Shown here piece after piece: positions 1 to 64,000 of a DNA stretch of 64,000 nucleotides. The stretch is from assembly GCA_963740085.1 (NCBI GenBank), contig CAVUCU010000001.1:1248001-1312000 (forward strand), read 5' to 3'. The position numbers were made by a program, and so were the translations under genes. How positions within the stretch are numbered: position 1 is the first letter of the stretch; the number at the start of each line of letters is the position of its first letter. This stretch comes from Nitrospirota bacterium. Lineage in GTDB: Bacteria > Nitrospirota > UBA9217. The notes beneath the pieces are model-generated. The model searched no databases. It worked only from the letters and a program-made list of their open reading frames with translations, and had not been told where the DNA came from.

Positions 1-261
1 TGATTTCAATCACATAAGCACATGTCCGGTTCTTGACGATTCAAGTCACTGGCTGCTTCAAAATGGATTCTGTTTGGGTTTATGGTAAAGGGGAATGTCG
101 GGTCTGAGGTGAATGTCCTGTGGTTGGATTTATTATTATGGCGGCCTGAACTCAAAAAATTATTGCGTATCCTTTGAAAAGTATCTATACTACGTCCGTT
201 CAGCAATGTATCGCCAAAAAATCAAATTCTTTTCAACATGAGTGAAACACTCTTTAGTCTT

Positions 262-339
262 TTGACAGGATTGCAGGGTTTAACAATTTGACAGTATATA
301 TAAAAAGTTTAATCTGCTTGCATCCTGCACTCCGGTCAA
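262..339. repeat. Imperfect intergenic inverted repeat (REP-like)
   Basis: ttgacaggattgcagg (262-277) pairs imperfectly with cctgcactccggtcaa (324-339). Confidence 0.45.
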
Positions 340-403
340 CTGACTTTTCCGGTGTGACGCGTTTTCAAATCGGTTTTATCCGGGCTACGGGGGGACCAGC
401 TCG

Positions 404-1312
404 ATGAGCATTCTCGACTGTATTGGCAACACACCACTTGCTCTGCTGGACAAGATAAACCCGAACCCGAGGGTCAGGCTTTTTGGCAAGCTCGAAGGGA
501 ATAACCCCGGCGGATCGGTAAAGGACCGCATTGCCTGGTATATGGTCAAGTCCGCAGAATCGGAAGGTAAGCTCTCAAAAGGATCGACTATCCTCGAGGC
601 AACATCGGGCAATACCGGGATCGGACTTGCAATGGTCGGCACGGCCAGGGGGTATAAAGTCAAGCTCGTGATGCCTGAGTGCGTGAGCATGGAACGGAGG
701 AAAGTGCTTGAGGCCCTCGGTGCTGAGCTGGTCCTGAGTCCCGGCAACGAAGGCACCGACGGCGCGATCCGGCTGGCGCACAGGCTCTATGACGAGCACC
801 GGAACGGATATTTCATGCCAAATCAATTCGATAACCCGGCGAACAGCCTGGCCCATTACGAGACCACTGGCAGGGAGATCTATGAACAGACCAAGGGCGA
901 GGTCAGTGTTTTTGTTGCGGGTATGGGCACGACCGGCACGCTCATGGGCGCGGGCAAACGGCTCAAGGAATTCAACAGCTTAATCACCGTCATCGGCGTA
1001 GAACCCCATCTGGGGCACAAGATCCAGGGACTCAAGAACATGAGCGAGTCCATCGTCCCTAAAATTTTCAACCCGAAGTCGATTGACCAGAAGTGGAGCG
1101 TGGTGGACGAGGATGCATTCACGATGACGCGCAGGCTGGCGCTCGAGGAAGGCTTGTTTGTGGGCATGAGCAGCGGCGCTGCCATGTGGGTGGCGGTCAA
1201 GAAGGCAACGCAGATGAAAAGCGGCACGATCGTTGTGGTCCTGCCGGACCGCGGGGATCGTTACCTCAGTACTGCTTTGTTCACCTCGGTCTGCGCGCAG
1301 TGCCCACCGTAA
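404..1312 (+). CDS. cysM: Cysteine synthase (CysK/CysM family, PLP-dependent)
   Basis: KLEGNNPGGSVKDR PLP-lysine motif; ATSGNTGIGLA, GMGTTGT and PDRGDRYLST motifs. Confidence 0.9.
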   Translation: MSILDCIGNTPLALLDKINPNPRVRLFGKLEGNNPGGSVKDRIAWYMVKSAESEGKLSKGSTILEATSGNTGIGLAMVGTARGYKVKLVMPECVSMERRKVLEALGAELVLSPGNEGTDGAIRLAHRLYDEHRNGYFMPNQFDNPANSLAHYETTGREIYEQTKGEVSVFVAGMGTTGTLMGAGKRLKEFNSLITVIGVEPHLGHKIQGLKNMSESIVPKIFNPKSIDQKWSVVDEDAFTMTRRLALEEGLFVGMSSGAAMWVAVKKATQMKSGTIVVVLPDRGDRYLSTALFTSVCAQCPP

Positions 1313-1379
1313 AAGACTTTCTGTTTCGATTATTGAATTCTCTTTGTGAAAAACAGACCGGGAAACAACGAACAACAAT

Positions 1380-1796
1380 CTATTCTCCGATGATTTTTAC
1401 CAGCACCCGTTTCTTTCGCCTGCCGTCGAACTCACCGTAGAATATCTGTTCCCAAGGTCCGAAGTCGAGCTTGCCGCCCGTAATCGCAACCACTACTTCA
1501 CGTCCCATAATTGAGCGCTTCAAGTGGGCGTCGGCATTGTCTTCGCCGGTATTATGACGATACTGCGAAACCGGCTCATGCGGCGCGAGCTTTTCAAGCC
1601 AGACCTCGAAGTCATGAAACAGGCCGCGCTCATCATCGTTGATGTACACCGATGCGGTGATATGCATCGCGTTCACGAGGATCATTCCTTCCTGAATACC
1701 GCTCTCCCGCAGACAGTCCTCGACCTGGGGCGTGATATCGATGAACCCCCTTCGCGACGGGACGTTGAACCAGAGTTCCTTGCGATAGCTTTTCAT
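1380..1796 (-). CDS. yjbQ: YjbQ/UPF0047 family protein
   Basis: [18 protein letters not shown] and [11 protein letters not shown] motifs. Confidence 0.9.
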
Positions 1797-1820
1797 AAGT
1801 TAAAGGACGTAATGTGATGA

Positions 1821-4079
1821 TTACGCGAACTTCACTGCCTTCACCGCTTTTAATCCGACTGATCCCCGGGTCATCACTCCCAAGGGTTTCAGCTCGATCA
1901 CCTTTTCCCTGCCCTTCTCGTCGATGACCTTCACCTGCGCGCCCTTGCGTACGGGCCTGAAGAGCGCGACCTCGCCGTTCTTCACGTTCACGAGCTTGAC
2001 GCCCTTGCCCGCGCCGGTGAGCGCGGGGATTTCCTTTGCCGCCACGACAACGGCCTTGCCTTCCGTCGTAAGGAACAGGACATTCGGCAGATCGAGGATC
2101 TCCACGCCCAGGATGCTGTCGCCCGGCTTTACGCCGGCGAATTTCTTTCCCGCCCTCGTCGTCGTGGAGTTGAACGGAGCAAGGTCGAATGCGAAGCCGA
2201 TGCCCTTTGTGGAGACGGTCAGCGCCGTTACCTCGCGCGGGGCCAGGGCAAGTTCCGCCTGCGTCTCCGTCTCGTCTCCGGCCAGCGGGCTCGCGAATAC
2301 TGTCGTCAGGTTCATCGCTCCGATCGGCCGTTCGCCGTCTCCGAATCTGAACAGATGCTGGATCGGTTCACCGAACCCGGAGCCGGCCGGCAGGTCAAAG
2401 GCCTTCACGACGTAGACCTTTCCCGCTGACGAGAACACAGCAATGTTGTCCCTCGTATTAGCGGGCAGAATGGAGAGAAGCTCGTCTCCTTCCTTGAACC
2501 GAAGATTCTCGCCCACGGTCTTGACGCGCCTGATCCATCCCATCTTGGTCAGGATCACGGTCACTTCCTCGTGGACGATGAAGTCTTCCTGGGAGAACTC
2601 CACGTCCTCGGCGGCCTTCATCACCGACCTGCGCTTATCTCCATATTTTTCCTTTATCTCGAGCAGCTCAGTCTTGATCAGGCTCCAGATCTTTTTCTGA
2701 CTCGCAAGAATGGCCTCGATATCTTTTTTTTGCTTCGTCTTCTCGTCCTTTTCCTTGAGGATGCGCTCGATCTCGAGACCTACCAGCTTGTAGAGCTGCA
2801 TGTCGAGAATCGCCTTCACTTGATCATCGTCAAGCTTGAAATGCTTCTTAAGCTTCTCTGCAGCATCGTCGCGCGACTTCGCTTTGCGAATAATCTTGAT
2901 CGCCGTATCGAGGTCGTCGTAGAGCACCTCGAAGGCACGCAGAATATGGAGCCGGACCTTGAGCAGTCGCAAGTCATGGGTCAGCCTCTTGGTGGTGATC
3001 TCGTGCCGGAAGTCGAGGAAGTACCTCATGATCTGCTTGAGGGATAACCGCTCCGGCTCCATGTTCGGTTTAAGCGCCGTGAAGTTGATCGGAAAGGTCG
3101 TCTCGAGATCCGTGTGCTTGAAAAGATATGCAGTGACAAGCTCCACGCTCGTTTCGGCCTTGAGCTCAAGCACCAAACGAATCTCATGGGTGGACTCATC
3201 GCGCACAGCCGAGACCTGCGGCAGTTTTCGTTCCTCCGTGAGTCCAATAAGCTTCTCAAGCAGCTTCGCTTTGTTCACCTGATAGGGAATCGACGTGAAG
3301 ACGATCGCCTGTCTGCCCCGCGGGAGATCCTCGACCGCATATTCGCCGCGGATCCTGATGCCGCCGCCGCCCGCCTCATAGATATCCCTTAGCTCTTTTT
3401 TGGAATTCAGGATCTGACCGCCGGTTGGAAAATCCGGGGCCTTTATGAACTTGAGCAGGTCTTTCACTTCGATGGTTGAATTGTCTATCAAGGCCGCGAG
3501 GCCGTCGATCACCTCGCCGATATTGTGCGGGGGGAAAGAGCAGCTCATGCCCACGGCGATGCCCGAGGTTCCGTTCACGAGGAGTTGAGGGAACCGCGCG
3601 GGCAGGACGACCGGCTCCTTGAGCGAGTTGTCATAGTTCGGACGGAAACCAACTGTGTCCTTGTCGATCTCGAAGAGAAGTTCTTCTGCGATCTTCGAAA
3701 GCCTCGCCTCAGTATATCGCATGGCCGCTGCCGGGTCTCCGTCAAGGCTCCCGAAATTGCCCGACCCATCGACGAGCGGGTAACGGAGCGAGAAGTCCTG
3801 GGCCATTCTGACCATGGCATCGTATGCCGCCTGATCACCGTGGGGGTGGAACTTTCCGAGAACTTCTCCGACCACCGCCGCGCTTTTTCTGAACCTGGCC
3901 GTGGGGCCAAGTCTCATTTCCCACATGGCAAAGAGGATCCTGCGGTGCACGGGCTTCAGACCGTCGCGCACATCGGGAAGCGACCGGGACACGATGGTCG
4001 AGAGCGCATAGGTAAGAAACCTGCTTTCGACCTCGGAATGGAGCGCAGTGTTCAAAATTGAATCCTCGAGTATCGGCAT
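1821..4079 (-). CDS. parC: Type IIA topoisomerase subunit A, ParC-like
   Basis: [21 protein letters not shown] and AAMRYTE (catalytic Tyr); no canonical GyrA-box. Start moved to ATG 4079, which follows an AGGAGG RBS. Confidence 0.75.
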
Positions 4080-4235
4080 GAGAACCTCCTTCGTTATCGC
4101 GGTTTCCGGAATGGAATCAATGATACTATCCGTCAACACACAATGCGGTGTTATTTTATCACAAACGCTATTTTATAACAAACAATGCGTATTTTTAAAG
4201 GATGATTTAATTGAAAAGTGGTGTATACTATAGCC

Positions 4236-5093
4236 ATGTTCAACCTGCTGACCAAACAGGCTGAGGCTTATAGACGCGACACCTTTCGCTGTGGCAACTG
4301 CAACCGGGATTTTGAAGCCAAGGTCATTACCTGGGTGGACGTCTCTAAAACGCCTCAGGCCAAACAGGCGCTGCTGAAATGGCAGTTCAACCTTCTCCAG
4401 TGCACTCACTGCGGCTTTCGCAACTTCTCCGGCTCACCCTTTTTCTATGAAGACTTTGAGGAGGGGCTTCTGATCGCCGTATTCCCAAGCATCCCGGATA
4501 ATCGGGGAGAAATCGAGAAGGCAATCCGCGCGAAATACGGCTACTACCCGGCGCTCGAATTTTTTTATGATATGACCCAGCTCTGGATGCTGATCTATTT
4601 TCAAGATCACTACCATGCAAACAGAAACCTGCGCACACTGTCCCGCATCGGACGGGGTGAAGAACGGTTGCGAAAGATGCTGCGGTTCCTGAAAGAGGAC
4701 CAACTGATGATCAACATCCGCGAGAAACTCACCGAATCCTTCTTCAACAATGCCGCGAACGACGAACTCGTGGAGGTCCTGGGCCAGGCCGTCTACTCGC
4801 TGGAAGAGATGCTTCCCTGGCCGATGGACAGGCGTTGCTTGTGCGGGGCGGATCTTGCTCATGAGTTCAAGTGCTGCGGCAAACAGGTTAACCTTGCTGA
4901 GCATGAACTACTGCTCTCGCGGCACTACGTCATCTACTGCCCGATCTGCAAAGAATCCCTCTCCGGCGCCTCATGCGCAGAGTGCGGCAGGGTCTACACC
5001 TGGAAACTCGGTACGGTTGGAACATATAAAAATGACGGCGGCACATCCACACGCAAGAACACTGCGGAACGGAAGACGCAGGCGCACCTTTGA
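4236..5093 (+). CDS. CpXC-like zinc-ribbon protein with Cys-rich C-terminus
   Basis: N-terminal CGNC...CTHCG...FFYED pattern; C-terminal CLC, CC, CPIC and CAEC. Confidence 0.6.
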   Translation: MFNLLTKQAEAYRRDTFRCGNCNRDFEAKVITWVDVSKTPQAKQALLKWQFNLLQCTHCGFRNFSGSPFFYEDFEEGLLIAVFPSIPDNRGEIEKAIRAKYGYYPALEFFYDMTQLWMLIYFQDHYHANRNLRTLSRIGRGEERLRKMLRFLKEDQLMINIREKLTESFFNNAANDELVEVLGQAVYSLEEMLPWPMDRRCLCGADLAHEFKCCGKQVNLAEHELLLSRHYVIYCPICKESLSGASCAECGRVYTWKLGTVGTYKNDGGTSTRKNTAERKTQAHL

Positions 5094-5138
5094 AAAGTTC
5101 CAGCCTTTTTCCCCTGCTCACGAAGACCCTGTAAACGC

Positions 5139-5166
5139 AAAAAGGTGGTGATTGCTCACCGCCTTT
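5139..5166. terminator. Intrinsic terminator, probably bidirectional, with the stronger U-tract on the minus strand
   Basis: aaaggtggtga-ttgc-tcaccgccttt hairpin between convergent genes. Confidence 0.7.
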
Positions 5167-5189
5167 GTCACTGAGCTTTTCAAGAGGAA

Positions 5190-5300
5190 AAGGGCGACCC
5201 ACCCGTATTCGCAGGTTCGGGGACCACTGCGATAACAATGCCGAAACCTTCATAAGCGTCGCCACCGGCTGCGCCAGGATATCCGGTGAATGGCAGCTAC
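5190..5300. ncRNA. Candidate structured RNA, family not recognised
   Basis: Four complementary segment pairs in a GC-rich intergenic stretch next to a terminator. Confidence 0.25.
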
Positions 5301-5493
5301 AAAGAAGAATCTTCTATCGTTAACCTGTCTAAATAGATTGATGATCTTTTCGAGAAACACATCCTTATTTCAACCGTACGAACGCAACTTCGACGAAACT
5401 TCGGCTTAAGCTTGGTTTAACGACTCAATGGATTCGCTCATGACCAAGCCGGCCCCGTCCTTACTCCGCTCGGAGGAGTTGACCGGATCAGGT

Positions 5494-6831
5494 TTACAAA
5501 ACCGCTGTGGAAAGCGGGCTTGCCTTACTGCCGGTCCCCATCTTGAAATTAAAGATACCCTTAAGATGATACTCTGGCGGTGGGACCAGTGTTGAATCAT
5601 TGTCGGTTAATGTAATATCAAAATCACCAGTTGCCTCGGTTGCCGTTGAACCAGGTGAAAAGGAAATGGTGCCCTGACTCACTTTTTTCAGCGTGGATCT
5701 CTCTCCATTGAAGACAAGGAATATACCGGGGAATTTCTCGTACTGAGAATTGTCTTCAATGGCAAACGTTTTGCCACCGATGCTCGGCATGACACCGTTG
5801 TCCGATTTCTGAATGTCGATCCTGATGACGGTCCTGAAATTTTCATCCCAGACATTTTCCGCAACATTGGCCTGTATTGACCAATACGCATCATTGTTCG
5901 TTGAATAATAGAAATTTGGCTTTACAAGCCCATACTCATCATCAGTGACCGTTAAGTAGTTGATATGGGCCAGATTCTGGTCGACAGTTGCGGCAGTTAT
6001 TGCCGAACTGGTTCCGGTTGTTTCACTTGCCGTTGTACTGCCGGATGAGGCCTGACTGCTTCCGCCTCCGCTGCCGCATGCTGCCAGGAGCGCGACCAGC
6101 ACCGCGGTCATGAGCATCTGTTGAAGGTGTATTCCGTGTTTTATGTGATGGGGCTTGGCATACCCTTCTTCAATGAGCACCTCACCAAGCTTTTTCCGGG
6201 ACCCGGTCTGTTTGAGGAGAGCATCATCAAGTTGTCTGCGCGAGATAGTGCCTGAAGAGACCAGTATCTCCCCTAGCTTAAGCGGGCCGGGCACCGGTTT
6301 GGCATTGCCCTGGTTCTGTTGAAAATCGAGGACGCCGTACAGCTCTCGTTTCGTTAACAGGCCCTGGCGAACCAGAACCTCGCCGAGCTTCTCGCCGCTT
6401 CTCTTTTGATCGGAAATCGCGCGCTCAAGTTGTTCGCTCGTGATTCGTCCTGCCTGAACGAGCAGGTCGCCCAGCAGTCGGCGAACGCCCGCGGCAATCT
6501 TGACCGCGTCCTCGACGCGGTCAAGATGTTCCTGCACAGAAAGTGCTACCTTGATATCCGCAGGATCAATAATATTCATCCTGACCAGTACCTGACCAAG
6601 AAGTTCATTGGTTTTCTTTTGTTCCTCCAACGCGGCTTCGACGTTTTGCCGGGGTAGAAATCCGCCATCAATCAGGATCTGTCCGATGAAGCGCTTATTT
6701 TGTTTTTGTTTCAGCATAGGTAGCTCCTTTGCGTTGCTTACAGCCGCGCTTTGCTTCTTGTACGGAGATTCCGCCATCTTCGTGCCGCTAAAACGTCTGT
6801 CTGCGCGATCTCCATTTTCAGAGTATATCAT
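5494..6831 (-). CDS. Multi-MshEN (c-di-GMP-binding motif) protein fused to an internal lipoprotein signal and an extracytoplasmic domain
   Basis: Six xLGxxLxxxGxxxxxxLxxALxxQ-like repeats, then MLMTAVLVALLAA-C-GSGGG and a Ser/Thr linker. Alternative start 6717 has an AAGGAG RBS. Confidence 0.75.
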   Translation of the reverse strand: MIYSENGDRADRRFSGTKMAESPYKKQSAAVSNAKELPMLKQKQNKRFIGQILIDGGFLPRQNVEAALEEQKKTNELLGQVLVRMNIIDPADIKVALSVQEHLDRVEDAVKIAAGVRRLLGDLLVQAGRITSEQLERAISDQKRSGEKLGEVLVRQGLLTKRELYGVLDFQQNQGNAKPVPGPLKLGEILVSSGTISRRQLDDALLKQTGSRKKLGEVLIEEGYAKPHHIKHGIHLQQMLMTAVLVALLAACGSGGGSSQASSGSTTASETTGTSSAITAATVDQNLAHINYLTVTDDEYGLVKPNFYYSTNNDAYWSIQANVAENVWDENFRTVIRIDIQKSDNGVMPSIGGKTFAIEDNSQYEKFPGIFLVFNGERSTLKKVSQGTISFSPGSTATEATGDFDITLTDNDSTLVPPPEYHLKGIFNFKMGTGSKASPLSTAVL

Positions 6832-6860
6832 CTTTCAACCTTCCTTTCTCTGCATCCGGA

Positions 6861-9800
6861 TCACTGGCCGCTGAACCACTTCACGGCGTCGCGGACGCTC
6901 ACTTGGTCAAACTTCATTCTCATCTTGACAAACGGCCCCTCGCTGGTGAAATCAGCCTTCGAGAAATCGCGGTCTTTAAAACCATTGAAATTGTATCCCA
7001 CACTTATCCAGAGGTTCCTGCCGGCGTTGAACCCGACCGATGCGCCGGTCCCGTATTTTTCCTGGCGCAGGCTTAGGGAGTGGAGCCGCATGCCGCGGAG
7101 ACCAATATCCCACTTCTTCGTGACATCGAAACGGCCCTCCAGCCCGACCAGGTCAGTGTATCCCCGATAATCGTTCTCATCGATCCGTTCCTGGACGTAT
7201 TTTGAAGCGTACTGCAAAGAAACCTGGGTCCTGATAGTCGTCTTGATGTTCGCAACAAGGTTGTTGACAAAGCGCTTGTTGTCGTCGTAGGTTGTTATCC
7301 CTCCATGCTGCTCTGACTGTATCAGATCCAGCCGGTCCAGGATGATGACGCGGGTGTCGAAGGGGCGGTGCACAAGGCTCAGACGCAGATCGCTACTGGC
7401 TTTCTCCTCCCCGGCAAGGATGTTGCTCCGGAACGTCTGCAGTCCCAGCGCAAGAGCGAGTCCCTCCCGCACCTCGCCGTTCGCACCCATGAACAAACCG
7501 AACTTGCGTTCGGAATCTGAATCGCGGTTTTCCACCCTCGCGGTCCATGACCATTTTTCCTGACGATATCCTACGCCAAGAGAAGTCGCTGTAAAGTCCT
7601 CGCTGCTCCCCGATGCGGGAGGAACGTTGGTGTTGACAGAATAGGTACCCGTGTTATGCAGCGTCTGGCTTCGATCCAGACCGCCATCCACGCTCCACTG
7701 CTTCGTGATCTGCCAGGACTGCTTCAGTCCAGTGGTGGAGAAAAGCCGCACGCCGTTCTCGGTCGACTGCTGTTCCATGGAGGACCCGATCTGGCCGCCG
7801 GTCCACGGCGATGTCCTGATCCCGATGCGCGTGGTCTCGGTGTCTATCGTGGAACCATTCGTCCACTCCTGGTCGGCGAAGAACGTTGATTTCTCATTGA
7901 GCTTGTAGTCAGCCCCGACGGTCGTCCTCGTCGGGAAATCGACGTTGTTGTTCGCTCCGATGGACTGATCGCGACTGATCCGGACCGCAGTCTTGTCGGT
8001 CACCTGGGCCCTTATGCCGGAGAAGAGCTGGTCGGACCGTTGCGTCTCGCCGAAGCTCTGTGTCCCAGCAGTGCTCAGGGTGTCATCAGCCTGGCGCAAA
8101 CCCGCCGTCACCGTATACCGTCCCGCAGTGTAATTGCTTCGCACCTCGGCCATGTCGCGCACCGCGCCGGTGGATAAATTGTTCTGCTCGAACACCTCTC
8201 CGCCAATGGTCCACAGTTTGTTGATCCGATAATTGAGGTCCGCTCCGATCTTCCGGGTGCCAGTCTCGCTGCCACTCTGCTGACCAAGCCCGAACCCGCC
8301 TTGCTGTTCCCGAACGTAAGCCTTACCCTCAGCTTTTTCCGAACGGTGCTGCAACTCCGCGAGAAATGCGTCACCTTGGCTCGTGACGCCCGCCAGGTCC
8401 GTCTTTGTCGTGGCGGCCTCCGCCCGGAGCAGGTCATACTCACCGAGCTTGACCTTCGCATCGACCCCTTCGAGGTTGCCCGATCCTCCCACCTGGCCCT
8501 CATGAACGTGGGAGGCGCCGACCTCTAAGCGGCTGTCGAGGAACCGCGCGGCAGCGCGGCCGCCATAGTTGTATTTCGCATCCTCGTCGTCAAAAGATTC
8601 ATATTCCGCAACAATGAAAATTGGATTGAAATTCCCGTCACGGCTGTATACCGGCATCTTGAAGAAAATGGTACCGGCATCGTAGTCGATAGTGTAGTCC
8701 AGGTTGTTTGTCAGCCGCTGGCTCGAAAGAATGACCTCGCTCTTGAACCGGTCCCGGGTCTCGATCGTGATCGTTTCTGAATTGAGCACGATATTCTTCC
8801 GTGACAGGTGGTAAAGTCCCGAGGTACCGTCGCCAGAGTACTCGTCCCGCACGTGGGCCTGGTTTGTATCCGCCAGAAAAACCGTGTATTCGTAATCCTT
8901 GGTCTTCATCTCCGACTTGAACCCGGTGAAGTTCCGGTTGTACCGTGACAGCTCGGTGATGGAAAGACCAGCATTAAAATCACCGAATAGGGCATAGAAC
9001 TGGTCGCGCTCCAGTTTGATGTAGATGCGCTTAGCGCTCGCCGCATCGTTGCCCTGAAGCGTACCATCGCCGTACAGGGTGTAGTACTTGTTCGGATCGA
9101 TGGTCTGATACAGGCTCGGCTGGTCAGTGCTGTCTGTTTTTTTACTGTCATAGGCCAGCGTGAGAAGCCACTCTCCCTTGATCCTGCCCTTGGCATAGAA
9201 GGCCAGGCGGTCCTCTTCGTAGAACTTGTCATCGCCTCCACCAGAAGTGAAGGTCTCCATGTTGCCCTTTACGGTATCGTATCCCACCGTGCCTTCGGCA
9301 AGGCCGACGAGGACCCAGTCCCGGTCCCCGGGTTTCAGCCACGTGCGGATTTCCTCAAATCGTTCAGCGTCAAGTTGCACACGAACAATCGCTTCTCCTG
9401 TCTGCGTTGTCGGAACAAGCTCGATCATCGCCACGCCGTCCTCGCCGACAAGATACCGGTATCTATCAGTATTCAGTGCAATGAGCGGCGATTGTTGAAG
9501 CTTATCAGCGCTCTGCTTGGGGATATACGGCGGATCAAGAAAATAATCGGCCCGCACTCCCTCCCTGGCGGGATGTCCATCCTTATCCAAGAGTTGTATG
9601 GCAAGAATTATGGGGGTTTTGCCATCCGCAATGAGCTTCGATCTCTCGGGCAACAGTATAGCCTTTGCCGGCGGTCCTGAATAGTGTACGGTCCGCTGCA
9701 GCCGCTTGACCTCGAAATCGGCGCCATCAGAGAGAACGAGTTCGAATTTATTGTCTCCCTCCTGTAAATGTATCCCGCGCCAGAAGCTGATGGCCACAGT

Positions 9801-12800
9801 GCCGTCAGATTTTTTGATCATTCCTTCATAATGAAGGAGATCCACCGCGTCGCCATTCAAAAAGAGTTTCAGTTTCTGGCTCGGATCGTGCTTTATAGCA
9901 ATTCTCAGACTCGCAATAGCAGGGTGATAGCCATCAACAGGCCAGAGCCACTCCAACCCCGGCTCTGCCTTTTCAACCCAGGCGGCATCGTAGTCCGGCA
10001 TGGTCTTGCCGTCGCCGATAGGCGTCAGGGACTCTGATTGCGGGTTCTCTAGCCAGATCTCGCCCTCGGACAAGCCCGTAATTGAAACGGACTTCACGCC
10101 ACTCGTTTCTTTGTCGTTGCGTACATAGTCCCAAGCGGAATCCTTGCGAGTGTCGACTCTGAACTCAACACGGCGGTTCAGCGCCCGTCCCTCTGCGGTC
10201 TTATTGGTCGCAACCGGTTCGTCAGGTCCCTTCCCGACGATCATGATCTGATCCGGGGCGAGCCGGAGTGTCTCGGCAATGACCTTGGCGACCGTCCTGG
10301 CGCGGCCTCGCGACAGCACGTAATTATCCGGGAACTCCTTGCTTGCCCTTGGGCGAATACGGTTGGAATCGGTATGACCGGTAACGGTAATATGCTCGAT
10401 ATTTCTTGATTTCATTTGTTCAATGATCTTCGATATTTCTTTCTGATCGCTCGAAGACAGGTCCGCCTTCAGCGAGGCGAACTTGGGATGGAATATGGCA
10501 TCGGGTTCGCTCATCTGACGCTTTAATTTGTAGCGGACAAGGTTCGTGTCAGCCACGGGCGTCTTCGCTCCTTGTGCTGCCGGAGTGTCGAAAACCAGGA
10601 ACGACTTCGTGGGCAGGTTTCCCTCAGCGCCTTGCGCCGGCACTGTCGCAGAGAACATGAGGGAACCCTCCCACCCGGCAGGCCGATCGCCCAAACGGTA
10701 GGTCAGGACGCCGTCGCTGAGGCCAGGATCAGGGACGCTGCCGTCAGCCAGAAAGCTGCTTCCCGGTGAGTATGTTACGCCGTCCGGCATCATTACGATC
10801 AGTCGGAGGTTTCGTACGGAGACCGATCCCACATGCAGTTTGGCTGAATAGGCGATGGTGTACTGGCAGTTCGCGTCGGGGAGACTGCAATTCTCATTCA
10901 CGAACGGCACCATGGCCGTATAGTCGTTATGGTCTTTCGCGTCCGGCCTCGAAGTCCCGGTCTGGTTCGTGGCCAGGGAATTCGTCTTCACTTCGCCGAA
11001 GCAATGCTCGCCGAAGATACACGTTTGGGCTGTAGCAAGGGAAGCCTCCGGCTCCCCTGCATCAACATGGTTAATCAAATCGCTCCTGGTCGTGACCAGG
11101 GATGTCTGCAGCTCAAGGCCGACTTCGCCGGTCTGTTTCGCTTTCGGAGGACGGAGCGCCAGATGGAAATCGGCCCTCCACAAGGAACCACCTTGCAAAT
11201 CCACGAACTGCGAAAATGACCTGCCCGCGAAACGCGTGTTATCCTCGCACTGCGCGGGCTCGTATTCCTCGGGCACCGTGACGGTATCAAGCTGCACCAC
11301 ATGAGTCCCCGGGAGAACAGCCGCGAAATGATACATCCCATTCTTGTCGGTTATGACATAGGATCCGTCCTCAAGGAAGATACGGACCCCTGCAATACCG
11401 TGCCCGTCTTTACCGCAGCCTTCAAGGATCCGGCCGACAATGGTCGTCCTGCTCAGAAAGAGATCCTCGGTCACCAGGACCGTAGCCGTCGCAATGTTGG
11501 ATACCACGCCGGAGGAGCCGTTCGCCACAGCCGTGTTCAAGGCCTTTCCAAGGTTAGCGCCGGCGCCCACTTCGGCCACGTAGGTGATGTCCGCTTTTCC
11601 CGCTGCGATGAGATTGCCGACCGTAAAGGTGACGCTCCGGCCGTCCTCGGAGATGACAGGCTCGGTCGCGGGAACACTGTTCAGGCGCACTGACCCTTTC
11701 CGGTACCGGAAACCGGCCGGCAGCCGGTCAGTAATGGTCACCCCCGGCGCCGGTGCGCTCTCGTCGATGTTTTCCACCGTAAGTTGATAGGGAACAAAGT
11801 CACCAATTGCCGCCGAATCCTTGCCTGCGGATTTGATGAGATAGAGCCGGGTGCTCAACGGGTCAATGGGAATATCGATATGGATCGCCGGCCCGGCGTT
11901 CACCAGGAACTCCTCACTGCGCGAGCCGGGCTCGGCAATGGCAAAAGGGGCTCCCGGCAGGGCCTGCAAAACACGGGTCGCGACGTTCGAAGGAGACCGA
12001 AAGCCTGAGGGCGGCAGGACGTCAAGGCGATAGCGGCCCGGGCTGATAAAGGGGAACCGGTATCCGCCTGGTGACATGGAGTACGCCCTGCCACTGCTGT
12101 CCACTGCCGTGCCACCAGTGATGAGGTTGGACGGAAAAGTCGAGATGCCGTCATCACCGTATACGGTCGCGGGATTACCCGTAGCGGTGTTCACCAGGGT
12201 GACGATCGCCCCGTCGACCGGCTGACCAGTCGTGCTGTTAAACAAAACGCCATAGGGATCGACCAGCGCAGTCGTTGTGTGGGAATCCGTCGGGTCCGCC
12301 GGGTCCACGTAGAGCGCTGTAATATGCGAATCGTTCACGAGATTCAGAAGACCGTTGTTGTCAATCTTTTGATCGGAGCTGGATTGTATGACCCCCATAA
12401 AGACGCCGGTGTTGGGTCCAGTCTCGGTCAGCTTGAGCACTTCTGTGTCCCCGGTCTTGTCGTCATGAACTGTCACCACGACGGTTTCCGCGACCGCGGG
12501 ATCGTTATTCTGGTCGCCGTCAGTCAATCGGATGAAGACCGGCTCGCCGGTGTGATACTGCGTCGGCGAAATGAGCGACAGCGGCTTGGCCAGATCGAGC
12601 CTTGCGGACGATCCTGCCGGCATCGGCGCGTCAAGAGGAACAAACGGTCCGGCCAGGTTTCCGCTGGGGCTATAGGATGTTGAATGAACGACAACAGTCT
12701 GTGCGCCCAGCGCATCAGGCGCGTACTGGAGGAATTCTAAGACCGCGGTAGTCCGCTGGACCATGGACGTCACTGACGCCGCAGGAGACGTTACGGTCAC

Positions 12801-13046
12801 CGGACTTCCCGCAGGCCCGTTTGTATACGTCGCGGTTGCGACATTGGTGATGATGGTGCCGGATGGCGTGATGGACCAGCCGACGGATGAGAACAGGATG
12901 ATGAAAAGGAATGATAACAGAGAAATAACTAGAGAAGAAAAAATTGGGGCCGCTTCAGCGAACGGGCGCAACGCGACCGTGCCTTCATCCTCATGGGTGG
13001 AGGTACGGTCGATGTGCGCGTCATGTGTGCCTAAGCGGTCCCTCAT
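6861..13046 (-). CDS. Giant outer-membrane protein with DUF11 and OmpA-like domains and a predicted C-terminal beta-barrel; putative pilus anchor or usher
   Basis: Signal peptide; complete DUF11 domain (LIK...ITDRLP...LNTA); OmpA motif GHTDS...LSRGRA...NRRVEF; long C-terminal run of amphipathic beta-strands. Confidence 0.8.
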   Translation of the reverse strand: MRDRLGTHDAHIDRTSTHEDEGTVALRPFAEAAPIFSSLVISLLSFLFIILFSSVGWSITPSGTIITNVATATYTNGPAGSPVTVTSPAASVTSMVQRTTAVLEFLQYAPDALGAQTVVVHSTSYSPSGNLAGPFVPLDAPMPAGSSARLDLAKPLSLISPTQYHTGEPVFIRLTDGDQNNDPAVAETVVVTVHDDKTGDTEVLKLTETGPNTGVFMGVIQSSSDQKIDNNGLLNLVNDSHITALYVDPADPTDSHTTTALVDPYGVLFNSTTGQPVDGAIVTLVNTATGNPATVYGDDGISTFPSNLITGGTAVDSSGRAYSMSPGGYRFPFISPGRYRLDVLPPSGFRSPSNVATRVLQALPGAPFAIAEPGSRSEEFLVNAGPAIHIDIPIDPLSTRLYLIKSAGKDSAAIGDFVPYQLTVENIDESAPAPGVTITDRLPAGFRYRKGSVRLNSVPATEPVISEDGRSVTFTVGNLIAAGKADITYVAEVGAGANLGKALNTAVANGSSGVVSNIATATVLVTEDLFLSRTTIVGRILEGCGKDGHGIAGVRIFLEDGSYVITDKNGMYHFAAVLPGTHVVQLDTVTVPEEYEPAQCEDNTRFAGRSFSQFVDLQGGSLWRADFHLALRPPKAKQTGEVGLELQTSLVTTRSDLINHVDAGEPEASLATAQTCIFGEHCFGEVKTNSLATNQTGTSRPDAKDHNDYTAMVPFVNENCSLPDANCQYTIAYSAKLHVGSVSVRNLRLIVMMPDGVTYSPGSSFLADGSVPDPGLSDGVLTYRLGDRPAGWEGSLMFSATVPAQGAEGNLPTKSFLVFDTPAAQGAKTPVADTNLVRYKLKRQMSEPDAIFHPKFASLKADLSSSDQKEISKIIEQMKSRNIEHITVTGHTDSNRIRPRASKEFPDNYVLSRGRARTVAKVIAETLRLAPDQIMIVGKGPDEPVATNKTAEGRALNRRVEFRVDTRKDSAWDYVRNDKETSGVKSVSITGLSEGEIWLENPQSESLTPIGDGKTMPDYDAAWVEKAEPGLEWLWPVDGYHPAIASLRIAIKHDPSQKLKLFLNGDAVDLLHYEGMIKKSDGTVAISFWRGIHLQEGDNKFELVLSDGADFEVKRLQRTVHYSGPPAKAILLPERSKLIADGKTPIILAIQLLDKDGHPAREGVRADYFLDPPYIPKQSADKLQQSPLIALNTDRYRYLVGEDGVAMIELVPTTQTGEAIVRVQLDAERFEEIRTWLKPGDRDWVLVGLAEGTVGYDTVKGNMETFTSGGGDDKFYEEDRLAFYAKGRIKGEWLLTLAYDSKKTDSTDQPSLYQTIDPNKYYTLYGDGTLQGNDAASAKRIYIKLERDQFYALFGDFNAGLSITELSRYNRNFTGFKSEMKTKDYEYTVFLADTNQAHVRDEYSGDGTSGLYHLSRKNIVLNSETITIETRDRFKSEVILSSQRLTNNLDYTIDYDAGTIFFKMPVYSRDGNFNPIFIVAEYESFDDEDAKYNYGGRAAARFLDSRLEVGASHVHEGQVGGSGNLEGVDAKVKLGEYDLLRAEAATTKTDLAGVTSQGDAFLAELQHRSEKAEGKAYVREQQGGFGLGQQSGSETGTRKIGADLNYRINKLWTIGGEVFEQNNLSTGAVRDMAEVRSNYTAGRYTVTAGLRQADDTLSTAGTQSFGETQRSDQLFSGIRAQVTDKTAVRISRDQSIGANNNVDFPTRTTVGADYKLNEKSTFFADQEWTNGSTIDTETTRIGIRTSPWTGGQIGSSMEQQSTENGVRLFSTTGLKQSWQITKQWSVDGGLDRSQTLHNTGTYSVNTNVPPASGSSEDFTATSLGVGYRQEKWSWTARVENRDSDSERKFGLFMGANGEVREGLALALGLQTFRSNILAGEEKASSDLRLSLVHRPFDTRVIILDRLDLIQSEQHGGITTYDDNKRFVNNLVANIKTTIRTQVSLQYASKYVQERIDENDYRGYTDLVGLEGRFDVTKKWDIGLRGMRLHSLSLRQEKYGTGASVGFNAGRNLWISVGYNFNGFKDRDFSKADFTSEGPFVKMRMKFDQVSVRDAVKWFSGQ

Positions 13047-13099
13047 ACAGTTCGATCAATTTCCCCGCCCTTCATGATGACGGGGAAGGTCATGTCTCC

Positions 13100-14200
13100 T
13101 TACTGGACAACAACCTGATACTTGATTACGGCGGAATTTCCTTGCGCGACCGTCAGGCCGGAAACCGTTACTATGTTTGTAGTAAAATCAGCGCCGTCAG
13201 CATCGCCGGTGTTCGTCTTGCAAACATTGTTCACTACGATACCGGACCCTCCGGCGCAAGGGTTGGAGGGGGCAACACCATCATCGTATTGGGTCCTGAA
13301 TGCGATATTTCCTGCCGAGATCATGGCATTGAGGTTGTCAGTAATTGCTACATTCGACGCATCAGCACCACCCGCGGCGTTTGTTACTGTCACGGTGTAC
13401 GTGATCACTGCTCCGGGTATCGCTTTGGGGCTCGCAAACAAGTTTACTGGATCCCAATACACCGTGGCCGTCTTGCTCACGGTCAAGCCCGCGGCAGTAA
13501 TGGTAAAGGTGCCACTTGCGGAGTGTTTCCCGTCACGCGCCACGTCGCTGGCAGCGCTCCCTGCTGCATCTCCGAATATTGTCATTACACAGATTGAGAT
13601 TGGCAGCCGTTTGTGTCCCGAGCTGTCTCATGTGGATGCGGTCAAGGTCCCCGCGTCTACGGCTGTCGCCAGAAGGTCGTAACCCGCGATTGAACCATTT
13701 GTCGCGGTTGCCGGTATATCACCGACGATCAGTACGGTAATGCTTGCGCCTGACGCGATGTCACCGAATGTGCCGGCAGTAGCGTACAGTGTATCGCCGG
13801 CGTCCCATTTGCCGTCATTGTTGTTATCGCGATAAATATTCGGAGTGGTCAACGTCCAGGTGTTCGTCGCCTTCGATACGGGTGACAGGGCAAAGCGCAT
13901 GGCCGTATTGCTCATATTCGAGACGAGGAACTGGATCGCCTGGAAGGTTGAACTCGGTGCGCTGGTCACATCGCTTTGTTTCGTAACAGTCAAATAGATC
14001 ACTCTGTCAACCACAAAGGTGACGGTGTTCCCCGGCACCGCGGTTTGCGGTACCGTGCCGACAGTATAATTCACTGTCGCCTGATTCGAGATACTGACTC
14101 CCGCGGCCGTATTCGCCGCCTGCGCGAACTGCGGGACCGCCACGGCAATCGCCACAAACAGCAGAATTGCCGCTATCTTATACATACTTTGCTTTATCAT
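13100..14200 (-). CDS. DUF11 secreted protein, putative major pilin; interrupted by an in-frame TGA at 13628-13630, probably a sequencing artefact
   Basis: ORFs 13628-14200 and 13100-13585 share a frame and together align end to end with paralog 14902-15936; strong AGGAGG RBS. Confidence 0.75.
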
Positions 14201-14386
14201 TGTTTCCTCCTAGTTTTTAATTAATTACGTTATTTAAATTGTGTTCCCTTTTTGTTTGCAGCCTGTTTATATCTCTTTTCACCTCCTAAGAATCATTCGC
14301 ATAGTGCACCTCCGCTCTTAGGTCCTTGAAAATCAGCATTTGTTCATCCATAATCTTATCCTCCAAATAAATAATTTAGAATGCGT

Positions 14387-14890
14387 CTATTTAATCCTTG
14401 CCTTGAATGAAACACTACCTGTACCACCAGCGGGGAGTGGCTTGGTCAGGGTCCATCTAATACCGGTGTAGTCTTCCGCCCCGGCCTGGCGCACCATTCC
14501 CTTCGCGTTTTTGACCATCAGTTTCTCCGGTGCGCTGTAGGTCTTCCCGCCGTCTGTTGAAAACTCGATGCGGGTGTTGCTCCCTTCTACGCTGTTGTCG
14601 AGATAGGTCATATTCTTGTCAATAGGATTCGTGATCACGACATCGGTGGCGGGCTGCTTGCCGGTGTTGGTATAGTGCGTCGTGAAAACCACCGTGTCTC
14701 CCGGCACCGTCGCCGCCGCTTTGGCGACATCGACCCGCTTAACGACCTTCTCGCCCTTTTCATTTCTTCCCGCAACCTCTACTTCCGCAACGGACTTGAG
14801 CGCTATGGCACTTTTCTGCTGTGTCCAAGCGGCCATCGGCGCCAGCAACACCAGCGCCAAAACTACCTGTAATATTCTTTGCATTATCAT
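14387..14890 (-). CDS. Single DUF11-like domain secreted protein; putative chaperone
   Basis: Signal peptide; PGDTVVFTTHYTNTG...VVITNPI...VSFKARIK. Confidence 0.7.
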   Translation of the reverse strand: MIMQRILQVVLALVLLAPMAAWTQQKSAIALKSVAEVEVAGRNEKGEKVVKRVDVAKAAATVPGDTVVFTTHYTNTGKQPATDVVITNPIDKNMTYLDNSVEGSNTRIEFSTDGGKTYSAPEKLMVKNAKGMVRQAGAEDYTGIRWTLTKPLPAGGTGSVSFKARIK

Positions 14891-14901
14891 CTCCCCCTTT
14901 T

Positions 14902-15936
14902 TTATTTGATCTTAACTTCAAAAGTTATCGTTTGTATCGGCGACGCGCTCGTCAGATTTCCGAGCTTCACGGTCACAGTATTCGGTGTCGTCACCCCCAC
15001 GTCCCCGGCGTCGGTGTCGGCGATATCAGTAAGGGCTGCATTGTTCAGCCGGAGTGAATTGGCGATATACACCGTGTTCAACGGCAGCGGGTCGCTGATC
15101 ACCACGTTGTTCGCTGTGCCTCCCCCCGATGTGGCCGCAACAATCGCGTACCGGAGCGTCGCCCCCGGGAGGGGCAGGCCTCCGCCCCATTGGTCAAGTA
15201 TTGTAACGGTCTTGCTTAGGCTCACGTTCAATGCGGCAACGGATATTATGTTGAAAGCGCCGCTCGCCGAGTGCTTTCCGTCCCGCGCTCCGTCGCCGGC
15301 AACGCTTCCCGCGATGTCCAGGAACACCGTGTCGATACCCGATGTATTGGGCCCCGCGGTCTGCGTGGAAACATTCAAGGTTCCGGCATCGACCGCTGTC
15401 GCCACCAGGTCATATAGCGCTGATTGGCCGATCGTCAGACCCGCGGGCGCGTCCGCGACGATCAATACCGTGACCGATGAGTTTGATACAAGGTCCCCGA
15501 ACGTGCTTGCGTCGCTGTACAGGGTGTCTCCCGCGTCCCAGGTGCCGCTGTTGTTATTGTCTCGAAAGATTCGGACATTGTTCATGGTCCATGTGTTCGT
15601 GGCCTTCGATACGGCCGAGAAAGCGAAGCGCAGGGTCGTATTGCTCGTATTGGAGACGAGAAACGACAGGGCTACGTTGCTGGAGGTCGGCGCGGTATTC
15701 ACATCCGAGTTCTTGGTCACAACCATGTTGATCGCCCGGTCTACCATGAAGGAATTCCCGGCCGTCGCAGTATGGTTCACGCCGCCGCTGAAAAAACTGA
15801 CTGAGACGGTGTTTGTGATGACCATCCCGGCAGGTGTGCCCGCAGCCCGGGCATTACCCGCTGCAAAAAAGAACCCGGCAAGGAATACGATGATTCCCCA
15901 GCATGCCGCGTAATATATTTTTTTTCTGTTTTGCAT
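14902..15936 (-). CDS. DUF11 secreted protein; putative minor or adaptor pilin
   Basis: Signal peptide; mature N-terminus AGTPAGMVITNTV; C-terminal LSK...PGATLRY...ISDPLP. Confidence 0.75.
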   Translation of the reverse strand: MQNRKKIYYAACWGIIVFLAGFFFAAGNARAAGTPAGMVITNTVSVSFFSGGVNHTATAGNSFMVDRAINMVVTKNSDVNTAPTSSNVALSFLVSNTSNTTLRFAFSAVSKATNTWTMNNVRIFRDNNNSGTWDAGDTLYSDASTFGDLVSNSSVTVLIVADAPAGLTIGQSALYDLVATAVDAGTLNVSTQTAGPNTSGIDTVFLDIAGSVAGDGARDGKHSASGAFNIISVAALNVSLSKTVTILDQWGGGLPLPGATLRYAIVAATSGGGTANNVVISDPLPLNTVYIANSLRLNNAALTDIADTDAGDVGVTTPNTVTVKLGNLTSASPIQTITFEVKIK

Positions 15937-15990
15937 AGTCGTATTCGTTCAGCCTTGTCCTTCACCGGCCGGGACAATGCCTTCAGTGAC

Positions 15991-18900
15991 TTAGTTGATC
16001 GATACCTTAAACTTCACGGTAAAGCTTGCGCCGCCTCCGTTCAGCGTCCCGCTGGGTTTAATGCGCACCCCTTTTACGAGAGGATCGTAACCGATGGTCG
16101 TAGGGGGATAGACGTACGGCGGACCGCCGCCGGGTTGGTATGAATAGGAAACCGCGTTCGCATAGGTCCACGGCGTCGTCAGGCCGCAGCCACTGCACGA
16201 GAAGGTCACGGCGCTGCCGGCGGTATCAACGTACATGGTCATATTGGCAGGGATAACATCCGTGATGGCGATCGAGTCCGCGTCCGCCACGCCGCTGCCG
16301 TTGTTGATCACCTGTATGGTATATTGGACCTCCGCGCCGGGAATCGCCTTTGCGGACGCCGATACGCCGTTGATGGGATCAGAAATGACCGAAGACGATT
16401 TCACAACCATAAGAGACGGCAAAAGCGATACGTTGAACGTACCGACGCCTGTGTGAGAAACCGTGCCTTCGGTACCCTCCGGAGCCGTTACGGAAACGGT
16501 CCAGTTTCCGGAAGGCGCAGGCGCCGTGAGCGGGAAAGCGTATTCGAACGTTTTGGTCGCGACACCCGAGTCCGCGACCTGGGGCATGGCCACAGCGTTG
16601 ATAACGGTCACGTTGCCCGGGTCCTTGACGGTGATCATCGGCTGCGTCGTCGCGTTGTTGCTCGCGTTGATATCGAAGCTCCCGAAGGGGTCGCTCACGA
16701 CTGCCCGCAGGTAGACAGTGCCGGTGGTAAATGATGCGGGTATGGTCACTAAGGGATAGGCCGTGCTGTATGCAGTGACGCTGTTCACATTTATGACGGT
16801 CGCCGAAGGCAGATCGACATACGATCGGTTCCCGCCGTTTATCGGATACACCGTCAGGGCGCGACTGATGCCGGTGTTCGTAATGGTGAGGGTCCATTTG
16901 TTCCCCTGAGCGCAGGTCTGTGGCGGCGAGTAGGGCAAGTTGAACGTCTGAAGGTACACCGTACCTCCGGCGGCAAAGGCAATACTCTTCGTCTGAGTAA
17001 GGCTGATTGCTCCACAGGTGAGATTAACCCTTACGTTTCCGGTCCTGCCGTTTGTACAAGACATATAGAGGTTTACCGGAACATTATTTGAATTTGGATC
17101 GAGGGTCATGGGTAACTGCATAGCAACATCTTGTGCCCATATCTGAGATGAAGTTGCAGCGCCAATCGTGATAGTGCTGTTATTACCCGAGATGGATCGT
17201 GATATCGGCCCGGGCGCTCCTCCGCCTGCTCCATAGAGGTATAGCTGCTTGAGGCCGGTGACGGGGACCTGCGACTGGGAGACGGTGATCGCAGGCGCCG
17301 CTGGTGTGGCACCCGTCCCCGCGGGGTTCGTGATAGTGGCGGTGTTGTTGATAAGGGTACCAATTGCGGCCCCCCCTGCGATCGTCGTGGATACGACGAT
17401 TGCGGCGGTCCCGTTGGCAGGAACCAAGATGTTGGACGCCGTAAGCACTTGCCCCACGATAGTACATGTCGCACCCGCAGGACAACTTATGACCGAAAGA
17501 TTTGTCAGTGTCGCCTGGAACGTGTCCGTCACCGAGACACCGGAGACTGCTGCACCGCCGGTCTCGTTCAGCGTGATCGTATACGGTATAACGTCGCCCG
17601 GATTCTGGTCCCCACCGTTCGTATCCGTCCAAGTCTTTGTTGAGGTGGAGAGATTGGAGTTAACCGGAATGTTCACGGTAACGCTATCATTGTTGGAGTT
17701 GTAGTCCGTGATGGAACCCGGGATGACGAGGCTTGCGGTGTTGCTGAGCAGGCTGGGCGCCGGTGCGCTTACCGTACCCGTTATCGTATAGGTCACATAC
17801 CCGTACCGGGGAAGGTTGGCGGTGGTGTTGATGTTGTTCCCGCTCCCTGAGGCAGCGCCGCAGGTTGCACCTCCTGATCCCGCGCAGGTCCAGGCAACGC
17901 CGGTTATGGCCGCCGGCACGGTGTCTTGGATCCCGACTCCGGTCGCTGTCACGTTGTTGGGACCGGTATTACTTGCGATAACGGTATATCGGACAGTGTC
18001 CCCCGCTGACGCGGTCGTCGTCGAACCGCTCGTCACGTCCAAGAATGTCTTGGTGATGGCGAGGTCGATTGCGGTTGTCGTGTTCTGGTTGCTCACCAGG
18101 AGGTTGCGGATCTCATGGTAGTTCGTGGAGCCGCCGGTGCTGGCGGCGTAGCCGATCATGAGCTTCTGGGCTGTCGAGATCGCGGGGAGCGCCTGGTTCG
18201 TGATCATCTGCGTATAGACAAGCGGGGAGCCGTAGCCGAACGCAACCCAGACATTAGCGACCGGGTTTGGCGCCGGGCTGATCTGTATACGCACCTTGCG
18301 GTAGCTCACACCGGTCTGGGAAGGCCTGGGTGATCCGTTGTACCACAGTGAGCCGTTGTTGGCAGAGGTGGCTATCCAGGGATAAGAATTTGTGTTCGAC
18401 GTTTGTCCGATGGCGCCCCCGCCGAAACCGACGACGGAGCCGCGAATTGTCACGGTGTTGGGTCGTTGTGAAGTGCCATTGTAGCGTCCTTCACAGCCAT
18501 AGGCAAAGTTACCGAATTCATCGACGCCGATTCCCACATAGCCGCCGCTGATTCCCGGAACACTCGGGTTAACCGGACTGCACGCAGCAGTAGACAGTTT
18601 CTGTGCATAACCCAGGGAGCCGCCGAAGGCGCCTATGTTGAAGGGACTTGCCCCACCATCGAACAGGTAGACGCTATAGCCGTCTGCGCCGTTCCCGCCC
18701 CAAGTGGCGTAATCAAACTCGATCAGGAGCCCGGCGCTCAGGTCAAACGTGGTGGTGTTATAGGCAAAACCGGTCTGGTTACCTGTGGCGTTGGTCAGGC
18801 GCAGCCATCCCTGTCCTGCCGGATCAATGGCGCCATTTCCGGTCAGAACAGCGGAGCTGGGATTTCCGCCCAAGATCCAGCCCGTACTGTTCGTGTCGGT

Positions 18901-19116
18901 CATCGGCGCATTGATGATGATCGAGGCGGAGGCGTTTACGGCAAAACAGACCGCAATCACCGTTGCCAGGACGAATGAGCAAAGTATGGATCCAGACTGC
19001 CGGAAATAGGTATTCCTGCAAGGAGCTGAGACCTTTCCCTGTGGCAAAGCTTTCTTTGTTCCGATAAAGTTCATCTCACGTTGTCCCGAATAATCTCCCG
19101 CTGATCTTTTACTCAT
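15991..19116 (-). CDS. L-type lectin plus DUF11 repeat adhesin; putative pilus tip
   Basis: WLRLT...GADG...GGSLGY...GVDEFGNF...AASTGG legume-lectin-like motifs, followed by three DUF11 domains. Confidence 0.75.
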   Translation of the reverse strand: MSKRSAGDYSGQREMNFIGTKKALPQGKVSAPCRNTYFRQSGSILCSFVLATVIAVCFAVNASASIIINAPMTDTNSTGWILGGNPSSAVLTGNGAIDPAGQGWLRLTNATGNQTGFAYNTTTFDLSAGLLIEFDYATWGGNGADGYSVYLFDGGASPFNIGAFGGSLGYAQKLSTAACSPVNPSVPGISGGYVGIGVDEFGNFAYGCEGRYNGTSQRPNTVTIRGSVVGFGGGAIGQTSNTNSYPWIATSANNGSLWYNGSPRPSQTGVSYRKVRIQISPAPNPVANVWVAFGYGSPLVYTQMITNQALPAISTAQKLMIGYAASTGGSTNYHEIRNLLVSNQNTTTAIDLAITKTFLDVTSGSTTTASAGDTVRYTVIASNTGPNNVTATGVGIQDTVPAAITGVAWTCAGSGGATCGAASGSGNNINTTANLPRYGYVTYTITGTVSAPAPSLLSNTASLVIPGSITDYNSNNDSVTVNIPVNSNLSTSTKTWTDTNGGDQNPGDVIPYTITLNETGGAAVSGVSVTDTFQATLTNLSVISCPAGATCTIVGQVLTASNILVPANGTAAIVVSTTIAGGAAIGTLINNTATITNPAGTGATPAAPAITVSQSQVPVTGLKQLYLYGAGGGAPGPISRSISGNNSTITIGAATSSQIWAQDVAMQLPMTLDPNSNNVPVNLYMSCTNGRTGNVRVNLTCGAISLTQTKSIAFAAGGTVYLQTFNLPYSPPQTCAQGNKWTLTITNTGISRALTVYPINGGNRSYVDLPSATVINVNSVTAYSTAYPLVTIPASFTTGTVYLRAVVSDPFGSFDINASNNATTQPMITVKDPGNVTVINAVAMPQVADSGVATKTFEYAFPLTAPAPSGNWTVSVTAPEGTEGTVSHTGVGTFNVSLLPSLMVVKSSSVISDPINGVSASAKAIPGAEVQYTIQVINNGSGVADADSIAITDVIPANMTMYVDTAGSAVTFSCSGCGLTTPWTYANAVSYSYQPGGGPPYVYPPTTIGYDPLVKGVRIKPSGTLNGGGASFTVKFKVSIN

Positions 19117-19238
19117 TTAGGCCTGGCCTTCGTGTCTTGATCTGGCTCAGAAAGTTCTTTATAGAAAATTTTGCCTTAAATTGATCGGTACTTCTGCCGT
19201 AAATCGTTATCAAGAGATATCTGCTTCAACTTGGTAAT

Positions 19239-19267
19239 ATTATACGAAGAATAAAAATAATAGTCAA
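19239..19267 (-). promoter_or_regulatory. Sigma70-type promoter of the DUF11 operon
   Basis: TTGACT-N17-TATAAT on the minus strand in an AT-rich context. Confidence 0.7.
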
Positions 19268-19453
19268 GACATTTTTTTTTGGTTAAATAGGTTTAAAACC
19301 GCCACATGGAGACAATAAAAACTTGATACTATTATGTTTTTTCTTACCGTCCGCAGGATTAGTTTTAGTAAATTGCAAGGCATTCCCTTGTCGTAATCTC
19401 ATGCCTGGCTATATATCTGCAAACCAGAATGAGATAGCAATGAAAAGTCAGCA

Positions 19454-20416
19454 TTATCCTCTCAGATGGCAATCAACGAAATGTCCATTGCCGAGATCGG
19501 TAGTCTTCGGTATGGTCTTGTCGCAGGGCTCAAATCGGTAGATACAGCGGGTGTGGAAGCGGCAGCCGGGCGGTATTTGTGTGGGGCTCGGGATGTCTCC
19601 CTTGAGAAGGATGTGTTTCTTTTTCACCATGGGGTCGGCAACAGGAATATCGGCAAGGAGCGCTTCGGTGTAGGGATGGGAAGGGTTTTTATAGATTTCT
19701 TCAGCGGGTGCTATCTCGACGATCTTGCCGAGATACATGACGGCCACGCGGTCCGAAAAATGACGCACGAGATTGAGGTCGTGAGCGATGAACAGGAATG
19801 AAAGGCTTAACTCTTCACGAAGGTCCTCAAGCAGGTTGATGATTTGGGCCTGGACCGACACATCAAGTGCCGAGACCGGTTCGTCCGCTACGATGAACGA
19901 TGGTCCGCTCGCAAGGGCGCGTGCTATGCCGATGCGCTGACGCTGGCCGCCTGAGAATTCGTGCGGATAGCGTCGCAGGGCATCCGCGGGCAAACCTACT
20001 TTTTCGAGCAAGGCAGCGCCCCGCTCCCCAAGTTCATCATCCTTTGCAAGTCCGTGAATTACGAGCGGCTCGGTGATGATCTCCAGAATGCGCATACGGG
20101 GATTGAGCGAAGCAAAGGGGTCCTGAAAAATGATCTGCATCTTCTTCCGCAGTTCCCTGAGTGCCTGCTTGTCGAGTGTGCGGAGGTCCTTTCCCTCGAA
20201 CGACACGCTTCCGGACGTAGGTTCCAACAACCTGAGCGCAAGCCTGCCGAGCGTGGATTTACCACAGCCGCTCTCGCCTACAAGACCGACAGCTTCGGCC
20301 CTGGCCACCGAAAGAGTAACACCGTCAACAGCCGTCGCCCGCATAGACTCGCCCAATCGGGTTTTCACGGGAAAGGTCTTCTTAACATTATCGATGAGGA
20401 GAAGGTTGTTATTCAT
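19454..20416 (-). CDS. oppF: Oligopeptide/dipeptide ABC transporter ATP-binding protein (OppF/DppF type)
   Basis: GESGCGKST, FSGGQRQR and ADEPVSALD motifs; C-terminal HPYT and Cys motif. Confidence 0.85.
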   Translation of the reverse strand: MNNNLLLIDNVKKTFPVKTRLGESMRATAVDGVTLSVARAEAVGLVGESGCGKSTLGRLALRLLEPTSGSVSFEGKDLRTLDKQALRELRKKMQIIFQDPFASLNPRMRILEIITEPLVIHGLAKDDELGERGAALLEKVGLPADALRRYPHEFSGGQRQRIGIARALASGPSFIVADEPVSALDVSVQAQIINLLEDLREELSLSFLFIAHDLNLVRHFSDRVAVMYLGKIVEIAPAEEIYKNPSHPYTEALLADIPVADPMVKKKHILLKGDIPSPTQIPPGCRFHTRCIYRFEPCDKTIPKTTDLGNGHFVDCHLRG

Positions 20417-20547
20417 CAGATTTCACTCTAAAGCTCAAGGCTCCCCTGCTATCCAGACTGGAACACTTCAATGACCGCTTCGCTTCTTTTCGTATCCGGC
20501 TTCTGTACTTCGATCACAGGTTCTGCCTGGAGTTGGGCGCCTATTTT

Positions 20548-21513
20548 TTAACGGGCCTCCCAGCATCTCACCAGATGTCCCGGCTTTACTTCAACAAGAT
20601 CCGGCTCCACCACACATTGCGCGGTCTTTATTTCGCAGCGCGGAGAGAACGTGCAGCCCTTTGGCAGATCATAAAGCCGCGGAACGGTCCCTGCAATTGT
20701 CTTAAGCCTTGTCTTTCCCGCCTCAACGGGCCTGGGGATCGAGGCCATGAGGCCGCGCGTGTAAGGATGCTGGGGATTCGCAAAAAGCTCGCGGGTACCG
20801 GTCTGCTCAACGATCCTGCCGGCATACATCACCGCCACGTCGTGCGCGCGTTCTGCGATCAGCCCGAGATCATGGGTAACGAGGATCATGGCCATGCCCA
20901 TCTCGGACTGGATCTTTCCCAGAAGTTCAAGGATATGGGCCTGGATCGTGACATCGAGCGCTGTAGTCGGTTCGTCGGCGAGGATGAGCGAGGGTTTGCA
21001 CGCGATTGCCATTGCGATCATCACGCGCTGGCGCATACCTCCCGAAAGCTGATGGGGGTACTCGTGCACGCGCTTCTCCGGCGATGGAATACCGACAGAT
21101 CGTAGAAGCTCCACGGCGGAGTCCATGGCCTGGCGATGTGAAACATCCTGATGTGCGCTCAGGACCTCGGCAATCTGGTTGCCCACCGTAAAAACGGGAT
21201 TCAGCGCGGTCATGGGCTCCTGAAAGATCATGGAGATCCTTGCACCGCGGACGGCCCTCATTGCATCGGCAGAGAGGGCAAGCAAATTCTGGCCGTCGAA
21301 GAGGATCTTTCCGGAAATGATTTTGCCGGGATAGGGAACGAGGTTGAGAATGGAGAGAGCGGTTACGGTCTTGCCACACCCTGATTCGCCGACCAGACCG
21401 AGGACACGACCTTTCTGCAGCCCGAGACTAAGGTTGTCGATCGCCTTGATCACGCCAGCGCGGGTAAAAAAATGCGTGGTCAAGCCCTGTATTTCAAGAA
21501 GGTCCAAAGGCAA
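20548..21513 (-). CDS. oppD: Oligopeptide/dipeptide ABC transporter ATP-binding protein (OppD/DppD type)
   Basis: [16 protein letters not shown] and ADEPTTALD motifs. Confidence 0.85.
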
Positions 21514-21520
21514 AGCTCCG

Positions 21521-22252
21521 TCAGGGATTTTGGGGTTTGACGAAATTCAGGTACGTCCTCACGGCGGAGTTGTTGGGATCGATCACGAGCGCTTCCTGCC
21601 ACTCCTCCTCGGCAAGACCGAAAAAACCCTGCGAGTAATAGGCAATGCCAAGATGCAGCCGCGCCGGGATGTATCGGGGATTGCTCATCTTGGCGCGGGC
21701 GAATTCCTTGATTGCCTCGTCGTAGCGCCCCTTCTCGCGAAGGGCTATCCCGAGGTGAGTGATGATATCGGCAAAGTTCGGCGAAAGACGCAGTGCCTTT
21801 TGATATTCGTCGATCGCATCATCCAGAAGCCGAAGGTCATAGTACATGTTCCCGATTCGCAAGTGTTCGGCCGCGAGCTTGCCTTTGACAAAGGGATCGA
21901 TTCCGGACGCAGCAGAGGTCTTATCCGTTGCCAGCTCGGCAAAGTGGGCTGCGCGCTCAAATACCAGGCGGGCCTTCTCATACTGGCCAAGATCACTGTA
22001 GGTAATGGCCAGATTGAGCGACGCCTCGGTGTAGCCTGCATTGAGGTCCAGCGCTTTTTCAAAGGCCTGCGCCGCGAGTTCGAGCCGGTTGGTCTGGTTA
22101 TAAATAATGCCTAATTTGTTCTGAATGTCAGCGAACCTGGGGTTGATGGTAAGGATCTCCTGAAAAATGCGCCCTGCTTTTTCATAATCCTTTGCGTCGT
22201 AAAACTCATTTCCCCGCTTGTACAGTTCATCAAGCTTTGTCTGCATGTTCAT
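21521..22252 (-). CDS. Tetratricopeptide repeat protein
   Basis: Repeated NxLGxxY...AxxxFxxALxxNP; GGAG RBS before ATG 22252. Confidence 0.85.
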   Translation of the reverse strand: MNMQTKLDELYKRGNEFYDAKDYEKAGRIFQEILTINPRFADIQNKLGIIYNQTNRLELAAQAFEKALDLNAGYTEASLNLAITYSDLGQYEKARLVFERAAHFAELATDKTSAASGIDPFVKGKLAAEHLRIGNMYYDLRLLDDAIDEYQKALRLSPNFADIITHLGIALREKGRYDEAIKEFARAKMSNPRYIPARLHLGIAYYSQGFFGLAEEEWQEALVIDPNNSAVRTYLNFVKPQNP

Positions 22253-22476
22253 CCCGTCTCCATAAAATGGTTGGCGCACTCTTTTACGTTCTTGTGCAAA
22301 AAATTTATCACACCTCGGCATAGTATGTCAATGAAAAACCAAGGGAAGGCCTTTTGTAGCGCACGAAATACATGCAATAAAAAGAGAGTACCTTGAGGGG
22401 GATGCCGGGTTCAATCAGCAGGAACCGCTTCTCAAATGAGACCACGTCGCATGATCAGCGTCAACGCAAAAATAAA

Positions 22477-22508
22477 AGCCGACGCAGATGAACAGCGCCG
22501 GCTTTTTT
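22477..22508 (-). terminator. Intrinsic terminator
   Basis: aaaagccgacgc...gcgccggctttt hairpin flanked by A and T tracts. Confidence 0.5.
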
Positions 22509-22531
22509 GTTCTTTTTAGACGGGGCCGATA

Positions 22532-23122
22532 CTATTTCAACCGGGTATAACCCTTTATCTGAAGAATGTCCTTGTGCTCCCCATCCTTAACTTCCTTTTC
22601 AAAGTCATCTTTGGCCTCTTTAACGTCTTTATCGGACATGTCCTTTCCGGGATGTTGAGTGTCATACACAACGAAATTGGCCTCCTGGACTTCCTTTGCA
22701 AATTCCTCGGCGGTCATTGGCGAAAAACGGGTAACGATGTTCCAGCCGGGATAGATCCCCTGCTGTAACAAATAGATCTTGCCTGCCTCGAATTTCAGAC
22801 GGGCGGTATCGGTATTGTCCGCATGTGATATGACGTAATGCACACCGGGAGTCACCTCGGTGATGAAAAACATCTTGCCCTGGGTCTGGCCGATCATTTT
22901 GCCGTCAAGATAGTTGTCGACAACGTTGCCCCAGCCGAAGGAAGTGGTCCGAATGATGACGAGCACCGACTTGTCGGATCTCGCGGCGATCGAGGGCTTG
23001 CCCTCTTTTGCGATCATGTGTGTTCCGGCAACACAACTCCACAGAATAACCGGCAGAATCAATAAAGCACAGACTGCGAACCACCTCGGAACAAAACCTC
23101 TTGTCGTAGAATGTCTGTTCAT
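22532..23122 (-). CDS. Putative lipoprotein (DUF2846-like)
   Basis: Hydrophobic signal ending LWS-C; YLDGKMIG...PGVHY pattern. Confidence 0.55.
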   Translation of the reverse strand: MNRHSTTRGFVPRWFAVCALLILPVILWSCVAGTHMIAKEGKPSIAARSDKSVLVIIRTTSFGWGNVVDNYLDGKMIGQTQGKMFFITEVTPGVHYVISHADNTDTARLKFEAGKIYLLQQGIYPGWNIVTRFSPMTAEEFAKEVQEANFVVYDTQHPGKDMSDKDVKEAKDDFEKEVKDGEHKDILQIKGYTRLK

Positions 23123-23303
23123 AACCGTTCCTCCTCTAAGATTATATGGAACTGCTCTCCTGGCTTACCGAATCCCCTTGCATTGATTATGGGAAGGATC
23201 GATGCTGTGCCTTTCCAATACCCACACCTAAAAGTATAGACGAAGCTGCTCTGTTCTTCAACCCGAAAATTTCCGCGGCGCAAGAAGAGAGCGGACAGGC
23301 CAT

Positions 23304-24200
23304 TTACCACAAATACCTCAGCGGGTCCCGGGAAAGGCCGTTCTTTCGTATCTCGAAGTGCAGATGGGGGCCGGTAGTACGTCCCGTGTGCCCGACCATT
23401 GCGATTATCTGGCCTTTCTTCACGGTCCTGCCTGCTGTCGCCAGGACCTGCGAGCAGTGACCATAGAGCGTGGTGTATGAGTCACTGTGCGAAAGGATCA
23501 CAAATTTGCCGATGTATTCTCCTTCGCCGGTCTGGAGCACCGTGCCCGCCGCCGCGGCCGCGATACGAGTTCCCTCTCCCGCCGCCAGATCCACGCCAGT
23601 GTGTTTGCCGCGGAATCCACCCACGGGGTGGGTGCGCAGACCCATGCCCGAGGTGATCCTGCCGGGGAATGGGGAACCAAAAATGCCACGCAGACTATAG
23701 TTCGATCTCATCTCTTCGCTCAGATAAACCGGCCTCGCCCCCGTAATAAACAGATCCAGGCCAGGAACAAGAATGTGCTTCGGCCCCAGGTTGTTCACCA
23801 AGGCCATGGCTTCAGGAGACGCATTGTAAAGCGCCGAGATCGTGTTCACGTTTTCCTGCTCTGCGGTCCTGTGTACCACGCCTTTGCGGTTCGGAACACG
23901 GATCGTCTGTCCCAGCGCAGCATGCAGTTTTTCGAGGCCCGGGTTTGCGCCCACGAGGGTATCGATGTCCACACCGTATTTTTTCGCAACCTTCCAGAAG
24001 TTTTCCTTCGGTGCAATCTTGTGCTCCGCCAGCATGATGCCGGCTTTTGCCCAACCCGCCTCGATCTGTTTCTGCGTTACCATGCGTGATGAGATGATTC
24101 GTTTGTGGATCTGCACGCTGAGCAGGGCCGTAGCGGCGATAATGATAAGGCCCACGGCAATGGCCTTCGCCAAAATTTTCGGGGAAAGAGATTTTTGCAT
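23304..24200 (-). CDS. LysM-containing M23 family metallopeptidase
   Basis: Two LysM-like repeats; HTGVD, YGH and GPHLHFE motifs. Confidence 0.9.
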   Translation of the reverse strand: MQKSLSPKILAKAIAVGLIIIAATALLSVQIHKRIISSRMVTQKQIEAGWAKAGIMLAEHKIAPKENFWKVAKKYGVDIDTLVGANPGLEKLHAALGQTIRVPNRKGVVHRTAEQENVNTISALYNASPEAMALVNNLGPKHILVPGLDLFITGARPVYLSEEMRSNYSLRGIFGSPFPGRITSGMGLRTHPVGGFRGKHTGVDLAAGEGTRIAAAAAGTVLQTGEGEYIGKFVILSHSDSYTTLYGHCSQVLATAGRTVKKGQIIAMVGHTGRTTGPHLHFEIRKNGLSRDPLRYLW

Positions 24201-24224
24201 ACGGTGTGTGATCGACGACCTTCG

Positions 24225-25097
24225 CTACATGCCCCCCGTCTTTAAACGAGCGAGCACCTCTTTTCGATAGGCCTGATGCAGGGCAGCAGTGACCGGTCCG
24301 GGTGTTCCTTTTCCGATCATCTTTTTGTCTATGATCGCTACCGGCATGATCTCCATGGTGGTATTGGTGATAAAAGATTCATCTGCAATCAGGAGGTCCT
24401 TCGGCCGGAGCATGGCTTCCCTGACGGGGATCTTTTTTCTTTTGGCGAGGCGAAGAACCAGATCACGCGTAACACCCTTGAGAATGCCGGTGTCCAGGTG
24501 GGGTGTATACAAGACCCCCCCTTTCACCATGAATATGTTGCTGATGGTCCCCTCCGCCACGTAGCCTTCCCAGTTGAGCATGATCCCCTCGTACGCACGG
24601 GCTTTGACGGCCTCGATTTTGGCGAGGATGTTATTCAGGAAGTTCGTGCCTTTGATGGACGGCGGGAGCGCAAGCGGGTGATTACGCCGTGTTTTTACAA
24701 TGGCCGCGGAAACTCCGCGTTCGTAGTATGCGGTGGGATAATCGTGAAAGGGCTTTGCAATGATCACCATGGTCGGGGCACGGCAGAGCGCCGGGTCGAG
24801 ACCGATCTCACCAGGCCCGCGTGAGACATGAAGCCGCACATAGGCTTCCTGGAGTCTGTTAACGCTCAGCGATTCGTTCAGTGCGTCTGCGATTTTGTTG
24901 AGCGGCAAGGGAAGCTTGAGGGATATGGCATTGGCCGAGTGTTTTAGCCGGGCGAGGTGATTTTTGAGAAGAAAAAACTTCCCCTCATAGGCGCGCATGG
25001 TCTCATAGATCCCGTCTCCGTAAAGAAAACCATGGTCAAAGACCGAGACCTGCGCCTGTTCCCGTGCGACAAAATGACCATCAAGATAAACGAGCAT
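24225..25097 (-). CDS. Class IV aminotransferase (IlvE/PabC family)
   Basis: DHGFLYGDGIYET, EGTISNIF and GILKGVTR motifs. Confidence 0.85.
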   Translation of the reverse strand: MLVYLDGHFVAREQAQVSVFDHGFLYGDGIYETMRAYEGKFFLLKNHLARLKHSANAISLKLPLPLNKIADALNESLSVNRLQEAYVRLHVSRGPGEIGLDPALCRAPTMVIIAKPFHDYPTAYYERGVSAAIVKTRRNHPLALPPSIKGTNFLNNILAKIEAVKARAYEGIMLNWEGYVAEGTISNIFMVKGGVLYTPHLDTGILKGVTRDLVLRLAKRKKIPVREAMLRPKDLLIADESFITNTTMEIMPVAIIDKKMIGKGTPGPVTAALHQAYRKEVLARLKTGGM

Positions 25098-25273
25098 GGT
25101 GAAAAAGTATCATTATTGAATGGGAGTGTCAAACTGTTTTTCTTTGAGAATGGTGAACTATAAATCAAGCAGCACCTTTTACAAAAGGGGCTTTCCCGAT
25201 TGTTCAATTTTCAGAGCCTGTCCCGCCCTGCGGGATGCGGTCTGCGGCGAAAAGTGAAGTGCGTTACCGAGGT

Positions 25274-26335
25274 TCACACTTTATCCAGCTTCTTCAGGAA
25301 CCCGAACATGTCGAAGCCGGCGCTGATCAGCTCCTTTGCCCGCTCGATCTTTCGCTTCTCGAGGATGCTGGACTTCCCCATGCGAAGCTCGATCTTGTTG
25401 ATGGCGGAAAAGGTGTCGTCTGACACGGTCAGGATGGGAATGCCTCGGGCGCGGGCCTTGCCGAGCACGACCTCGTTCGTCTGAAATCCACCGGTCAGGA
25501 TGATGCACTTGGTCGAGGTCTCGAGTGCGGCCAGCTGGATATCGGTGCGGTGGGCGCCGGTGATCACTGCCTTGTTCAACGTCCTGCGGAAATAGTTGAG
25601 CGCGCTGTCCACGTCCATCGCGCCGACCAGGAAGTTCTCCACGAATTCGCCAAGCTTGTCCTCGCAGCAGAGCACGCGGCCGTTCAAGATCTCGTTTAGC
25701 TGCCCCACGGTCACGGACTCAAGAAATTTGTCCCGGGGGATCACCCCGTAGACCGGGACTCCCTTCGTCTCGAGAAAGGGCTTCACAATATTCTTCACGT
25801 GCTCGATCATGGCCTCCGGCACCTTGTTGATCACGCTGCCGGCATATCGTTTGCCGAGGACCGTACGCACACCGAAGAGCGAGTCGGCGGAGCTGTCTCC
25901 CCGCCAGGGCTCTACCATGAGCACCCGCGCCTTCATCTCTTCGGCAAGTGACAAGGCATCGATTCCGAGGAGCGCGCCCTCACGGAGGTTTTTTGCTCCG
26001 CAGAGGAAGAGGAAATCCTTCTTCTTGAACACGTCGAAAGCCGCGAGGATCCGCTTCTTCGCGTCAATGGCCTTTCCCTGATAGAGCAGCGTCTGCACCT
26101 CAAAGGTCATAACAAACGGCGATATCACGTCGAGCGGCTCGTCAAGCCCCAGCGTCTCCTTGATGAACAGGGCGTCGGCATCATAGCTTTCCTTGCCGCT
26201 CTGCACCGGGGAAGTGCCGAAGGGTTTCATGACCCCGACCTTGTAGCCCATATCCATAAGCTTCAGGGCAAGACCGAGGGAGATGAAGGTCCGGCCTGAG
26301 TAACCGACGTTGGATGCTACCAGGATGGAAATCAT
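25274..26335 (-). CDS. Phosphotransacetylase N-terminal-like protein (BioD-like AAA plus DRTGG)
   Basis: SGRTFISLG P-loop-like segment; MKPFG; ITGAHRTDIQLAAL...ILTGG. Confidence 0.8.
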   Translation of the reverse strand: MISILVASNVGYSGRTFISLGLALKLMDMGYKVGVMKPFGTSPVQSGKESYDADALFIKETLGLDEPLDVISPFVMTFEVQTLLYQGKAIDAKKRILAAFDVFKKKDFLFLCGAKNLREGALLGIDALSLAEEMKARVLMVEPWRGDSSADSLFGVRTVLGKRYAGSVINKVPEAMIEHVKNIVKPFLETKGVPVYGVIPRDKFLESVTVGQLNEILNGRVLCCEDKLGEFVENFLVGAMDVDSALNYFRRTLNKAVITGAHRTDIQLAALETSTKCIILTGGFQTNEVVLGKARARGIPILTVSDDTFSAINKIELRMGKSSILEKRKIERAKELISAGFDMFGFLKKLDKV

Positions 26336-26466
26336 AAGCCCTCCTAAGCGAAATTGGTTTTTTTACTATACTATCTGATGTTATTCATGTCAAACTTTAG
26401 GCTGCCATCAACTTAATCGCTTGCAAATTCGCTCTCCTTGTCCATTCATGACCATGCCTCATTACC

Positions 26467-28569
26467 TTATTTCTCGGTCTCCGGCTGCTCGAAAATGATC
26501 CTTGCATCAACCGCTATTGCGCCCTTTTCCATCACCATGAGCGGGTTCACATCCAGTTCCTGGATCTCCGGAAAATCGGATATGAGGCATGAGAGGTTCA
26601 CAATATAGCTCGCGATCGCGTTGATGTCGGACGGCCGTTCTCCGCGCGCGCCGAGCAGGAGACCGATGGTCTTGATCTGGTTCACCATGGCGAGCGCGTC
26701 ATGTCGCGATACCGGCACGATCCTGAAAGCCACGTCTTTCAACACCTCGACATAGATGCCGCCAAGGCCGAACATGATCATGTGGCCGAACGTGCGGTCG
26801 TACGTAACGCCAAGGATCACTTCCCTGCCGCCTTTCAGCATCTCGAAGATCATCACGCCCTTGATGAAGGAATCGGGCATGAGGCGCCGCGCATTTGCGG
26901 TGATCTCAAGAAAGGCGTCTTCCACTTCATTCGCCGTCTTCACGTTCACGCGTACGCCGCCCACGTCGGTCTTGTGCAGAATGTCCGGTGACGAGATCTT
27001 CATAACCACGGGGAACCCGATACTGGATGCAAGCCGGACCGCCTCGCGTGATGTCTTCGCGAGCGCCCGCTTCGGGAACTGGAACCCGTAATAGGTGAGG
27101 ATCCGCATCGCCTCCTCCTCGCCGACCTGATACACGCCGGACTTGAGGATGGAGGTGATGGTCTCGTGCGCTGAGTCGAAGTTGTACCAGCTCGCCACGA
27201 CCTCTTCAAGCGCTTGATCCTTCCATTCCCGGAAGCCTGCCAGCCGTTTGAACGCCTTGACCGCCAGTTCGGGATAGACAAAGTTCGGGATAGACGCGGC
27301 CTTAAGCAGGTTGATACCGGCGCGCACGCGCTTCGCGCCCATGAAGGACGCGATGATCGGTTTTTCCGTGGTCATTGCTGTTTGAATGACCGCTTCGGCG
27401 GTCTTTTCCACATCGGTCATGGCCTGGGGCGTCAGGATCACGAGGATGCCGTCCACGTTCGGGTCTTTGGCTGCCTGTTCGAGCACAACGGCATAGCGCT
27501 CCGACGTCGCGTCGCCGATCACATCAATGGGGTTGAAGATCGAGGCGTTCGGCGGGAGCTTCGCTGCGATGGCATCGATGCTCTCTTTGGTCATGAGCGG
27601 CAGCTTGACGCCGAGCCGTTCTGCGGAGTCGACTGCAATAATGCCCGGTCCGCCGGCGTTCGTGATCACCAGCAGGCGGTTCCCCGCCGGGATCTTGCCC
27701 TCGGAAAAGGTAAGCGCCATGTCGAAGAGGTCCTGCACGCCCAGGGCCCGCATTACACCGGTCTGTTGAAAGGCAGCATCAAAGGCAATGTCGGACCCGG
27801 CGAGCGCGCCGGTATGGGACGATGCAGCGCGCGCGCCGGCTTCGGAGCCGCCGGACTTGAGCAGGATGATGGGCTTGACCTTGGTTGCTTTTTGCGCGAT
27901 CTCGATAAAGCGCCTGCCGTCGACCACGTCCTCGATATAACCCAGGATAAGGCTTGTGTCGGGATCGTTCATGAAATAATCGATGAAGTCGATCTCCGAT
28001 AGGTCTGCCTTGTTCCCGAGGCTGATGAACTTCGAGAACCCGACACCATTCCCGATGGCCCAGTCCATGATCGCGATACCCATGGCGCCGGACTGGGAGA
28101 AGAAGCCGATCGTGCCTTTCAACAGCATGTCCGCGGCAAAGGTGGCGTTCAGATCGTTCGCGGTGTTGATGATACCGAGGCAGTTCGGCCCCAGGATGCG
28201 GATATGGTGCTTCTTGCTGATCTGTTTGAGTTCTTCTTCAAGCAGTGTACCGCCGGCGCCGGCCTCCTTGAACCCTGCGCTGATGACAATGGCTGATTTT
28301 ATGCCAGCCGCGGCGCATGCACGGAGCGAGTCCGGAACGAGTTTCGCGGGGATCACGACGATCGCGAGGTCTATGGGCTGTCCGATGTCAGACACCTTCG
28401 CGTATACCTTGAGCCCGAGAATTTCGCCGGATGACGGATTGACGGGATACAGAGCGCCCGTGAACTTGAACCGTATAAGATTATTCAGGACCGCGTAGCC
28501 GACCTTTCCGGGGTCCGCGGATGCACCGATAACAGCAATGGCGACGGGATTAAAGAGGGATTTGAGCAT
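26467..28569 (-). CDS. ADP-forming acetate/acyl-CoA ligase, fused alpha/beta subunits
   Basis: IAVIGAS, GPNCLG, SQSGA, ASSHTGALAG (phospho-His), NPIDVIGDA and ATP-grasp HKTDVGGV. Confidence 0.85.
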   Translation of the reverse strand: MLKSLFNPVAIAVIGASADPGKVGYAVLNNLIRFKFTGALYPVNPSSGEILGLKVYAKVSDIGQPIDLAIVVIPAKLVPDSLRACAAAGIKSAIVISAGFKEAGAGGTLLEEELKQISKKHHIRILGPNCLGIINTANDLNATFAADMLLKGTIGFFSQSGAMGIAIMDWAIGNGVGFSKFISLGNKADLSEIDFIDYFMNDPDTSLILGYIEDVVDGRRFIEIAQKATKVKPIILLKSGGSEAGARAASSHTGALAGSDIAFDAAFQQTGVMRALGVQDLFDMALTFSEGKIPAGNRLLVITNAGGPGIIAVDSAERLGVKLPLMTKESIDAIAAKLPPNASIFNPIDVIGDATSERYAVVLEQAAKDPNVDGILVILTPQAMTDVEKTAEAVIQTAMTTEKPIIASFMGAKRVRAGINLLKAASIPNFVYPELAVKAFKRLAGFREWKDQALEEVVASWYNFDSAHETITSILKSGVYQVGEEEAMRILTYYGFQFPKRALAKTSREAVRLASSIGFPVVMKISSPDILHKTDVGGVRVNVKTANEVEDAFLEITANARRLMPDSFIKGVMIFEMLKGGREVILGVTYDRTFGHMIMFGLGGIYVEVLKDVAFRIVPVSRHDALAMVNQIKTIGLLLGARGERPSDINAIASYIVNLSCLISDFPEIQELDVNPLMVMEKGAIAVDARIIFEQPETEK

Positions 28570-28687
28570 GTTGATGTAAGTGTAATGGAGAAACATTGAC
28601 GGGTCAAGGACAAAGAAGCACAACGGGGCGTTTTGCAAAACGTTGCTCTCAGGGTCGCTCTTCTGCTATAATTCAATAGAGAAAAAA

Positions 28688-28741
28688 AGGTGAATAGACT
28701 GAACGAAGAAGGGTTTTGTAGATAAACTTCAGCCTTCAGCC
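28688..28741 (+). repeat. Dispersed ~54-bp intergenic element, copy 1
   Basis: Near-identical to the reverse complement of 39594-39645. Confidence 0.7.
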
Positions 28742-28769
28742 CAAACGCCTATAGGGAGCAAGGGCCGCC

Positions 28770-30665
28770 ATGACCAGAGAAGACCTGAACAAAAAAATGG
28801 AAAAGATGCGGGACCTCTACGCTGAGAAGTTCATTACCGAGGATCGCATCTTCAACACGATCCACCCCGGCAACCGTATTTTTATCGGAACAGGGTGCGG
28901 CGAGCCCCAGTATCTCGTGAAAGCCCTCATCAACTATGTCCGGGCAAACCCCAAGGCGTTCTTCGACGCCGAGGTGCTCCAGGTCTGGACACTGGGCGTG
29001 ACGCCCTATTCGGACGCAAAGTTCAAGGACAACTTCCGCACCAACTCTTTTTTCATCGGAAGCAACACCCGCGATGCGGTTAATCAAGGCCTCGCCGACT
29101 ACACGCCGGTGTTCCTGTCCCAGGTCCCGGCTCTGTTCCAGAAAAAACTCGTGCCCGTGGACGTAGCTATCATCCAGACCTCCCTCCCCGACGACCACGG
29201 GTTCATGAGCCTCGGCATCAGCGTGGACATCGTCAAGGCCGCGGCCGAGAACGCCGTCCTCGTTATCGCCCAGGTGAACCCCCGCATGCCGCGTGTGTTG
29301 GGCGATACCTTCATCAACATCAAGGAGGTGGACTTCATTGTCCCGTATGACGAGCCGCTCCTGGAATATGAGGATACGGTGGCCGATGAGATATCCCAGA
29401 AGATCGGAACCTACGTCTCACGCATCGTGGAGGATGGAGATACCCTGCAAGTGGGCTACGGCAGCATCCCGAACGCCATACTCGCTCACCTGAGGAACAA
29501 GAAACACCTGGGTGTGCACACCGAGCTGTTGACCGACGGGATTGTGGATCTCATGAGGCTCCACGTCATTGACAATACGTTCAAGGATCTGAACCGCGGA
29601 AAGACCGTTGCCGCCTTTTGCATGGGCAAACGGGATACCTACGACTTCCTGCACGACAACGCCGCGATCGAGTTTCGACCGGTGAACTATACCAATAATC
29701 CAACGGTCCTTGCACGTCAGAGGAATATGACCGCCATCAACAGCGCGCTCCAAATCGATCTCTCGGGTCAGGCCACCGCCGAGTCCATCGGCAAGCTGTT
29801 CTACAGCGGCATCGGCGGCCAGGCCGATTTCATGCGCGGCGCCGTGCTGTCACAGGGCGGCAAGACCATCCTGGCGATCCAATCCACGGCCGAGAACGAT
29901 GAGGTCTCGCGCATCGTCCCCTTCCTCACCGAGGGCGCGGGCGTGACGCTCTCGCGGGGAGACATCCACTATGTGGTGACCGAATACGGCATCGCTTACC
30001 TCCACGGCAAAAACATCCGCGAACGGGCCATGGACCTGATCTCGATCGCACACCCGAAATTCCGCGGATGGCTTATCGAAGAGGCGAAGGCCCGGAACCT
30101 CATCTATAAGGACCAGGCGTTTATTTCCGGCGTGCAGGGAGAATATCCCGAGTCGCTCGAGGCGTTCAAGACCACGCGCACGGGATTGGACCTTCGGCTC
30201 CGCCCGGTGAAGCTCTCCGATGAGCCTCTGCTGAAGGATTTTTTCTATTCCCTGTCGAATGACTCCATGTACCGGAGGTTCATCTCATCGCGTACCGACA
30301 TGCACCACGAACGGCTCCAGCCATTCGTGGTGATCGACTACACCAAGGAGATGGTGATCCTCGCTGTGGTCCCGCAGGAGCAGAAGGAACTGATCATGGG
30401 CATGGCGCAGTACCTGATCGATGAGAAGTCCCATACCGCCGAAGTGGCGTTTGTGGTGCGTGATGAAGACCAGGACAAGGGCATTGGCGCGGAGCTGCTT
30501 TCCTATGTCACGTATCTGGCAAGGAAGAGCGGCCTCCTCGGCTTCACCGCCGCTGTACTGATGGAGAACCGGCAGATGCTCCAGCTCTTCGAATCAATGG
30601 GGTTCATCATCGAAAAGCGGGCTGAGGGCGGGGTGTACGAACTCAAGATGTCGTTCAGGGATTAA
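28770..30665 (+). CDS. Acetyl-CoA hydrolase/CoA-transferase fused to a C-terminal GNAT domain
   Basis: TLQVGYG, HTELLTDG, SGIGGQADF and VVTEYG motifs; C-terminal AEVAFVVRDEDQDKGIG GNAT motif. Confidence 0.85.
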   Translation: MTREDLNKKMEKMRDLYAEKFITEDRIFNTIHPGNRIFIGTGCGEPQYLVKALINYVRANPKAFFDAEVLQVWTLGVTPYSDAKFKDNFRTNSFFIGSNTRDAVNQGLADYTPVFLSQVPALFQKKLVPVDVAIIQTSLPDDHGFMSLGISVDIVKAAAENAVLVIAQVNPRMPRVLGDTFINIKEVDFIVPYDEPLLEYEDTVADEISQKIGTYVSRIVEDGDTLQVGYGSIPNAILAHLRNKKHLGVHTELLTDGIVDLMRLHVIDNTFKDLNRGKTVAAFCMGKRDTYDFLHDNAAIEFRPVNYTNNPTVLARQRNMTAINSALQIDLSGQATAESIGKLFYSGIGGQADFMRGAVLSQGGKTILAIQSTAENDEVSRIVPFLTEGAGVTLSRGDIHYVVTEYGIAYLHGKNIRERAMDLISIAHPKFRGWLIEEAKARNLIYKDQAFISGVQGEYPESLEAFKTTRTGLDLRLRPVKLSDEPLLKDFFYSLSNDSMYRRFISSRTDMHHERLQPFVVIDYTKEMVILAVVPQEQKELIMGMAQYLIDEKSHTAEVAFVVRDEDQDKGIGAELLSYVTYLARKSGLLGFTAAVLMENRQMLQLFESMGFIIEKRAEGGVYELKMSFRD

Positions 30666-30799
30666 AGAACGCGGACCACCTTGAGCTTGGAGCATTTGGA
30701 TGATTGCTCTGTCCTCTCATCGGCGCAATAACAATGCTGAAAAATTCATTTTATTCGTTTTCGTTTGTAGTGAATGCCTGCCTGTTTGTCCTCACCTTC

Positions 30800-32290
30800 T
30801 CATGAGAACAGTGCCGCCTGGTCCCTGCGGAGCTGGGCAAAGCCTTCTGCCGGAAAATGGAACACATTCTTGAACACCCGGTTCATGACCGCTACAAGCT
30901 GCCGGAACTTGTAGGCATCATGATGGGATTCGCCCGTCTGTTCTGAATCGCGCCAGCTCTCGACATCCGAGATGCGCAACTCCACGCCCAGCGTGTGCTG
31001 CTCGGACTTTTTGCTCACTCCATCGCGGCCATCGTAGAGAGGTGTGCCGGGGATCATTATCTCGTTCGTATTGATGGCCCGGTGGATCGGTACGGAGAAG
31101 CCGATCTTGCATTGGAACTTCCGGTGTCCCTTCGATGTATGGACATTTTTCTCCCCGTTCATGCTCAATGCCTCGAAGAAGGAGACGGCCGAGGAATTTA
31201 CCTTCACCTCGTCGGGCAGCCCGCTGCCCCCTCTGCCTTTAGTCAGGCTGACCATCAACCTCCGCACAGCTTCCTTCATGCTCTTCGGGTCATCGAAGAG
31301 CGTCTGGGTGATCGAGTGTGACGCCGTGTTCTCCTGCAGGATCACGCCGCGTTTCTGGAGCGCATGGAAGAGTTTGAGCGTGTCATTCATGTCCTTCAGG
31401 ATGAACGTGATCGCCAGGATATCCCGAATGTCAAAGGCCTCGCCTTCAATGTCCTTGCCCAGCTTGGTGACCATGCTCTCAGGGCTCTTCAGCCGCGCCT
31501 TTACCTCGGCGATCTCAACCTCCACGCCGTCGCCGCTGTTGAAGATCAGGCAGCCTTTCTCCCCGTCGAAGCTCAGGGACTCACGCAGGCGGTGAAAGAA
31601 CAATGAGATCTTGACAAAGGCCCTCTGCGCCGGCTCAGTATCAGGGATATGGGACGGGTGATCCCATTCAAACTTGTAGAGGTCGTTTAGTCCGACCCCC
31701 TGGGCCTCAAGAAAGAACCCCAACTGGGCGTAATCGTTAATGTCCTGGCTGTCCTCCTCGACCGACTTGATCAGGTGGACCATCTTGAGCAGGCAACAGG
31801 CCGCCTGCTGCCAGGCAAGAGGAACGGCGAGTGACCGCGCCTGGTAACCGGAAAAGACGAACGGATACTTACGGGATGAAGCAAGGAGGAGGAGATGACG
31901 CGGATCATCGTCCACGATGCTCTTGAATAAATGATCCCTCATGATCGCCGCCACCCCGGCGATAACGGTCAGGCAGGTCCGGTAAAGCGTCTCATTGGAA
32001 GAACGAAGCGAAGAGAGCCCTTCAAGCTGGTGGGAGACAAAGGGGAAGAGTCCCTTAAAGTAGTAGTCGTAGGCGAGGCGAATGTACTGAGCCGCCCGTT
32101 CGCGCTCGCTCCTGCTGAGCTCAACGTTGTCCAGCGTATCGAACCCCCGGTTGGCCATCATCCTGGTCGCCTGCCTGAGGGAGGTTGCATAGTCCGAAGC
32201 GGGCTGCAGCAGGAAGGGCGTCATCTCGGTCTGGTCGAGGATCGAGCCGAAGATCTCGTGGTGAAGTTCTTGATCGGTCTGGGTGTCCAT
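30800..32290 (-). CDS. Divergent RelA/SpoT-like nucleotidyltransferase (TIGR04552-like)
   Basis: ARLKSPESMVTKL, DIRDILAITF, SKGHRKFQ, VELRI and HDAYK occur in the order of RSH synthetase motifs. Confidence 0.55.
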   Translation of the reverse strand: MDTQTDQELHHEIFGSILDQTEMTPFLLQPASDYATSLRQATRMMANRGFDTLDNVELSRSERERAAQYIRLAYDYYFKGLFPFVSHQLEGLSSLRSSNETLYRTCLTVIAGVAAIMRDHLFKSIVDDDPRHLLLLASSRKYPFVFSGYQARSLAVPLAWQQAACCLLKMVHLIKSVEEDSQDINDYAQLGFFLEAQGVGLNDLYKFEWDHPSHIPDTEPAQRAFVKISLFFHRLRESLSFDGEKGCLIFNSGDGVEVEIAEVKARLKSPESMVTKLGKDIEGEAFDIRDILAITFILKDMNDTLKLFHALQKRGVILQENTASHSITQTLFDDPKSMKEAVRRLMVSLTKGRGGSGLPDEVKVNSSAVSFFEALSMNGEKNVHTSKGHRKFQCKIGFSVPIHRAINTNEIMIPGTPLYDGRDGVSKKSEQHTLGVELRISDVESWRDSEQTGESHHDAYKFRQLVAVMNRVFKNVFHFPAEGFAQLRRDQAALFS

Positions 32291-32713
32291 GGGCGGTTCT
32301 CACTATGGTCGACGGGTTCTTGTCCGCTTGATGACCTGTATTAAATTATACCGTATTGTGATGGCCGAATAATAGAAGAAAAAGTAATCGTTTCGGTCCG
32401 TTCGGACTGGACGATTTTTTGTGAGCGGAGCAAAATACCGGATAATAGCTCGATAAAGGACCGGAATATAAAATATACGCTTGCCCTATTGGTTTCTCTT
32501 TTTGTTTTTTCTTCTACGGCGGCCTATTGCCGCTTTTGCTCAAAAATGACTTCAACTGATCTCAACTTCAGGATAAGGGCCTTAATTTAATATGCGTCAA
32601 TTCGGTTCCCGGTTCCCCTTCCTTTTTTCGGCCGTGGTATAATCAACCTATCATCTCTTACGGCATTGGAACACAAACTTGATCTTCATTACACTCTGGA
32701 AAGGAGAATTACC

Positions 32714-33262
32714 ATGAAAAAGATATTCCTAACAGCTGGGGTAGCATTGTTTTTGTGTGCCACCGTCGCCGGCGCCGAGGTCTTTACCTTGAAAAGCGAC
32801 CAGATCGGCGGGCAGCTGACCATCAACGAGGTCTACTCGGGATTCGGCTGTACAGGAAAGAACATCTCACCACAGCTCAAGTGGGTGAACGCGCCGAAGA
32901 ACACAAAGAGCTTCGCGCTCACCGTTTATGATCCCGATGCGCCCACCGGAAGCGGCTGGTGGCACTGGGTGGTCTTCAATATCCCCGCAGACGCGATGGG
33001 ACTCGCGACCGACGCCGGGAACCCGCAGAAGAACCTGGCGCCCAAAGGCAGCGTGCAGAGCATGACGGACTACGGCAAGCCGGGCTTTGGCGGCGCCTGC
33101 CCTCCTCAGGGCGACAAGCCGCATCGCTATATCTTCACCGTATTCGCACTCGACGTGCCCAAGCTCGACCTGGATGAAAAAGCCAATGCCGCGCTTGTGG
33201 GGTTCATGCTGAACGCGCATGCCATCGAGAAAGCCTCGTTGATCTCGTATTACGGAAGATAA
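32714..33262 (+). CDS. YbhB/YbcL family PEBP/Raf-kinase-inhibitor-like secreted protein
   Basis: Signal peptide; DPDAPTGSGWWHW and GACPP...HRY motifs. Confidence 0.9.
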   Translation: MKKIFLTAGVALFLCATVAGAEVFTLKSDQIGGQLTINEVYSGFGCTGKNISPQLKWVNAPKNTKSFALTVYDPDAPTGSGWWHWVVFNIPADAMGLATDAGNPQKNLAPKGSVQSMTDYGKPGFGGACPPQGDKPHRYIFTVFALDVPKLDLDEKANAALVGFMLNAHAIEKASLISYYGR

Positions 33263-33402
33263 AAAAATATATCGTCTTTATTCAACGGGACCTCTGGAGG
33301 CGGAGGGCCCATTTTTTGATGAACGGATCGGCTTTGCGCAAAATATATCCTTTAGTATTCGAACATGAGGTCTATCCTTTGCGTTTCAGTTTCGAGGCGT
33401 GA

Positions 33403-33873
33403 ATGAAACTGTCCTGGGTCTCCTTCTATAATATTATTCTTGCCCTCTGGGTCGGCGGGATCGCCCTGTTCACTTTCCTCATCACCCCGGTGATCTTCAG
33501 GACCTACCCGAGGGACCAGGCAGGCGAGATCGTCGGAAGACTTTTTCAGGTCTATTTTCAATACAACCTTGTACTCGCCGCAATGGCCCTCGTCGTGTTC
33601 TTTATCGTCGCGAATGACCGGTCAAAACCTGCGTACCTGCTCTCACTGGTGTGCGTCGTGACCGCACTGCTTATCAACCTGTTCATCGTATTCAAGCTGC
33701 ATCCCGACGCAGTAAGGATAAAACAACAGGTAACCTCTTTCGAGCGCGAATCGCCCGATTCGCCGGCACGGAAACAATTCAGGAGGCTGCACGGGATCAG
33801 CGCAGTCCTGAACCTGGTCCTGCTCGCAGAGGGGGTCGTGCTGCTGATCACGGGGCCGCTGATAAAAAAATGA
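33403..33873 (+). CDS. DUF4149-like membrane protein
   Basis: Four hydrophobic helices; FRRLHGISAVLN. Confidence 0.75.
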   Translation: MKLSWVSFYNIILALWVGGIALFTFLITPVIFRTYPRDQAGEIVGRLFQVYFQYNLVLAAMALVVFFIVANDRSKPAYLLSLVCVVTALLINLFIVFKLHPDAVRIKQQVTSFERESPDSPARKQFRRLHGISAVLNLVLLAEGVVLLITGPLIKK

Positions 33874-33948
33874 TGGCGCGGTGCGGTTGGCCGACACCAC
33901 GCTAAAGCACGATTTGTTTCGCAGTTTTATCAGGTTGTAAAAAATCCC

Positions 33949-33995
33949 TTGACAGAAGTTTTTTTCGTGGTAAGATTAGGACCGATATAGTCCTA
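33949..33995 (+). promoter_or_regulatory. Sigma70 promoter with overlapping palindromic operator
   Basis: TTGACA-N16-TAAGAT with an extended TG, followed by TAGGAC-N7-GTCCTA (33977-33995). Confidence 0.65.
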
Positions 33996-34006
33996 TACTT
34001 TCCGTC

Positions 34007-34189
34007 GCGGAGATAAATCTCTACAACTTGGGACGCAATGTCGATGAACTGCTGCGCAAGCTCAAGGCAAACATTCATCTTGCGGCAAACCCAGTGGAAG
34101 TATGTCCTTCCCAGTGGAAAAAAGAGGGAGACAAGACCCTGAAACCATCAGCTAAGATTGTCGGAAAAATCTACGAGGCGCTGAAATAG
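34007..34189 (+). pseudogene. ahpC: 3' remnant of a peroxiredoxin (AhpC) gene
   Basis: Translates AEINLYNLGRNVDELLRKLKANIHLAANPVEVCPSQWKKEGDKTLKPSAKIVGKIYEALK*; no 5' part, and an in-frame stop at 33977. Confidence 0.75.
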
Positions 34190-34192
34190 TAC

Positions 34193-34594
34193 ATGCTGGT
34201 AACGAGAGAAACAGATTATGCAGTCAGGTGCATCCTCTATCTGGCCCAGGCTGATGACCAGATCGCAAACGTGACTGAAGTGTCCGGGAAGATGCATATC
34301 CCGAAGACCTTTCTTGCCAAGATATTTCAAAGGCTCGCCAAAGCGGGCCTGGTCGTATCGATCCGCGGTATGAACGGAGGGTTTCGGCTTTCGAGAAAAC
34401 CCTCTGAGATCTCCCTCCTCGACATCATGGAGGCGCTCCAGGGACCCTCCTGCATCAATGTCTGCGCAGTGAACAGTAAGAAATGCAAAAGGAGCGCGTT
34501 TTGTACTGTTCACCCGTTCTGGGTTGAGCTGAGAAAGGAAGTGAACAAGCGCATGCAGGAGCAGACAATCGATAAACTGGCTCGTCCGGGATAA
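34193..34594 (+). CDS. Rrf2 family transcriptional regulator with Cys-rich (Fe-S) C-terminus
   Basis: TRETDYAVR, SIRGMNGGFRL and CINVC...C...C motifs. Confidence 0.9.
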   Translation: MLVTRETDYAVRCILYLAQADDQIANVTEVSGKMHIPKTFLAKIFQRLAKAGLVVSIRGMNGGFRLSRKPSEISLLDIMEALQGPSCINVCAVNSKKCKRSAFCTVHPFWVELRKEVNKRMQEQTIDKLARPG

Positions 34595-34618
34595 GACCTG
34601 GTTTTTTTTTCAACAGAT

Positions 34619-34644
34619 CAGGATATATTCAGTCCTATACTTTC
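34619..34644 (+). promoter_or_regulatory. Second copy of the operator, upstream of cydA
   Basis: CAGGAT-N7-GTCCTA-tactttc; shares agtcctatactttc with the site near 33989. Confidence 0.6.
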
Positions 34645-34679
34645 AGTCCGGTCGGATCTCTATCATAAGGAGGAATACC

Positions 34680-36029
34680 ATGGATGTTGTAGATTTAAGC
34701 AGGTTACAATTCGCGCTCACGAGCATGTTCCACTGGATCTTTGTGCCGCTCACGCTGGGACTTTCCCTCGTGACCGCATTCATGGAAACACGCTATGTGC
34801 AAAGCGGCGACGAGATGTACCTCAGGATGGCGAAGTTCTGGGGGAAGTTATTCCTGATAAACTTTGCGCTCGGCATCGTCACCGGCATCACCCTGGAATT
34901 CCAGTTCGGAATGAACTGGGCAGAGTATTCGAAATACGTGGGTGACATTTTCGGAGCCCCCCTCGCCATTGAAGCGACCCTGGCGTTCTTTCTCGAATCG
35001 GTCTTCATCGGAGTGTGGATCTTCGGCTGGAACAAGCTATCGAAGACGGCCCATGCCGTTGCCATCTGGCTGGTTGCGTTCGCGACCAATCTCTCCGCGC
35101 TCTGGATCCTCCTGGCGAATGGCTGGATGCAGCACCCTGTCGGCTATGTCCTTCGCAATAATCGCGCTGAGATGGTCGACTTCGGAGCGATGCTCACCAA
35201 TCCTTATGGCTGGCTCAAGTTCGGCCACACGCTTACCTCAGGATATGTGGTCGCCGCCTTTTTTGTCATGGGCGTGTCGGCCTATCATCTCCTGAAAAAA
35301 AACCAGCCCGAGTTCTTCCGGAGGTCCTTCAGGATCGCGGCGGTCTTCGGGCTGCTATCCACCCTCGCCGTCGCTGTGATCGGCGATTTTCACACGGCAG
35401 AAGTTGCGCAGACGCAGCCCACGAAGTTTGCGGCAATGGAGTCCCTCTGGGAAACGCAGAAAAATGTGGGATTCAATCTCTTCATCATCCCCGACACGGA
35501 GAAAGAATGCAATATCATCGAGGGCCCCTGCGTACCGAATTTGCTCAGTTATCTCGCTTTCCATGCCGCCGATGCCGAGATCAAGGGTCTGAAGGCCTTT
35601 CCCAGGGAAGAGCGTCCGCCCGTTTGGCCCACGTTTCTGAGCTTCCGGATCATGGTCGGTCTCGGTTTTGCCATGCTTCTCATAACGGTCGTGGCGGTCA
35701 TTTACGCGATACGGGGAACCTTGGAACTCCATCCGCTGTTCCTGAAGATCATGCTCTTCTCCATTCCCCTGCCCTACATCGCCGGTCAGCTCGGATGGAT
35801 CGTGGCGGAGGTGGGCAGACAGCCCTGGATCGTCTATGGGGTCCTCAAGACCACCCATGCGGTATCGCAGTCCATCAGCACGCTGCAGGTGTACGCTTCC
35901 CTCATCGGCTTTACCCTGCTCTACGGCGGGCTCGGGGTGGTCGACATCTACCTCTTGTCCAAGTTTTCAAAAAAGGGACCTGACAACGATACCTCAAGCT
36001 TGCTCAAACCGGTAAAGGAGGGGATATAA
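34680..36029 (+). CDS. cydA: Cytochrome bd ubiquinol oxidase subunit I
   Basis: LSRLQFA...FH, EFQFGMNW, QPTKFAAME and EVGRQPW motifs. Confidence 0.95.
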   Translation: MDVVDLSRLQFALTSMFHWIFVPLTLGLSLVTAFMETRYVQSGDEMYLRMAKFWGKLFLINFALGIVTGITLEFQFGMNWAEYSKYVGDIFGAPLAIEATLAFFLESVFIGVWIFGWNKLSKTAHAVAIWLVAFATNLSALWILLANGWMQHPVGYVLRNNRAEMVDFGAMLTNPYGWLKFGHTLTSGYVVAAFFVMGVSAYHLLKKNQPEFFRRSFRIAAVFGLLSTLAVAVIGDFHTAEVAQTQPTKFAAMESLWETQKNVGFNLFIIPDTEKECNIIEGPCVPNLLSYLAFHAADAEIKGLKAFPREERPPVWPTFLSFRIMVGLGFAMLLITVVAVIYAIRGTLELHPLFLKIMLFSIPLPYIAGQLGWIVAEVGRQPWIVYGVLKTTHAVSQSISTLQVYASLIGFTLLYGGLGVVDIYLLSKFSKKGPDNDTSSLLKPVKEGI

Positions 36030-36030
36030 C

Positions 36031-37056
36031 ATGGAATTCCAAGTCACGTGGTTCATACTCTGGGCCGTCCTGTGGGCCGTGTACTTCATGCTCGACGGTT
36101 TCGTGCTCGGTACCGGCATGCTGCATTACTTCCTTACACGGAACGATCAGGAAAAGAAGATCCTGATCAGGACCGTAGGCCCGGTCTGGGACGGAAACGA
36201 GGTCTGGCTCGTAACTGCAGGCGGAGCTACCTTTGCCGCGTTTCCCACGACCTATGCGCTCATGTTCAGTTATCTCTATTCCGCTCTGCTGCTGCTTCTG
36301 TTTTCGCTCATCATCCGCGGGGTGTCAATTGAGTTCCGTGGCAAGATCGAAAAAGCCGGTTGGAAAAAAGCCTGGGACATGGGCATTTTCATCGGCAGCG
36401 CCCTTCCCGCGCTTCTCCTGGGCGTCGCCTTCGGAAACATCTTCAGCGGTCTTCCCATGGATGCGGCAGGGTACCACGGCTCGCTCCTCTCGCTGCTGAA
36501 CCCCTACGGCCTATTAACCGGCGCGCTGTTCGTCCTGATGTTTCTTACCCACGGCAGCCTCTACGTCTCCGTCAAGACCGAGGGAGAGCTCAGCGACAGG
36601 TCGACGATACTGGCTGGAAAGATGTGGTTCGCCGAGCTTGCCGTCGCTGTCCTGTTCCTGATTGCCACGGCCTTTTTTTCGAAACTGTACGACAACTACC
36701 TGAGTATTCCGCTGCTGCTGGTCGTTCCCGTCCTGACGGTGGCGGCTCTGCTCGGTATCAAGGTCTTCCTGGCGAAAGGCCGTCCTCTGATGGCGTTCGC
36801 GTCCTCCTGCCTGACCATCGTCATGGTCGTATTCACCGGCGTGATCGGGCTCTTTCCGAACCTGATCCCATCCAGTATCGACACGGCATACAGCCTCACG
36901 ATCTACAATTCCTCTTCCAGCATATACACCTTGAAGATAATGACAATCGTGGCCCTTGTGTTCGTTCCCATTGTGATCGCCTACAAAATATGGGTGTATC
37001 GCATATTCCGATCGCGCGTAACCGACAACGTATTAAAAAACGAGCAGGCATATTAA
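36031..37056 (+). CDS. cydB: Cytochrome bd ubiquinol oxidase subunit II
   Basis: LDGF, PVWDGNEVWL and RGVSIEFR motifs. Confidence 0.95.
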   Translation: MEFQVTWFILWAVLWAVYFMLDGFVLGTGMLHYFLTRNDQEKKILIRTVGPVWDGNEVWLVTAGGATFAAFPTTYALMFSYLYSALLLLLFSLIIRGVSIEFRGKIEKAGWKKAWDMGIFIGSALPALLLGVAFGNIFSGLPMDAAGYHGSLLSLLNPYGLLTGALFVLMFLTHGSLYVSVKTEGELSDRSTILAGKMWFAELAVAVLFLIATAFFSKLYDNYLSIPLLLVVPVLTVAALLGIKVFLAKGRPLMAFASSCLTIVMVVFTGVIGLFPNLIPSSIDTAYSLTIYNSSSSIYTLKIMTIVALVFVPIVIAYKIWVYRIFRSRVTDNVLKNEQAY

Positions 37057-37080
37057 CACCACTGACATTTTTTTTCGACA

Positions 37081-37113
37081 GTCCGGTAAAGGCAAAGCCG
37101 GCCTTTACCGGAC
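37081..37113 (+). terminator. Stable hairpin downstream of cydB
   Basis: gtccggtaaaggc-aaagccg-gcctttaccggac; no U-tract on the plus strand. Confidence 0.45.
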
Positions 37114-37394
37114 GAACACCGGCTGACCATGGCCCCCTTCTGATGAAAACTGCAGGGAGATCTCCAAATCGGGAACGGAAAGATCATGAGCACCCCTCTC
37201 TCCGCCTCATCACATCCGGGTCCGCATCAAGCGTATTATGGAAATCTTCCTTTGGCTTCACTCGGGCCGCGACCGGTTCGCATGAATGTCTTCACATTCC
37301 TTCAAACGTTCAGTCCTCCTTCCTCCCTCTTAATTTTTTCTTGACTTTTATTGCCGAATCATAGATATTACCAATCTCCAAGTTGGTTGGAACC

Positions 37395-37470
37395 GGGCGG
37401 ATAGCTCAGCTGGGAGAGCACAGCCCTTACAAGGCTGGGGTCACAGGTTCGATCCCTGTTCCGCCCACCA
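37395..37470 (+). tRNA. tRNA-Val(TAC)
   Basis: Cloverleaf; anticodon loop CTTACAA; GGTTCGA T-loop; CCA end. Confidence 0.95.
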
Positions 37471-37543
37471 TGAAAAAAAGTTCGGGGTTATGAGTTAATG
37501 AATTTCCGCCTCAACTGCGAACTCAAAACTCAAAAATCAATCG

Positions 37544-37620
<77 letters not shown>

Positions 37621-37647
37621 TTTTTTTAGAAGACTATCGGAAGACAC

Positions 37648-37680
37648 AAAAAAGCCGGGGCAGGATGCCGCGGCTTTTTT
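37648..37680. terminator. Bidirectional intrinsic terminator
   Basis: aaaaaagccggggc-aggat-gccgcggctttttt. Confidence 0.75.
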
Positions 37681-37709
37681 GTGTCTGAACCGTCACCATG
37701 TGTCTCAGC

Positions 37710-39539
37710 TTATTTTCTGATCTTCCCCAACCTCTTCGCCAGCCGCTCGGTCTCGTCAAGCAGGCGCTCTACTTCATCCAACCCCTTGTCCCAGAACCGC
37801 TTGTCCGAAATATCTATCCCGAGCCTGCTAAAGATGTTCTTCGGAGAATCGGACAGTCCCGCGGACAGAAATTCCTTGACCTTATGAATGAACGACGGGT
37901 CCTGCTTCACCGAATTCTGGAGAGACTTGGAAATAAGGAGGCCGCTCGCGTAGGAATAGACGTAGAAAAAATACCTGATGTGGTTCCAGTAAACCCACCA
38001 GTTCTCCGAACCCTCTGACTGCAAAACGGCATTTCCCATGTATGCTGCCATATGCTTCTGGAATAGTTTACCGATCTTCTCTTTCGACAGATATCCCTCT
38101 TCCCTGAAATCCTTGTGCAGTTCCTGTTCGAACTGGTAGCACGCCACCTGTCTGAAAATGGACGAGACATCGTCGTTCAGCTTCTGCATCATGATGGCAA
38201 GCCGCAACTCATCATCAGCCGAGTGCAGGACCTCCTCGAGCACAAAGTCCTCCATGAAAGTGCTCGCGACCTCGGCGGTCGAGGTCGGTGTGCCGAAATC
38301 AAGGGCATGCTGCTTCTTTTTGATAAGCTCATCGTTGATTCCGTGGCCCAGCTCGTGAGCGATGGTCAGGACATCGTGCAGCTTGCCGGTATGGTTCAGC
38401 AGAATGTAGGTCGGCTGGGTCATCAGGTGATAGACGCAGAACGCACCGCTGTCCTTGCCCTTTTTCGGGAAGACGTCGATCTGGCCGTTCTCCACGAACC
38501 CGGCGAAGATATCGGCGAATTCCCGGTCGAGCTTGCCCAGCACCGTATGGACGACGTCCGCGGATTTCCGGTAAGGGTAGTGCCCGGCAACCTTCCCGTA
38601 CTCCACGTTCCGTTCGTGGTAAGCGAGCTTCCTGACCTTCAGCAGCTTCGCCTTGAGCGCGTAATATCGCGCCGGGATCGCAAACCGCTTCGATACCGCT
38701 TCGACCAGGGCGTCCACCACCTCACTCTCGATATCGTCGGCAACATGCCGGAGCGTATCAGGTCTCGGGGCACCGCGAAGTTCATCATCGATCTTCTTGT
38801 TTGCGAACACCGAATTGATCTCGGACTCGGCGACCTCGACGTTCTTCAGGAGGATATCGTTGAACGCCTTTGCCGCACTGTCGCGCACCAGTTTTTTCCT
38901 GCTGTTCATCAACGCGGCGAGCTCCGAAAAGGGCATGATCTTCCTCTTGCCGTCCTCGGTGAACACGGCACGTTCTTCCTTCGAAAGGAATCCGGCGGTC
39001 ATCTTTGTCCAGTTTGACGAGGACGTTGCAAGCTTGAGGTTCAGGATCTTCTCCTCGGGCTCGCTCAGATGATAGCGGGACTCGGCAAAGACCCGCTCAA
39101 GAAAATGGCGGTATTTGGCAAGACCCTCGTGCTCAAGAAATCGTTTTTGCAATTCTGGCTTGATCCTGGCGATCCGGAGGTAAAAGAACTGACTTTCGTT
39201 CTCGAGCCTTTTACTGAACTCATCGATCCTGTTGAACCTGGCCTTCAGTTTCGGATCGTTCTGGTCCTGCTGGGTCCTGAGCCAGAAGTAATAACCTTCA
39301 TCGCCGTCGGTGCCGTATTGTCGCTTCCACGATTCATACTGGTCCAGCGCCTGTCGCAGGACTTCCGGGTCTTCAAGATAATCGGTGCGGTCCTTCCAGG
39401 TGTTGATGAACGTAGAGCTCTTTTTTTCGACAAGCTTCCGTTTTCCCTCGAACCGCGGATCGTTATCTCCCATAAAGAGCGGCTTCAGGTTCCACACGGC
39501 CTTGCCGATCTTGAACGTATTCTTTTTTACTCGAGGCAT
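37710..39539 (-). CDS. M3 family oligoendopeptidase (PepF-like)
   Basis: HELGH zinc motif; AEVASTFME; FYVYSYA. Confidence 0.9.
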   Translation of the reverse strand: MPRVKKNTFKIGKAVWNLKPLFMGDNDPRFEGKRKLVEKKSSTFINTWKDRTDYLEDPEVLRQALDQYESWKRQYGTDGDEGYYFWLRTQQDQNDPKLKARFNRIDEFSKRLENESQFFYLRIARIKPELQKRFLEHEGLAKYRHFLERVFAESRYHLSEPEEKILNLKLATSSSNWTKMTAGFLSKEERAVFTEDGKRKIMPFSELAALMNSRKKLVRDSAAKAFNDILLKNVEVAESEINSVFANKKIDDELRGAPRPDTLRHVADDIESEVVDALVEAVSKRFAIPARYYALKAKLLKVRKLAYHERNVEYGKVAGHYPYRKSADVVHTVLGKLDREFADIFAGFVENGQIDVFPKKGKDSGAFCVYHLMTQPTYILLNHTGKLHDVLTIAHELGHGINDELIKKKQHALDFGTPTSTAEVASTFMEDFVLEEVLHSADDELRLAIMMQKLNDDVSSIFRQVACYQFEQELHKDFREEGYLSKEKIGKLFQKHMAAYMGNAVLQSEGSENWWVYWNHIRYFFYVYSYASGLLISKSLQNSVKQDPSFIHKVKEFLSAGLSDSPKNIFSRLGIDISDKRFWDKGLDEVERLLDETERLAKRLGKIRK

Positions 39540-39593
39540 TCTTGCTCCATCGTGATTGGTTAAATAGGATTATCCATAACTCCTCAGGTATTC

Positions 39594-39645
39594 AGGCTGA
39601 AGGCTGAGGTTTATCAAAACCCTTCTGCCTTCAGTCTATCAACCT
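39594..39645 (-). repeat. Dispersed ~54-bp intergenic element, copy 2
   Basis: Reverse complement aggttgatagactgaaggcagaagggttttgataaacctcagccttcagcct matches 28688-28741. Confidence 0.7.
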
Positions 39646-39849
39646 AATGGTTACGATTATACACAGTATACCCGCTCCTGCCCGGACTGTCCAGGGACCG
39701 CCGCGAGCGCGTGCGTGTCTTTTCCTCGATTCCCGCTTCGAGGTTCCGGGTCGAATTGTTCGCCAAAGGAATCCCGGAGCCTGACTTAAGGCCGGGTTGT
39801 GACGGTAACATCCTTACCATGATACAAGGATGGCGGAAACGTAAGGGCC

Positions 39850-40209
39850 TCACAGCACCTCTTCATCCTCTTTTCGCCATGCCGGGTCAACAAGACAGAT
39901 GAACGTGAGATCTGTTGTTCCGGAATTCGTGATGCTCTGCTTTGCGTGGGGCGGTATATATACGGTGGAGTTCGACCGCACCGGCGCAGAGTTGTCGTCG
40001 ATATGCATGGTACCCTCGCCCGCGATAATATAGTAGACTTCTGAGGTCTTCAACCGGTGTGGCCATGTGGTCTCTCCCGGTTTCACGACCGCATGCGCAA
40101 GGCTGTAGCGGAGTGCGATCTTATCCTTGTCAGGGTGCAGGATCTCGCGCAGCGCGCAGTTGTCGCCGGCAATAAATTCTTTGCAGTCCTTCAGTTCTCG
40201 TATGAACAT
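39850..40209 (-). CDS. Cupin domain protein
   Basis: PHRLKTSEVYYIIAGEG...VYIPP; AAGGAG RBS before ATG 40209. Confidence 0.85.
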   Translation of the reverse strand: MFIRELKDCKEFIAGDNCALREILHPDKDKIALRYSLAHAVVKPGETTWPHRLKTSEVYYIIAGEGTMHIDDNSAPVRSNSTVYIPPHAKQSITNSGTTDLTFICLVDPAWRKEDEEVL

Positions 40210-40251
40210 CGGTCTATCTCCTTTACATAACCTGGAAAAATCGTAAAAGCA

Positions 40252-40359
40252 TTTGCCACAGAAGGCACATAAAGCACAAAGAATCGCCAAATCGATGGTA
40301 AAGGATAATAATCCAAATTATTGTTGTTCTATGTGTCCTTTTGTGCTTTTTGTGGCAAA
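40252..40359. repeat. Long imperfect inverted repeat with ~9-nt periodic arms
   Basis: tttgccacagaaggcacataaagcacaaagaa ... ttctatgtgtccttttgtgctttttgtggcaaa. Confidence 0.65.
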
Positions 40360-40510
40360 GTATTCTTTCTATTCGAGAAGAATTAAATGTATGCTTTACT
40401 GTAACATACCTTCCTGGTGAAAATCAAAAAAGAAAACCCTGCTGTCAGGACCTCTTGACGAAAAGGTTGCCATTGCAGTACAATCACCAAACTCACGGAG
40501 CCGGTCATCG

Positions 40511-41302
40511 ATGGACCAGGAAGATCTTATCTTACTCAAGAGATGGTTTGCGGACTACTGCGCGTCATTTTCTCTGCCGAACGAAGTGGACCAGCGGAAC
40601 ATCGCCATAAAGCGGGAGCACACGCACCAGGTCTGCTTGAACGCCGTAAGGATCGCGGAAGACCTGGACCTGGATCAGCAGGAGACCCGGCTCGCGGAGA
40701 CGATCGCCCTTTTTCATGACGTAGGCAGGTTCTCGCAGTATCAGCAGCACAGGACCTTCGACGACAGTATCTCGGTAAATCATGCGGTCCTCGGGTCGAA
40801 GGTGCTCTTGGAAAACAACGTGCTGGGTGGACTACCGAAGCAGGAACAGGACATTATCGTCCGCTCGGTGACGCTGCACAATGTCTTCACCCTGCCCGAT
40901 GGGCTTGACAATAAATCCCTTCTGTTCGCAAAGCTCATCCGTGATGCGGACAAGCTTGACATCCTGCGGGTGGTGATCGAATACTTCGAGCAGGACGAAG
41001 GGAGCAGGGCGGAAGCCGTTGCGCTGGGCCTGCCTGACGTGCCGGAGGGATACTCACCCGAAGTCCTTGCCTGCCTTGTCCGGGGGGAGATGGCCAGGAA
41101 GGATGCGCTCACGACCCTGAACGATTTCAAACTGCTGCAGCTTGCCTGGCTCTATGACCTCAATTTCACGTGCTCCCTGCGGATGGTTATAGAGCGGGAC
41201 TACATCCGTAAGATCGCGGAAATGCTGCCGCGGAACGAGGAAATCGCGGGGGCGATCGAGATCGTACGTGGTCACGTCGAGAAGTGCTCACGCGATGGCT
41301 GA
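40511..41302 (+). CDS. HD domain phosphohydrolase
   Basis: KREHT, FHDVGRF, NHA and RDADKLD motifs. Confidence 0.85.
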   Translation: MDQEDLILLKRWFADYCASFSLPNEVDQRNIAIKREHTHQVCLNAVRIAEDLDLDQQETRLAETIALFHDVGRFSQYQQHRTFDDSISVNHAVLGSKVLLENNVLGGLPKQEQDIIVRSVTLHNVFTLPDGLDNKSLLFAKLIRDADKLDILRVVIEYFEQDEGSRAEAVALGLPDVPEGYSPEVLACLVRGEMARKDALTTLNDFKLLQLAWLYDLNFTCSLRMVIERDYIRKIAEMLPRNEEIAGAIEIVRGHVEKCSRDG

Positions 41303-41425
41303 CCCCTTTTCCTCTCCCCGGTATTACGTAAAATCAATAATTCGCTTTACTCTGCGTTAATTTTTTTGTAAGATGCCGAGGTGCGGGCGTGAAGAATTCA
41401 ACGTCTTGCCCTCCGGGGGAGTTTC

Positions 41426-42727
41426 ATGAGAAATAACATCGTTTCCATCGGCGCCGACGAATTGAAATACGAGATCCGCGAGATCGTTGCCGTGGCCAAG
41501 GAATTTAGCAAGCTGGGCGTCGATATCATCTGGGAGAACATCGGCGATCCGGTCCAGAAGGGGGAAAAGATCCCTGATTGGATAAAGGACATCGTGGTCG
41601 CGGCAACACGTGAGGACGCCACGTACGCTTATTCACCGACCAAGGGGCTGGAGACGACCCGCGAATTTCTGGCGCAGCTGGCTAACAAGAACAGCAACGT
41701 CAGGATCACGAAAGAGGACATCATCTTTTTCAACGGTCTCGGCGACGCGATCGGCAAGATCTACGGCCGGCTTAAAAAGGAATACCGGGTGATCGGGCCG
41801 AGCCCGGCCTACAGTACGCACTCCTCGGCAGAGGCGTCACATGCCGGTTCAGAATATCTTTCCTATAACCTGGACCCGAAAAACCTGTGGTATCCCGACG
41901 TCGACGACCTCAGGATGAAGGTGAGATACAATCCCGCGATCTCCGGAATCCTCATCATCAATCCCGATAATCCTACCGGTGCGGTCTATCCCAAGAAGAT
42001 CCTGCAGGAGATCGTGGCCATCGCGAAGGAGTTCGACCTCTTCATCGTCTGCGACGAGATCTATACGAACATGGCCTACAATGGGAAAAAGGCGGTTCCG
42101 CTCGCCGAGGTGATCGGCGATGTGTGCGGCATCTCCATGAAAGGCATCTCGAAGGAGCTTCCGTGGCCCGGTTCGCGCTGCGGCTGGATCGAGGTCTATA
42201 ACCAGAAGAACGATCCGGTGTTCTCGAAGTACGTGAAGAGCGTCCTGGACGACAAGATGCTCGAGGTCTGCTCCACCACGCTGCCGCAGACAGTAATACC
42301 GCGCATCCTCGGGGACAAGCGCTATCCCGCCAATGTTGCACAGCGGAACAAGCGGTACGAGAAGCGTTCGAACATCGCCTACGATCTGCTCAAGAACATC
42401 AAGGGGACCATTGTGAACAGAACGAACGGCGCATTTTATATGACGGTGATGTTCGAGGAAGGCGCTCTGAACGGTAAACAGTCCCTGCCGATAAAGAACA
42501 AGGCCGTCAAGGAACTGGTCAAGAGAATAACCAGCAACGTAGCGCTCGACAAACGGTTCGTTTACTATCTGCTCGCCGCGACCGGGATCTGCGTCGTACC
42601 GCTTACCGGATTCAATTGCGATCTCAAGGGGTTCAGGGTCACGCTCCTCGAATCGGACGAGGCCAGGTTCGAACAAATATTCAGGACCGTCCGCAACAAG
42701 ATCAAGGAATATCTCGCAAGCGCCTAG
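41426..42727 (+). CDS. PLP-dependent class I/II aminotransferase
   Basis: ENIGDP, INPDNPTG, DEIY and GISKELPWPGSRCGW motifs. Confidence 0.9.
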   Translation: MRNNIVSIGADELKYEIREIVAVAKEFSKLGVDIIWENIGDPVQKGEKIPDWIKDIVVAATREDATYAYSPTKGLETTREFLAQLANKNSNVRITKEDIIFFNGLGDAIGKIYGRLKKEYRVIGPSPAYSTHSSAEASHAGSEYLSYNLDPKNLWYPDVDDLRMKVRYNPAISGILIINPDNPTGAVYPKKILQEIVAIAKEFDLFIVCDEIYTNMAYNGKKAVPLAEVIGDVCGISMKGISKELPWPGSRCGWIEVYNQKNDPVFSKYVKSVLDDKMLEVCSTTLPQTVIPRILGDKRYPANVAQRNKRYEKRSNIAYDLLKNIKGTIVNRTNGAFYMTVMFEEGALNGKQSLPIKNKAVKELVKRITSNVALDKRFVYYLLAATGICVVPLTGFNCDLKGFRVTLLESDEARFEQIFRTVRNKIKEYLASA

Positions 42728-42743
42728 CCGCTCCCCTGCATGA

Positions 42744-43310
42744 TCAACGCGGCGGCTGCTTCTCGAAGAGCGGTAGATACTTCCCGTACCCCTCTTTTAC
42801 CAGATCTTCCACAGGAACGAACCTGAGCGCAGCCGAATTCATACAGTAACGCAGACCCGTCGGTTTGGGGCCGTCATTGAAAACGTGACCCAGATGTGAG
42901 TCCGCGTTCTTGCTCCGGACCTCAGTCCTGACAGAAAACCAACCCCGATCCTCTTTCTCCACGATATTGCCCGGTTCAAGGGGCTTGGTGAAACTCGGCC
43001 AGCCGGTTCCTGAATCGTATTTATCGAGCGAGCTGTAAAGAGGTTCGCCTGATACGATATCGACGTAAATGCCGGGTCTGTTGTTGTGGTCATACTCGTT
43101 ATTGAACGGCGGCTCCGTCCCGTTCTCCTGCGTCACTTTGTATTGCATGGGTGTCAGCTTCTTCTTCAATTCTTCTTGAGATGGTTTCATAAATTTTATC
43201 TCCGTACCAATCGCTTTTCCCTCTGGCTTTGCGCTGCCGGAATAAGCAGACACACTCACCAGTATCATCACCATCAGGATTATATTCCCTAATACAATTT
43301 TCCTTAACAT
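42744..43310 (-). CDS. msrB: Peptide-methionine (R)-S-oxide reductase with signal peptide
   Basis: [20 protein letters not shown] and RYCMNS motifs; hydrophobic N-terminus. Confidence 0.9.
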
Positions 43311-43482
43311 GGGTGTCTCCTCGCTTTCTTTATTATAGTATACACCCGCGGGAACGGTCCTGGTGACTTTTTATCGGATGAATGTTGTCCCGTATAGTAT
43401 TATCCAAAAATATTGCAAAATATTACCCGTATCTGGTAACATATCACTATCCTATCTGCTTAAGGAATAAGGAGGTTAATCC

Positions 43483-44076
43483 ATGAGCATCCGCATACAA
43501 GTCTATTCTGATTATATCTGACCCTTCTGCTTTATCGGCATGGGACTTGTCGATAAGCTGAAGCAGGAATTCGACCTCTCGGTGGAATGGCTGGGATTCG
43601 AGATCCATCCAGACACACCACAGGAAGGTGTGCCCCTGTCAACCATGTTCCCCCAGCTCGATGCACAAAACATGTTTCGCCATCTCCGGGACATGGCCGC
43701 CCCCTACGGCATTGCCTTCGCGGACATTTCCCGCATCTCCAACTCCCGCATGTCCCTTGAGGCCTCGGAATTCGCTAAAGAGCACGGCATGTTCGACCAG
43801 TTCCATCGGGCACTGTTCCAGGCGTATTTTTCACAGGGCATGGACATCGGCAATCTTGAGGTGTTGGCGCAGATAGGCCATGAGTCGGGCCTGGATCGGG
43901 ATGCCCTCTCGCAGGCCCTCCAAACCGGGAAGTATCTGCGAAGGATCGAGAATATGCGTAATGAGGCGGCCCGCCTGGGCGTGACAGCGGCGCCGACCTT
44001 CATCATCGAGGACCGGGACCGCATTGTCGGCGCCCAGCCGATTGAGGTGTTCAAAAAGAAGTTAAGGCATTATTGA
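43483..44076 (+). CDS. DsbA/FrnE family oxidoreductase, selenoprotein (UxxC)
   Basis: AAGGAGG RBS, then MSIRIQVYSDYI-TGA-PFC in frame with ORF 43540-44076 (GVTAAPTF, GAQP); hairpin just after the TGA. Confidence 0.85.
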
Positions 44077-44845
44077 CACCGGTGTTCGACTCGCTGAATC
44101 TATCTTGATCCGCACCGCCAACACCCTTGTATACATTGTCAACTTCTTGCGCGCTTCCTGTATCTCCTCTACACATTATTATATCTGGGTCTTCCGGGTT
44201 TTGTGTGGGTCGTTTTTATCTGTTCTTAACTCAGCACATGTCACGATCCTATTTTTTTCTGCACCCCAGTTCACAGCTCCGCGCAGGGCATGATTGCCGG
44301 TACTGATAACAAGTTTTTTCGAGCATCGCGGCGCTTCCCCTCGCCCGAAGAACAGGCTCGGCCGCGTCAGCCTGGCTTTGTGGCAGCATCGTTCTTTTCT
44401 ACGTTACCATGCTTGTGCACGAACCTGTTCATGGGATGCAGGGGCTTCTGGAACGGCAAAGATATGAGTATCTCCCCACCTCCCGTTGAGGTTAATTCTG
44501 CACTTAGTGGGGTAGCCTTTAAAATTCTGCCTCTCCCCTGCGCCGGGTGGCTCTGAGCGAAAGACGCGCAGAGCAATGCTGCACAGATCGTAGTTGCAAG
44601 AACAAGACAAGGCAGACACGGCCGAACCCTTTTTCAAAGGGTGAGGGTGGAGTGATGCGAGACCTGCTTATCAGGGCTGATGTACAGTATATATCTCTGC
44701 ATGCTGCGCTGCCGAGCGATGAGCTGCCCAAGAAAATCGATGCACAAGTGGGACAAGCGCCAACCGAGATAATCTTCAGAAAATAGACTGAGATTTCCGG
44801 AGGGATCACCGAGACAATCGCCAAAATTGAGCCGGCACCGATAGA

Positions 44846-44875
44846 AAAAGCCCCCCGGACAAGCCGGAGGGCCTT
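44846..44875 (-). terminator. Intrinsic terminator of the small lipoprotein gene
   Basis: gccccccgg-acaag-ccggagggc hairpin with a minus-strand U-tract. Confidence 0.6.
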
Positions 44876-44901
44876 TAGGTTTACCTGCCGGAATACTTAT
44901 A

Positions 44902-45075
44902 CTACTTCATTCCGGGTGTTGCCGCAGGCGCTGTCGCGGTCGGCGCAGATGCCGGTGTCGTCGGGGTCATAGCCGACTGTTCTGCAGGCTTCGGAGCCTC
45001 CTGCTTCTGGCATCCGGTAAAAGCAAAAACCGTAGCCACTGCCAATACTGCTATAATTGCACTGATCTTCTTCAC
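44902..45075 (-). CDS. Small 57-aa Ala/Pro/Thr-rich lipoprotein, not in the ORF track
   Basis: GGGGGTG RBS and GTG start; MKKISAIIAVLAVATVFAFTG-C-QKQEAPKPAEQSAMTPTTPASAPTATAPAATPGMK. Confidence 0.8.
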   Translation of the reverse strand: MKKISAIIAVLAVATVFAFTGCQKQEAPKPAEQSAMTPTTPASAPTATAPAATPGMK

Positions 45076-45561
45076 GTTATTTCACCCCCTTTCTTCTCAT
45101 GAGAGTAACTGCAGCGCGCTTGTCGCAATAAGATAAATTAGATGAAAAACGCACCGCAGTAATGATGACCTTTTGATTATGGTGGGCCATAAAAGTCCGG
45201 CCCGTGCCACTGCCAGTCAGTTTCAGGCCAGCGACATTAACACAAAACGGCAGAAGTATATTCCTTTTCTTGAAGAAATCAATTGAATTTAGTCACCAGT
45301 AATGCGATTTCCGCCAGCGGCCAACGGGAAATGCCATGGCATCGACGACGATATGATCGAGAACCAATAAGCAAATGCAAGCGAAAATAACATCTCTCTC
45401 TTCCCCGGCGTTGCTTTACGTATTCGCCATCAAACCCCTTGACAGAAGCAGACTGTATGGGTATATACTGTTTCTTGAGACTTCTTCCGTCCCGGGAAGT
45501 TCGCACCGATGCATACCGTAACATCATTGATATATTCTGAATCACATTGTGAGGTGAACCT

Positions 45562-47467
45562 ATGACTGCTGAAAAAATGGAATTCAAGACCGAAGTTAAA
45601 GAGCTGCTGGACCTGATGATCCACTCCCTCTATTCTCACAAGGAGATCTTCCTGCGGGAGCTGATCTCGAATGCATCTGACGCGATAGACAAGGCCCGCT
45701 TCGAATCGCTCACGAACAAGGACATCCTGGCAAATACGGGCGAATGGAAGATCAAGATCATCGTCGACAAGGCTGCTGGCACGCTGACGGTCAGCGACAA
45801 CGGCATCGGCATGACCCATGACGAGGTCATCGCGGAGCTCGGGACCATCGCACACTCCGGCTCAAAGGATTTTCTGCGGGCCCTCCAGAACAAGGCCCTG
45901 AAGGACACGCCCGAGCTCATCGGGCAATTCGGCGTCGGTTTCTATTCATCCTTCATGGTCGCCGACAAGGTCACGGTACTGACCCGGAAGGCGACTGAGC
46001 AGACAAAAAAGGCGACCAAATGGGAATCCACTGCAGACGGTTCGTTCATCATCGACGAAGCGGAAAAGGAGCGCGGCGGCACCGATGTGATCCTTCATCT
46101 CAAGGTTGAAGACAAAAATTACCTTGACGAATGGGAGATCACGGCAGGTCGTCAGAAAATACTCCGATTATATCGCTCATCCCGTGGTCATGGACATTGA
46201 ACGGGAAAAGGAAGACCCGGCGGACAAGAATAAAAGGGTCAAGGTCACCGAAGAGGAGACCATGAACGCCGGAAAGGCCATCTGGCTCAAGGACCAGTCG
46301 GAAATAACGGCCGAGGAATACAACGATTTCTACAAGCACATCTCCCATGATTTCGGCGAACCGGCAAAGGTCATCCATTACCGCGCCGAGGGCACCTCGG
46401 AGTTCACTGCGCTTCTCTATATCCCTGCGAAGGCCCCCTACGGGATCCTGTACAAGGACTACAAGATCGGCCCGACCCTGTATGTCAAACGCGTGCAGAT
46501 CATGGACCATTGCGAACAGCTCATTCCCGAGTACCTGCGTTTTGTCAAGGGCGTCGTCGACTCGTCGGACCTTCCGCTGAACGTATCGCGCGAGATCCTG
46601 CAGTCCAACAAACATGTCGAGGTCATCAAGAAGAACATCACCAGGAAAGTGCTCGATACCCTGGGGGACATGAAGAAAAACGCTTATGACGCTTATCTGG
46701 AATTCCACAAGGAGTTCGGAAGGATCCTGAAAGAAGGCATTCATTTCGATTTTTCCAAAAAGGAGCAAGTCGCCGATCTCTTGCTGTTCTCTTCCACCAA
46801 GACCGAACCGGGCAAGTATACGACCTTCGATGATTATGTGAAGAACATGCCGATCGCACAGGGAGAGATCTACTACATCACCGGCAGGCCGGATGAGAAT
46901 GTCCTGCAGTCGCCCTATCTCGAGGCATTCCGCGAAAAGGGCTACGAAGTATTGATCATGACCGACGATATCGATGATTTCATCATGCTCGATCTTAAGG
47001 AATACAAGGGCAAGAAGATAAAATCGGTCATCAAAGGCGATATCAACCTTGACAAGTCCAGCGACGCGGAAAAGGAACGGTCGAAGGAGAAATTCGGAAA
47101 GCTCCTCGGCATGATAAAAGAGCAATTAAAGACCGACATAAAGGATGTGCGCCTGTCCGGCAGGCTCAAGGATTCGGCTTGCTGCCTTGTTGCCGATGAA
47201 GGCGGGCTCGACCCCCAGATGGAGAAACTGCTCAAATCCATGGGACAGGATGTGCCGTCAGACAAAAGGATACTGGAGATCAATCCATCGAACCAGGTCT
47301 TTGAGGTCATGAACGCCATGATCGAAAAAGGCGGCAATGAACAGCTCTTGAAAGAATATATCGACCTGCTGTATAATCAGGCACTCCTGCTCGAAGGTTC
47401 GAAACTCAAGGACCCCGCAGCTTTTACAAAGTCCGTAGCAAAGCTAATGTCGGAAAACGTGAAGTAG
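45562..47467 (+). CDS. htpG: Hsp90 chaperone HtpG; frameshift near 46141
   Basis: [26 protein letters not shown] and LPLNVSRE motifs; removing one base at 46141 restores [12 protein letters not shown]. Confidence 0.9.
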
Positions 47468-47521
47468 TAACCGCCGCAACGCCGAGCGCTCTCAGCAAGT
47501 CATCGAATTCCGGAGGAAATT

Positions 47522-48175
47522 ATGTCGGAACAGAGAACAGTGATCACGATCACGCGACAGATGGCAAGCGGCGGCGTCTATATCGGGCGCCGCGTGGCGA
47601 GGAGGCTCGGCTATAAATACGTTGACCGGGAGATCCTGGAGAAGGCGGCGGAGCAGCTCGACGCCGACCGGGCCTCGCTTGCCGCGGTTGAAGAGCGTTG
47701 TTCCGGCTTTCTCGATAACCTCGTGAAGGGTTTTACCTTCGGCACTCCAGAAGCCGCCTTTGTCGCGCCTTCGGGCAGGCCCGTATACGACCGGGAAGTC
47801 TTCGACACGGAGTCCTGCGTCATCAAGGGGCTCGCCGACAGGTACAATTGCGTTGTGGTCGGGCATGCCGCGTTCTTTGTGCTTCGCGGCAGACGCAATA
47901 TTCTGAACGTCCTTATCCATGCTCCTGAGGATTTCCGCATCAGGAGGCTTCAGGACTTTCGCAAGATCTCCGCTGACCGGGCGCGCACGGAGATCCGGAA
48001 GGCCGACAACCAGCAGGACAAGTTCATTCGCACCATGACGAAGCTGGGGTGGGAGGACGCCAGAAATTACCATCTCTCGGTCAATTCACAGGCGGCCGGG
48101 TTTGAGAACGTTGAAAATATGATCATCGGGTTTTTTGAAAGAATGAAGGCTGACGCCGAGTGTAACGGTTTGTAA
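47522..48175 (+). CDS. Cytidylate kinase-like family protein
   Basis: VITITRQMASGG...LGYKYVDREIL...YHLSVNS. Confidence 0.8.
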   Translation: MSEQRTVITITRQMASGGVYIGRRVARRLGYKYVDREILEKAAEQLDADRASLAAVEERCSGFLDNLVKGFTFGTPEAAFVAPSGRPVYDREVFDTESCVIKGLADRYNCVVVGHAAFFVLRGRRNILNVLIHAPEDFRIRRLQDFRKISADRARTEIRKADNQQDKFIRTMTKLGWEDARNYHLSVNSQAAGFENVENMIIGFFERMKADAECNGL

Positions 48176-48371
48176 GATCGGTCCGGATGCTTCGCTGCCG
48201 GACTGTCTTTGCTGATCCGGCGGCTTTTTTAGCGTTCATACCTCCTCCATGCTCCCTCTGTTTGACTCCTTTCCTCCCCCCTTTGAGCGGTATGCTTGAC
48301 TTCAGAGGCCGTGTCTGATATGTTCGGACTAACGAAAATGACGTCATGTCACGTAGACATGGAGGAGCATC

Positions 48372-48995
48372 ATGCTGCCCGATGATTCCGTTTTTTCCAG
48401 TAACGAGACCCTCAGAACGATCGGTGACCGTCACAGCGTCAGGACCTTCACCCGGGACGACGTGAGCGATGACGAGATCAATGTCCTGCTGCATGCGGCA
48501 AACGCGGCGCCGTCGGCCCACAACCAGCAAGCCTGGCGGTTCATCGTCCTCCGGGGCGGGAAGAAGCAGCAGCTGGCACAGCTCGTAACCGCGCAGTCAA
48601 CGGCCTTTCCCCGGCCGGCCGCGGCGCTCCTCCGGATGGGTGCGAAGAGCATTATCTCGGCGCCGGCGGTCATCGCGGTGGTCAACACGGGAGACCTCAT
48701 CAGACACGGGACGGCGCTCTTCAAGGTGGATAAAGACACGGCCCATGATTTTTTTCGGACGATGGAGATTCAGAGCTCCGCGGCGGCGGTCGAGAACATC
48801 CTGCTTGCCGCCACCTCACTCGGCCTTGGCGCGGTCTGGCTCGGTGTTCTCTATCTCATCAAGGACCAAGTGCTCCGCTTCCTCGGCGAGCCGGAGGGCG
48901 AATTCATGGCAGTGGTCCCCGTGGGCCGTCCCGCCAGGATAGGCGGAGGACCGCGGAAACAGCCGGTGGAAATGAAGGTGCGCTCATTGAGTTGA
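48372..48995 (+). CDS. Nitroreductase family protein
   Basis: RHSVRTF, APSAHNQQAW and LGLGAVW motifs. Confidence 0.9.
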   Translation: MLPDDSVFSSNETLRTIGDRHSVRTFTRDDVSDDEINVLLHAANAAPSAHNQQAWRFIVLRGGKKQQLAQLVTAQSTAFPRPAAALLRMGAKSIISAPAVIAVVNTGDLIRHGTALFKVDKDTAHDFFRTMEIQSSAAAVENILLAATSLGLGAVWLGVLYLIKDQVLRFLGEPEGEFMAVVPVGRPARIGGGPRKQPVEMKVRSLS

Positions 48996-49085
48996 ATAGT
49001 GTGTTGCCTCCTCCACAAGGCAGGTTCACTGGCGAACCGGGCACCCGGCAGTGTTCATCCTCTGTAATCGAAAGGAGTCAGCAAT

Positions 49086-49766
49086 ATGAGAACCATCCGA
49101 TTCTTCTTCATGGTAACGATACTGTTGACGGCTGTACCCGTCATTACCGCCAACTCGATCAGTGAAGCCCAGGTTGTTCCGAAAGCCGTTCCGGAAAATA
49201 CCGCAGCCAATAACGATTATGCCGGCTCCAGCCTGCTCGACATTCCTCTCCTCTGGAAACCGACGGAAACGATCAGTGCCCTGGATGCGATCGATCTGAC
49301 GGTATTTCAAAATACAACATTCACCGTGAAACCGTTCAACGATCTGAGAAAAAAACCCTCGGAGATCGGTAAGAATGTTGAGAAAAGTTCTTTCAGCAAG
49401 ATACGCTACGTAACTACCAGGGACAATGTCGCCGCATGGTTAACAGACAGGTTCGAAAAGATTCTTGCAGAGTTTGACCTCTCTGTCGTCAAAGACGGCG
49501 GCACCCTCTTGCTTGAGGCCGATATCGTCAAATTTTACGTGACCGAAGAGTCGGTTTACAAGGCGGATATCGGCTTGAAGGTTCGGATGAGGTCAAAGAA
49601 CGGCGACGTGCTCTGGGAGGGAATGGTATCGGTCAGTTCCAATCGCTGGGGCAGTTCGTATAAGGCGGACAACTATAACGAGGCCCTGAGTAACGCCTGC
49701 ATCGATGTCGTCTACAATCTCCTGAAGAGCGATTCGTTCTTGCAGGCCGTGAAGAAGAACAAATGA
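49086..49766 (+). CDS. Secreted hypothetical protein (YajG-like fold possible)
   Basis: Signal peptide and AAGGAG RBS. Confidence 0.55.
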   Translation: MRTIRFFFMVTILLTAVPVITANSISEAQVVPKAVPENTAANNDYAGSSLLDIPLLWKPTETISALDAIDLTVFQNTTFTVKPFNDLRKKPSEIGKNVEKSSFSKIRYVTTRDNVAAWLTDRFEKILAEFDLSVVKDGGTLLLEADIVKFYVTEESVYKADIGLKVRMRSKNGDVLWEGMVSVSSNRWGSSYKADNYNEALSNACIDVVYNLLKSDSFLQAVKKNK

Positions 49767-49934
49767 GTGTTCTCTCCCTGAAAATGCCGTCTTCGCGGGG
49801 TTGAATAAATGTGCGGCCGGCAAAGGGTAAATGCTATAACGTGATTTTGATCGGATATGTTTTATCCTTTCTCAATTCATGGTGTCTTACCATGCAGCGT
49901 TGCACTTTTGTAAAAAACTTGGTAAGGAGGCATT

Positions 49935-50235
49935 ATGAGAAGGACATTGATCGCAGCGGTAGCATTGTCTCTGGTATTGGCAGTATCGGCATTCGCAGCG
50001 GATAGCGGACAGCCGGGTAATGTTCCAGGCCCGAATTTTGATCAGAGGAAGGCTGAGATTGAGAAGATGCTCGATGAGCGGATAGCAAGCCTTCAAGAGG
50101 CAAAGAATTGCATACAGGCGGCGCAGAGAATTCGACGACATCACAACTTGCAGGGAAAAGCACCGCGCAGAGATGAAGGGGATGCGAAGGGGGATGAAAC
50201 AACAGCGCGGTATGGGTGCCCCGATGGGCAGATAG
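49935..50235 (+). CDS. Small secreted helical protein; probable frameshift near 50127
   Basis: Signal peptide; the shifted frame gives CIQAAQ..FDDITTCREKHRAEMKGMRRGMKQQRGMGAPMGR*. Confidence 0.55.
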
Positions 50236-50257
50236 TTCACTGAGTAATACTGATTTG

Positions 50258-50298
50258 TTAAATAGCGGGAAGGCCGTTCGGCCGACCCGCTATTTTAA
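50258..50298 (+). terminator. Intrinsic terminator
   Basis: aaatagcggg..ggcc-gttc-ggcc..cccgctattt hairpin. Confidence 0.6.
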
Positions 50299-50653
50299 TT
50301 TAACTTGACCGGCATTAGGCATTTTCCCGTTTTTTAAAGGATAACTTAGCAGTGTAGTATAAAATATGACCGGCCTCGCCCCTGTCCTTTCTCTTCTTTG
50401 TCTTGCATTTATGAGGGGAAATGAGAGCTTATGAAAGGCAACATATTTATAGCAGGGGTAAGCGTAAGGGGTGGAACGGCGGCAAGAACCGGATAAAGTA
50501 TCAAGTTGTCGAATCGTAACCGGTTAGCACCCGTAATTTGTCGCATGAATCTGCTATTCTGCAAGCCCATCCTTTTTTAACAACAAAATCCCGAAACAAT
50601 GGGAGCGTCCTTTTCGCATAGTGTAGTATTCCCTGAAACTCACGATGGGGGAT

Positions 50654-50681
50654 TTGACTCCGCGGGAATTAGCAGTATACT
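50654..50681 (+). promoter_or_regulatory. Sigma70-type promoter
   Basis: TTGACT-N16-TATACT upstream of the Spy/CpxP gene. Confidence 0.45.
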
Positions 50682-50816
50682 TTATTTATCCCGGAGTGAG
50701 TTTGGACGATAGCCCTTTAATGCAACCTTAGTATTCCCGCGGCTTCGCGAGAGCGTCGATATGAATGCTGTAAATCAGGGTGTTTTATCACACACTAACC
50801 CCAAAGAAAAAGGAGG

Positions 50817-51347
50817 ATGATCATGAAGAAAACAGGATTGGGTATTCTGGGTATTGCGGTTATTGCTTTTCTGAGCTCAGGGGTATGGGCGCAGGGCATG
50901 GGCGGAATGGGCATGATGGACGACAATGATATGCCGATGATGGGCGGCGGATGTGGGATGGGCATGGGAGGAATGCAAGGCATGGGCATGATGGGGCCTG
51001 GCGCTTTTGATCGCCTTGACCTCACCGCAGAGCAACGGACCAAGATAAACAAGATCCGGGATGACATGAGGAAGCAGCACTGGGCGCTGATGGGGAAGAT
51101 AATGGAAGAACAGGCCAAGCTCCGGGATCTCTATGATGAGGATCTGCTGGAAGCAAAAAAGATAACCGCGGTTTCCGACGCGATCCATGCATATCGCAAG
51201 CAAATGATCGAGTCGAGGATCGATGCGTTTAACCGCATGCGCGACGTTCTTACCAAGGAACAGCGGGAGCAGCTCACCAAGTTGCGGCATGGAGGTGGGG
51301 GTATGATGGGGCCGGGATACAGGCGTGGCAACATGATGGGACAGTAG
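50817..51347 (+). CDS. Spy/CpxP family periplasmic protein with Met/Gly-rich ends
   Basis: Signal peptide; two LTxEQ motifs. Confidence 0.85.
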   Translation: MIMKKTGLGILGIAVIAFLSSGVWAQGMGGMGMMDDNDMPMMGGGCGMGMGGMQGMGMMGPGAFDRLDLTAEQRTKINKIRDDMRKQHWALMGKIMEEQAKLRDLYDEDLLEAKKITAVSDAIHAYRKQMIESRIDAFNRMRDVLTKEQREQLTKLRHGGGGMMGPGYRRGNMMGQ

Positions 51348-51530
51348 TTCATACACCTGGCTGCCGGAGAGGGATGATGCACCGGCCGGCACAATTAATC
51401 ATATGCGAGGGGCGTGGAAAGGATCGCGCCTTTTTTTTTGAAGCCCGGGCACATATTCCAATGATTGAAAAAGTCGTACTCGCTTCAAATAATTCTCAGA
51501 TCAAACGAGAAGACCATTAAAGGAGAATTT

Positions 51531-51980
51531 ATGATCTCGAAGATTCTTGTTCCGACAGATGGTTCAAAGACAGCTCAAAAGGCAGCCAGATATGCGATTG
51601 ACCTTGCAAAACAATTAAAGGCCTCGGTAATTGTCCTGAGCGTTATTGATACACGCTTCCTTATAGGTCAGACAATTACCGCGGATACCCCAAGGCATAT
51701 GATTCAGCCTGTCGAGGAATATCTACACGAGGCCGCCAAAGAGTATGCGGGAAACATAAAGACGCTCTGTGAAAAAAGCGACCTCAAAGCAAAGACTGTT
51801 ATAACGACAGGGCACCCGGTAGAGGATATCGTGAAAGAGGCCAAAAAGTCAAAGGCAAATCTCATTGTCATGGGTTCCCACGGAAGAAGCGCCTTAGCAG
51901 CCGCGGTCCTTGGAAGTGTTACCTATGGGGTAATTCATAAGGAAATGAAGGTTCCTGTGCTCATCGTGCGGAAAGGCTGA
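51531..51980 (+). CDS. Universal stress protein
   Basis: KILVPTDGS and LIVMGSHGR...GSV motifs. Confidence 0.9.
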   Translation: MISKILVPTDGSKTAQKAARYAIDLAKQLKASVIVLSVIDTRFLIGQTITADTPRHMIQPVEEYLHEAAKEYAGNIKTLCEKSDLKAKTVITTGHPVEDIVKEAKKSKANLIVMGSHGRSALAAAVLGSVTYGVIHKEMKVPVLIVRKG

Positions 51981-52102
51981 CAGTGAGGTATCGACCAAGT
52001 TTAACAGGATTTTGAAAATATATTTATTCGCCGTTGTTTGTCTCAATAGCATTTGGCTTTGACGTGGATCAGGAAATATCATTAGGGAAAGGGATCGAAT
52101 CC

Positions 52103-53209
52103 ATGAAAGCGATCGCAGTGGCCCCCGGTACCGCAGCCCTTCGTTTGGTTGACCGGCCTCAGCCGTCCGTCTCGGCGCCCGATGATATCAAACTGAAAAT
52201 ACTTCGCGTGGGCATTTGCGGCACGGACCGGGAGCAGGCAGCAGGAGGCCGTGCGCGCGCTCCCGTGGGACAAGAGGACCTCATCATTGGCCATGAGATG
52301 TTCGGCAAGGTCGCCGAGGTCGGGAAAAGTGTTTCTCGTGTCAAGACCGGCGATTATGCGGTCTTCACGGTGCGTCGGGGCTGTGGAAAATGCCTGCCCT
52401 GCGCCATGAACCGCTCGGACATGTGCAGGACGGGCGAGTATGTTGAGCGGGGCATCTGGGGAGCTGACGGCTATCAGACGGAATACGTCGTGGACAAGGA
52501 GCAATATGTCGTCCGCATTCCCCCGGAACTGGAACAGGTCGGTGTCCTGACCGAACCGCTATCCGTGGCCGAAAAGGCGATCGACGAATCCGTTCGTCTG
52601 CAGTTCGCCCGGTTGCCTGATGCGCTTGCCACACCGGATTGGTTGCAGGGACGGCATTGCCTCGTGGCCGGATTGGGCCCGATCGGGCTTTTGGCTGCGC
52701 TGGCTTTGCAACTGCGCGGTGCGGAGGTGTTCGGCCTGGACATCGTGGACGCCGCCTCTGCCCGCGCGCAGTGGCTAAAAGGTATTGGCGGACATTATGT
52801 GGACGCCAGACAGGTGCCCGCGAAGTCGGTGAACGAGGTGTTGGGACCGATGGAACTGATCGTTGAAGCCACGGGGATCGCCGTGCTGGAGTTCAATCTT
52901 CTGGACGCCCTTGCCCTGAACGGGGTTTATGTGTTGACCGGCATTCCGGGAGGCCACCGGCCGATCGAGATCGCGGGTTCCGAGATCATCAGCAGACTGG
53001 TGCTCGGCAATCGGGTAATGATCGGGAGTGTCAATGCCGGCCGTGACCACTACCAGATGGCCGTTGACGACCTTATGACTGCCCGCCTGCAATGGGGTGG
53101 TCATCTGGACCGTCTGATCACGAACCGCTATTCCCACACCGAGTTCGCTGCGGCCTTTGAACACCATGATGAGAGCGAAATCAAGACAGTGCTGGAATGG
53201 GAAACGTAA
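52103..53209 (+). CDS. Zn-dependent (MDR) glucose 1-dehydrogenase
   Basis: GICGTD, GHE, TVRRGCGKCLPC, ERGI, EPLSV and GSVNA motifs. Confidence 0.8.
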   Translation: MKAIAVAPGTAALRLVDRPQPSVSAPDDIKLKILRVGICGTDREQAAGGRARAPVGQEDLIIGHEMFGKVAEVGKSVSRVKTGDYAVFTVRRGCGKCLPCAMNRSDMCRTGEYVERGIWGADGYQTEYVVDKEQYVVRIPPELEQVGVLTEPLSVAEKAIDESVRLQFARLPDALATPDWLQGRHCLVAGLGPIGLLAALALQLRGAEVFGLDIVDAASARAQWLKGIGGHYVDARQVPAKSVNEVLGPMELIVEATGIAVLEFNLLDALALNGVYVLTGIPGGHRPIEIAGSEIISRLVLGNRVMIGSVNAGRDHYQMAVDDLMTARLQWGGHLDRLITNRYSHTEFAAAFEHHDESEIKTVLEWET

Positions 53210-53273
53210 CCGTGATGGTCATGCTCAGCCTCAGTGTTAGTTCCCGTTTCATATTTCCCGGAGAACATAAAAG

Positions 53274-54662
53274 ATGCCGCGCGCACCCGCCGCTGATCAC
53301 AAAGCAGGAACGAACAGGTTCGTCTATATCGCCGCCGCGATCTCGGCACTCGGCGGCATGCTCTTCGGCTACGACACCGGCGTGATATCGGGCGCCATCC
53401 TCTTCATCCAGCAGGACTTCGCGCTCTCACCGACGCTTGAAGAGGTCATAGTCAGCACCGTCGTGTTCGGGGCAATGCTCGGCGCTGCTGCGGGCGGCAC
53501 CTTGACGGACCGCTTCGGACGGCGCATCGTACTCATCGTGACCGCAGCACTCTTTGCCCTGGGCGCCGTGGGTACTGCCCTGGCTCCCACGATCGCCTGG
53601 CTGATCGTTGGTCGGGTTATCGTCGGCATCGCCATCGGTGTGGCTTCCTTCACGACGCCGCTCTACATTTCCGAGATCTCTCCCGTCTCGCTGCGCGGTC
53701 GGTTCGTCTCGTTCAACCAGATTGCGCTGACAAGCGGCATCGTTATCGCATACCTCGTGGATTATGCGTTGTCCGGCACGCGGGGATGGCGCTGGATGTT
53801 CGGTCTGGCCGCGGTCCCGTCAGCCCTGCTGGGAATAGGAATGGTGTTCATGCCTGAAAGTCCGCGCTGGCTCGTGAGCCACGGACTGCTGGACAAGGGA
53901 CGTTCCGTGCTTCAGCGCATCCGCGGAACAGCCTCTGTTGATGATGAAGTTAAAGACATCCGCCAAAGCTCCGCAGAGCAGAGCGGCAGCTGGGCCGAGC
54001 TGACAAGCCACTCGCTCAGACCGGCGATGATTGTCGGCATCGGCCTGGCCCTGTTCCAGCAGGTGACGGGCATCAACACGGTCATCTATTACGCGCCGAC
54101 CATCTTTCAATCCGCAGGGTTCACGTCCACATCAGTCGCTATTCTTGCCACAACAGGCGTCGGCGTCGTCAATGTGTTGATGACCGTGGTTGCGCTGCTG
54201 CTTTTGGACCGCGTCGGACGGCGGCCGCTTTTGCTGACCGGCATGGCCGGCATGGTCATCAGCCTGGCAATGCTCGGCACTGCCTTCCTGTTTCCTCACC
54301 TGCGGGTCCTCAAGTGGTTTTCCGCGGGAAGCCTGATGCTCTACGTGGGTTCTTTCGCCGTGGGTCTCGGACCGGTTTTCTGGCTGCTGATCTCGGAAAT
54401 ATATCCAGTAAAGATCCGCGGCCTGGCCATGAGCATCGCCACGGTTGCCAACTGGGGGGCTAACCTGCTCGTTGCGCTGACCTTTCTCACTCTTATTCAG
54501 TTTTTGGGGCGGCCGGGAACGTTCTGGTTATACGCCCTGGTGGGCATCGGGGCCTGGATATTCGCCTTTGTCCTGGTGCCGGAAACGAAAGGACGGACCC
54601 TGGAAGAGATCGAGGCGCATTGGCGTGGTGGCAAACATCCCAGGGAAATGGGGAAGAGATAA
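53274..54662 (+). CDS. Sugar porter family MFS transporter
   Basis: FGYDTGVISG, DRFGRR, PESPRWL, QQVTGIN and PETKG motifs. Confidence 0.92.
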   Translation: MPRAPAADHKAGTNRFVYIAAAISALGGMLFGYDTGVISGAILFIQQDFALSPTLEEVIVSTVVFGAMLGAAAGGTLTDRFGRRIVLIVTAALFALGAVGTALAPTIAWLIVGRVIVGIAIGVASFTTPLYISEISPVSLRGRFVSFNQIALTSGIVIAYLVDYALSGTRGWRWMFGLAAVPSALLGIGMVFMPESPRWLVSHGLLDKGRSVLQRIRGTASVDDEVKDIRQSSAEQSGSWAELTSHSLRPAMIVGIGLALFQQVTGINTVIYYAPTIFQSAGFTSTSVAILATTGVGVVNVLMTVVALLLLDRVGRRPLLLTGMAGMVISLAMLGTAFLFPHLRVLKWFSAGSLMLYVGSFAVGLGPVFWLLISEIYPVKIRGLAMSIATVANWGANLLVALTFLTLIQFLGRPGTFWLYALVGIGAWIFAFVLVPETKGRTLEEIEAHWRGGKHPREMGKR

Positions 54663-54826
54663 TCTTTGGCCGCGGGACGCGGGTGCGCGACGCACCGTGC
54701 TCTCTCTATGACCAGAGCAATTGAGGGTTGTCAGGAGATCCTTGAGATGGCCATTCTGAAGAACGTGAAAAGGCTTCTCAAGCGAATCCTTTCGTCAAAG
54801 AACAACAGCGATGGTGGAGGTTGAAA

Positions 54827-56233
54827 ATGGCAGCTCTCAATTCGGATGCGTTTGTTTTTTTCGGCGCGACCGGTGATCTGGCACATAAGCAGATATTCCC
54901 TGCGCTTCATGCGATGATCCGGCAAGGACATCTTGACGTTCCTATTATCGGTGTGGCAAAGTCGGGATGGGACTTCGAAAGATTCAAGGAACACGCCAGG
55001 GACGGCATCGAGAAGCACGGCGGGGTGAATGCAGAGGCCTTTAAAAAACTCTGCTCCCTGTTGCACTATATTGACGGCGACTATCATGACGACGCGACCT
55101 ATGAGTTGTTGCACAAGGCTCTCAGAGATGCCGGACGGCCACTGCACTACCTGGCGATCCCGCCGAGCATGTTCACCGCCGTGGTCGAAGGACTCGCCAA
55201 ATCGGGCTGCGCTCAAAATGCCCGCGTCGTTGTCGAGAAGCCGTTCGGGCGCGACCTCGCTTCGGCACAGGCGCTCAATCAAACCCTTCAGCGGATCTTC
55301 CCCGAATCGGCGATCTTTCGGATAGACCACTTCCTCGGCAAGGAACCGATACAGAACCTGCTCTATTTCCGTTTTGCCAACTCGTTTCTGGAACCGATCT
55401 GGAATCGAAACTATGTGGAGAGCGTGCAGATAACCATGAGCGAAAGTTTCGGTGTGGAAGGCCGCGGTCGTCTTTATGAGGAACTGGGCGCCATTCGTGA
55501 TGTGGTGCAGAACCACATGCTGCAGATCATGGTCCTGCTCTCCATGGACGCGCCGAACAGCAGCGATCCGGAAGCAACACGCGACGAAAAGATGCAGGTC
55601 CTCAGGGCGATACGGCAACTCACCCCTGAGGACGTCGTTCGGGGCCGATACCGCGGCTACCGGGACGAGAAGGACGTGGCGCCCGATTCCCCGGTTGAGA
55701 CGTACGCAGCGGTACGGCTTCATATCGATAGCTGGCGCTGGGCGGACGTACCATTTTATATCCGGGTTGGGAAGCGGCTGCCGTTCACGGCCAACGAGGT
55801 GCTGGTCCGACTTAAACGTCCGCCGCATGCGGTCTTTGATGAGATCAGGGAGGGCCAGTCGAACTTCTTACGTTTCCGCCTCAGTCCCGACGTTTTTATC
55901 CTGCTTGGGGCGCGGACCAAGGTTCCGGGAGAATCCATGGTCGGCGAAAAGGTAGAGTTGTTGGCGTGTCAACACTTCGTCAAGGAAATGTCGCCCTATG
56001 AGCGTCTGCTCGGCGATGCCATGCGGGGCGACGAATCCCTTTTCGCCCGCAAAGATGCTGTCGAAGCCGCCTGGCGCGTTGTCGATCCGATCCTTGAAAA
56101 CGTGACGCCGGTCCATGAGTACGAACCGAACACCTGGGGACCGGCTGAAGCGGAACAGCTCGTTGCGAACAACGGTGGTTGGCACGATCCGACACAGGCG
56201 AATGCGGTCGGCTTCTGTCGTGGTCTCCGATGA
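54827..56233 (+). CDS. zwf: Glucose-6-phosphate dehydrogenase
   Basis: [21 protein letters not shown] and RDVVQNH motifs. Confidence 0.92.
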
Positions 56234-56313
56234 TCTCGTCGTTCGGCTTGTTTGCCACGAATGGATTGCATTGTTCAGGCTTCGCCTGACAGCATATTCA
56301 CAAGAGTAAATTC

Positions 56314-56997
56314 ATGACATTGCAAAACGAAGTTGTGTTCCTGTTCGACGTTGACAATACGCTGCTTGACAATGATCGAGTGGTAAGCGACCTCCGACGC
56401 CATATTGACGACGAGTTCGGGGCTGAGACCAGTGCCCGCTATTTTTCCATCTTGGAAGAGCTGAATTCAGAACTCGGCTACGCCGATTACCTGGGTGCTT
56501 TGCAGCGCTACCGCCTCGAAGACGTATGCGATCCGCGGCTGCTGACGATGTCTTCGTTTCTCGTCGACTATCCGTTTGCCGACCGGTTGTATCCGGGCTC
56601 GCTCGATGCCCTTGAGCACGTTCGCGCCTGGGGGCCAACGGTCATCCTGTCCGATGGCGACGTTGTCTTCCAGCCGCGCAAAATTCAACGATCGGGACTG
56701 TGGGGAGCGGTCAACGGCCGTGTTCTCATCTACGTCCACAAAGAACGCATGCTGGCCGACATAGAGAAGCGCTATCCGGCGCGACATTATGTCATGGTAG
56801 ATGACAAGCTGCGAATTCTCGCAGCCATGAAGAGGAGCTGGGGCGGCCGGTTGACGACGGTCTTTCCCCGCCAGGGCCACTACGCGCTCGACCAGAGAAA
56901 TCTCGACACCTATCCGGCGGCGCAAATGAACATTGAACGGATCGGCGATCTCATCCAGTACGATCGGGCCGCGTTTCTGGGCAGCGGGAGATCGTGA
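56314..56997 (+). CDS. HAD family hydrolase
   Basis: FDVDNTL, SDGD and VDDK motifs. Confidence 0.85.
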   Translation: MTLQNEVVFLFDVDNTLLDNDRVVSDLRRHIDDEFGAETSARYFSILEELNSELGYADYLGALQRYRLEDVCDPRLLTMSSFLVDYPFADRLYPGSLDALEHVRAWGPTVILSDGDVVFQPRKIQRSGLWGAVNGRVLIYVHKERMLADIEKRYPARHYVMVDDKLRILAAMKRSWGGRLTTVFPRQGHYALDQRNLDTYPAAQMNIERIGDLIQYDRAAFLGSGRS

Positions 56998-57024
56998 TCT
57001 GAATTCGACAAAGGAGGAATTGTC

Positions 57025-58047
57025 ATGAAGAACGAGAACGAACTGCAGTCGACCATCGATCAGATGGTCCAGCGAGGCAAGGGCATCCTTGCCGCTGACG
57101 AGAGCCATCCGACCATCGCCAAACGGTTCAAGGCAATCGGCGTAGAATCGACCGAGGCCAACCGGCGGTCCTATCGCACGCTCCTGTTCACGACGCCAGG
57201 CGCCGCGGAATTTATCAGCGGAGTCATTCTCTTCGAAGAGACCTTGGGCCAGGCCGCGGATGACAAGACGCTGCTGCCCGAGGTGCTGTCCCGCCAGGGC
57301 ATCGTGCCTGGCATCAAGGTGGACAAGGGGAAGGTCCCCCTGGCCAACGCGCCCGGAGATGAGGTCACCCAGGGCCTGGACGGTCTTGCTGAACGCCTCA
57401 GAACATACAAATCACAGGGCGCGCGCTTTGCAAAGTGGCGCGAGGTGTATTCCATCGGCCCGCAGAATCCCACCCGCCTCGGCATCAAGGCGAACGCCGA
57501 AATGCTGGCGCGTTACGCGGCCGTCTGCCAGGAGGAGGGTGTCGTTCCCATTGTCGAGCCGGAGGTGCTGATCGACGGCGACCACACCCTGGAGCGATGC
57601 TTCGAGGTCACCGAGGCGGTGCTGCACGCGGTGTTCCATGCACTGCACCGGCACCGGGTGGTCCTGGAATATACGGTCCTCAAACCGAGCATGGTATTGC
57701 CCGGCAAGGGGCATCCTCCCAAGGCAGGACCCGAGCAGGTGGCCGCGGCGACGGTCAAGGTGCTCCGCCGCACGGTCCCCGCCGCGGTGCCGAGCATCAA
57801 TTTCCTGTCCGGCGGCCAGGGGCCGGCGGAAGCAACAGCCAACCTGAACGCCATGAACGCCCTGTTCCCGGCTTCTCCCTGGGAGCTTTCGTTCTCCTAC
57901 GGGCGGGCCCTGCAGGAGACCGCGCTGCAAGCGTGGGCCGGAAAAGTGGAGAACGCGGCTGCCGCTCAGCAGGCCTTTTATCAGCGCGCCAGGCTGAACG
58001 GCCTGGCACGGCTCGGCAAATACTCCCCGGATATGGAGCAGACATGA
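57025..58047 (+). CDS. Class I fructose-bisphosphate aldolase
   Basis: GILAADES, IKVDKG, AKWR, PIVEPE, LKPSMV and FSYGRAL motifs. Confidence 0.92.
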   Translation: MKNENELQSTIDQMVQRGKGILAADESHPTIAKRFKAIGVESTEANRRSYRTLLFTTPGAAEFISGVILFEETLGQAADDKTLLPEVLSRQGIVPGIKVDKGKVPLANAPGDEVTQGLDGLAERLRTYKSQGARFAKWREVYSIGPQNPTRLGIKANAEMLARYAAVCQEEGVVPIVEPEVLIDGDHTLERCFEVTEAVLHAVFHALHRHRVVLEYTVLKPSMVLPGKGHPPKAGPEQVAAATVKVLRRTVPAAVPSINFLSGGQGPAEATANLNAMNALFPASPWELSFSYGRALQETALQAWAGKVENAAAAQQAFYQRARLNGLARLGKYSPDMEQT

Positions 58048-58176
58048 CAGGCCCTGATGCGCCATAAACAGAGGCGCCGCAGCTTGAAGACGGCGGCGTC
58101 AAGAAATTCGAATTGCCATTCGACAGGCTGATGGATACTTAACAAGAAAGTCATCAGGATAATTAAAGAGAGAACG

Positions 58177-59872
58177 ATGGAAGTAAGCCCTTATGCAGGA
58201 AAACTTGCCGAACCAGTGATGCTGGTCAACGTGCCCAAGCTTGTCACGGCCTACTATACGAATGTGCCCGATCCTGAGGTCGCTGAACAACGGGTTGCGT
58301 TCGGCACCTCAGGACACCGCGGTTCTTCGCTCGAAAAGGCCTTCAACGAGTGGCATATCCTTGCCATTACGCAGGCCATTTGTCTGCACCGCAAGATGCA
58401 GAAGATAGAGGGTCCCCTCTTTCTCGGAATAGACACCCACGCGCTCTCGGTCCCTGCCTTTGCCAGTGCACTGGAGGTCCTGGCGGCCAACAAGATGGAT
58501 GTCATGATCGCGGAAAGGGATGAATATACACCGACCCCCGTGGTCTCTCACGCGATTCTCACTTACAACCGCGGCCGCAGGACGGGACTTGCCGACGGCA
58601 TCGTGATCACCCCCTCGCACAACCCGCCTGACAGCGGCGGCTTCAAATACAACCCTCCGAACGGCGGGCCGGCTGACCCTCAGGTGACGAGCTGGATCGA
58701 GGCGAAGGCGAATGAGTTGATCAAAGACGGCCTCAGAGAGGTGAAAAGGATTCCCTTCGAGAAAGCGCTTCGCGCAGACACGACGCACCGGCATGACTAC
58801 CTCGATGCGTATGTAAACGATCTGGGCAACGTGATCGACATGGAGGCCATTCGCGGCTCGAAGATCAGCCTTGGCGTGGACCCGCTCGGCGGGGCCGGAG
58901 TACACTACTGGGGGCCCATTATCGAGCGGTACGGCTTGAATCTCACGGTCGTGAATGACGCCGTTGATCCGACATTTCGTTTCATGACACTTGATTGGGA
59001 CGGCAAGATCCGAATGGACCCCTCTTCACCCTATGCGATGCAGAAACTGATCGGTCTGAAGGACCGTTTCGATATCGCCTTCGCCTGCGACACCGATGCT
59101 GACCGGCACGGGATCGTCACCGAGAAGCACAGGCCTGCTTCCGCCCAATCACTATCTTTCTGTCGCCATCTTTTACCTGTTCCAGCACCGGCCGAAATGG
59201 CCCAGGGAGGCGGCAGTGGGAAAGACCGTGGTGAGCAGCCGGATGATCGATCTCGTTGCTGCGAAGCTTGGCCGGAAACTCTACGAAGTGCCTGTCGGTT
59301 TCAAGTGGTTTGTCGACGGCCTGCTCAACGGATCTCTCGGGTTTGTCGGCGAGGAGAGCGCGGGCGCATCTTTTCTCCGTCTCGACGGCACGGTATGGAC
59401 GACGGACAAAGATGGAATCGTCCCTGCCCTGCTTTCTGCCGAGATCACGGCACGGATGGGCCGTGACCCCGGCGAGATCTACCGTGAGCTTACGCGCGAT
59501 TTCGGCGAGCCGGTCTACGACCGGGTCGAGGCGCCTGCAACCCCGGAGCAGAAAGAGGCGCTGAAAAGACTTTCTCCAAACCGGATTAAATCCACCGATC
59601 TTGCCGGGGAGAAGATCCAGACCATCCTTGCCCAGGCACCGGGCAATAACGAGCCCATTGGTGGTCTAAAGGTCATTGCACAGAACGGATGGTTCGCGGC
59701 TCGGCCGTCAGGGACCGAAGATATCTACAAGATCTACGCGGAGAGCTTCCGTGGAAAGGAGCACCTGCGCCGCATCCTGGTGGAAGCGCAGACGATCGTC
59801 AACGAGGCACTGACATCGGCGCCACAGCGGTCTGGATTTGCAAACAAATTAAATTCGGAGGGAAAATCATGA
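58177..59872 (+). CDS. pgm: Phosphoglucomutase; frameshift near 59121
   Basis: [14 protein letters not shown] and DTDADRH in one frame; GEESAG and RPSGTE in the next. Confidence 0.9.
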
Positions 59873-60384
59873 GCGAGCAAAAAGGAACAGATACAAATTT
59901 AGAATCCTTGATGGAGAAGCTGGCAAGCAATGACGGCGTGATCCGGCAGAAAGCACGGGAAGCGTTGGTGGATCTGGGCAAACCCGCCGTATCTTCCCTC
60001 ATCCAGGCTTTACAGAATCCCAAGCTGGATCAAGTTCGATGGGAAGCGGCCAAAGCGCTCGGTAGTATCAACGATACCAGATCAATACCACCATTGGTGA
60101 AAGCGCTCGAAGACAACAACTCCGACGTGGCATGGACGGCTGCAGACGCATTGAAAGCGTTCAGAAAAGCCGCTTGGCCGCCATTATTACAGGCGTTGAT
60201 CAAAAGCAAGTCGGAATCCGTGTCGTTGCGCAAGGGGGCGCACCATGTTTTGGTGGACCAGAAAGAGGATGGATTCAACGAATTGCTCGCGACGCTCCTC
60301 AAGGCCCTGGAGTCCAGCAGTGCTCCGGAATCGTCAGCAGTAGCGGCCCATGACATCCTTAAAAAAATGAACGTTAAAGTATGA
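59869..60384 (+). CDS. HEAT repeat protein
   Basis: [10 protein letters not shown]...[10 protein letters not shown]; start overlaps the pgm stop (ATGA). Confidence 0.8.
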
Positions 60385-60623
60385 GCACGTATTCATGCAC
60401 AAGCAACAGCCGCGGATTCCGGTCGGGCCAAAACTGAAGGTTGTCGAGGAAAGAGAGACGATGCAATTGTTATGTCCCGCTGGAAACGACATCGCGCGAG
60501 TCTGAGGGTATGACATGTGCTTCAACACGGATCTCGTGCTACACTTTAATAAAAAGAGAAGTCATTTGTTAACAAGGTGCTCACAAAAGCGAACGCAGGC
60601 AGAGGGGCTTGGAAGGAAAAGCT

Positions 60624-63169
60624 ATGGGCAAGAAAATACCGGTCAGCAAACCGATCTACAGTCCTTTACCCGCGGACGTCGAGGGGTTCGATTCCCTGGC
60701 CGAGCTTGCCCTGGACCTGCGTTCATCGTGGAATCATGCCACCGACCAGGTGTGGCGGCAGCTGGATCCCGTACTGTGGGAGCTCACGCATAACCCCTGG
60801 GTCGTCCTGCAGACGGTCTCGCGCGACCGGATCGAGCGCGTGCTGGCCGATGCCGTTTTTCGCAAGAACGTCGATGGCCTGGTGCGGACCAGGCGGCAAG
60901 CAGTGGCGGCGCCCGCGTGGTTTCAGCGAGTGCATTCAAAATCTCCCCTCACCTGCGTTGCGTATTTCAGCATGGAGTTCATGTTGAGCGAGGCTCTGCC
61001 CATCTACTCCGGCGGGCTCGGCAATGTGGCCGGCGATCAGCTCAAGGCCGCCGGCGATCTGGGCGTGCCCGTGATCGGCGTGGGGCTGCTGTACCAGCAG
61101 GGCTATTTCCGACAGGTGCTCGACAAGGACGGCGCGCAACAGGCACTCTACCCGTACAATGACCCCGGGCAGTTGCCGATCACGCCATTGCGCCAGGCGA
61201 ACGGTGAGTGGCTGCGGCTGAAGCTCGACCTGCCCGGTTACCCGGTCTGGCTGCGTGTCTGGCAGGTCCAGGTCGGCAGGGTGAGGCTTTACCTGCTGGA
61301 CAGCAATGACGCGGCGAATTTTCCCGCGCATCGGGGGATCACCAGTGAATTGTACGGCGGCGGGCCGGAACTGCGGCTGAAACAGGAGATCATGCTGGGG
61401 ATCGGCGGGTGGCGATTGCTCCGCGCGCTCGGCCTCCAGCCGGAAGTCTGCCACCTGAATGAAGGGCATGCGGCCTTTGCCGTCCTGGAGCGCGCCCGCA
61501 GTTTCATGCGGGAGACCGCGCAGCCCTTCGAAGTCGCGCTGGCCGTCACGCGCGCGGGGAACCTTTTCACCACCCACACGGCGGTGGCTGCCGGCTTTGA
61601 CCGCTTTGCCCCGGCCCTCATCGAGCAATACCTCGGTGGTTATGCCGAGCAGAAGCTCGGCATCACGCTCCGCGATCTGCTGGGCCTCGGCCGCCGGAAC
61701 CCGGATGATCCGTCGGAAAGCTTCAACATGGCCTATCTGGCGATCCGCGGCAGCGGGGCGATCAACGGCGTGAGCCGTTTGCATGGAAAGGTGAGCCGGC
61801 ACCTCTTTGAGCCCCTTTTTCCGCACTGGCCGCATGACGAAGTGCCGGTCGGACACGTGACGAACGGAGTTCACATGCCGACCTGGGACTCGGCGCCGGC
61901 CGACGATCTTTGGACGGAGGCCTGCGGAAAGGAACGCTGGACGGGGACAACGGAAACCCTGGAGAAGGACATTCGCCGCGTCTCCGACGCCAGTCTCTGG
62001 AAATTCCGCATTGCCGCCTCCGCGTCTCTTGTTGAATACGCCCGCGAGCGATTGTCCCGGCAACTGGCCGCCTCAGGCGCGACGCCCGAGGCGGTTGAAG
62101 GGGCGAAACATCTCTTTGATCCGAACGCGCTGACGCTGGGCTTTGCGCGCCGCTTCGCAACCTACAAGAGACCGAACCTGCTCTTGCACGACCCGGAGCG
62201 GCTGCTTCGCCTGTTAACAAATCAAAAGCGTCCGGTGCAGCTCATCCTTGCCGGCAAGGCCCATCCCGCGGACCAGTCGGGGCAGGCCCTGATCCAGCAG
62301 TGGACCCATTTCATCCGGCGGCCCGAGGCGCGCCCCCATGTGATCTTCCTCAGCGACTACGACATGCTGTTGACCGAGCACCTGGTGCAGGGGGTGGACG
62401 TCTGGGTCAACACGCCGCGCCGGCCCTGGGAGGCGAGCGGAACGAGCGGCATGAAGGTTCTCGTCAACGGAGGCATCAATCTGTCGGAGTTGGACGGCTG
62501 GTGGGCTGAAGCCTACCGGCCTGAAGTGGGGTGGGCGTTGGGAGACGGCAAGGAACATGGCGACGATCCGGCCTGGGATGCTGTAGAAGCCGGGGCGCTT
62601 TACGACCTGCTCGAACGCCAGGTGATCCCCGAGTTCTATGCTCGCGACAAGAAGGGCATCCCCACTGCCTGGGTGGCGCGGATGCGGGAAAGCATGGCGA
62701 GTCTGACCCCCCTCTTCTCGGCCAACCGCGCGGTGCGAGAATACACCGAGCAACACTACCTCCCGGCTGCTGCAACCTATCGCAAGCGAACTGCACGCAA
62801 AGGGGCCGTGGGCAGACAGGTGGTTGATTGGCGGCATTTGCTGGATCAAAAATGGACCGCACTCCGCTTCGGCGAAGTGAAGATCGAGACCAAGGGGAAG
62901 CAGCATGTATTCGAGGTTCAGGTCTATCTTAACGATCTCGACCCGAAGGCAGTGCGGGTGGAGCTTTATGCAGAAGCTGTTAACGGCGGTGAACCGGTGC
63001 GGCAGGAGATGAAGCGCCTTCGTAGGCCGGCCGGCGCAGACGGCGTACTGTTTACAGCGCGGCAGTATCTGCGGCCCGTTCGGCGACGGACTATACGGCG
63101 CGCGTAATACCGTACTTCGCCGGTTTTGCAGTTCCGCTGGAAGAGGTGCGGATCCTGTGGCAGCGATGA
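60624..63169 (+). CDS. glgP: Alpha-glucan phosphorylase; frameshift near 63045
   Basis: YSGGLG, HLNEGH, ARRFATYKR and EASGTSGMK motifs; expected C-terminus DYTARVIP...PLEEVRILWQR* lies in the shifted frame. Confidence 0.9.
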
Positions 63170-63280
63170 TCTTAGGGGAGCCAGGGCCACGAACAATACG
63201 AAACAGCGCGATTCTTTCGGAGCCCACACCGATGAGCGGATAGATGCCAGGGGCGCATTTCACGCGGGAAGGGAGAAGAT

Positions 63281-64000
63281 ATGACCACGAGGAAACCGGA
63301 TGACCAGCTCGAACCGACCGTGTTCGTTATTTTTGGCGGCGCCGGTGACCTGACCTGGCGGAAACTCGTGCCGGCCCTGTTTGACCTCTCCCAGGACCGC
63401 AGTATGCCCGCTGATTTTTCGGTCATCGCGGTGGATCGTGTTGACCTGAGCGACGAAAAGCTGCGCAGGCGTCTCCACGACGGCGTCAAAAAGTTCTCGC
63501 GCCAGGGAACAGTGAAAAACGGCGAATGGAGGGAGTTTGCCAGGCATATCCACTACCAGCAGGGCGATTTCAAGAAGCTGCGGACGTATACGGCCCTGGG
63601 CGAAAATGCGCGAAGCTGGAAAAGGAATGGGGCGCCAAGACCCACCGCGTCTTTTACATGGCCACACCGCCGGGCATGTTCGGCGAGATCCCGAAATACC
63701 TCGGCAAGGCCGGACTGGCGCGTGACCGGGAATGTGCGCGGATCGTGGTCGAAAAACCGATCGGCTATGACCTGGAATCCGCCCGCGCCCTGAATGCCGT
63801 CCTCTCTGCTCATTTCGAGGAATCCCAGATCTTTCGCATCGACCATTATCTGGGCAAGGAAACGGTGCAGAACATTCTGGCCTTCCGCTTTGCCAATCCG
63901 CTCTTCGAGCCGATCTGGAACCGGCGTTACGTGGACTATGTTACCATCACCGCGGCTGAAGAGGTGGGCGTAGGACATCGAGGCGGTTATTACGACCACG
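63281..64000 (+). CDS. zwf: Second glucose-6-phosphate dehydrogenase; frameshift near 63605, truncated by the window end
   Basis: [11 protein letters not shown], then in the shifted frame FYMATPP, EKPIG and [13 protein letters not shown]. Confidence 0.88.

Follow-up and report, generated by a model that had tools for sequence, protein, structure and literature searches.

Here we describe a gene of the window, the 64,000-nucleotide stretch of DNA that was analysed, whose 407-residue product (P0001; 5494..6717, minus strand) carries three MshEN_N domains, which belong to a class of receptor domains for the bacterial biofilm messenger c-di-GMP, directly in front of an internal signal peptide and its cargo. 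We show that this architecture is conserved among homologues and reused on unrelated cargos, with cleavage sites of two types, lipobox or A-x-A. We propose that residues 1 to about 215 form a portable leader through which export or maturation of the cargo depends on c-di-GMP, a reading to which we give an even chance. Its more specific form, in which the MshEN domains fold round their own signal peptide as a cage and c-di-GMP frees or locks the signal, is put forward tentatively.

Anatomy of the leader-cargo protein

The full open frame extends on the minus strand from 6831 to 5494, and ATG 6831, in frame upstream, would give 38 additional residues. Good ribosome-binding sites precede both candidate starts, ATG 6831 (duplex energy -8.5 kcal/mol) and ATG 6717 (-7.9 kcal/mol, from AAGGAG at 6724..6729, minus strand, 6 nt before the ATG). 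Since 103 of 120 aligned homologues have their N-terminus as at ATG 6717, we number residues from this family-conserved start. These 120 are the query and the top 119 homologues, 47-88% identical to it across 95-100% of the length; the search as a whole (5.8 billion proteins, 8000 candidates) gave 355 homologues at E<=0.001.

An earlier note on this DNA had described six MshEN motifs, the MLMTAVLVALLAAC stretch, a Cys codon (6078-6076), a Gly/Ser/Thr linker and a beta-rich domain, and all are present. The six 24-residue motifs begin at residues 10, 39, 81, 110, 147 and 176, with a 5-residue linker within each pair, which is the 24+5+24 spacing described for MshEN_N motif pairs (PMC5013675, available part). 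They compose three complete domains of 53 residues apiece on the minus strand: domain 1 (motifs 1 and 2, residues 10-62, 6532..6690), domain 2 (motifs 3 and 4, residues 81-133, 6319..6477) and domain 3 (motifs 5 and 6, residues 147-199, 6121..6279), whose last helix is also the basic n-region of the signal. A family-specific linker helix with the conserved A75-A76-G77-x-R79 (6478..6531, minus strand) separates domains 1 and 2; A75, A76, G77, R79 and F132 are the conserved leader residues that lie outside the motif consensus.

The assignment of these domains rests on motif spacing and on profile matches, the NCBIfam model NF053729 scoring 151.8 bits (cut-off 38) over three stretches, and likeness to MshE reaches a sequence E of 3.5e-12. 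The models of domain 1 (residues 8-65; rmsd 1.3, Z 6.3) and domain 3 (residues 145-203; rmsd 2.1, Z 8.0) superpose on c-di-GMP-bound MshE (5HTL). The ligand-contact positions of a motif are Leu2, Gly3, Leu17, Leu21 and Gln24. Gly3 is found in 115/115 sequences in all six motifs and Gln24 in 114-115 of 115, motif positions 17 and 21 are hydrophobic in 113-115 of 115, and Gln199, of the last motif, is invariant in 130/130. The protein itself matches the strict consensus at 6-10 of 11 positions per motif, motif 6 at only 6; the ligand-contact rule takes R, K or L as first residue (PMC11731258, available part). By motif and modelled fold, the three domains are MshEN_N members. Matches to ATPase, glycosyltransferase and MshEN_C models were confined to the motif region and far under the cut-offs (25.5 against 675.65; 75.2 against 537), and judged by its sequence the protein is not MshE, PilB or NfrB.

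Gln199 is followed by Gln-Met, 12 uncharged residues and Cys214-Gly. The hydrophobic h-region (residues 202-213; 6079..6114, minus strand) forms one continuous helix with motif 6 and ends in the lipobox L-A-A-C(214)-G (6073..6087, minus strand), without Asp at +2 and with Cys and Gly in 120/120 homologues. Among 111 representatives the h-region begins exactly three residues past the last motif Gln in every one, Gln+3 being hydrophobic in all and Leu in 101, counts for which the last motif was anchored by a regex pattern alone and which are partly built in, because the search profile contained the h-region. The Gln-to-Cys spacing among the 120 is 14 (63 sequences), 18 (2), 19 (9) or 21 (46), so that, with Gln+3 fixed, variation is confined to the distal end of the signal. 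Residues L202, A205, L207 and L211, which are not confined to a single face of the helix, are conserved across cargos.

Positions +1 and +2 after the Gln are mostly Arg or Lys, and in 102 of the 117 family representatives the n-region carries a net charge of at least +1, while in none is it negative; in the leader-cargo protein it is weakly basic (Lys193 and two His). The view that a basic n-region is missing is thus correct for a protein begun at the internal Met, but not for the whole protein, in which the motif 6 helix supplies the basic residues. The best 19-mer hydrophobicity of the segment has a median of 1.77 (110 members), against 2.06 for 1621 polytopic segments and 2.02 for the lipoprotein signals of this genome. 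In the 95 members that have no lipobox and at least 60 residues following, an A-x-A lies 16-30 residues past the Gln in 62, compared to 10 in a control window further down.

Among the 2879 ORFs of the genome, only three with a single hydrophobic segment have an h-region and lipobox more than 100 residues into the open frame: the leader-cargo ORF and two that resemble ordinary signal peptides, with a Met 21-25 residues upstream. This rarity, together with the 151.8 bits of NF053729, argues that the architecture is not due to chance. As a control of the hydrophobic filter, 2 of 10 motif-bearing ORFs of this genome passed, the leader-cargo gene and one borderline unrelated ORF, as did 5 of 48 at other loci, where each time the stretch was the next motif. 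The lipobox Cys is residue 214 and lies outside the N-terminal placement of Sec/SPII signals (Cys about 15-35 residues from the start); as its signal is internal, the protein is not a canonical prolipoprotein. The genome encodes LspA, two Lgt, two LolA and RseP and has 24 GGDEF matches. We infer from the sequence that the segment behaves like a signal peptide, with predicted lipidation by Lgt and cleavage by LspA.

AlphaFold, run on residues 1-216 with 130 diverse sequences, gave a pLDDT of 94.7 (96-98 in the signal helix) and a pTM of 0.88, and a single helix, residues 189-215, runs from motif 6 into the h-region in both models. The pTM implies that the three domains and the signal helix hold a fixed arrangement in the model, where leader and signal helix are one rigid unit. 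In a structure search with this model, 27 of 50 rows were small helical bundles whose alignment starts at residues 46-53 and ends at residues 210-216 (53-85 residues aligned, Z 4.1-5.4), which shows no homology and is a geometric hint only. The hint is that the signal helix may pack with the last helix of domain 1, as read from alignment ranges rather than from coordinates. Prediction of a complex between residues 1-140 and 186-216 scored 0.01, the fold of the partner being uncertain, and mutual-information covariation over 130 sequences, too shallow a set, gave no usable contact to the h-region. Foldseek with the whole model returned no match at E<=0.001.

Beyond the Cys, a Gly/Ser/Thr tether of variable length (5968..6072, minus strand) is disordered (pLDDT <50 at residues 217-250, gappy alignment) and leads to an all-beta domain (5518..5967, minus strand) which matches no Pfam or NCBIfam family above cut-off. 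Its nearest fold is that of the LpqH lipoprotein, but the likeness is weak: searches with the whole model gave Z 6.8 and 6.0 at 6-10% identity, the Z of 6.8 belonging to 4XIN (rmsd 4.0 over 107 aligned residues) and lying within the range of common arrangements, and a Foldseek E of 0.25. Among 13 matches to this cargo, none is clearly a conventional short form with an ordinary signal peptide; they are fragments or leader remnants (P0122, P0123, P0125, P0126).

Genomic context and reuse on other cargos

That the gene closes a putative pilus operon, as the earlier note had it, applies to some loci and not to others. Upstream lies an operon of six genes (6861..19116, minus strand) which encodes a 2061-residue OmpA-containing protein and five smaller secreted-looking proteins, four of them with DUF11 or isopeptide-domain matches. 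In the window, the leader-cargo gene stands behind the giant DUF11/OmpA gene. For this cargo type the same order recurs at 2 of 5 genome loci and, among 25 metagenome loci, at no fewer than 6 (four of these at 57-64% identity). One genome of the same genus has the leader-cargo gene at the same place and no DUF11 operon, and at the same-genus locus L006/L113 the gene directly follows an ABC transporter gene. As the DUF11/OmpA neighbour occurs in only part of the loci, we rejected obligatory membership of this operon and regard it as a recurrent neighbour; the leader-cargo gene has its own ribosome-binding site.

A CpXC-family gene (4218-5093), convergent with the leader-cargo gene, is a conserved neighbour within the genus. 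Our promoter and terminator scan gave weak consensus matches only, no Rfam family matched the window, riboswitches included, except for two tRNA genes (37395-37467 and 37544-37617), and a plasmid collection gave no match. With the queries used, no PapD, usher or SCPU homologue was found in this genome. Three genes of the window, which we take to be HtpG-like (45562-47467), phosphoglucomutase-like (58177-59872) and glucose-6-phosphate-dehydrogenase-like (63281-63999), each appear broken into two frames that overlap. This points to frameshift errors in the assembly, which leave the leader-cargo gene unaffected.

A profile of the leader (residues 7-220), drawn from nine loci, retrieved 81 relatives from genome contigs, of which 80 were kept and 38 loci covered the whole leader. 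Among 1.84 billion representatives it gave 185 at E<=1e-30, and the best 150 of the 185 were used: 125 of these reach the profile end and 117 have a hydrophobic 11-mer directly past the last motif, the other 8 being left out of the cargo counts. Among the matches listed, the cargos cluster into one beta-rich family (66), FN3/Big-type proteins (10), C39 peptidases (6), Sel1-type proteins (5), paired-CxxCH cytochromes (3), the type of this gene (2) and TSP3/dockerin proteins (2), with 9 single cargos such as Big_5, beta-helix and CAP and a remainder too short to cluster. Homologues with MshEN domains, an internal signal and different cargos, which the earlier note had proposed to search for, hence exist in numbers.

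Judged by sequence, the leader precedes at least nine unrelated exported cargos: a chaperone-usher operon protein, FN3/Ig, CAP, cytochrome c, C39 peptidase, Sel1, beta-helix, Big_5 and the beta-domain of this gene. The heme-binding CxxCH cargos require the periplasm, and work outside the cytoplasm is obligatory or usual for the paired-CxxCH cytochrome, FN3/Big, CAP, beta-helix, C39 peptidase, Sel1 and Big_5 types alike. Cleavage sites across cargos are of the lipobox or AxA type, with a lipobox in at least 10 representatives (the search pattern missed P0198), and in FN3 members the domain opens with its first strand directly past the A-x-A site. In a tree of the MshEN part (92 rows), 11 cargo labels need 14 changes, where the minimum is 10 and the shuffled mean 46.7; this is a quick tree with 48 of 88 inner branches unresolved. 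Lipobox and AxA members are intermixed within one supported clade.

The commonest cargo, the beta protein, is accompanied by PapD, usher or SCPU genes at 12 of 16 loci, a count made with query genes drawn from some of those same loci. Of its 17 matches, nine are proteins of 156-164 residues with an ordinary N-terminal signal at the position of the internal one (P0304, P0305, P0307 and P0309-P0314), and four are 200-residue forms with one decayed motif. Because this cargo occurs with an ordinary signal peptide, the leader appears to be an add-on that is not needed to build the cargo. Comparison with SCPU pilins gave an hhalign probability of 1.3%, which does not show the cargo to be a pilin; the nearest named ESM Atlas cluster, SCPU at 0.89, is a lead only.

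Distribution of the leader is patchy, with 25 of 301 sampled genomes of its own phylum and 6 of 301 of the Geomonas phylum (up to 10 candidates scored per genome; the close loci are labelled Nitrospirota). Cultured carriers are Geobacter sp. OR-1, with three copies on different cargos, and Geomonas oryzae. Polysaccharide or exosortase genes stand beside a minority of loci (3 of 9 FN3, 2 of 7 CAP and the single beta-helix locus). Tandem leader genes with different cargos were seen at L041:7974-10281 and L133:154-2538, and two FN3 leader copies on opposite strands at L149.

Several unusual forms were also encountered. In P0223, P0238 and P0276 (1160-1184 residues), Hpt domains and up to seven MshEN_N precede a signal-like segment and TSP3/dockerin repeats; going by their sequences, this is a CheA-like front on an exported tail and possibly a second origin of the same join. 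P0028 (L119:1366-3126), called at 587 residues, continues in frame from an upstream receiver domain ORF into the leader, a fusion that may reflect a lost stop. In the Geomonas oryzae assembly, two copies of a broken leader were found, as at L186:1447-2067, where it ends after motif 5 and overlaps a next gene with its own ordinary signal peptide; the gene ahead is presumably NusG-like. In the same species, two c-di-GMP-I riboswitches (L039:5924-6000 and 7345-7421) lie on genes diverging from a leader-bearing FN3 gene.

Possible modes of action

For a c-di-GMP-responsive leader we envisage the following steps. The three MshEN_N domains would stay cytoplasmic, the last helix of domain 3 doubling as the n-region of the Sec signal, and would bind c-di-GMP (or 3',3'-cGAMP). 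The folded leader would hold the signal helix, and ligand binding would alter whether or when Sec or signal peptidase sees it. Once the domains shift on the ligand, the signal would engage Sec with the leader left inside, the cargo would cross the membrane, and Lgt and LspA, or signal peptidase I in the AxA members, would free it; here the cargo would be lipidated by Lgt, cut by LspA and probably reach the outer membrane. High c-di-GMP most likely promotes maturation, a direction favoured because cargos and neighbours have surface and biofilm functions, and this is the weakest step.

The fixed register and the compact model lend this scheme indirect support. Export from an internal signal is possible while a folded N-terminal domain stays behind, so that gating is not demanded by the anatomy of the leader. 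We also count against it the poor consensus of motif 6, the intact motifs of five cargo-less copies, and P0267, a cytoplasmic REC-LuxR protein behind the signal, which looks like read-through. In the available parts of the PilF literature, GSPII-B is rigid with and without ligand and its two forms show only a slight difference (PMC11731258), a precedent that does not provide for a large opening on ligand binding, and a near-consensus domain may fail to bind, as GSPII-A does (PMC12002112); MshEN_N also binds cGAMP weakly (PMC5013675, available part).

The same cargo-less copies bear on a second reading, constitutive export in which the cleaved leader stays membrane-bound or is released as a c-di-GMP binder, acting as a sink or as a signal that reports synthesis of the surface protein. 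In five independent copies (L006:1150-2148, identical to L113; L114:258-959; L125:3769-4515; L137:2778-3455; L142:866-1627) the cargo is deleted, a real stop following soon past the signal, and leader and signal are intact, with 0-1 motif deviations, where 25 full-length copies average 1.28. Such copies suit a role of the leader itself, as do three sites per chain and the presence of RseP. However, the reverse decay occurs too, with the cargo kept and one degenerate motif left (P0125, P0299-P0302), and both may be ordinary recent deletions. Moreover, a sink does not need the fixed register to the signal, and we consider this reading unlikely. The decayed leaders of P0125 and P0299-P0302 stand behind a shared new N-terminus, in both lipoprotein and chaperone-usher cargo.

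It is also unlikely, in our estimate, that the signal is uncaged and that c-di-GMP shields the precursor from cytoplasmic proteases, or that the leader docks on a partner such as a cyclase or an assembly machine. The conserved A75, A76, G77, R79 and F132 could be a partner surface, and MshEN variants melt about 5 degrees higher in the presence of ligand (PMC5013675, available part). Nevertheless, the loci examined show no partner gene that accompanies the leader, and stability or targeting alone does not explain the sequence conservation of the h-region.

We regard as improbable a single-pass receptor, uncleaved or slowly cleaved, in which the helix stays as a membrane anchor and relays the c-di-GMP state to the periplasmic domain in a LapD-like manner. 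The rigid helix from the ligand site into the membrane segment would suit mechanical coupling, and the segment is 7 residues longer in 46 of 120 homologues. These points are opposed by the invariant Cys-Gly of the lipobox, the enrichment of A-x-A, the low hydrophobicity and a 35-residue tether too floppy to transmit force, as well as by the variety of unrelated cargos and the stand-alone forms with ordinary signal peptides.

A start at the internal Met201 (6115..6117, minus strand), giving an ordinary lipoprotein with the long form incidental, is very improbable. Of the 40 locus ORFs analysed at the DNA level, 28 have a start codon here, and Met is found in 76 of 120 close homologues. Yet none of the 28 has a ribosome-binding site at or below -4 kcal/mol, and any nearby internal start reaches this energy in 4 of 40 loci, against 25 of 32 evaluable N-terminal starts; the value of -3.3 kcal/mol for Met201 bears out the earlier remark that this Met has no good ribosome-binding site. 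As a start it is not conserved, since Met is present in 20 of 117 distant representatives and Lys or Arg replaces it in 76, and the short form here would have no basic n-region at all. The invariant Cys-Gly, set against a Met in only 76 of 120, argues for one conserved protein rather than two.

That two genes were fused by an assembly error or by chance read-through, for which the distant P0267 is the only parallel and the leader-cargo gene itself offers nothing, is refuted by a join kept in 119 full-length homologues from independent datasets and in the cultured Geobacter sp. OR-1 and Geomonas oryzae records, so the fusion is real, as the earlier note held, and neither an error nor an internal start without ribosome-binding site explains it.

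Relation to known systems

Known c-di-GMP effectors act on transcription, riboswitches, enzymes and motors, or on a separate membrane receptor. Signals that are not N-terminal or have long n-regions can work and be cleaved, as in the extended signal regions of autotransporters and the Bradyrhizobium FbcH polyprotein, but to our knowledge none carries a second-messenger-binding domain. Like Sec/SPII and Sec/SPI precursors, the leader has a basic n-region, about 12 hydrophobic residues and a Cys-Gly lipobox or an A-x-A site, followed by a flexible tether or by the first strand of the mature domain. Unlike them, it has its signal 200 residues in, behind a folded ligand-binding unit, and its h-region sequence is conserved across unrelated cargos.

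With MshE of V. cholerae (5HTL) and PilF GSPII of T. thermophilus (6F8L, 8PDK), as described in the available parts of PMC5013675 and PMC11731258, the leader shares the 24+5+24 pairs, the four-helix fold and the Leu/Gly/Gln ligand contacts, and its three copies are as in PilF. It differs in having no MshEN_C, ATPase, glycosyltransferase or other cytoplasmic output, with the export signal directly after the domains. As far as its available entries go, Supplementary Table 4 of PMC5013675 holds no such architecture, the nearest being the MshEN_N-Peptidase_M23 of Acaryochloris, judged by the entry alone.

In the LapD-LapG-LapA system, cytoplasmic c-di-GMP controls a surface adhesin post-translationally (PMC3032545, available part). 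There, the receptor LapD is a membrane protein of its own that works in trans via a periplasmic protease, whereas the leader unites sensor and target in one chain; Pfam and NCBIfam scans found no HAMP, degenerate GGDEF-EAL or LapG partner domains, and the protein has one hydrophobic segment only, where LapD has two. The anti-sigma factor RsiV of B. subtilis, which also has a cytoplasmic N-terminal part, is a precedent for a signal-peptidase site whose exposure is gated by a ligand (PMC6066255, available part). RsiV senses an outside ligand and frees a cytoplasmic sigma factor, while the leader would sense a ligand inside and free an exported domain, and the two share no homology.

In the literature searched, which lay mostly outside subscription journals, MshEN domains ahead of a signal peptide are described nowhere, and the available parts of PMC12943098, PMC8844925 and PMC10118264 mention both terms without describing the leader architecture. 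The parts are known; it is their combination and its reuse that we could not find described.

In conclusion, if a messenger is indeed coupled here to a protein's own export signal, this would be a new output step for c-di-GMP. Nitrospirota, relatives of Geobacter and other bacteria would then have in the leader a means of switching adhesins, pilus parts, cytochromes and envelope peptidases after translation, and it might find use as a modular secretion tag or reporter gated by c-di-GMP. A caged signal, if true, would be a self-contained, transferable switch, able to place any Sec substrate under second-messenger control at the stage of export or signal-peptidase cleavage.

Follow-up and report, generated by a model that had tools for sequence, protein, structure and literature searches.

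An operon of a diderm soil bacterium with DUF11 (CLIPPER) domains cut between neighbouring surface proteins: a candidate modular, self-locking fibre

Organization of the operon

The operon lies on the minus strand of the window (the whole 64,000-nucleotide stretch of DNA that was analysed) and encodes six ORF products in the genome of a diderm soil bacterium. Every motif given in the initial annotation was found on this strand, in the gene to which it had been assigned. Acceptor here denotes a DUF11 module that ends at its F strand, and donor the Asn-bearing G strand that such a module lacks. The features are listed in the direction of transcription.

19239..19267, minus strand: promoter-like site, TTGACT-17-TATAAT, a consensus match only (11/12), roughly 120 nt ahead of the adhesin start
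15991..19116, minus strand: putative tip adhesin, 1041 aa, with a signal peptide, two complete DUF11-type domains and a C-terminal acceptor domain
15994..16434, minus strand: C-terminal acceptor module of the adhesin, DUF11 with Lys (LMVVK) and Asp (ITDVIP), ending FKVSIN without the Asn strand
14902..15936, minus strand: 344-aa subunit, adaptor type, with a signal peptide (AxA), donor strand, N-domain and C-terminal acceptor module
15781..15843, minus strand: donor strand of the 344-aa subunit, residues 32-52, AGTPAGMVITNTVSVSF..., with Asn42; donor profile 35.6 bits
14905..15240, minus strand: acceptor module of the 344-aa subunit, residues 233-344, with Lys242 and Asp282, ending FEVKIK
14387..14890, minus strand: 167-aa secreted single-domain protein, DUF11 cut at the F strand (ends FKARIK), without a donor strand
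13628..14200, minus strand: N-terminal half of the shaft subunit, 190 aa, with a signal peptide, donor strand and N-domain
14054-14119, minus strand: shaft donor strand, residues 28-49, ANTAAGVSISNQATV; donor profile 30.9 bits
13586..13630, minus strand: interruption of the shaft gene by an in-frame TGA (13628-13630), beyond which a stretch runs out of register
13100..13585, minus strand: C-terminal half of the shaft subunit, 161 aa, a conserved linker and acceptor module with Lys (LTVSK) and Asp (ITDNL), ending YQVVVQ
6861..13046, minus strand: outer-membrane anchor protein, 2061 aa, with a long signal region, an N-terminal donor strand and Ig-like stalk domains
12816..12869, minus strand: donor strand of the outer-membrane protein, residues 60-77, TPSGTIITNVATATYTNG, at the mature N-terminus; a weak match (12.4 bits, i-E 0.053)
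11475-11840, minus strand: complete DUF11 domain in the stalk of the outer-membrane protein, residues 403-524, LIK / ITDRLP / ALNTAV
10173-10481, minus strand: OmpA-like domain (PF00691) of the outer-membrane protein, residues 856-958; 52.8 bits, cut-off 27.2
6864-9269, minus strand: conserved C-terminal region of the outer-membrane protein, residues 1260-2061, about 800 aa, without a known family

Promoter-like sites number 8 in the region, which is not above the 7.1 found in shuffled sequences. The adhesin had been called a lectin, and a Pfam match to an L-type-lectin-like region does exist at residues 92-337, but it is weak (22.4 bits, against a cut-off of 78.3). Its two complete DUF11-type domains, at residues of about 347-482 and 491-600, carry Lys, Asp and Asn in the motifs LAITK / IQDTVP / LSNTAS and STK / VTDTF / LINNTATI. 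The N-domain of the 344-aa subunit matched no family in a Pfam scan.

The protein initially annotated as the major subunit, referred to here as the shaft subunit, contains both the donor and the acceptor halves ascribed to it, but these do not form the single ORF that had been assumed. Its reading frame is broken, since extra bases (+2 and +1) are present relative to two orthologues, and a soil-metagenome contig that is 95-99% alike has 6 letters fewer at the break; with these differences the frame is open for 364 aa. The gene is preceded by a 186-nt gap to the previous gene and by the strongest ribosome-binding site, AGGAGG.

The 2061-aa protein had been described as carrying a barrel, for which no family match was obtained. 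Its last 1092 residues gave no Pfam match except YfaZ at an E-value of 0.046, its C-terminal part matched no recognised autotransporter translocator barrel family, PDB searches with the C-terminal region, as a single sequence or as a profile, returned no match, and an hhalign comparison of this region (alignment A2) with E. coli FimD gave a probability of 0.2%. Only the composition of the region suggests a barrel. The topology is complicated by the OmpA-like domain, which sits between the stalk and the C-terminal region and is optional in the family, being absent from the Lysobacter protein and several homologues. At least 1324 homologues of this anchor, all annotated simply as 'OmpA family protein', occur in Nitrospirota, Deltaproteobacteria, Acidobacteriota and Proteobacteria.

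The DUF11 domain is split between two proteins

The complete DUF11 domains of the adhesin and the outer-membrane protein hold Lys, Asp and Asn within one chain, as initially annotated, whereas the C-terminal modules do not. When the profile of the subunit C-domains is aligned to these complete domains, the latter continue into an Asn strand (xxLxNTAxV) and one more strand. Coverage of the NCBIfam model TIGR04226 reaches positions 118-120 of 123 in complete DUF11 domains, and on the 161-aa piece it spans positions 19-104 of 123, stopping at the C-terminus of the protein. With the Pfam model PF01345 (DUF11/CLIPPER, cut-off 24.6), the adhesin scores 72.8 bits, the outer-membrane protein 33.4 and the 167-aa protein 26.2; the 161-aa piece falls below the cut-off at 20.1 and the 344-aa protein has no match, while among the homologues of the subunits 55 of 74 match Pfam DUF11 at E <= 0.01. 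In a profile search of the PDB, the CLIPPER entry 9IFR appears only at an E-value of 2.3.

In the adhesin, the 344-aa protein and the shaft subunit, the C-terminal domain contains Lys and Asp and ends where the earlier description placed its end, and the Asn strand (xxGxxIxNxA) is found at the mature N-termini of the 344-aa, shaft and 2061-aa proteins. The DUF11/CLIPPER domain is divided: one protein carries part of it at its C-terminus, and a second protein the remainder at its mature N-terminus. Four proteins of the operon end at the DUF11 F strand (adhesin, adaptor, shaft and the 167-aa protein, the last of which the initial annotation had passed over), and three (344-aa adaptor, shaft subunit and 2061-aa outer-membrane protein) carry a G strand with Asn right after the signal peptide. 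The polarity that had been noted is also borne out, and every relative examined shares it: the adhesin has only an acceptor, the outer-membrane protein only a donor, and each of the two subunits has both. The order of the genes is that of the chain proposed below.

This arrangement is confined to the operon within its genome. Among 8231 genome ORFs of at least 100 aa, the donor-strand profile matches only three N-termini, the ones listed above; C-domain matches that finish at an ORF end are likewise placed in this operon only.

Conservation of the reactive residues

In an alignment of homologous subunits (A1), the acceptor Lys is present in 74/74 and the Asp in 73/74, and an AxA cleavage motif lies 11 residues ahead of the donor Asn (A29 in 66/74, A31 in 73/74). 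Across 78 representatives that are mutually less than 50% identical, acceptor Lys and Asp are each found in 78/78 and the donor Asn in 72/78. The F-strand ending is shared by all 78 canonical-size representatives and, among 72 long relatives, only by the two of subunit type. Both acceptor residues are also present in 33/33 subunit C-domains at the loci described below.

In the adhesin of the window and its 14 orthologues, the acceptor module keeps Lys and Asp (15/15 each) and the donor-strand profile has no match (0/15); in the outer-membrane protein and its 16 orthologues, the donor motif with Asn is present (17/17) and no open acceptor is found (17/17). The expectation that Lys, Asp and Asn would be conserved in homologues holds for the acceptor residues and for the donor Asn of outer-membrane and shaft-type proteins (18/18 for the latter), but not for the adaptors: 36 of 56 adaptor-type homologues have the Asn, and in the other 20 its place is taken by S, C, G, F or D. 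Loss of the adaptor Asn does not covary with the acceptor, since the adhesins of those genomes still keep Lys and Asp. The missing adaptor Asn speaks against a uniformly covalent chain.

A mutual-information scan (179 sequences, Neff 125) revealed no enrichment of couplings between the donor strand and the C-domain (22/2240 pairs, vs 20/3045 with the N-domain). Of the top 150 pairs, 41 couple the linker ahead of the C-domain to the N-domain, and this linker is therefore unlikely to be a long free tether.

The 167-aa protein departs from this pattern. It has Asn in place of the catalytic Asp (VVITNPID), and in its family, which lacks a dedicated donor partner, the Asp is lost in 14/16 and the Lys kept in only 9/16. 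The protein is found at 16/16 loci, in Lysobacter and in the genome G021, and has no significant similarity to FimC. It may serve as a chaperone or length regulator by reversible capping of donor strands.

Synteny and natural fusions

A survey of homologous operons, as had been proposed, showed that the five-gene cluster recurs at 16/16 fetched loci. The outer-membrane protein and the 167-aa protein, together with one or more subunits, are found at 16/16, and the adhesin at 14/16; 2/16 have a single subunit gene. The cultured Lysobacter sp. A03 has the same four parts, reordered. Of 301 genomes, 23 are subunit-positive, and all 23 also hold the outer-membrane protein family. At E <= 1e-30 the subunit profile retrieves 2010 cluster representatives, giant tandem-DUF11 proteins included.

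Several relatives join parts that are separate in the window. The 696-aa protein P0249 consists of a C-domain (246-367), a junction of 22 residues that contains IANT but nothing signal-like, an N-domain (390-556) and a second C-domain (577-696) that is again truncated. P0249 fuses two subunits head to tail, and the first acceptor is therefore completed in cis by the next donor. In G021, the outer-membrane protein carries a donor, an N-domain and a complete DUF11 domain with its own Asn strand in cis, and a 1018-aa subunit has its donor and acceptor at opposite extreme ends. P0340 and P0346 combine a 4300-4800-aa DUF11 stalk and an anchor-type C-terminal region in a single chain.

Absence of known pilus machinery

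The initial annotation saw no sortase, usher or PapD near the operon, and this absence extends to the whole genome, which is 98.5% complete: no sortase (PF04203), usher (PF00577) or PapD-like chaperone (PF00345, PapD_N) was matched, while the controls were, including E. coli for the usher. None of the six ORF products has an LPxT[GASN] sorting signal or, in its first 80 residues, a lipobox, and Pfam scans of the products matched neither the TasA/camelysin family nor the FimA/Mfa family of type V (Bacteroidota) pili. A sortase with LPxTG signals is characteristic of sortase-dependent pili, PF00577 and PF00345 are characteristic of chaperone-usher pili, and lipoprotein precursors with a protease-released strand are characteristic of type V pili.

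A model for assembly and its alternatives

On balance, we favour a modular surface fibre as the product of the operon, made from a DUF11 (CLIPPER, CnaA-like) domain cut in two, whose parts would form a self-locking chain. Head-to-tail joining is probable because the subunits lack the last strands of the domain and carry such strands at their own front. In this model, the acceptor module at the very C-terminus of a protein would contribute strands A to F, including the reactive Lys and the catalytic Asp; the G strand that it lacks, with the Asn and probably also the strand after it, would come from the mature N-terminus of the next protein. Insertion of the donor would complete the fold and put the Asn beside Lys and Asp, and an enzyme-free Lys-Asn isopeptide could then arise, as it does within complete CLIPPER domains. 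The adhesin, as acceptor only, would occupy the distal end, the 344-aa and shaft subunits would make up the body, and the N-terminus of the outer-membrane protein, as donor only, would close the chain at the cell. The sequences show the split, its polarity, the residue conservation, the synteny, a natural fusion and the lack of known pilus machinery; we infer the insertion in trans and the covalent bond, and likewise polymerisation of the shaft with its polymer length, the role of the 167-aa protein, the barrel and the secretion route. Counting against the model are the broken shaft gene in the window, the adaptors without the donor Asn, the weak donor match of the outer-membrane protein, the mutual-information result, and the lack of any matching family or solved structure for the C-terminal region of that protein.

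The chain need not be a pilus. A single adhesin, adaptor, shaft and stalk could be joined in trans into a four-part adhesin of fixed length, without homopolymerisation of the shaft. No computed result places a shaft donor in another shaft acceptor, the gene order equals the order of the proposed chain, two of the loci have one subunit gene, and the existence of the single-chain relatives P0340 and P0346 means that a long stalk is possible without polymerisation. We nevertheless regard this as unlikely: the shaft has an invariant donor Asn as well as the acceptor Lys and Asp, and since it carries both halves there is no obstacle to self-addition; its gene, moreover, is set off by its own upstream gap and the strongest ribosome-binding site, and P0249 is a natural tandem fusion of two like subunits. 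Quite unlikely, in our estimation, is complementation in trans without a covalent bond, as in chaperone-usher or TasA fibres, with the three residues serving folding or packing only. Some DUF11 domains are without the bond (PMC12617251), and the frequent lack of Asn in adaptor donors means that at least the adaptor joint can work without it. Against this, Lys and Asp are invariant in a subunit family with 36% mean column identity and only 4 of 344 columns invariant, the two residues decay together in the 167-aa family, and in the solved CLIPPER domain it is this triad that makes the bond (PMC12617251).

Completion in cis, by contrast, would make each subunit a circular permutation in which its own N-terminal strand fills its own C-domain, with an intramolecular bond and no fibre. 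Discontinuous CnaA-type domains with inserted domains exist, as in the Pfam family GBS104-like_Ig, formed by residues 137-211 and 587-717 of one chain (PMC12617251), and covariation is unable to tell cis from trans in a homopolymer. This reading is, however, very unlikely given that adhesins have an acceptor without a donor and outer-membrane proteins a donor without an open acceptor. The 1018-aa subunit of G021 holds the two elements at its extreme ends, the linker covaries with the N-domain, and in P0249 and the G021 outer-membrane protein it is the following strand that fills the acceptor, leaving the N-terminal donor free.

The self-locking chain may be part of something broader, although we put this forward tentatively and with some doubt: an undescribed, widespread class of diderm fibres in which 'pre-cut' CLIPPER subunits would polymerise and ligate themselves, a giant outer-membrane protein would act as pore and covalent anchor, an inverse chaperone of the 167-aa type would hold donor strands until hand-over, and irreversible bonds would drive assembly without ATP. 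If the model is correct, it would describe a covalent pilus pathway in diderms that uses no sortase, usher or type IV machinery, assign a function to large unannotated families of subunits and anchors, and offer orthogonal donor/acceptor pairs for engineering (adhesin-adaptor, adaptor-shaft and shaft-anchor).

Comparison with known systems

The proposed design resembles chaperone-usher pili (type 1 or P), in which an Ig fold without its last strand is filled by the N-terminal extension of the next subunit, and which likewise have a tip adhesin of two domains, adaptors, a major subunit and a terminator that stops elongation at the cell. The joints of those pili are non-covalent, however, and the accessory protein of the operon would take up a strand, not supply one. 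Sortase-assembled pili of Gram-positive bacteria are covalent, Lys-linked polymers of CnaA/CnaB-type domains with a tip adhesin and a basal anchor, but they need a class C sortase and LPxTG signals; the genome of the diderm host has no sortase match, and the operon products have no such signal. In isopeptag, SpyTag/SpyCatcher and SnoopTag/SnoopCatcher, one strand has been separated from an isopeptide domain, and the two pieces rejoin spontaneously. These pairs are man-made, whereas the operon would represent a natural counterpart of such protein ligation, a split that serves assembly.

The closest domain relative is the CLIPPER (DUF11, PF01345) domain of fibrillar adhesins, which belongs to the same family and has Lys, Asp and Asn in the same order. 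According to the text cited, the bond in PDB 9IFR is an intramolecular isopeptide (Lys715-Asp748-Asn806), with all three residues in one chain (PMC12617251), whereas in the operon modules the Asn strand lies at the N-terminus of another protein. In the part of its text available, an October 2026 review of the bacterial surface lists only the chaperone-usher, type IV, sortase (monoderm) and curli routes (PMC13721041).

Strand exchange followed by an autocatalytic Lys-Asn lock is already published, for BsaA of C. perfringens (PMC11580942), and a related lock for archaeal threads (PMC9715654). The threads (Saci_0406) share with the proposed fibre donor-strand complementation and covalent links between subunits without a chaperone-usher system; their bond, as the cited sections describe it, links the alpha-amine of the N-terminal Asp24 with Asn57 in subunit n+2 (PMC9715654), and they are archaeal, without a Pfam domain and without similarity to the operon proteins. 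BsaA, a TasA/camelysin protein, assembles by 'donor-strand exchange and lock', an autocatalytic intermolecular bond that requires no sortase, in which an N-terminal Asn strand enters the sheet of its neighbour beside a Lys and an acidic catalyst (PMC11580942). This layout (Asn in an N-terminal strand, Lys and acid in the acceptor) is found in the operon at the sequence level only, with Asp rather than Glu as catalyst. As reported in the cited text, BsaA differs in its fold family, in its catalyst set (N35-K74-E56), in its Gram-positive host and in its use of the SipW signal peptidase and type IV pilus-associated secretion (PMC11580942); relative to it, the operon adds an outer-membrane anchor protein and a tip adhesin.

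Six ORFs with split DUF11 domains

The minus strand carries six open reading frames (ORFs) head to tail, with intergenic gaps of 54, 11, 186 and 53 nt along the operon:

15991-19116, minus strand, adhesin, 1041 aa
14902-15936, minus strand, 344-aa subunit (adaptor)
14387-14890, minus strand, 167-aa protein
13628-14200, minus strand, 190-aa ORF, half of the shaft subunit
13100-13585, minus strand, 161-aa ORF, other half of the shaft subunit
6861-13046, minus strand, 2061-aa protein (outer-membrane anchor)

The DUF11 family of Pfam matches three stretches of the adhesin with 72.8 bits; the 2061-aa protein scores 33.4 bits and the 167-aa protein 26.2 bits, and the 161-aa piece, at 20.1 bits, falls below the cut-off. 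The 2061-aa protein additionally contains an OmpA-like domain (residues 856-958) and CarboxypepD_reg, and the lectin match of the adhesin is weak (22.4 bits, cut-off 78.3). CLIPPER is the recent new name of DUF11, and a crystal structure (PDB 9IFR) contains an intramolecular Lys715-Asp748-Asn806 isopeptide bond (PMC12617251); the Lys, Asp and Asn that the initial annotation had taken as landmarks of the domain were therefore the right ones.

The same annotation had proposed that the C-terminal domains stop just before the Asn strand, and that this strand reappears at the mature N-terminus of other products of the operon. This division holds, with some corrections, when the two parts are defined by profiles. 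The subunit C-domain profile (columns 228-344 of A1, the alignment of 344-aa subunit homologues) matched the C-termini of the 344-aa protein and the 161-aa piece over its full length and reached the penultimate residue of the 167-aa protein; within complete domains (adhesin and 2061-aa protein) it halted at the F strand, beyond which these domains run into ...LLSNTASLV... and ...KALNTAVANG..., respectively, plus one more strand. Likewise, the NCBIfam model TIGR04226 (isopeptide-forming fimbrial domain) covered positions 19-104 of 123 on the 161-aa piece, ending at residue 160 of 161, compared with up to 118 and 120 of 123 in complete domains. The missing element, an Asn-bearing G strand that we call the donor, was captured in a 22-column profile of the mature subunit N-terminus. 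Its best scores were 35.6 bits for the 344-aa protein and 30.9 bits for the 190-aa piece; the 2061-aa protein reached 12.4 bits at residues 60-77, where its hydrophobic signal segment has just ended. In a scan of the 3.46-Mb genome (8231 ORFs, minimum length 100 aa) nothing else matched at i-E <= 0.1. In the same scan, C-domain matches that end at the end of the ORF (acceptors) were confined to this operon. For mapping donors we also tried a profile of the complete DUF11 domain from outer-membrane protein orthologues, which proved too narrow. Searches of PDB sequences with A1 or with the complete DUF11 domains of the adhesin returned nothing relevant; the C-domain profile (A3) retrieved 9IFR at E 2.3, with an unreliable alignment end.

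An in-frame TGA at 13628-13630 divides a paralogue of the 344-aa subunit into the 190-aa and 161-aa ORFs. Relative to two orthologues, the gene has two and one extra bases within ~35 nt, which place a short stretch out of register. It is free of stops at every other place listed among relatives in a sample of 301 genomes of the phylum, and a 767-nt contig from an independent soil metagenome run, 95-99% alike, bridges 13100-13789 with six letters fewer in 13590-13630; once its differences are applied, the frame is open for 364 aa. Because both the relatives and the soil contig are uninterrupted, the break is either a strain-specific change or an assembly error. A look-up of RNA data sets listed none with the shaft gene. 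Another locus (L037, G218:C8:232500-248000) advises caution when interpreting this TGA: its anchor gene lies in about ten ORF pieces amid intact neighbouring genes, which looks like indel errors of a long-read assembly.

The flanks of the operon are unrelated to it (ABC transporter ATPases, a TPR protein, an M23 peptidase, a homologue of gyrase/topoisomerase IV subunit A and a CpXC protein). Downstream of the anchor gene, after 29 nt, a 445-aa gene with a weak DUF4388 match (5494-6831, minus strand) was a candidate for a sixth member; we discarded it because only the closest 3 of 16 loci have it, and it probably lies outside the system. Opposite the 344-aa subunit gene runs an antisense ORF of exactly 344 aa (14879-15913, plus strand); comparable ORFs opposite conserved genes recur in other loci, all of which we interpret as shadow ORFs of GC-rich genes. 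The previously reported lack of adjacent sortase or PapD/PapC genes extends to the whole 98.5% complete genome, where no sortase, usher or PapD_N was detected (control genomes were positive), and the six operon products contain neither LPxTG nor lipobox motifs.

Conservation of the reactive residues and of the truncation

A word-indexed search yielded 154 homologues of the 344-aa protein, 74 of which were aligned as A1. Lys242 is invariant (74/74), in one of only four such columns, Asp282 is present in 73/74, and the AxA cleavage motif is retained. Asn42 is found in 54/74, comprising 18/18 shaft-type and 36/56 adaptor-type sequences; the remaining adaptor-type proteins have S (12), C (3), G (3), F (1) or D (1) at this position. 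In three of them (P0045, P0059 and P0062) Cys-Pro replaces Asn-Thr (IVCPVTV), reflecting either a different chemistry or simple loss. In the fetched loci, loss of the adaptor Asn did not covary with loss of Lys or Asp in the adhesin.

An exhaustive profile search of 1.84 billion cluster representatives returned 17468, 7256 and 2010 proteins at E <= 1e-3, 1e-10 and 1e-30, respectively, many giant tandem-DUF11 proteins among them. Of the best 150 matches, 78 are of canonical size, and these keep Lys and Asp without exception (78/78 each) and the donor Asn in 72/78. Every one of the 78 terminates at the F strand: the match is exact in 65, off by no more than three residues in 9, and in the other 4 an unaligned tail closes with the same pattern. 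As a control, only the two subunit-type proteins among the 72 of at least 600 aa in this best-150 set have truncated acceptor ends.

The N-domain of the subunits (15322-15780), for which Pfam has no match, contains two invariant Asn residues (N96 and N99, in SNTSNT), a DxNxxGxWDAGD loop with the appearance of a calcium site, and a first-strand Lys kept in just 43/74 sequences. The acceptor Lys strand is preceded by a highly conserved stretch, AGSxxGDGARDGKHSAxG (residues 206-232 of the 344-aa protein; 14905-15322), in which G220 occurs in 74/74, S223 in 72/74 and H222 in 63/74 sequences; a similar His-containing stretch, EGTVSHTG, precedes the acceptor of the adhesin.

Synteny and polarity

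The subunit was found in 23 of 301 genomes sampled from the phylum, and those subunit-carrying records that have names are Nitrospirota MAGs. The 16 loci that we fetched all contain the large outer-membrane protein, the 167-aa protein and at least one subunit, with two or more subunits in 14/16 and an adhesin homologue in 14/16. The adhesin gene follows the outer-membrane protein gene in one locus (L042) and probably in a second (L041); none was seen in the L040 stretch.

The initial annotation had assigned the proteins a polarity, with an acceptor-only adhesin, subunits bearing both donor and acceptor, and a donor-only outer-membrane protein, and this polarity is kept throughout. The adhesins (that of the window plus 14) have Lys and Asp in 15/15, all finish at the F strand and none matches the donor profile; the subunit C-domains have both residues in 33/33; and the outer-membrane proteins have an Asn-bearing donor motif straight after the signal segment in 17/17. 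Beyond the phylum, a Thermodesulfobacteriota MAG encodes a subunit, a 166-aa ORF, a second subunit and a large protein with a donor-matching N-terminus. The order in cultured Lysobacter sp. A03 is a 167-aa-like protein, a subunit, a 1608-aa outer-membrane protein (donor ATIENTASVSY, no OmpA domain) and an adhesin, and a more distant genome (G021) has a 1018-aa subunit with the donor and the truncated acceptor at opposite extreme ends.

A family of proposed outer-membrane anchors

Nothing in the system is better conserved than the C-terminal 800 residues of the 2061-aa protein (59% mean column identity in their alignment, A2; 43% to the Lysobacter protein and 27% to that of G021). At least 1324 homologues occur in several phyla, and the only name that their sources give them is 'OmpA family protein'. 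Within the phylum sample the region is present in 55/301 genomes, which include all 23 subunit-positive ones. It matched no Pfam family, no solved structure in the PDB (by single sequence or by A2) and had no profile similarity to the FimD usher. Compared with the stalk it is poor in proline (1.3% versus 7.3%); it has no cysteine, more aromatics, more windows of alternating hydrophobicity and a ...GPFVKMRMKF strand near its end, a composition that, as crude evidence, would be expected of a barrel. That two relatives (P0340 and P0346) have the same region after 4300-4800 aa of DUF11 stalk suggests that the layout is like an autotransporter's and that the N-terminal stalk lies outside; the donor strand would then sit at its distal tip.

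The anchor N-termini (12870-13046 and 16 orthologues) have 35-90 partly conserved residues (MRDRFxT...) ahead of the hydrophobic signal segment, presumably resembling the extended signal peptide regions of large autotransporters. Elsewhere in this genome (G000:C4:288246-302701) lies a second locus, with a 490-aa ORF and genes for a tandem-DUF11 protein of 3090 aa and for a 1245-aa protein that shares the first ~300 positions of the conserved anchor region (124.5 bits). The locus bears no split signature: a donor strand is missing from the 1245-aa protein, and the end of the 3090-aa protein is not an F strand.

Donor strands probably act between chains

A donor strand might complete the acceptor of its own chain or that of a neighbour, and four observations argue for the latter. 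The acceptor-only and donor-only proteins are conserved, each retaining its reactive residues with no partner in the same chain, and in the subunits donor and acceptor stay at the extreme ends whatever intervenes (344 to 1335 aa). P0249 (696 aa) consists of two subunits fused head to tail: it retains an N-terminal donor (34-53), and after its first C-domain (246-367) come 22 residues, with IANT among them and without any hydrophobic segment resembling a signal, and then an N-domain (390-556) and a C-domain (577-696) that is again truncated. Finally, in the outer-membrane protein of G021 the donor and an N-domain occur together with a DUF11 domain whose Asn strand follows in the same chain and completes it. 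Both fusions have exactly the arrangement that complementation in trans would predict for neighbouring chains. The word-index search had found no fused forms among proteins of 603-2000 aa, which is weak evidence; the exhaustive search then recovered two (P0249 and P0276). A mutual-information scan gave no useful signal between donor strand and C-domain; the conserved linker (residues 206-232, with the invariant G220) covaries with the N-domain.

On this evidence we consider complementation between chains likely, and give the complete scheme, covalent lock included, somewhat better than even chances. A tip-adaptor-shaft-anchor pilus, as initially proposed, is the best reading of the sequences, with the chemistry and the nature of the fibre as predictions.

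An accessory acceptor

The 167-aa protein, which did not figure in the initial annotation, is secreted, lacks a donor strand and consists of one DUF11 domain that likewise stops at the F strand. Among 16 aligned orthologues, Asn replaces the catalytic Asp in 14 and the Lys position is occupied by K (9), R (2), T (4) or V (1), so that both reactive residues decay together in the one acceptor that is always present yet would need no lock. The protein may be a reversible donor-strand cap, acting either as a chaperone opposite in sense to PapD or as a length regulator. It has no similarity to FimC, and PADLOC gave no match for either the 167-aa or the 344-aa protein.

Comparison with known systems

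Our literature search found neither a split-DUF11 fibre nor a diderm donor-strand fibre with an isopeptide lock (supplementary tables, such as the hit lists of isopeptide surveys, aside) and nothing relevant on TIGR01451; such a pathway is also absent from the list in the available text of an October 2026 review (PMC13721041). The giant single-chain DUF11 filament of Litorilinea is a different thing. The principle of donor-strand exchange with a lock is already published: in BsaA of C. perfringens (TasA family) the N-terminal strand inserts into the neighbouring subunit and is locked by an N35-K74 bond with E56 as catalyst, as supported by mutants (PMC11580942). Archaeal threads combine donor-strand complementation with a link from the N-terminal amine to Asn57 between subunits n and n+2 (PMC9715654), and haloarchaeal tafi have been modelled as tip-adaptor-shaft-anchor donor-strand fibres with no covalent link (PMC11821415). 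What is new here is a CnaA-like CLIPPER fold literally cut ahead of its Asn strand, a host with two membranes, a dedicated family of outer-membrane anchors and an accessory acceptor protein.

Follow-up and report, generated by a model that had tools for sequence, protein, structure and literature searches.

The small secreted DUF11 protein encoded in the window, the whole 64,000-nt stretch of Nitrospirota DNA that was analyzed, looks like a reaction-dead acceptor that probably binds donor hairpins. We tentatively propose, as a reading that is quite possible though short of probable, that this protein copies the fibre subunits' Catcher-like C-terminal domain in a form that can only accept a strand and cannot form the isopeptide bond, and that it acts as a soluble periplasmic assembly factor or chaperone. 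The sequence-only reading of this DNA had already cast it as a candidate dedicated chaperone. That idea gained ground from the loss of the catalytic Asp across the family, from the fixed place of the gene in its operon and from the modelled groove; it lost ground to the live-site residues kept in ortholog family f3, and to a fibre cap or primer, which fits the same data. The positions of the relevant features are given in Table 1.

Table 1. Features of the fibre operon and of the small protein, in positions of the window
Feature	Position	Strand	Basis or remark
Small secreted acceptor-only DUF11/CLIPPER-like protein, 167 aa	14387..14890	(-)	ORF, Pfam and TIGRFAM matches, AF2 model
Signal peptide of the small protein, residues 1-23	14822..14890	(-)	Read from sequence and ortholog alignment
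First strand of the small protein, residues 27-39, SAIALKSVAEVEV	14774..14812	(-)	Register inferred
Codon AAT, Asn88, at the catalytic Asp position of DUF11/CLIPPER	14627..14629	(-)	Sequence and alignment
Pilin A, 344 aa, N-terminal donor hairpin and C-terminal acceptor domain with K242 and D282	14902..15936	(-)	
Donor hairpin of pilin A, residues 32-68, carries N42	15733..15843	(-)	
Tip protein of 1041 aa; N-terminal region weakly lectin-like, acceptor domain at the C-terminus, donor motif absent	15991..19116	(-)	
Pilin B, open frame disrupted by an in-frame TGA plus small indels	13100..14200	(-)	G033 ortholog intact, 365 aa
Anchor of 2061 aa; donor motif at the N-terminus, DUF11 and OmpA-like domains, modelled giant beta-barrel at the C-terminus	6861..13046	(-)	

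Five genes, encoding the tip protein, pilin A, the small protein, pilin B, and the anchor, were found on the same strand. A donor motif, GT.AGT.I.N.A.V.Y, follows directly after the signal peptides of the pilins and the anchor; it corresponds to the final DUF11 strand in its consensus form, the strand that in solved CLIPPER bears the Asn of the isopeptide bond. The isopeptide triad of CLIPPER consists of Lys715, the catalytic Asp748, and Asn806, and the CLIPPER paper also describes some DUF11 domains without the triad (PMC12617251). Among 22 aligned pilins, T34 of the motif was present in all and N42 in 19. The remaining three, which are pilin A orthologs (L040:11616-12653, L051:7391-8431, and L037:5934-7133), carry Ser in place of the donor Asn, so that those junctions could form no Lys-Asn isopeptide bond. 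The motif was also found in all 17 anchors, in 15 by pattern and in 2 by eye. The pilins and the tip protein, which contains three DUF11 stretches, end in a DUF11 domain that stops before the Asn strand; the match of pilin B covered profile positions 11-99 of 114. These end domains retain the Lys and the catalytic Asp. K242 and D282 were invariant in 22 of 22 pilins. These two residues, the donor Asn in 19 of 22 pilins, and the CLIPPER triad suggest a covalent lock between subunits, and from the sequences we infer a head-to-tail fibre, tip first and anchor last, that would be locked by isopeptide bonds. In such a fibre, the donor hairpin of each subunit would complete the acceptor domain of the previous subunit, and an isopeptide bond would lock the junction.

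The anchor also carries a CarboxypepD_reg domain. Its C-terminal 1012 aa (6861-9899, minus strand) matched no Pfam family. The AF2 model of this part was all-beta, with at least 32 long strands and a pLDDT of 77.4, and Foldseek matched it, with low TM-scores, to Deinococcus SlpA, T9SS SprA, MtrB, FimD, PapC, and LptD. With its barrel, its OmpA-like domain, and its donor motif, the modelled protein looks like anchor and usher in one chain. The resemblance to outer-membrane barrels, ushers among them, fits assembly at the periplasmic face, and the usher-like or larger size of the modelled barrel suggests that assembly proceeds from the periplasmic side.

Further observations were made around these genes. 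Directly downstream of the anchor (5494-6831, minus strand), a 445-aa protein is encoded that matches DUF4388 weakly and contains a lipobox-like segment, LLAACGSGGG; in G033, a 445-aa protein with the same Pfam match occupies the same place after the anchor, and this protein may belong to the fibre system. Pilin B of the window is stopped by the TGA after 190 codons, with local +2 and +1 nt indels at the same spot relative to G033, and a metagenome contig from run X1 (767 nt, depth about 5) omits 6 nt at 13590-13630, in the same pilin B region. The break may be strain variation or an assembly error. On another contig of the same genome, a 3093-aa open frame with DUF11-like stretches (G000:C4:292824-300955) lies near a 1251-aa frame that matches residues 151-507 of the anchor C-terminal half; this region may be a second, different surface-protein locus.

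The small gene starts 11 nt past the stop codon of the upstream gene, and a strong Shine-Dalgarno sequence, GGGGGAG, lies 5-7 nt 5' of its ATG. A promoter and terminator scan showed no terminator on its 3' side. The 186-nt spacer between the small gene and pilin B (14201-14386, minus strand) holds a possible 21-codon ORF, ATGGATGAACAA...TAG, behind a GGAGG-like site, which may be nothing. The small protein carries a Sec-type signal peptide, for which close orthologs carry a cleavage site of the AWA|QQKG type, and a lipobox Cys is absent.

The small protein scored 26.2 bits against Pfam DUF11 (PF01345; cut-off 24.6), with a match to profile positions 9-57 of 114 only, and 36.9 bits against TIGR01451 (cut-off 24). 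When it was aligned profile to profile with the C-terminal acceptor domains of the pilins (probability 98.2%), the alignment began at residue 56 and reached the C-terminal residue of each, and the small protein is thus truncated at the end-point of the pilin acceptors, before the Asn strand. It is an incomplete DUF11/CLIPPER domain, in which the late Asn-bearing strand is missing. The mature N-terminus, QQKSAIALK, is without the donor motif GT.AGT.I.N, so that the protein is acceptor-only, like the tip protein. These data upheld the sequence-only reading of a lone, truncated DUF11 domain in a 167-aa secreted protein with no donor strand. Its remark that the protein is charged and Lys-rich beside the pilins also stood: the mature protein (144 aa) has a pI of 9.55, 25% KRDE, and 10.4% Lys, compared with a pI of 4.3-4.6, about 10-11% KRDE, and 1.9-3.1% Lys in the pilins. 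The pilins and the tip protein together span a pI of 4.3-5.1 and 7-11% charged residues. A composition unlike that of any fibre part would speak in favour of a chaperone role.

The AF2 model of the small protein, built from a 38-row alignment, was a single all-beta domain of ten strands. Its mean pLDDT was 87.6, with values above 90 over most of the mature part and below 50 for residues 1-25. A Foldseek comparison of the model with the PDB gave no match with an E-value of 0.001 or less, and retrieved generic beta-sandwiches only (TTHA1873, CBM3, RrgB, and 9ifr, the last with a TM-score normalised to target of 0.54).

We analyzed the catalytic positions of the acceptor domains by alignment. The column of the catalytic Asp holds Asp in 43 of 43 acceptor domains of pilins and tip proteins, and Asn88 in the window small protein, which agrees with the earlier observation of VVITNPI in place of ITD or ISD. 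Across the small family (n = 80), position 88 was Asn in 66, Met in 7, Asp in 6, and Leu in 1 member, and all six Asp88 members are syntenic small genes. The sequence-only reading had also stated that the first strand lacks Lys, which held for the side that faces the groove. The inward positions 27, 29, 31, 33, 35, and 37 are S, I, L, S, A, and V, with no Lys, as assigned by parity in an inferred register. K32, in IALKSVAEV, is present nearby, three residues before the Lys position that had been named; K26 and K32 have the opposite parity and point away from the groove, by strand parity and in the complex model. An alignment that took K32 as the canonical Lys (K to K) was rejected: E36 would then enter the core, and L31, not K32, faces V46 of the donor. 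Within the family, position 35 was never Lys, position 37 was Val in 45 and Lys in 24 members, and position 32 was Lys in 44, Thr in 18, and Arg in 10. As aligned here, the canonical Lys and the catalytic Asp are both missing from the window protein. The Asp-to-Asn change and the Lys loss expected among homologs were therefore found in part, with Asp lost in 74 of 80 members and kept in 6, and with Lys37 in 24 of 80. The presence of Lys37 may count against a fully dead site, its side-chain geometry being read from parity only. Asn is nearly isosteric with Asp and is retained in both Nitrospirota and Proteobacteria, and thus looks selected rather than decayed; this retention points to selection for groove binding without reaction.

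The loss of the canonical residues would matter less if the small protein were an ordinary covalent subunit that forms a non-canonical bond, for example between K26 or K32 and the donor Asn, aided by E36/E38. We consider this very improbable. Position 32 holds Lys or Arg in 54 of 80 members, E38 on the first strand is 92% conserved, and K26 is conserved among close relatives, as such a bond would have it. However, the contact list agrees with strand parity in turning both lysines away from the groove, no acid substitutes for Asp88, and the 18 members with Thr at position 32 have no Lys there to react.

To model a complex, pilin A residues 32-75 (22-row alignment) were combined with small protein residues 24-167 (38-row alignment). 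The ipSAE of the complex was 0.81, 0.81, and 0.78, whereas the best of three controls reached 0.01. Of the solved complexes, 58 of 80 pass the ipSAE mark that was applied, as do 2 of 110 mismatched pairs; both counts are approximate here, since our own alignments were used. The runs shared at least 92% of contacts, and the partner pLDDT was at least 87. In the model, donor strand 40-51 was placed between strand A (27-35) and the N88 strand (81-89), the second donor strand (63-68) packed on one face of strand B, and L31 contacted the inward-facing V46 of the donor. The modelled arrangement is that of strand complementation. Modelling with a donor peptide, which had been suggested together with the chaperone idea, thus placed the pilin A hairpin in the groove, although likeness of fold may explain the result: the model may pass because the pair resembles the intact, solved CLIPPER fold, like two halves of a split domain. 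The complex model shows a groove that is compatible with a donor hairpin, which is not proof of binding in cells, and it makes non-covalent donor-strand binding by the small protein plausible.

A search of 5.8 billion proteins gave 64 relatives of the small protein, of 124-171 aa. Every precomputed Pfam domain set among these relatives includes DUF11 (PF01345), and four add DUF7619. In a profile search of 1.84 billion representatives, giant multi-DUF11 proteins dominated, and 12 of the 150 matches listed were shorter than 400 aa; the ESM Atlas gave only unnamed small DUF11 clusters. Three of these shorter proteins were inspected. P0173, a metagenomic protein of 319 aa, is a tandem of two small-family domains, with Pro at the residue-88 position in the first and Asp in the second. 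The N-terminal stretch of P0206 is duplicated, and in P0209 a response-regulator gene has apparently been merged with the small gene by the gene call.

The alignment of the family also revealed conserved parts of its own. A hairpin of residues 38-54, with E38 and G46 conserved, is specific to the family and is not found in the pilin acceptors. Also family-specific are an Asp-box-like FS.DGGKT[YF], in which S111, D113, and G115 are nearly invariant, and a conserved stretch with L124, G131, R134, A136, T142, and W146; both lie outside the modelled groove, and together (residues 106-146) they may form a second functional surface. These observations bear on the possibility that the small protein binds no donor strand at all and is a stand-alone Ig-like accessory whose docking partner would be the anchor barrel, peptidoglycan, or a glycan, which we regard as unlikely. 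The hairpin 38-54, the Asp-box, and the R134...W146 patch would offer a candidate surface, given that the best-conserved family-specific residues (S111/D113/G115, R134, A136, T142, and W146) are outside the groove. A sequence-profile search of the PDB gave only weak matches to sialidase Asp-box stretches, with E-values of 0.003 to 0.7, and to flagellar hook proteins, and the former would suit docking. Mean entropy was 1.48 for the groove residues and 1.68 for the other residues, so that the groove showed no significant excess of conservation (Mann-Whitney p = 0.12), which also suits docking. Against docking, the chain stops exactly short of the complementing strands, at the same point as in the pilin acceptors, an Ig domain short of two strands normally needs a partner, and the complex model was strong in comparison with its controls.

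The distribution and the neighbourhood of the small gene were also investigated. The gene is single-copy in the window's own genome, and it was found in 30 of 301 sampled Nitrospirota genomes at an E-value of 1e-10 or better. In 20-kb loci from 20 Nitrospirota genomes, the gene order was tip, pilin A, small, pilin B, anchor. Over these genomes and 3 proteobacterial MAG loci, the tip and pilin A genes were optional and the small, pilin, and anchor genes were constant, in loci that had been picked via the small gene itself. A reverse search with the C-terminal half of the anchor matched 54 of 301 Nitrospirota genomes, with about 37 near-full-length anchors as read from the match table. In six of six stretches fetched, anchors without a small-gene match sit at contig ends, and this search from the anchor found no assembled anchor locus without the small gene. 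The three proteobacterial MAG loci encode a pilin A of 337 aa, a small protein of about 160 aa, a pilin B of 372-387 aa, and, where the contig is long enough, an anchor of about 1950 aa. In one proteobacterial MAG (L055:4242-6623), a sigma-54 activator with a GAF domain is encoded directly upstream of pilin A, small, pilin B, and anchor. The gene neighbourhoods support the view that the small gene is a constant member of the operon in both phyla.

The same parts can be arranged as a fibre in which the small protein is a distal cap or primer, which is possible but in our view doubtful. It would be the first, acceptor-only unit, would take the donor hairpin of the first pilin, and would exit with the fibre and sit at its tip. 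The parts list is then complete without a chaperone, with an acceptor-only small protein, a pilin that is both donor and acceptor, and a donor-only anchor, and the complex model fits a cap equally well. No tip gene adjoins the operon in the three proteobacterial loci. Two of three f20/f3-type loci (L048 and L050) show only the small, pilin, and anchor genes, and in most minimal operons the small protein is the sole adjacent acceptor-only protein; next to this set, both L049 and L050 carry one more ORF, whose pilin-like match is weak. In addition, the f3 tip proteins end in an acceptor domain that the small family resembles. Since a cap bears no load, the covalent lock could have become dispensable in most lineages. 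On the other hand, a cap that carries no adhesin brings no evident advantage, and still the gene persists even where a tip adhesin is present; Asn88 is specifically conserved and is not drifting; and the charged, basic composition of the small protein differs from that of every fibre part.

The orthologs with a live site bear on both readings. The sequence-only reading had held that homologs keeping Lys and Asp would speak against it, and part of the family has this character: Asp88 is kept by five of six small orthologs in family f3, and four of six also carry a Lys of inward parity at position 37. Outside f3, the syntenic small orthologs L041 and L052 also keep Asp88. The f3 proteins look as a covalent cap would, and may ligate. 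They weaken a pure chaperone reading, because a chaperone whose site is live would trap its client, and if the Asp-keeping orthologs are reactive, the role shared by the whole family cannot be that of a reversible chaperone. In favour of the chaperone, none of the operon variants lacks the small gene, those that encode a tip adhesin included.

For the small protein as an assembly factor, the following course may be envisaged. With Asn in place of Asp and with no Lys, it would take a donor hairpin only reversibly, and it would thereby mask the donor hairpins of the pilins or of the anchor in the periplasm. Insertion of the anchor hairpin should end fibre growth, and masking would stop premature covalent polymerisation or termination. 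At the outer-membrane barrel, the hairpin would then be handed to an acceptor that is live, and the bond formed there would make the exchange irreversible. The periplasmic location of the small protein, the reversibility of its binding, and the hand-over are proposals. A reversible cap alone only delays an irreversible reaction and cannot prevent it. A more specific version is also conceivable, although we would not rate it as likely: a natural dead Catcher would be the first strand-accepting pilus chaperone, and it would mask donor hairpins, notably the terminator of the anchor, and so time a single-turnover, sortase-free covalent fibre, or limit its length, in bacteria with two membranes. 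In this variant, the terminator hairpin of the anchor, at high local concentration beside its own barrel, would be the one that is masked.

If the proposal is true, two-membrane bacteria build covalent, SpyTag/SpyCatcher-like fibres without sortase, under the control of a reaction-dead copy of the acceptor, and pilus assembly would follow a new logic, with a factor that takes the strand of a subunit instead of lending its own. The proposal would also account for a widespread family of stand-alone DUF11 proteins of roughly 160 aa that is currently without a function, and it would provide natural, orthogonal pairs of live and dead Catchers and Tags for protein engineering. Even as a cap, the small protein would mark the starting unit of an undescribed fibre system. 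A search of openly available article texts gave no description of split DUF11 pilins, of this operon, or of the small family.

Chaperones of the PapD/FimC type consist of two Ig-like domains and donate their G1 strand. The small protein had no match to a Pfam chaperone family and, unlike PapD/FimC, is a single domain in its model. A strand is likewise donated by ElrE, the chaperone of the Enterococcus Elr pilus (preprint 10.64898/2026.10.17.759780), and by TapA (PMC10151520). All of these are small, operon-encoded, secreted factors, and the small protein would likewise control donor-strand exchange, here beside a large outer-membrane barrel. The direction differs: PapD/FimC, ElrE, and TapA lend a strand to the groove of a subunit, whereas the small protein would accept the strand of the subunit.

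The small protein is of the same family as CLIPPER (PDB 9IFR) by HMM and has the same beta-sandwich, and its Asn88 strand corresponds to the Asp748 strand of CLIPPER (PMC12617251). However, CLIPPER is a complete domain with the Lys-Asp-Asn triad in one chain, whereas the small protein stands alone without the Asn strand, the Asp, and the Lys. By sequence it belongs to DUF11/CLIPPER, and it lacks the complete fold and the triad. SpyCatcher, too, lacks part of its Ig-like fold and recognises the strand that complements it, and the change of its catalytic Glu to Gln (E77Q), an acid-to-amide exchange, yields an inactive Catcher (PMC6539128). Viewed as a Catcher, the small protein is without the reactive Lys and the catalytic acid in its groove. 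SpyCatcher was engineered by splitting CnaB2, whereas here both the split and the dead variant are natural, CnaA-like, and encoded in one operon with live partners.

The nearest functional precedents are the archaeal threads and the exchange-and-lock fibres of BsaA with BsaB. The thread filaments of Sulfolobus combine donor-strand complementation with isopeptide bonds between subunits (PMC9715654). They are archaeal and made of a different subunit family, and the available part of that report does not mention a dead acceptor partner. The matrix fibres of Clostridium perfringens, BsaA/BsaB, are built by 'donor-strand exchange and lock', with an N-terminal strand and an intermolecular isopeptide bond (PMC11580942). 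These proteins have a TasA-like fold, are Gram-positive with no outer-membrane anchor, and are unrelated in sequence to DUF11. BsaB is a neighbouring paralog without the triad that is not covalently built into long polymers, and it is described without a known role (PMC11580942); the small protein, as proposed here, would similarly be a triad-less relative encoded beside the live subunits of a covalent fibre.
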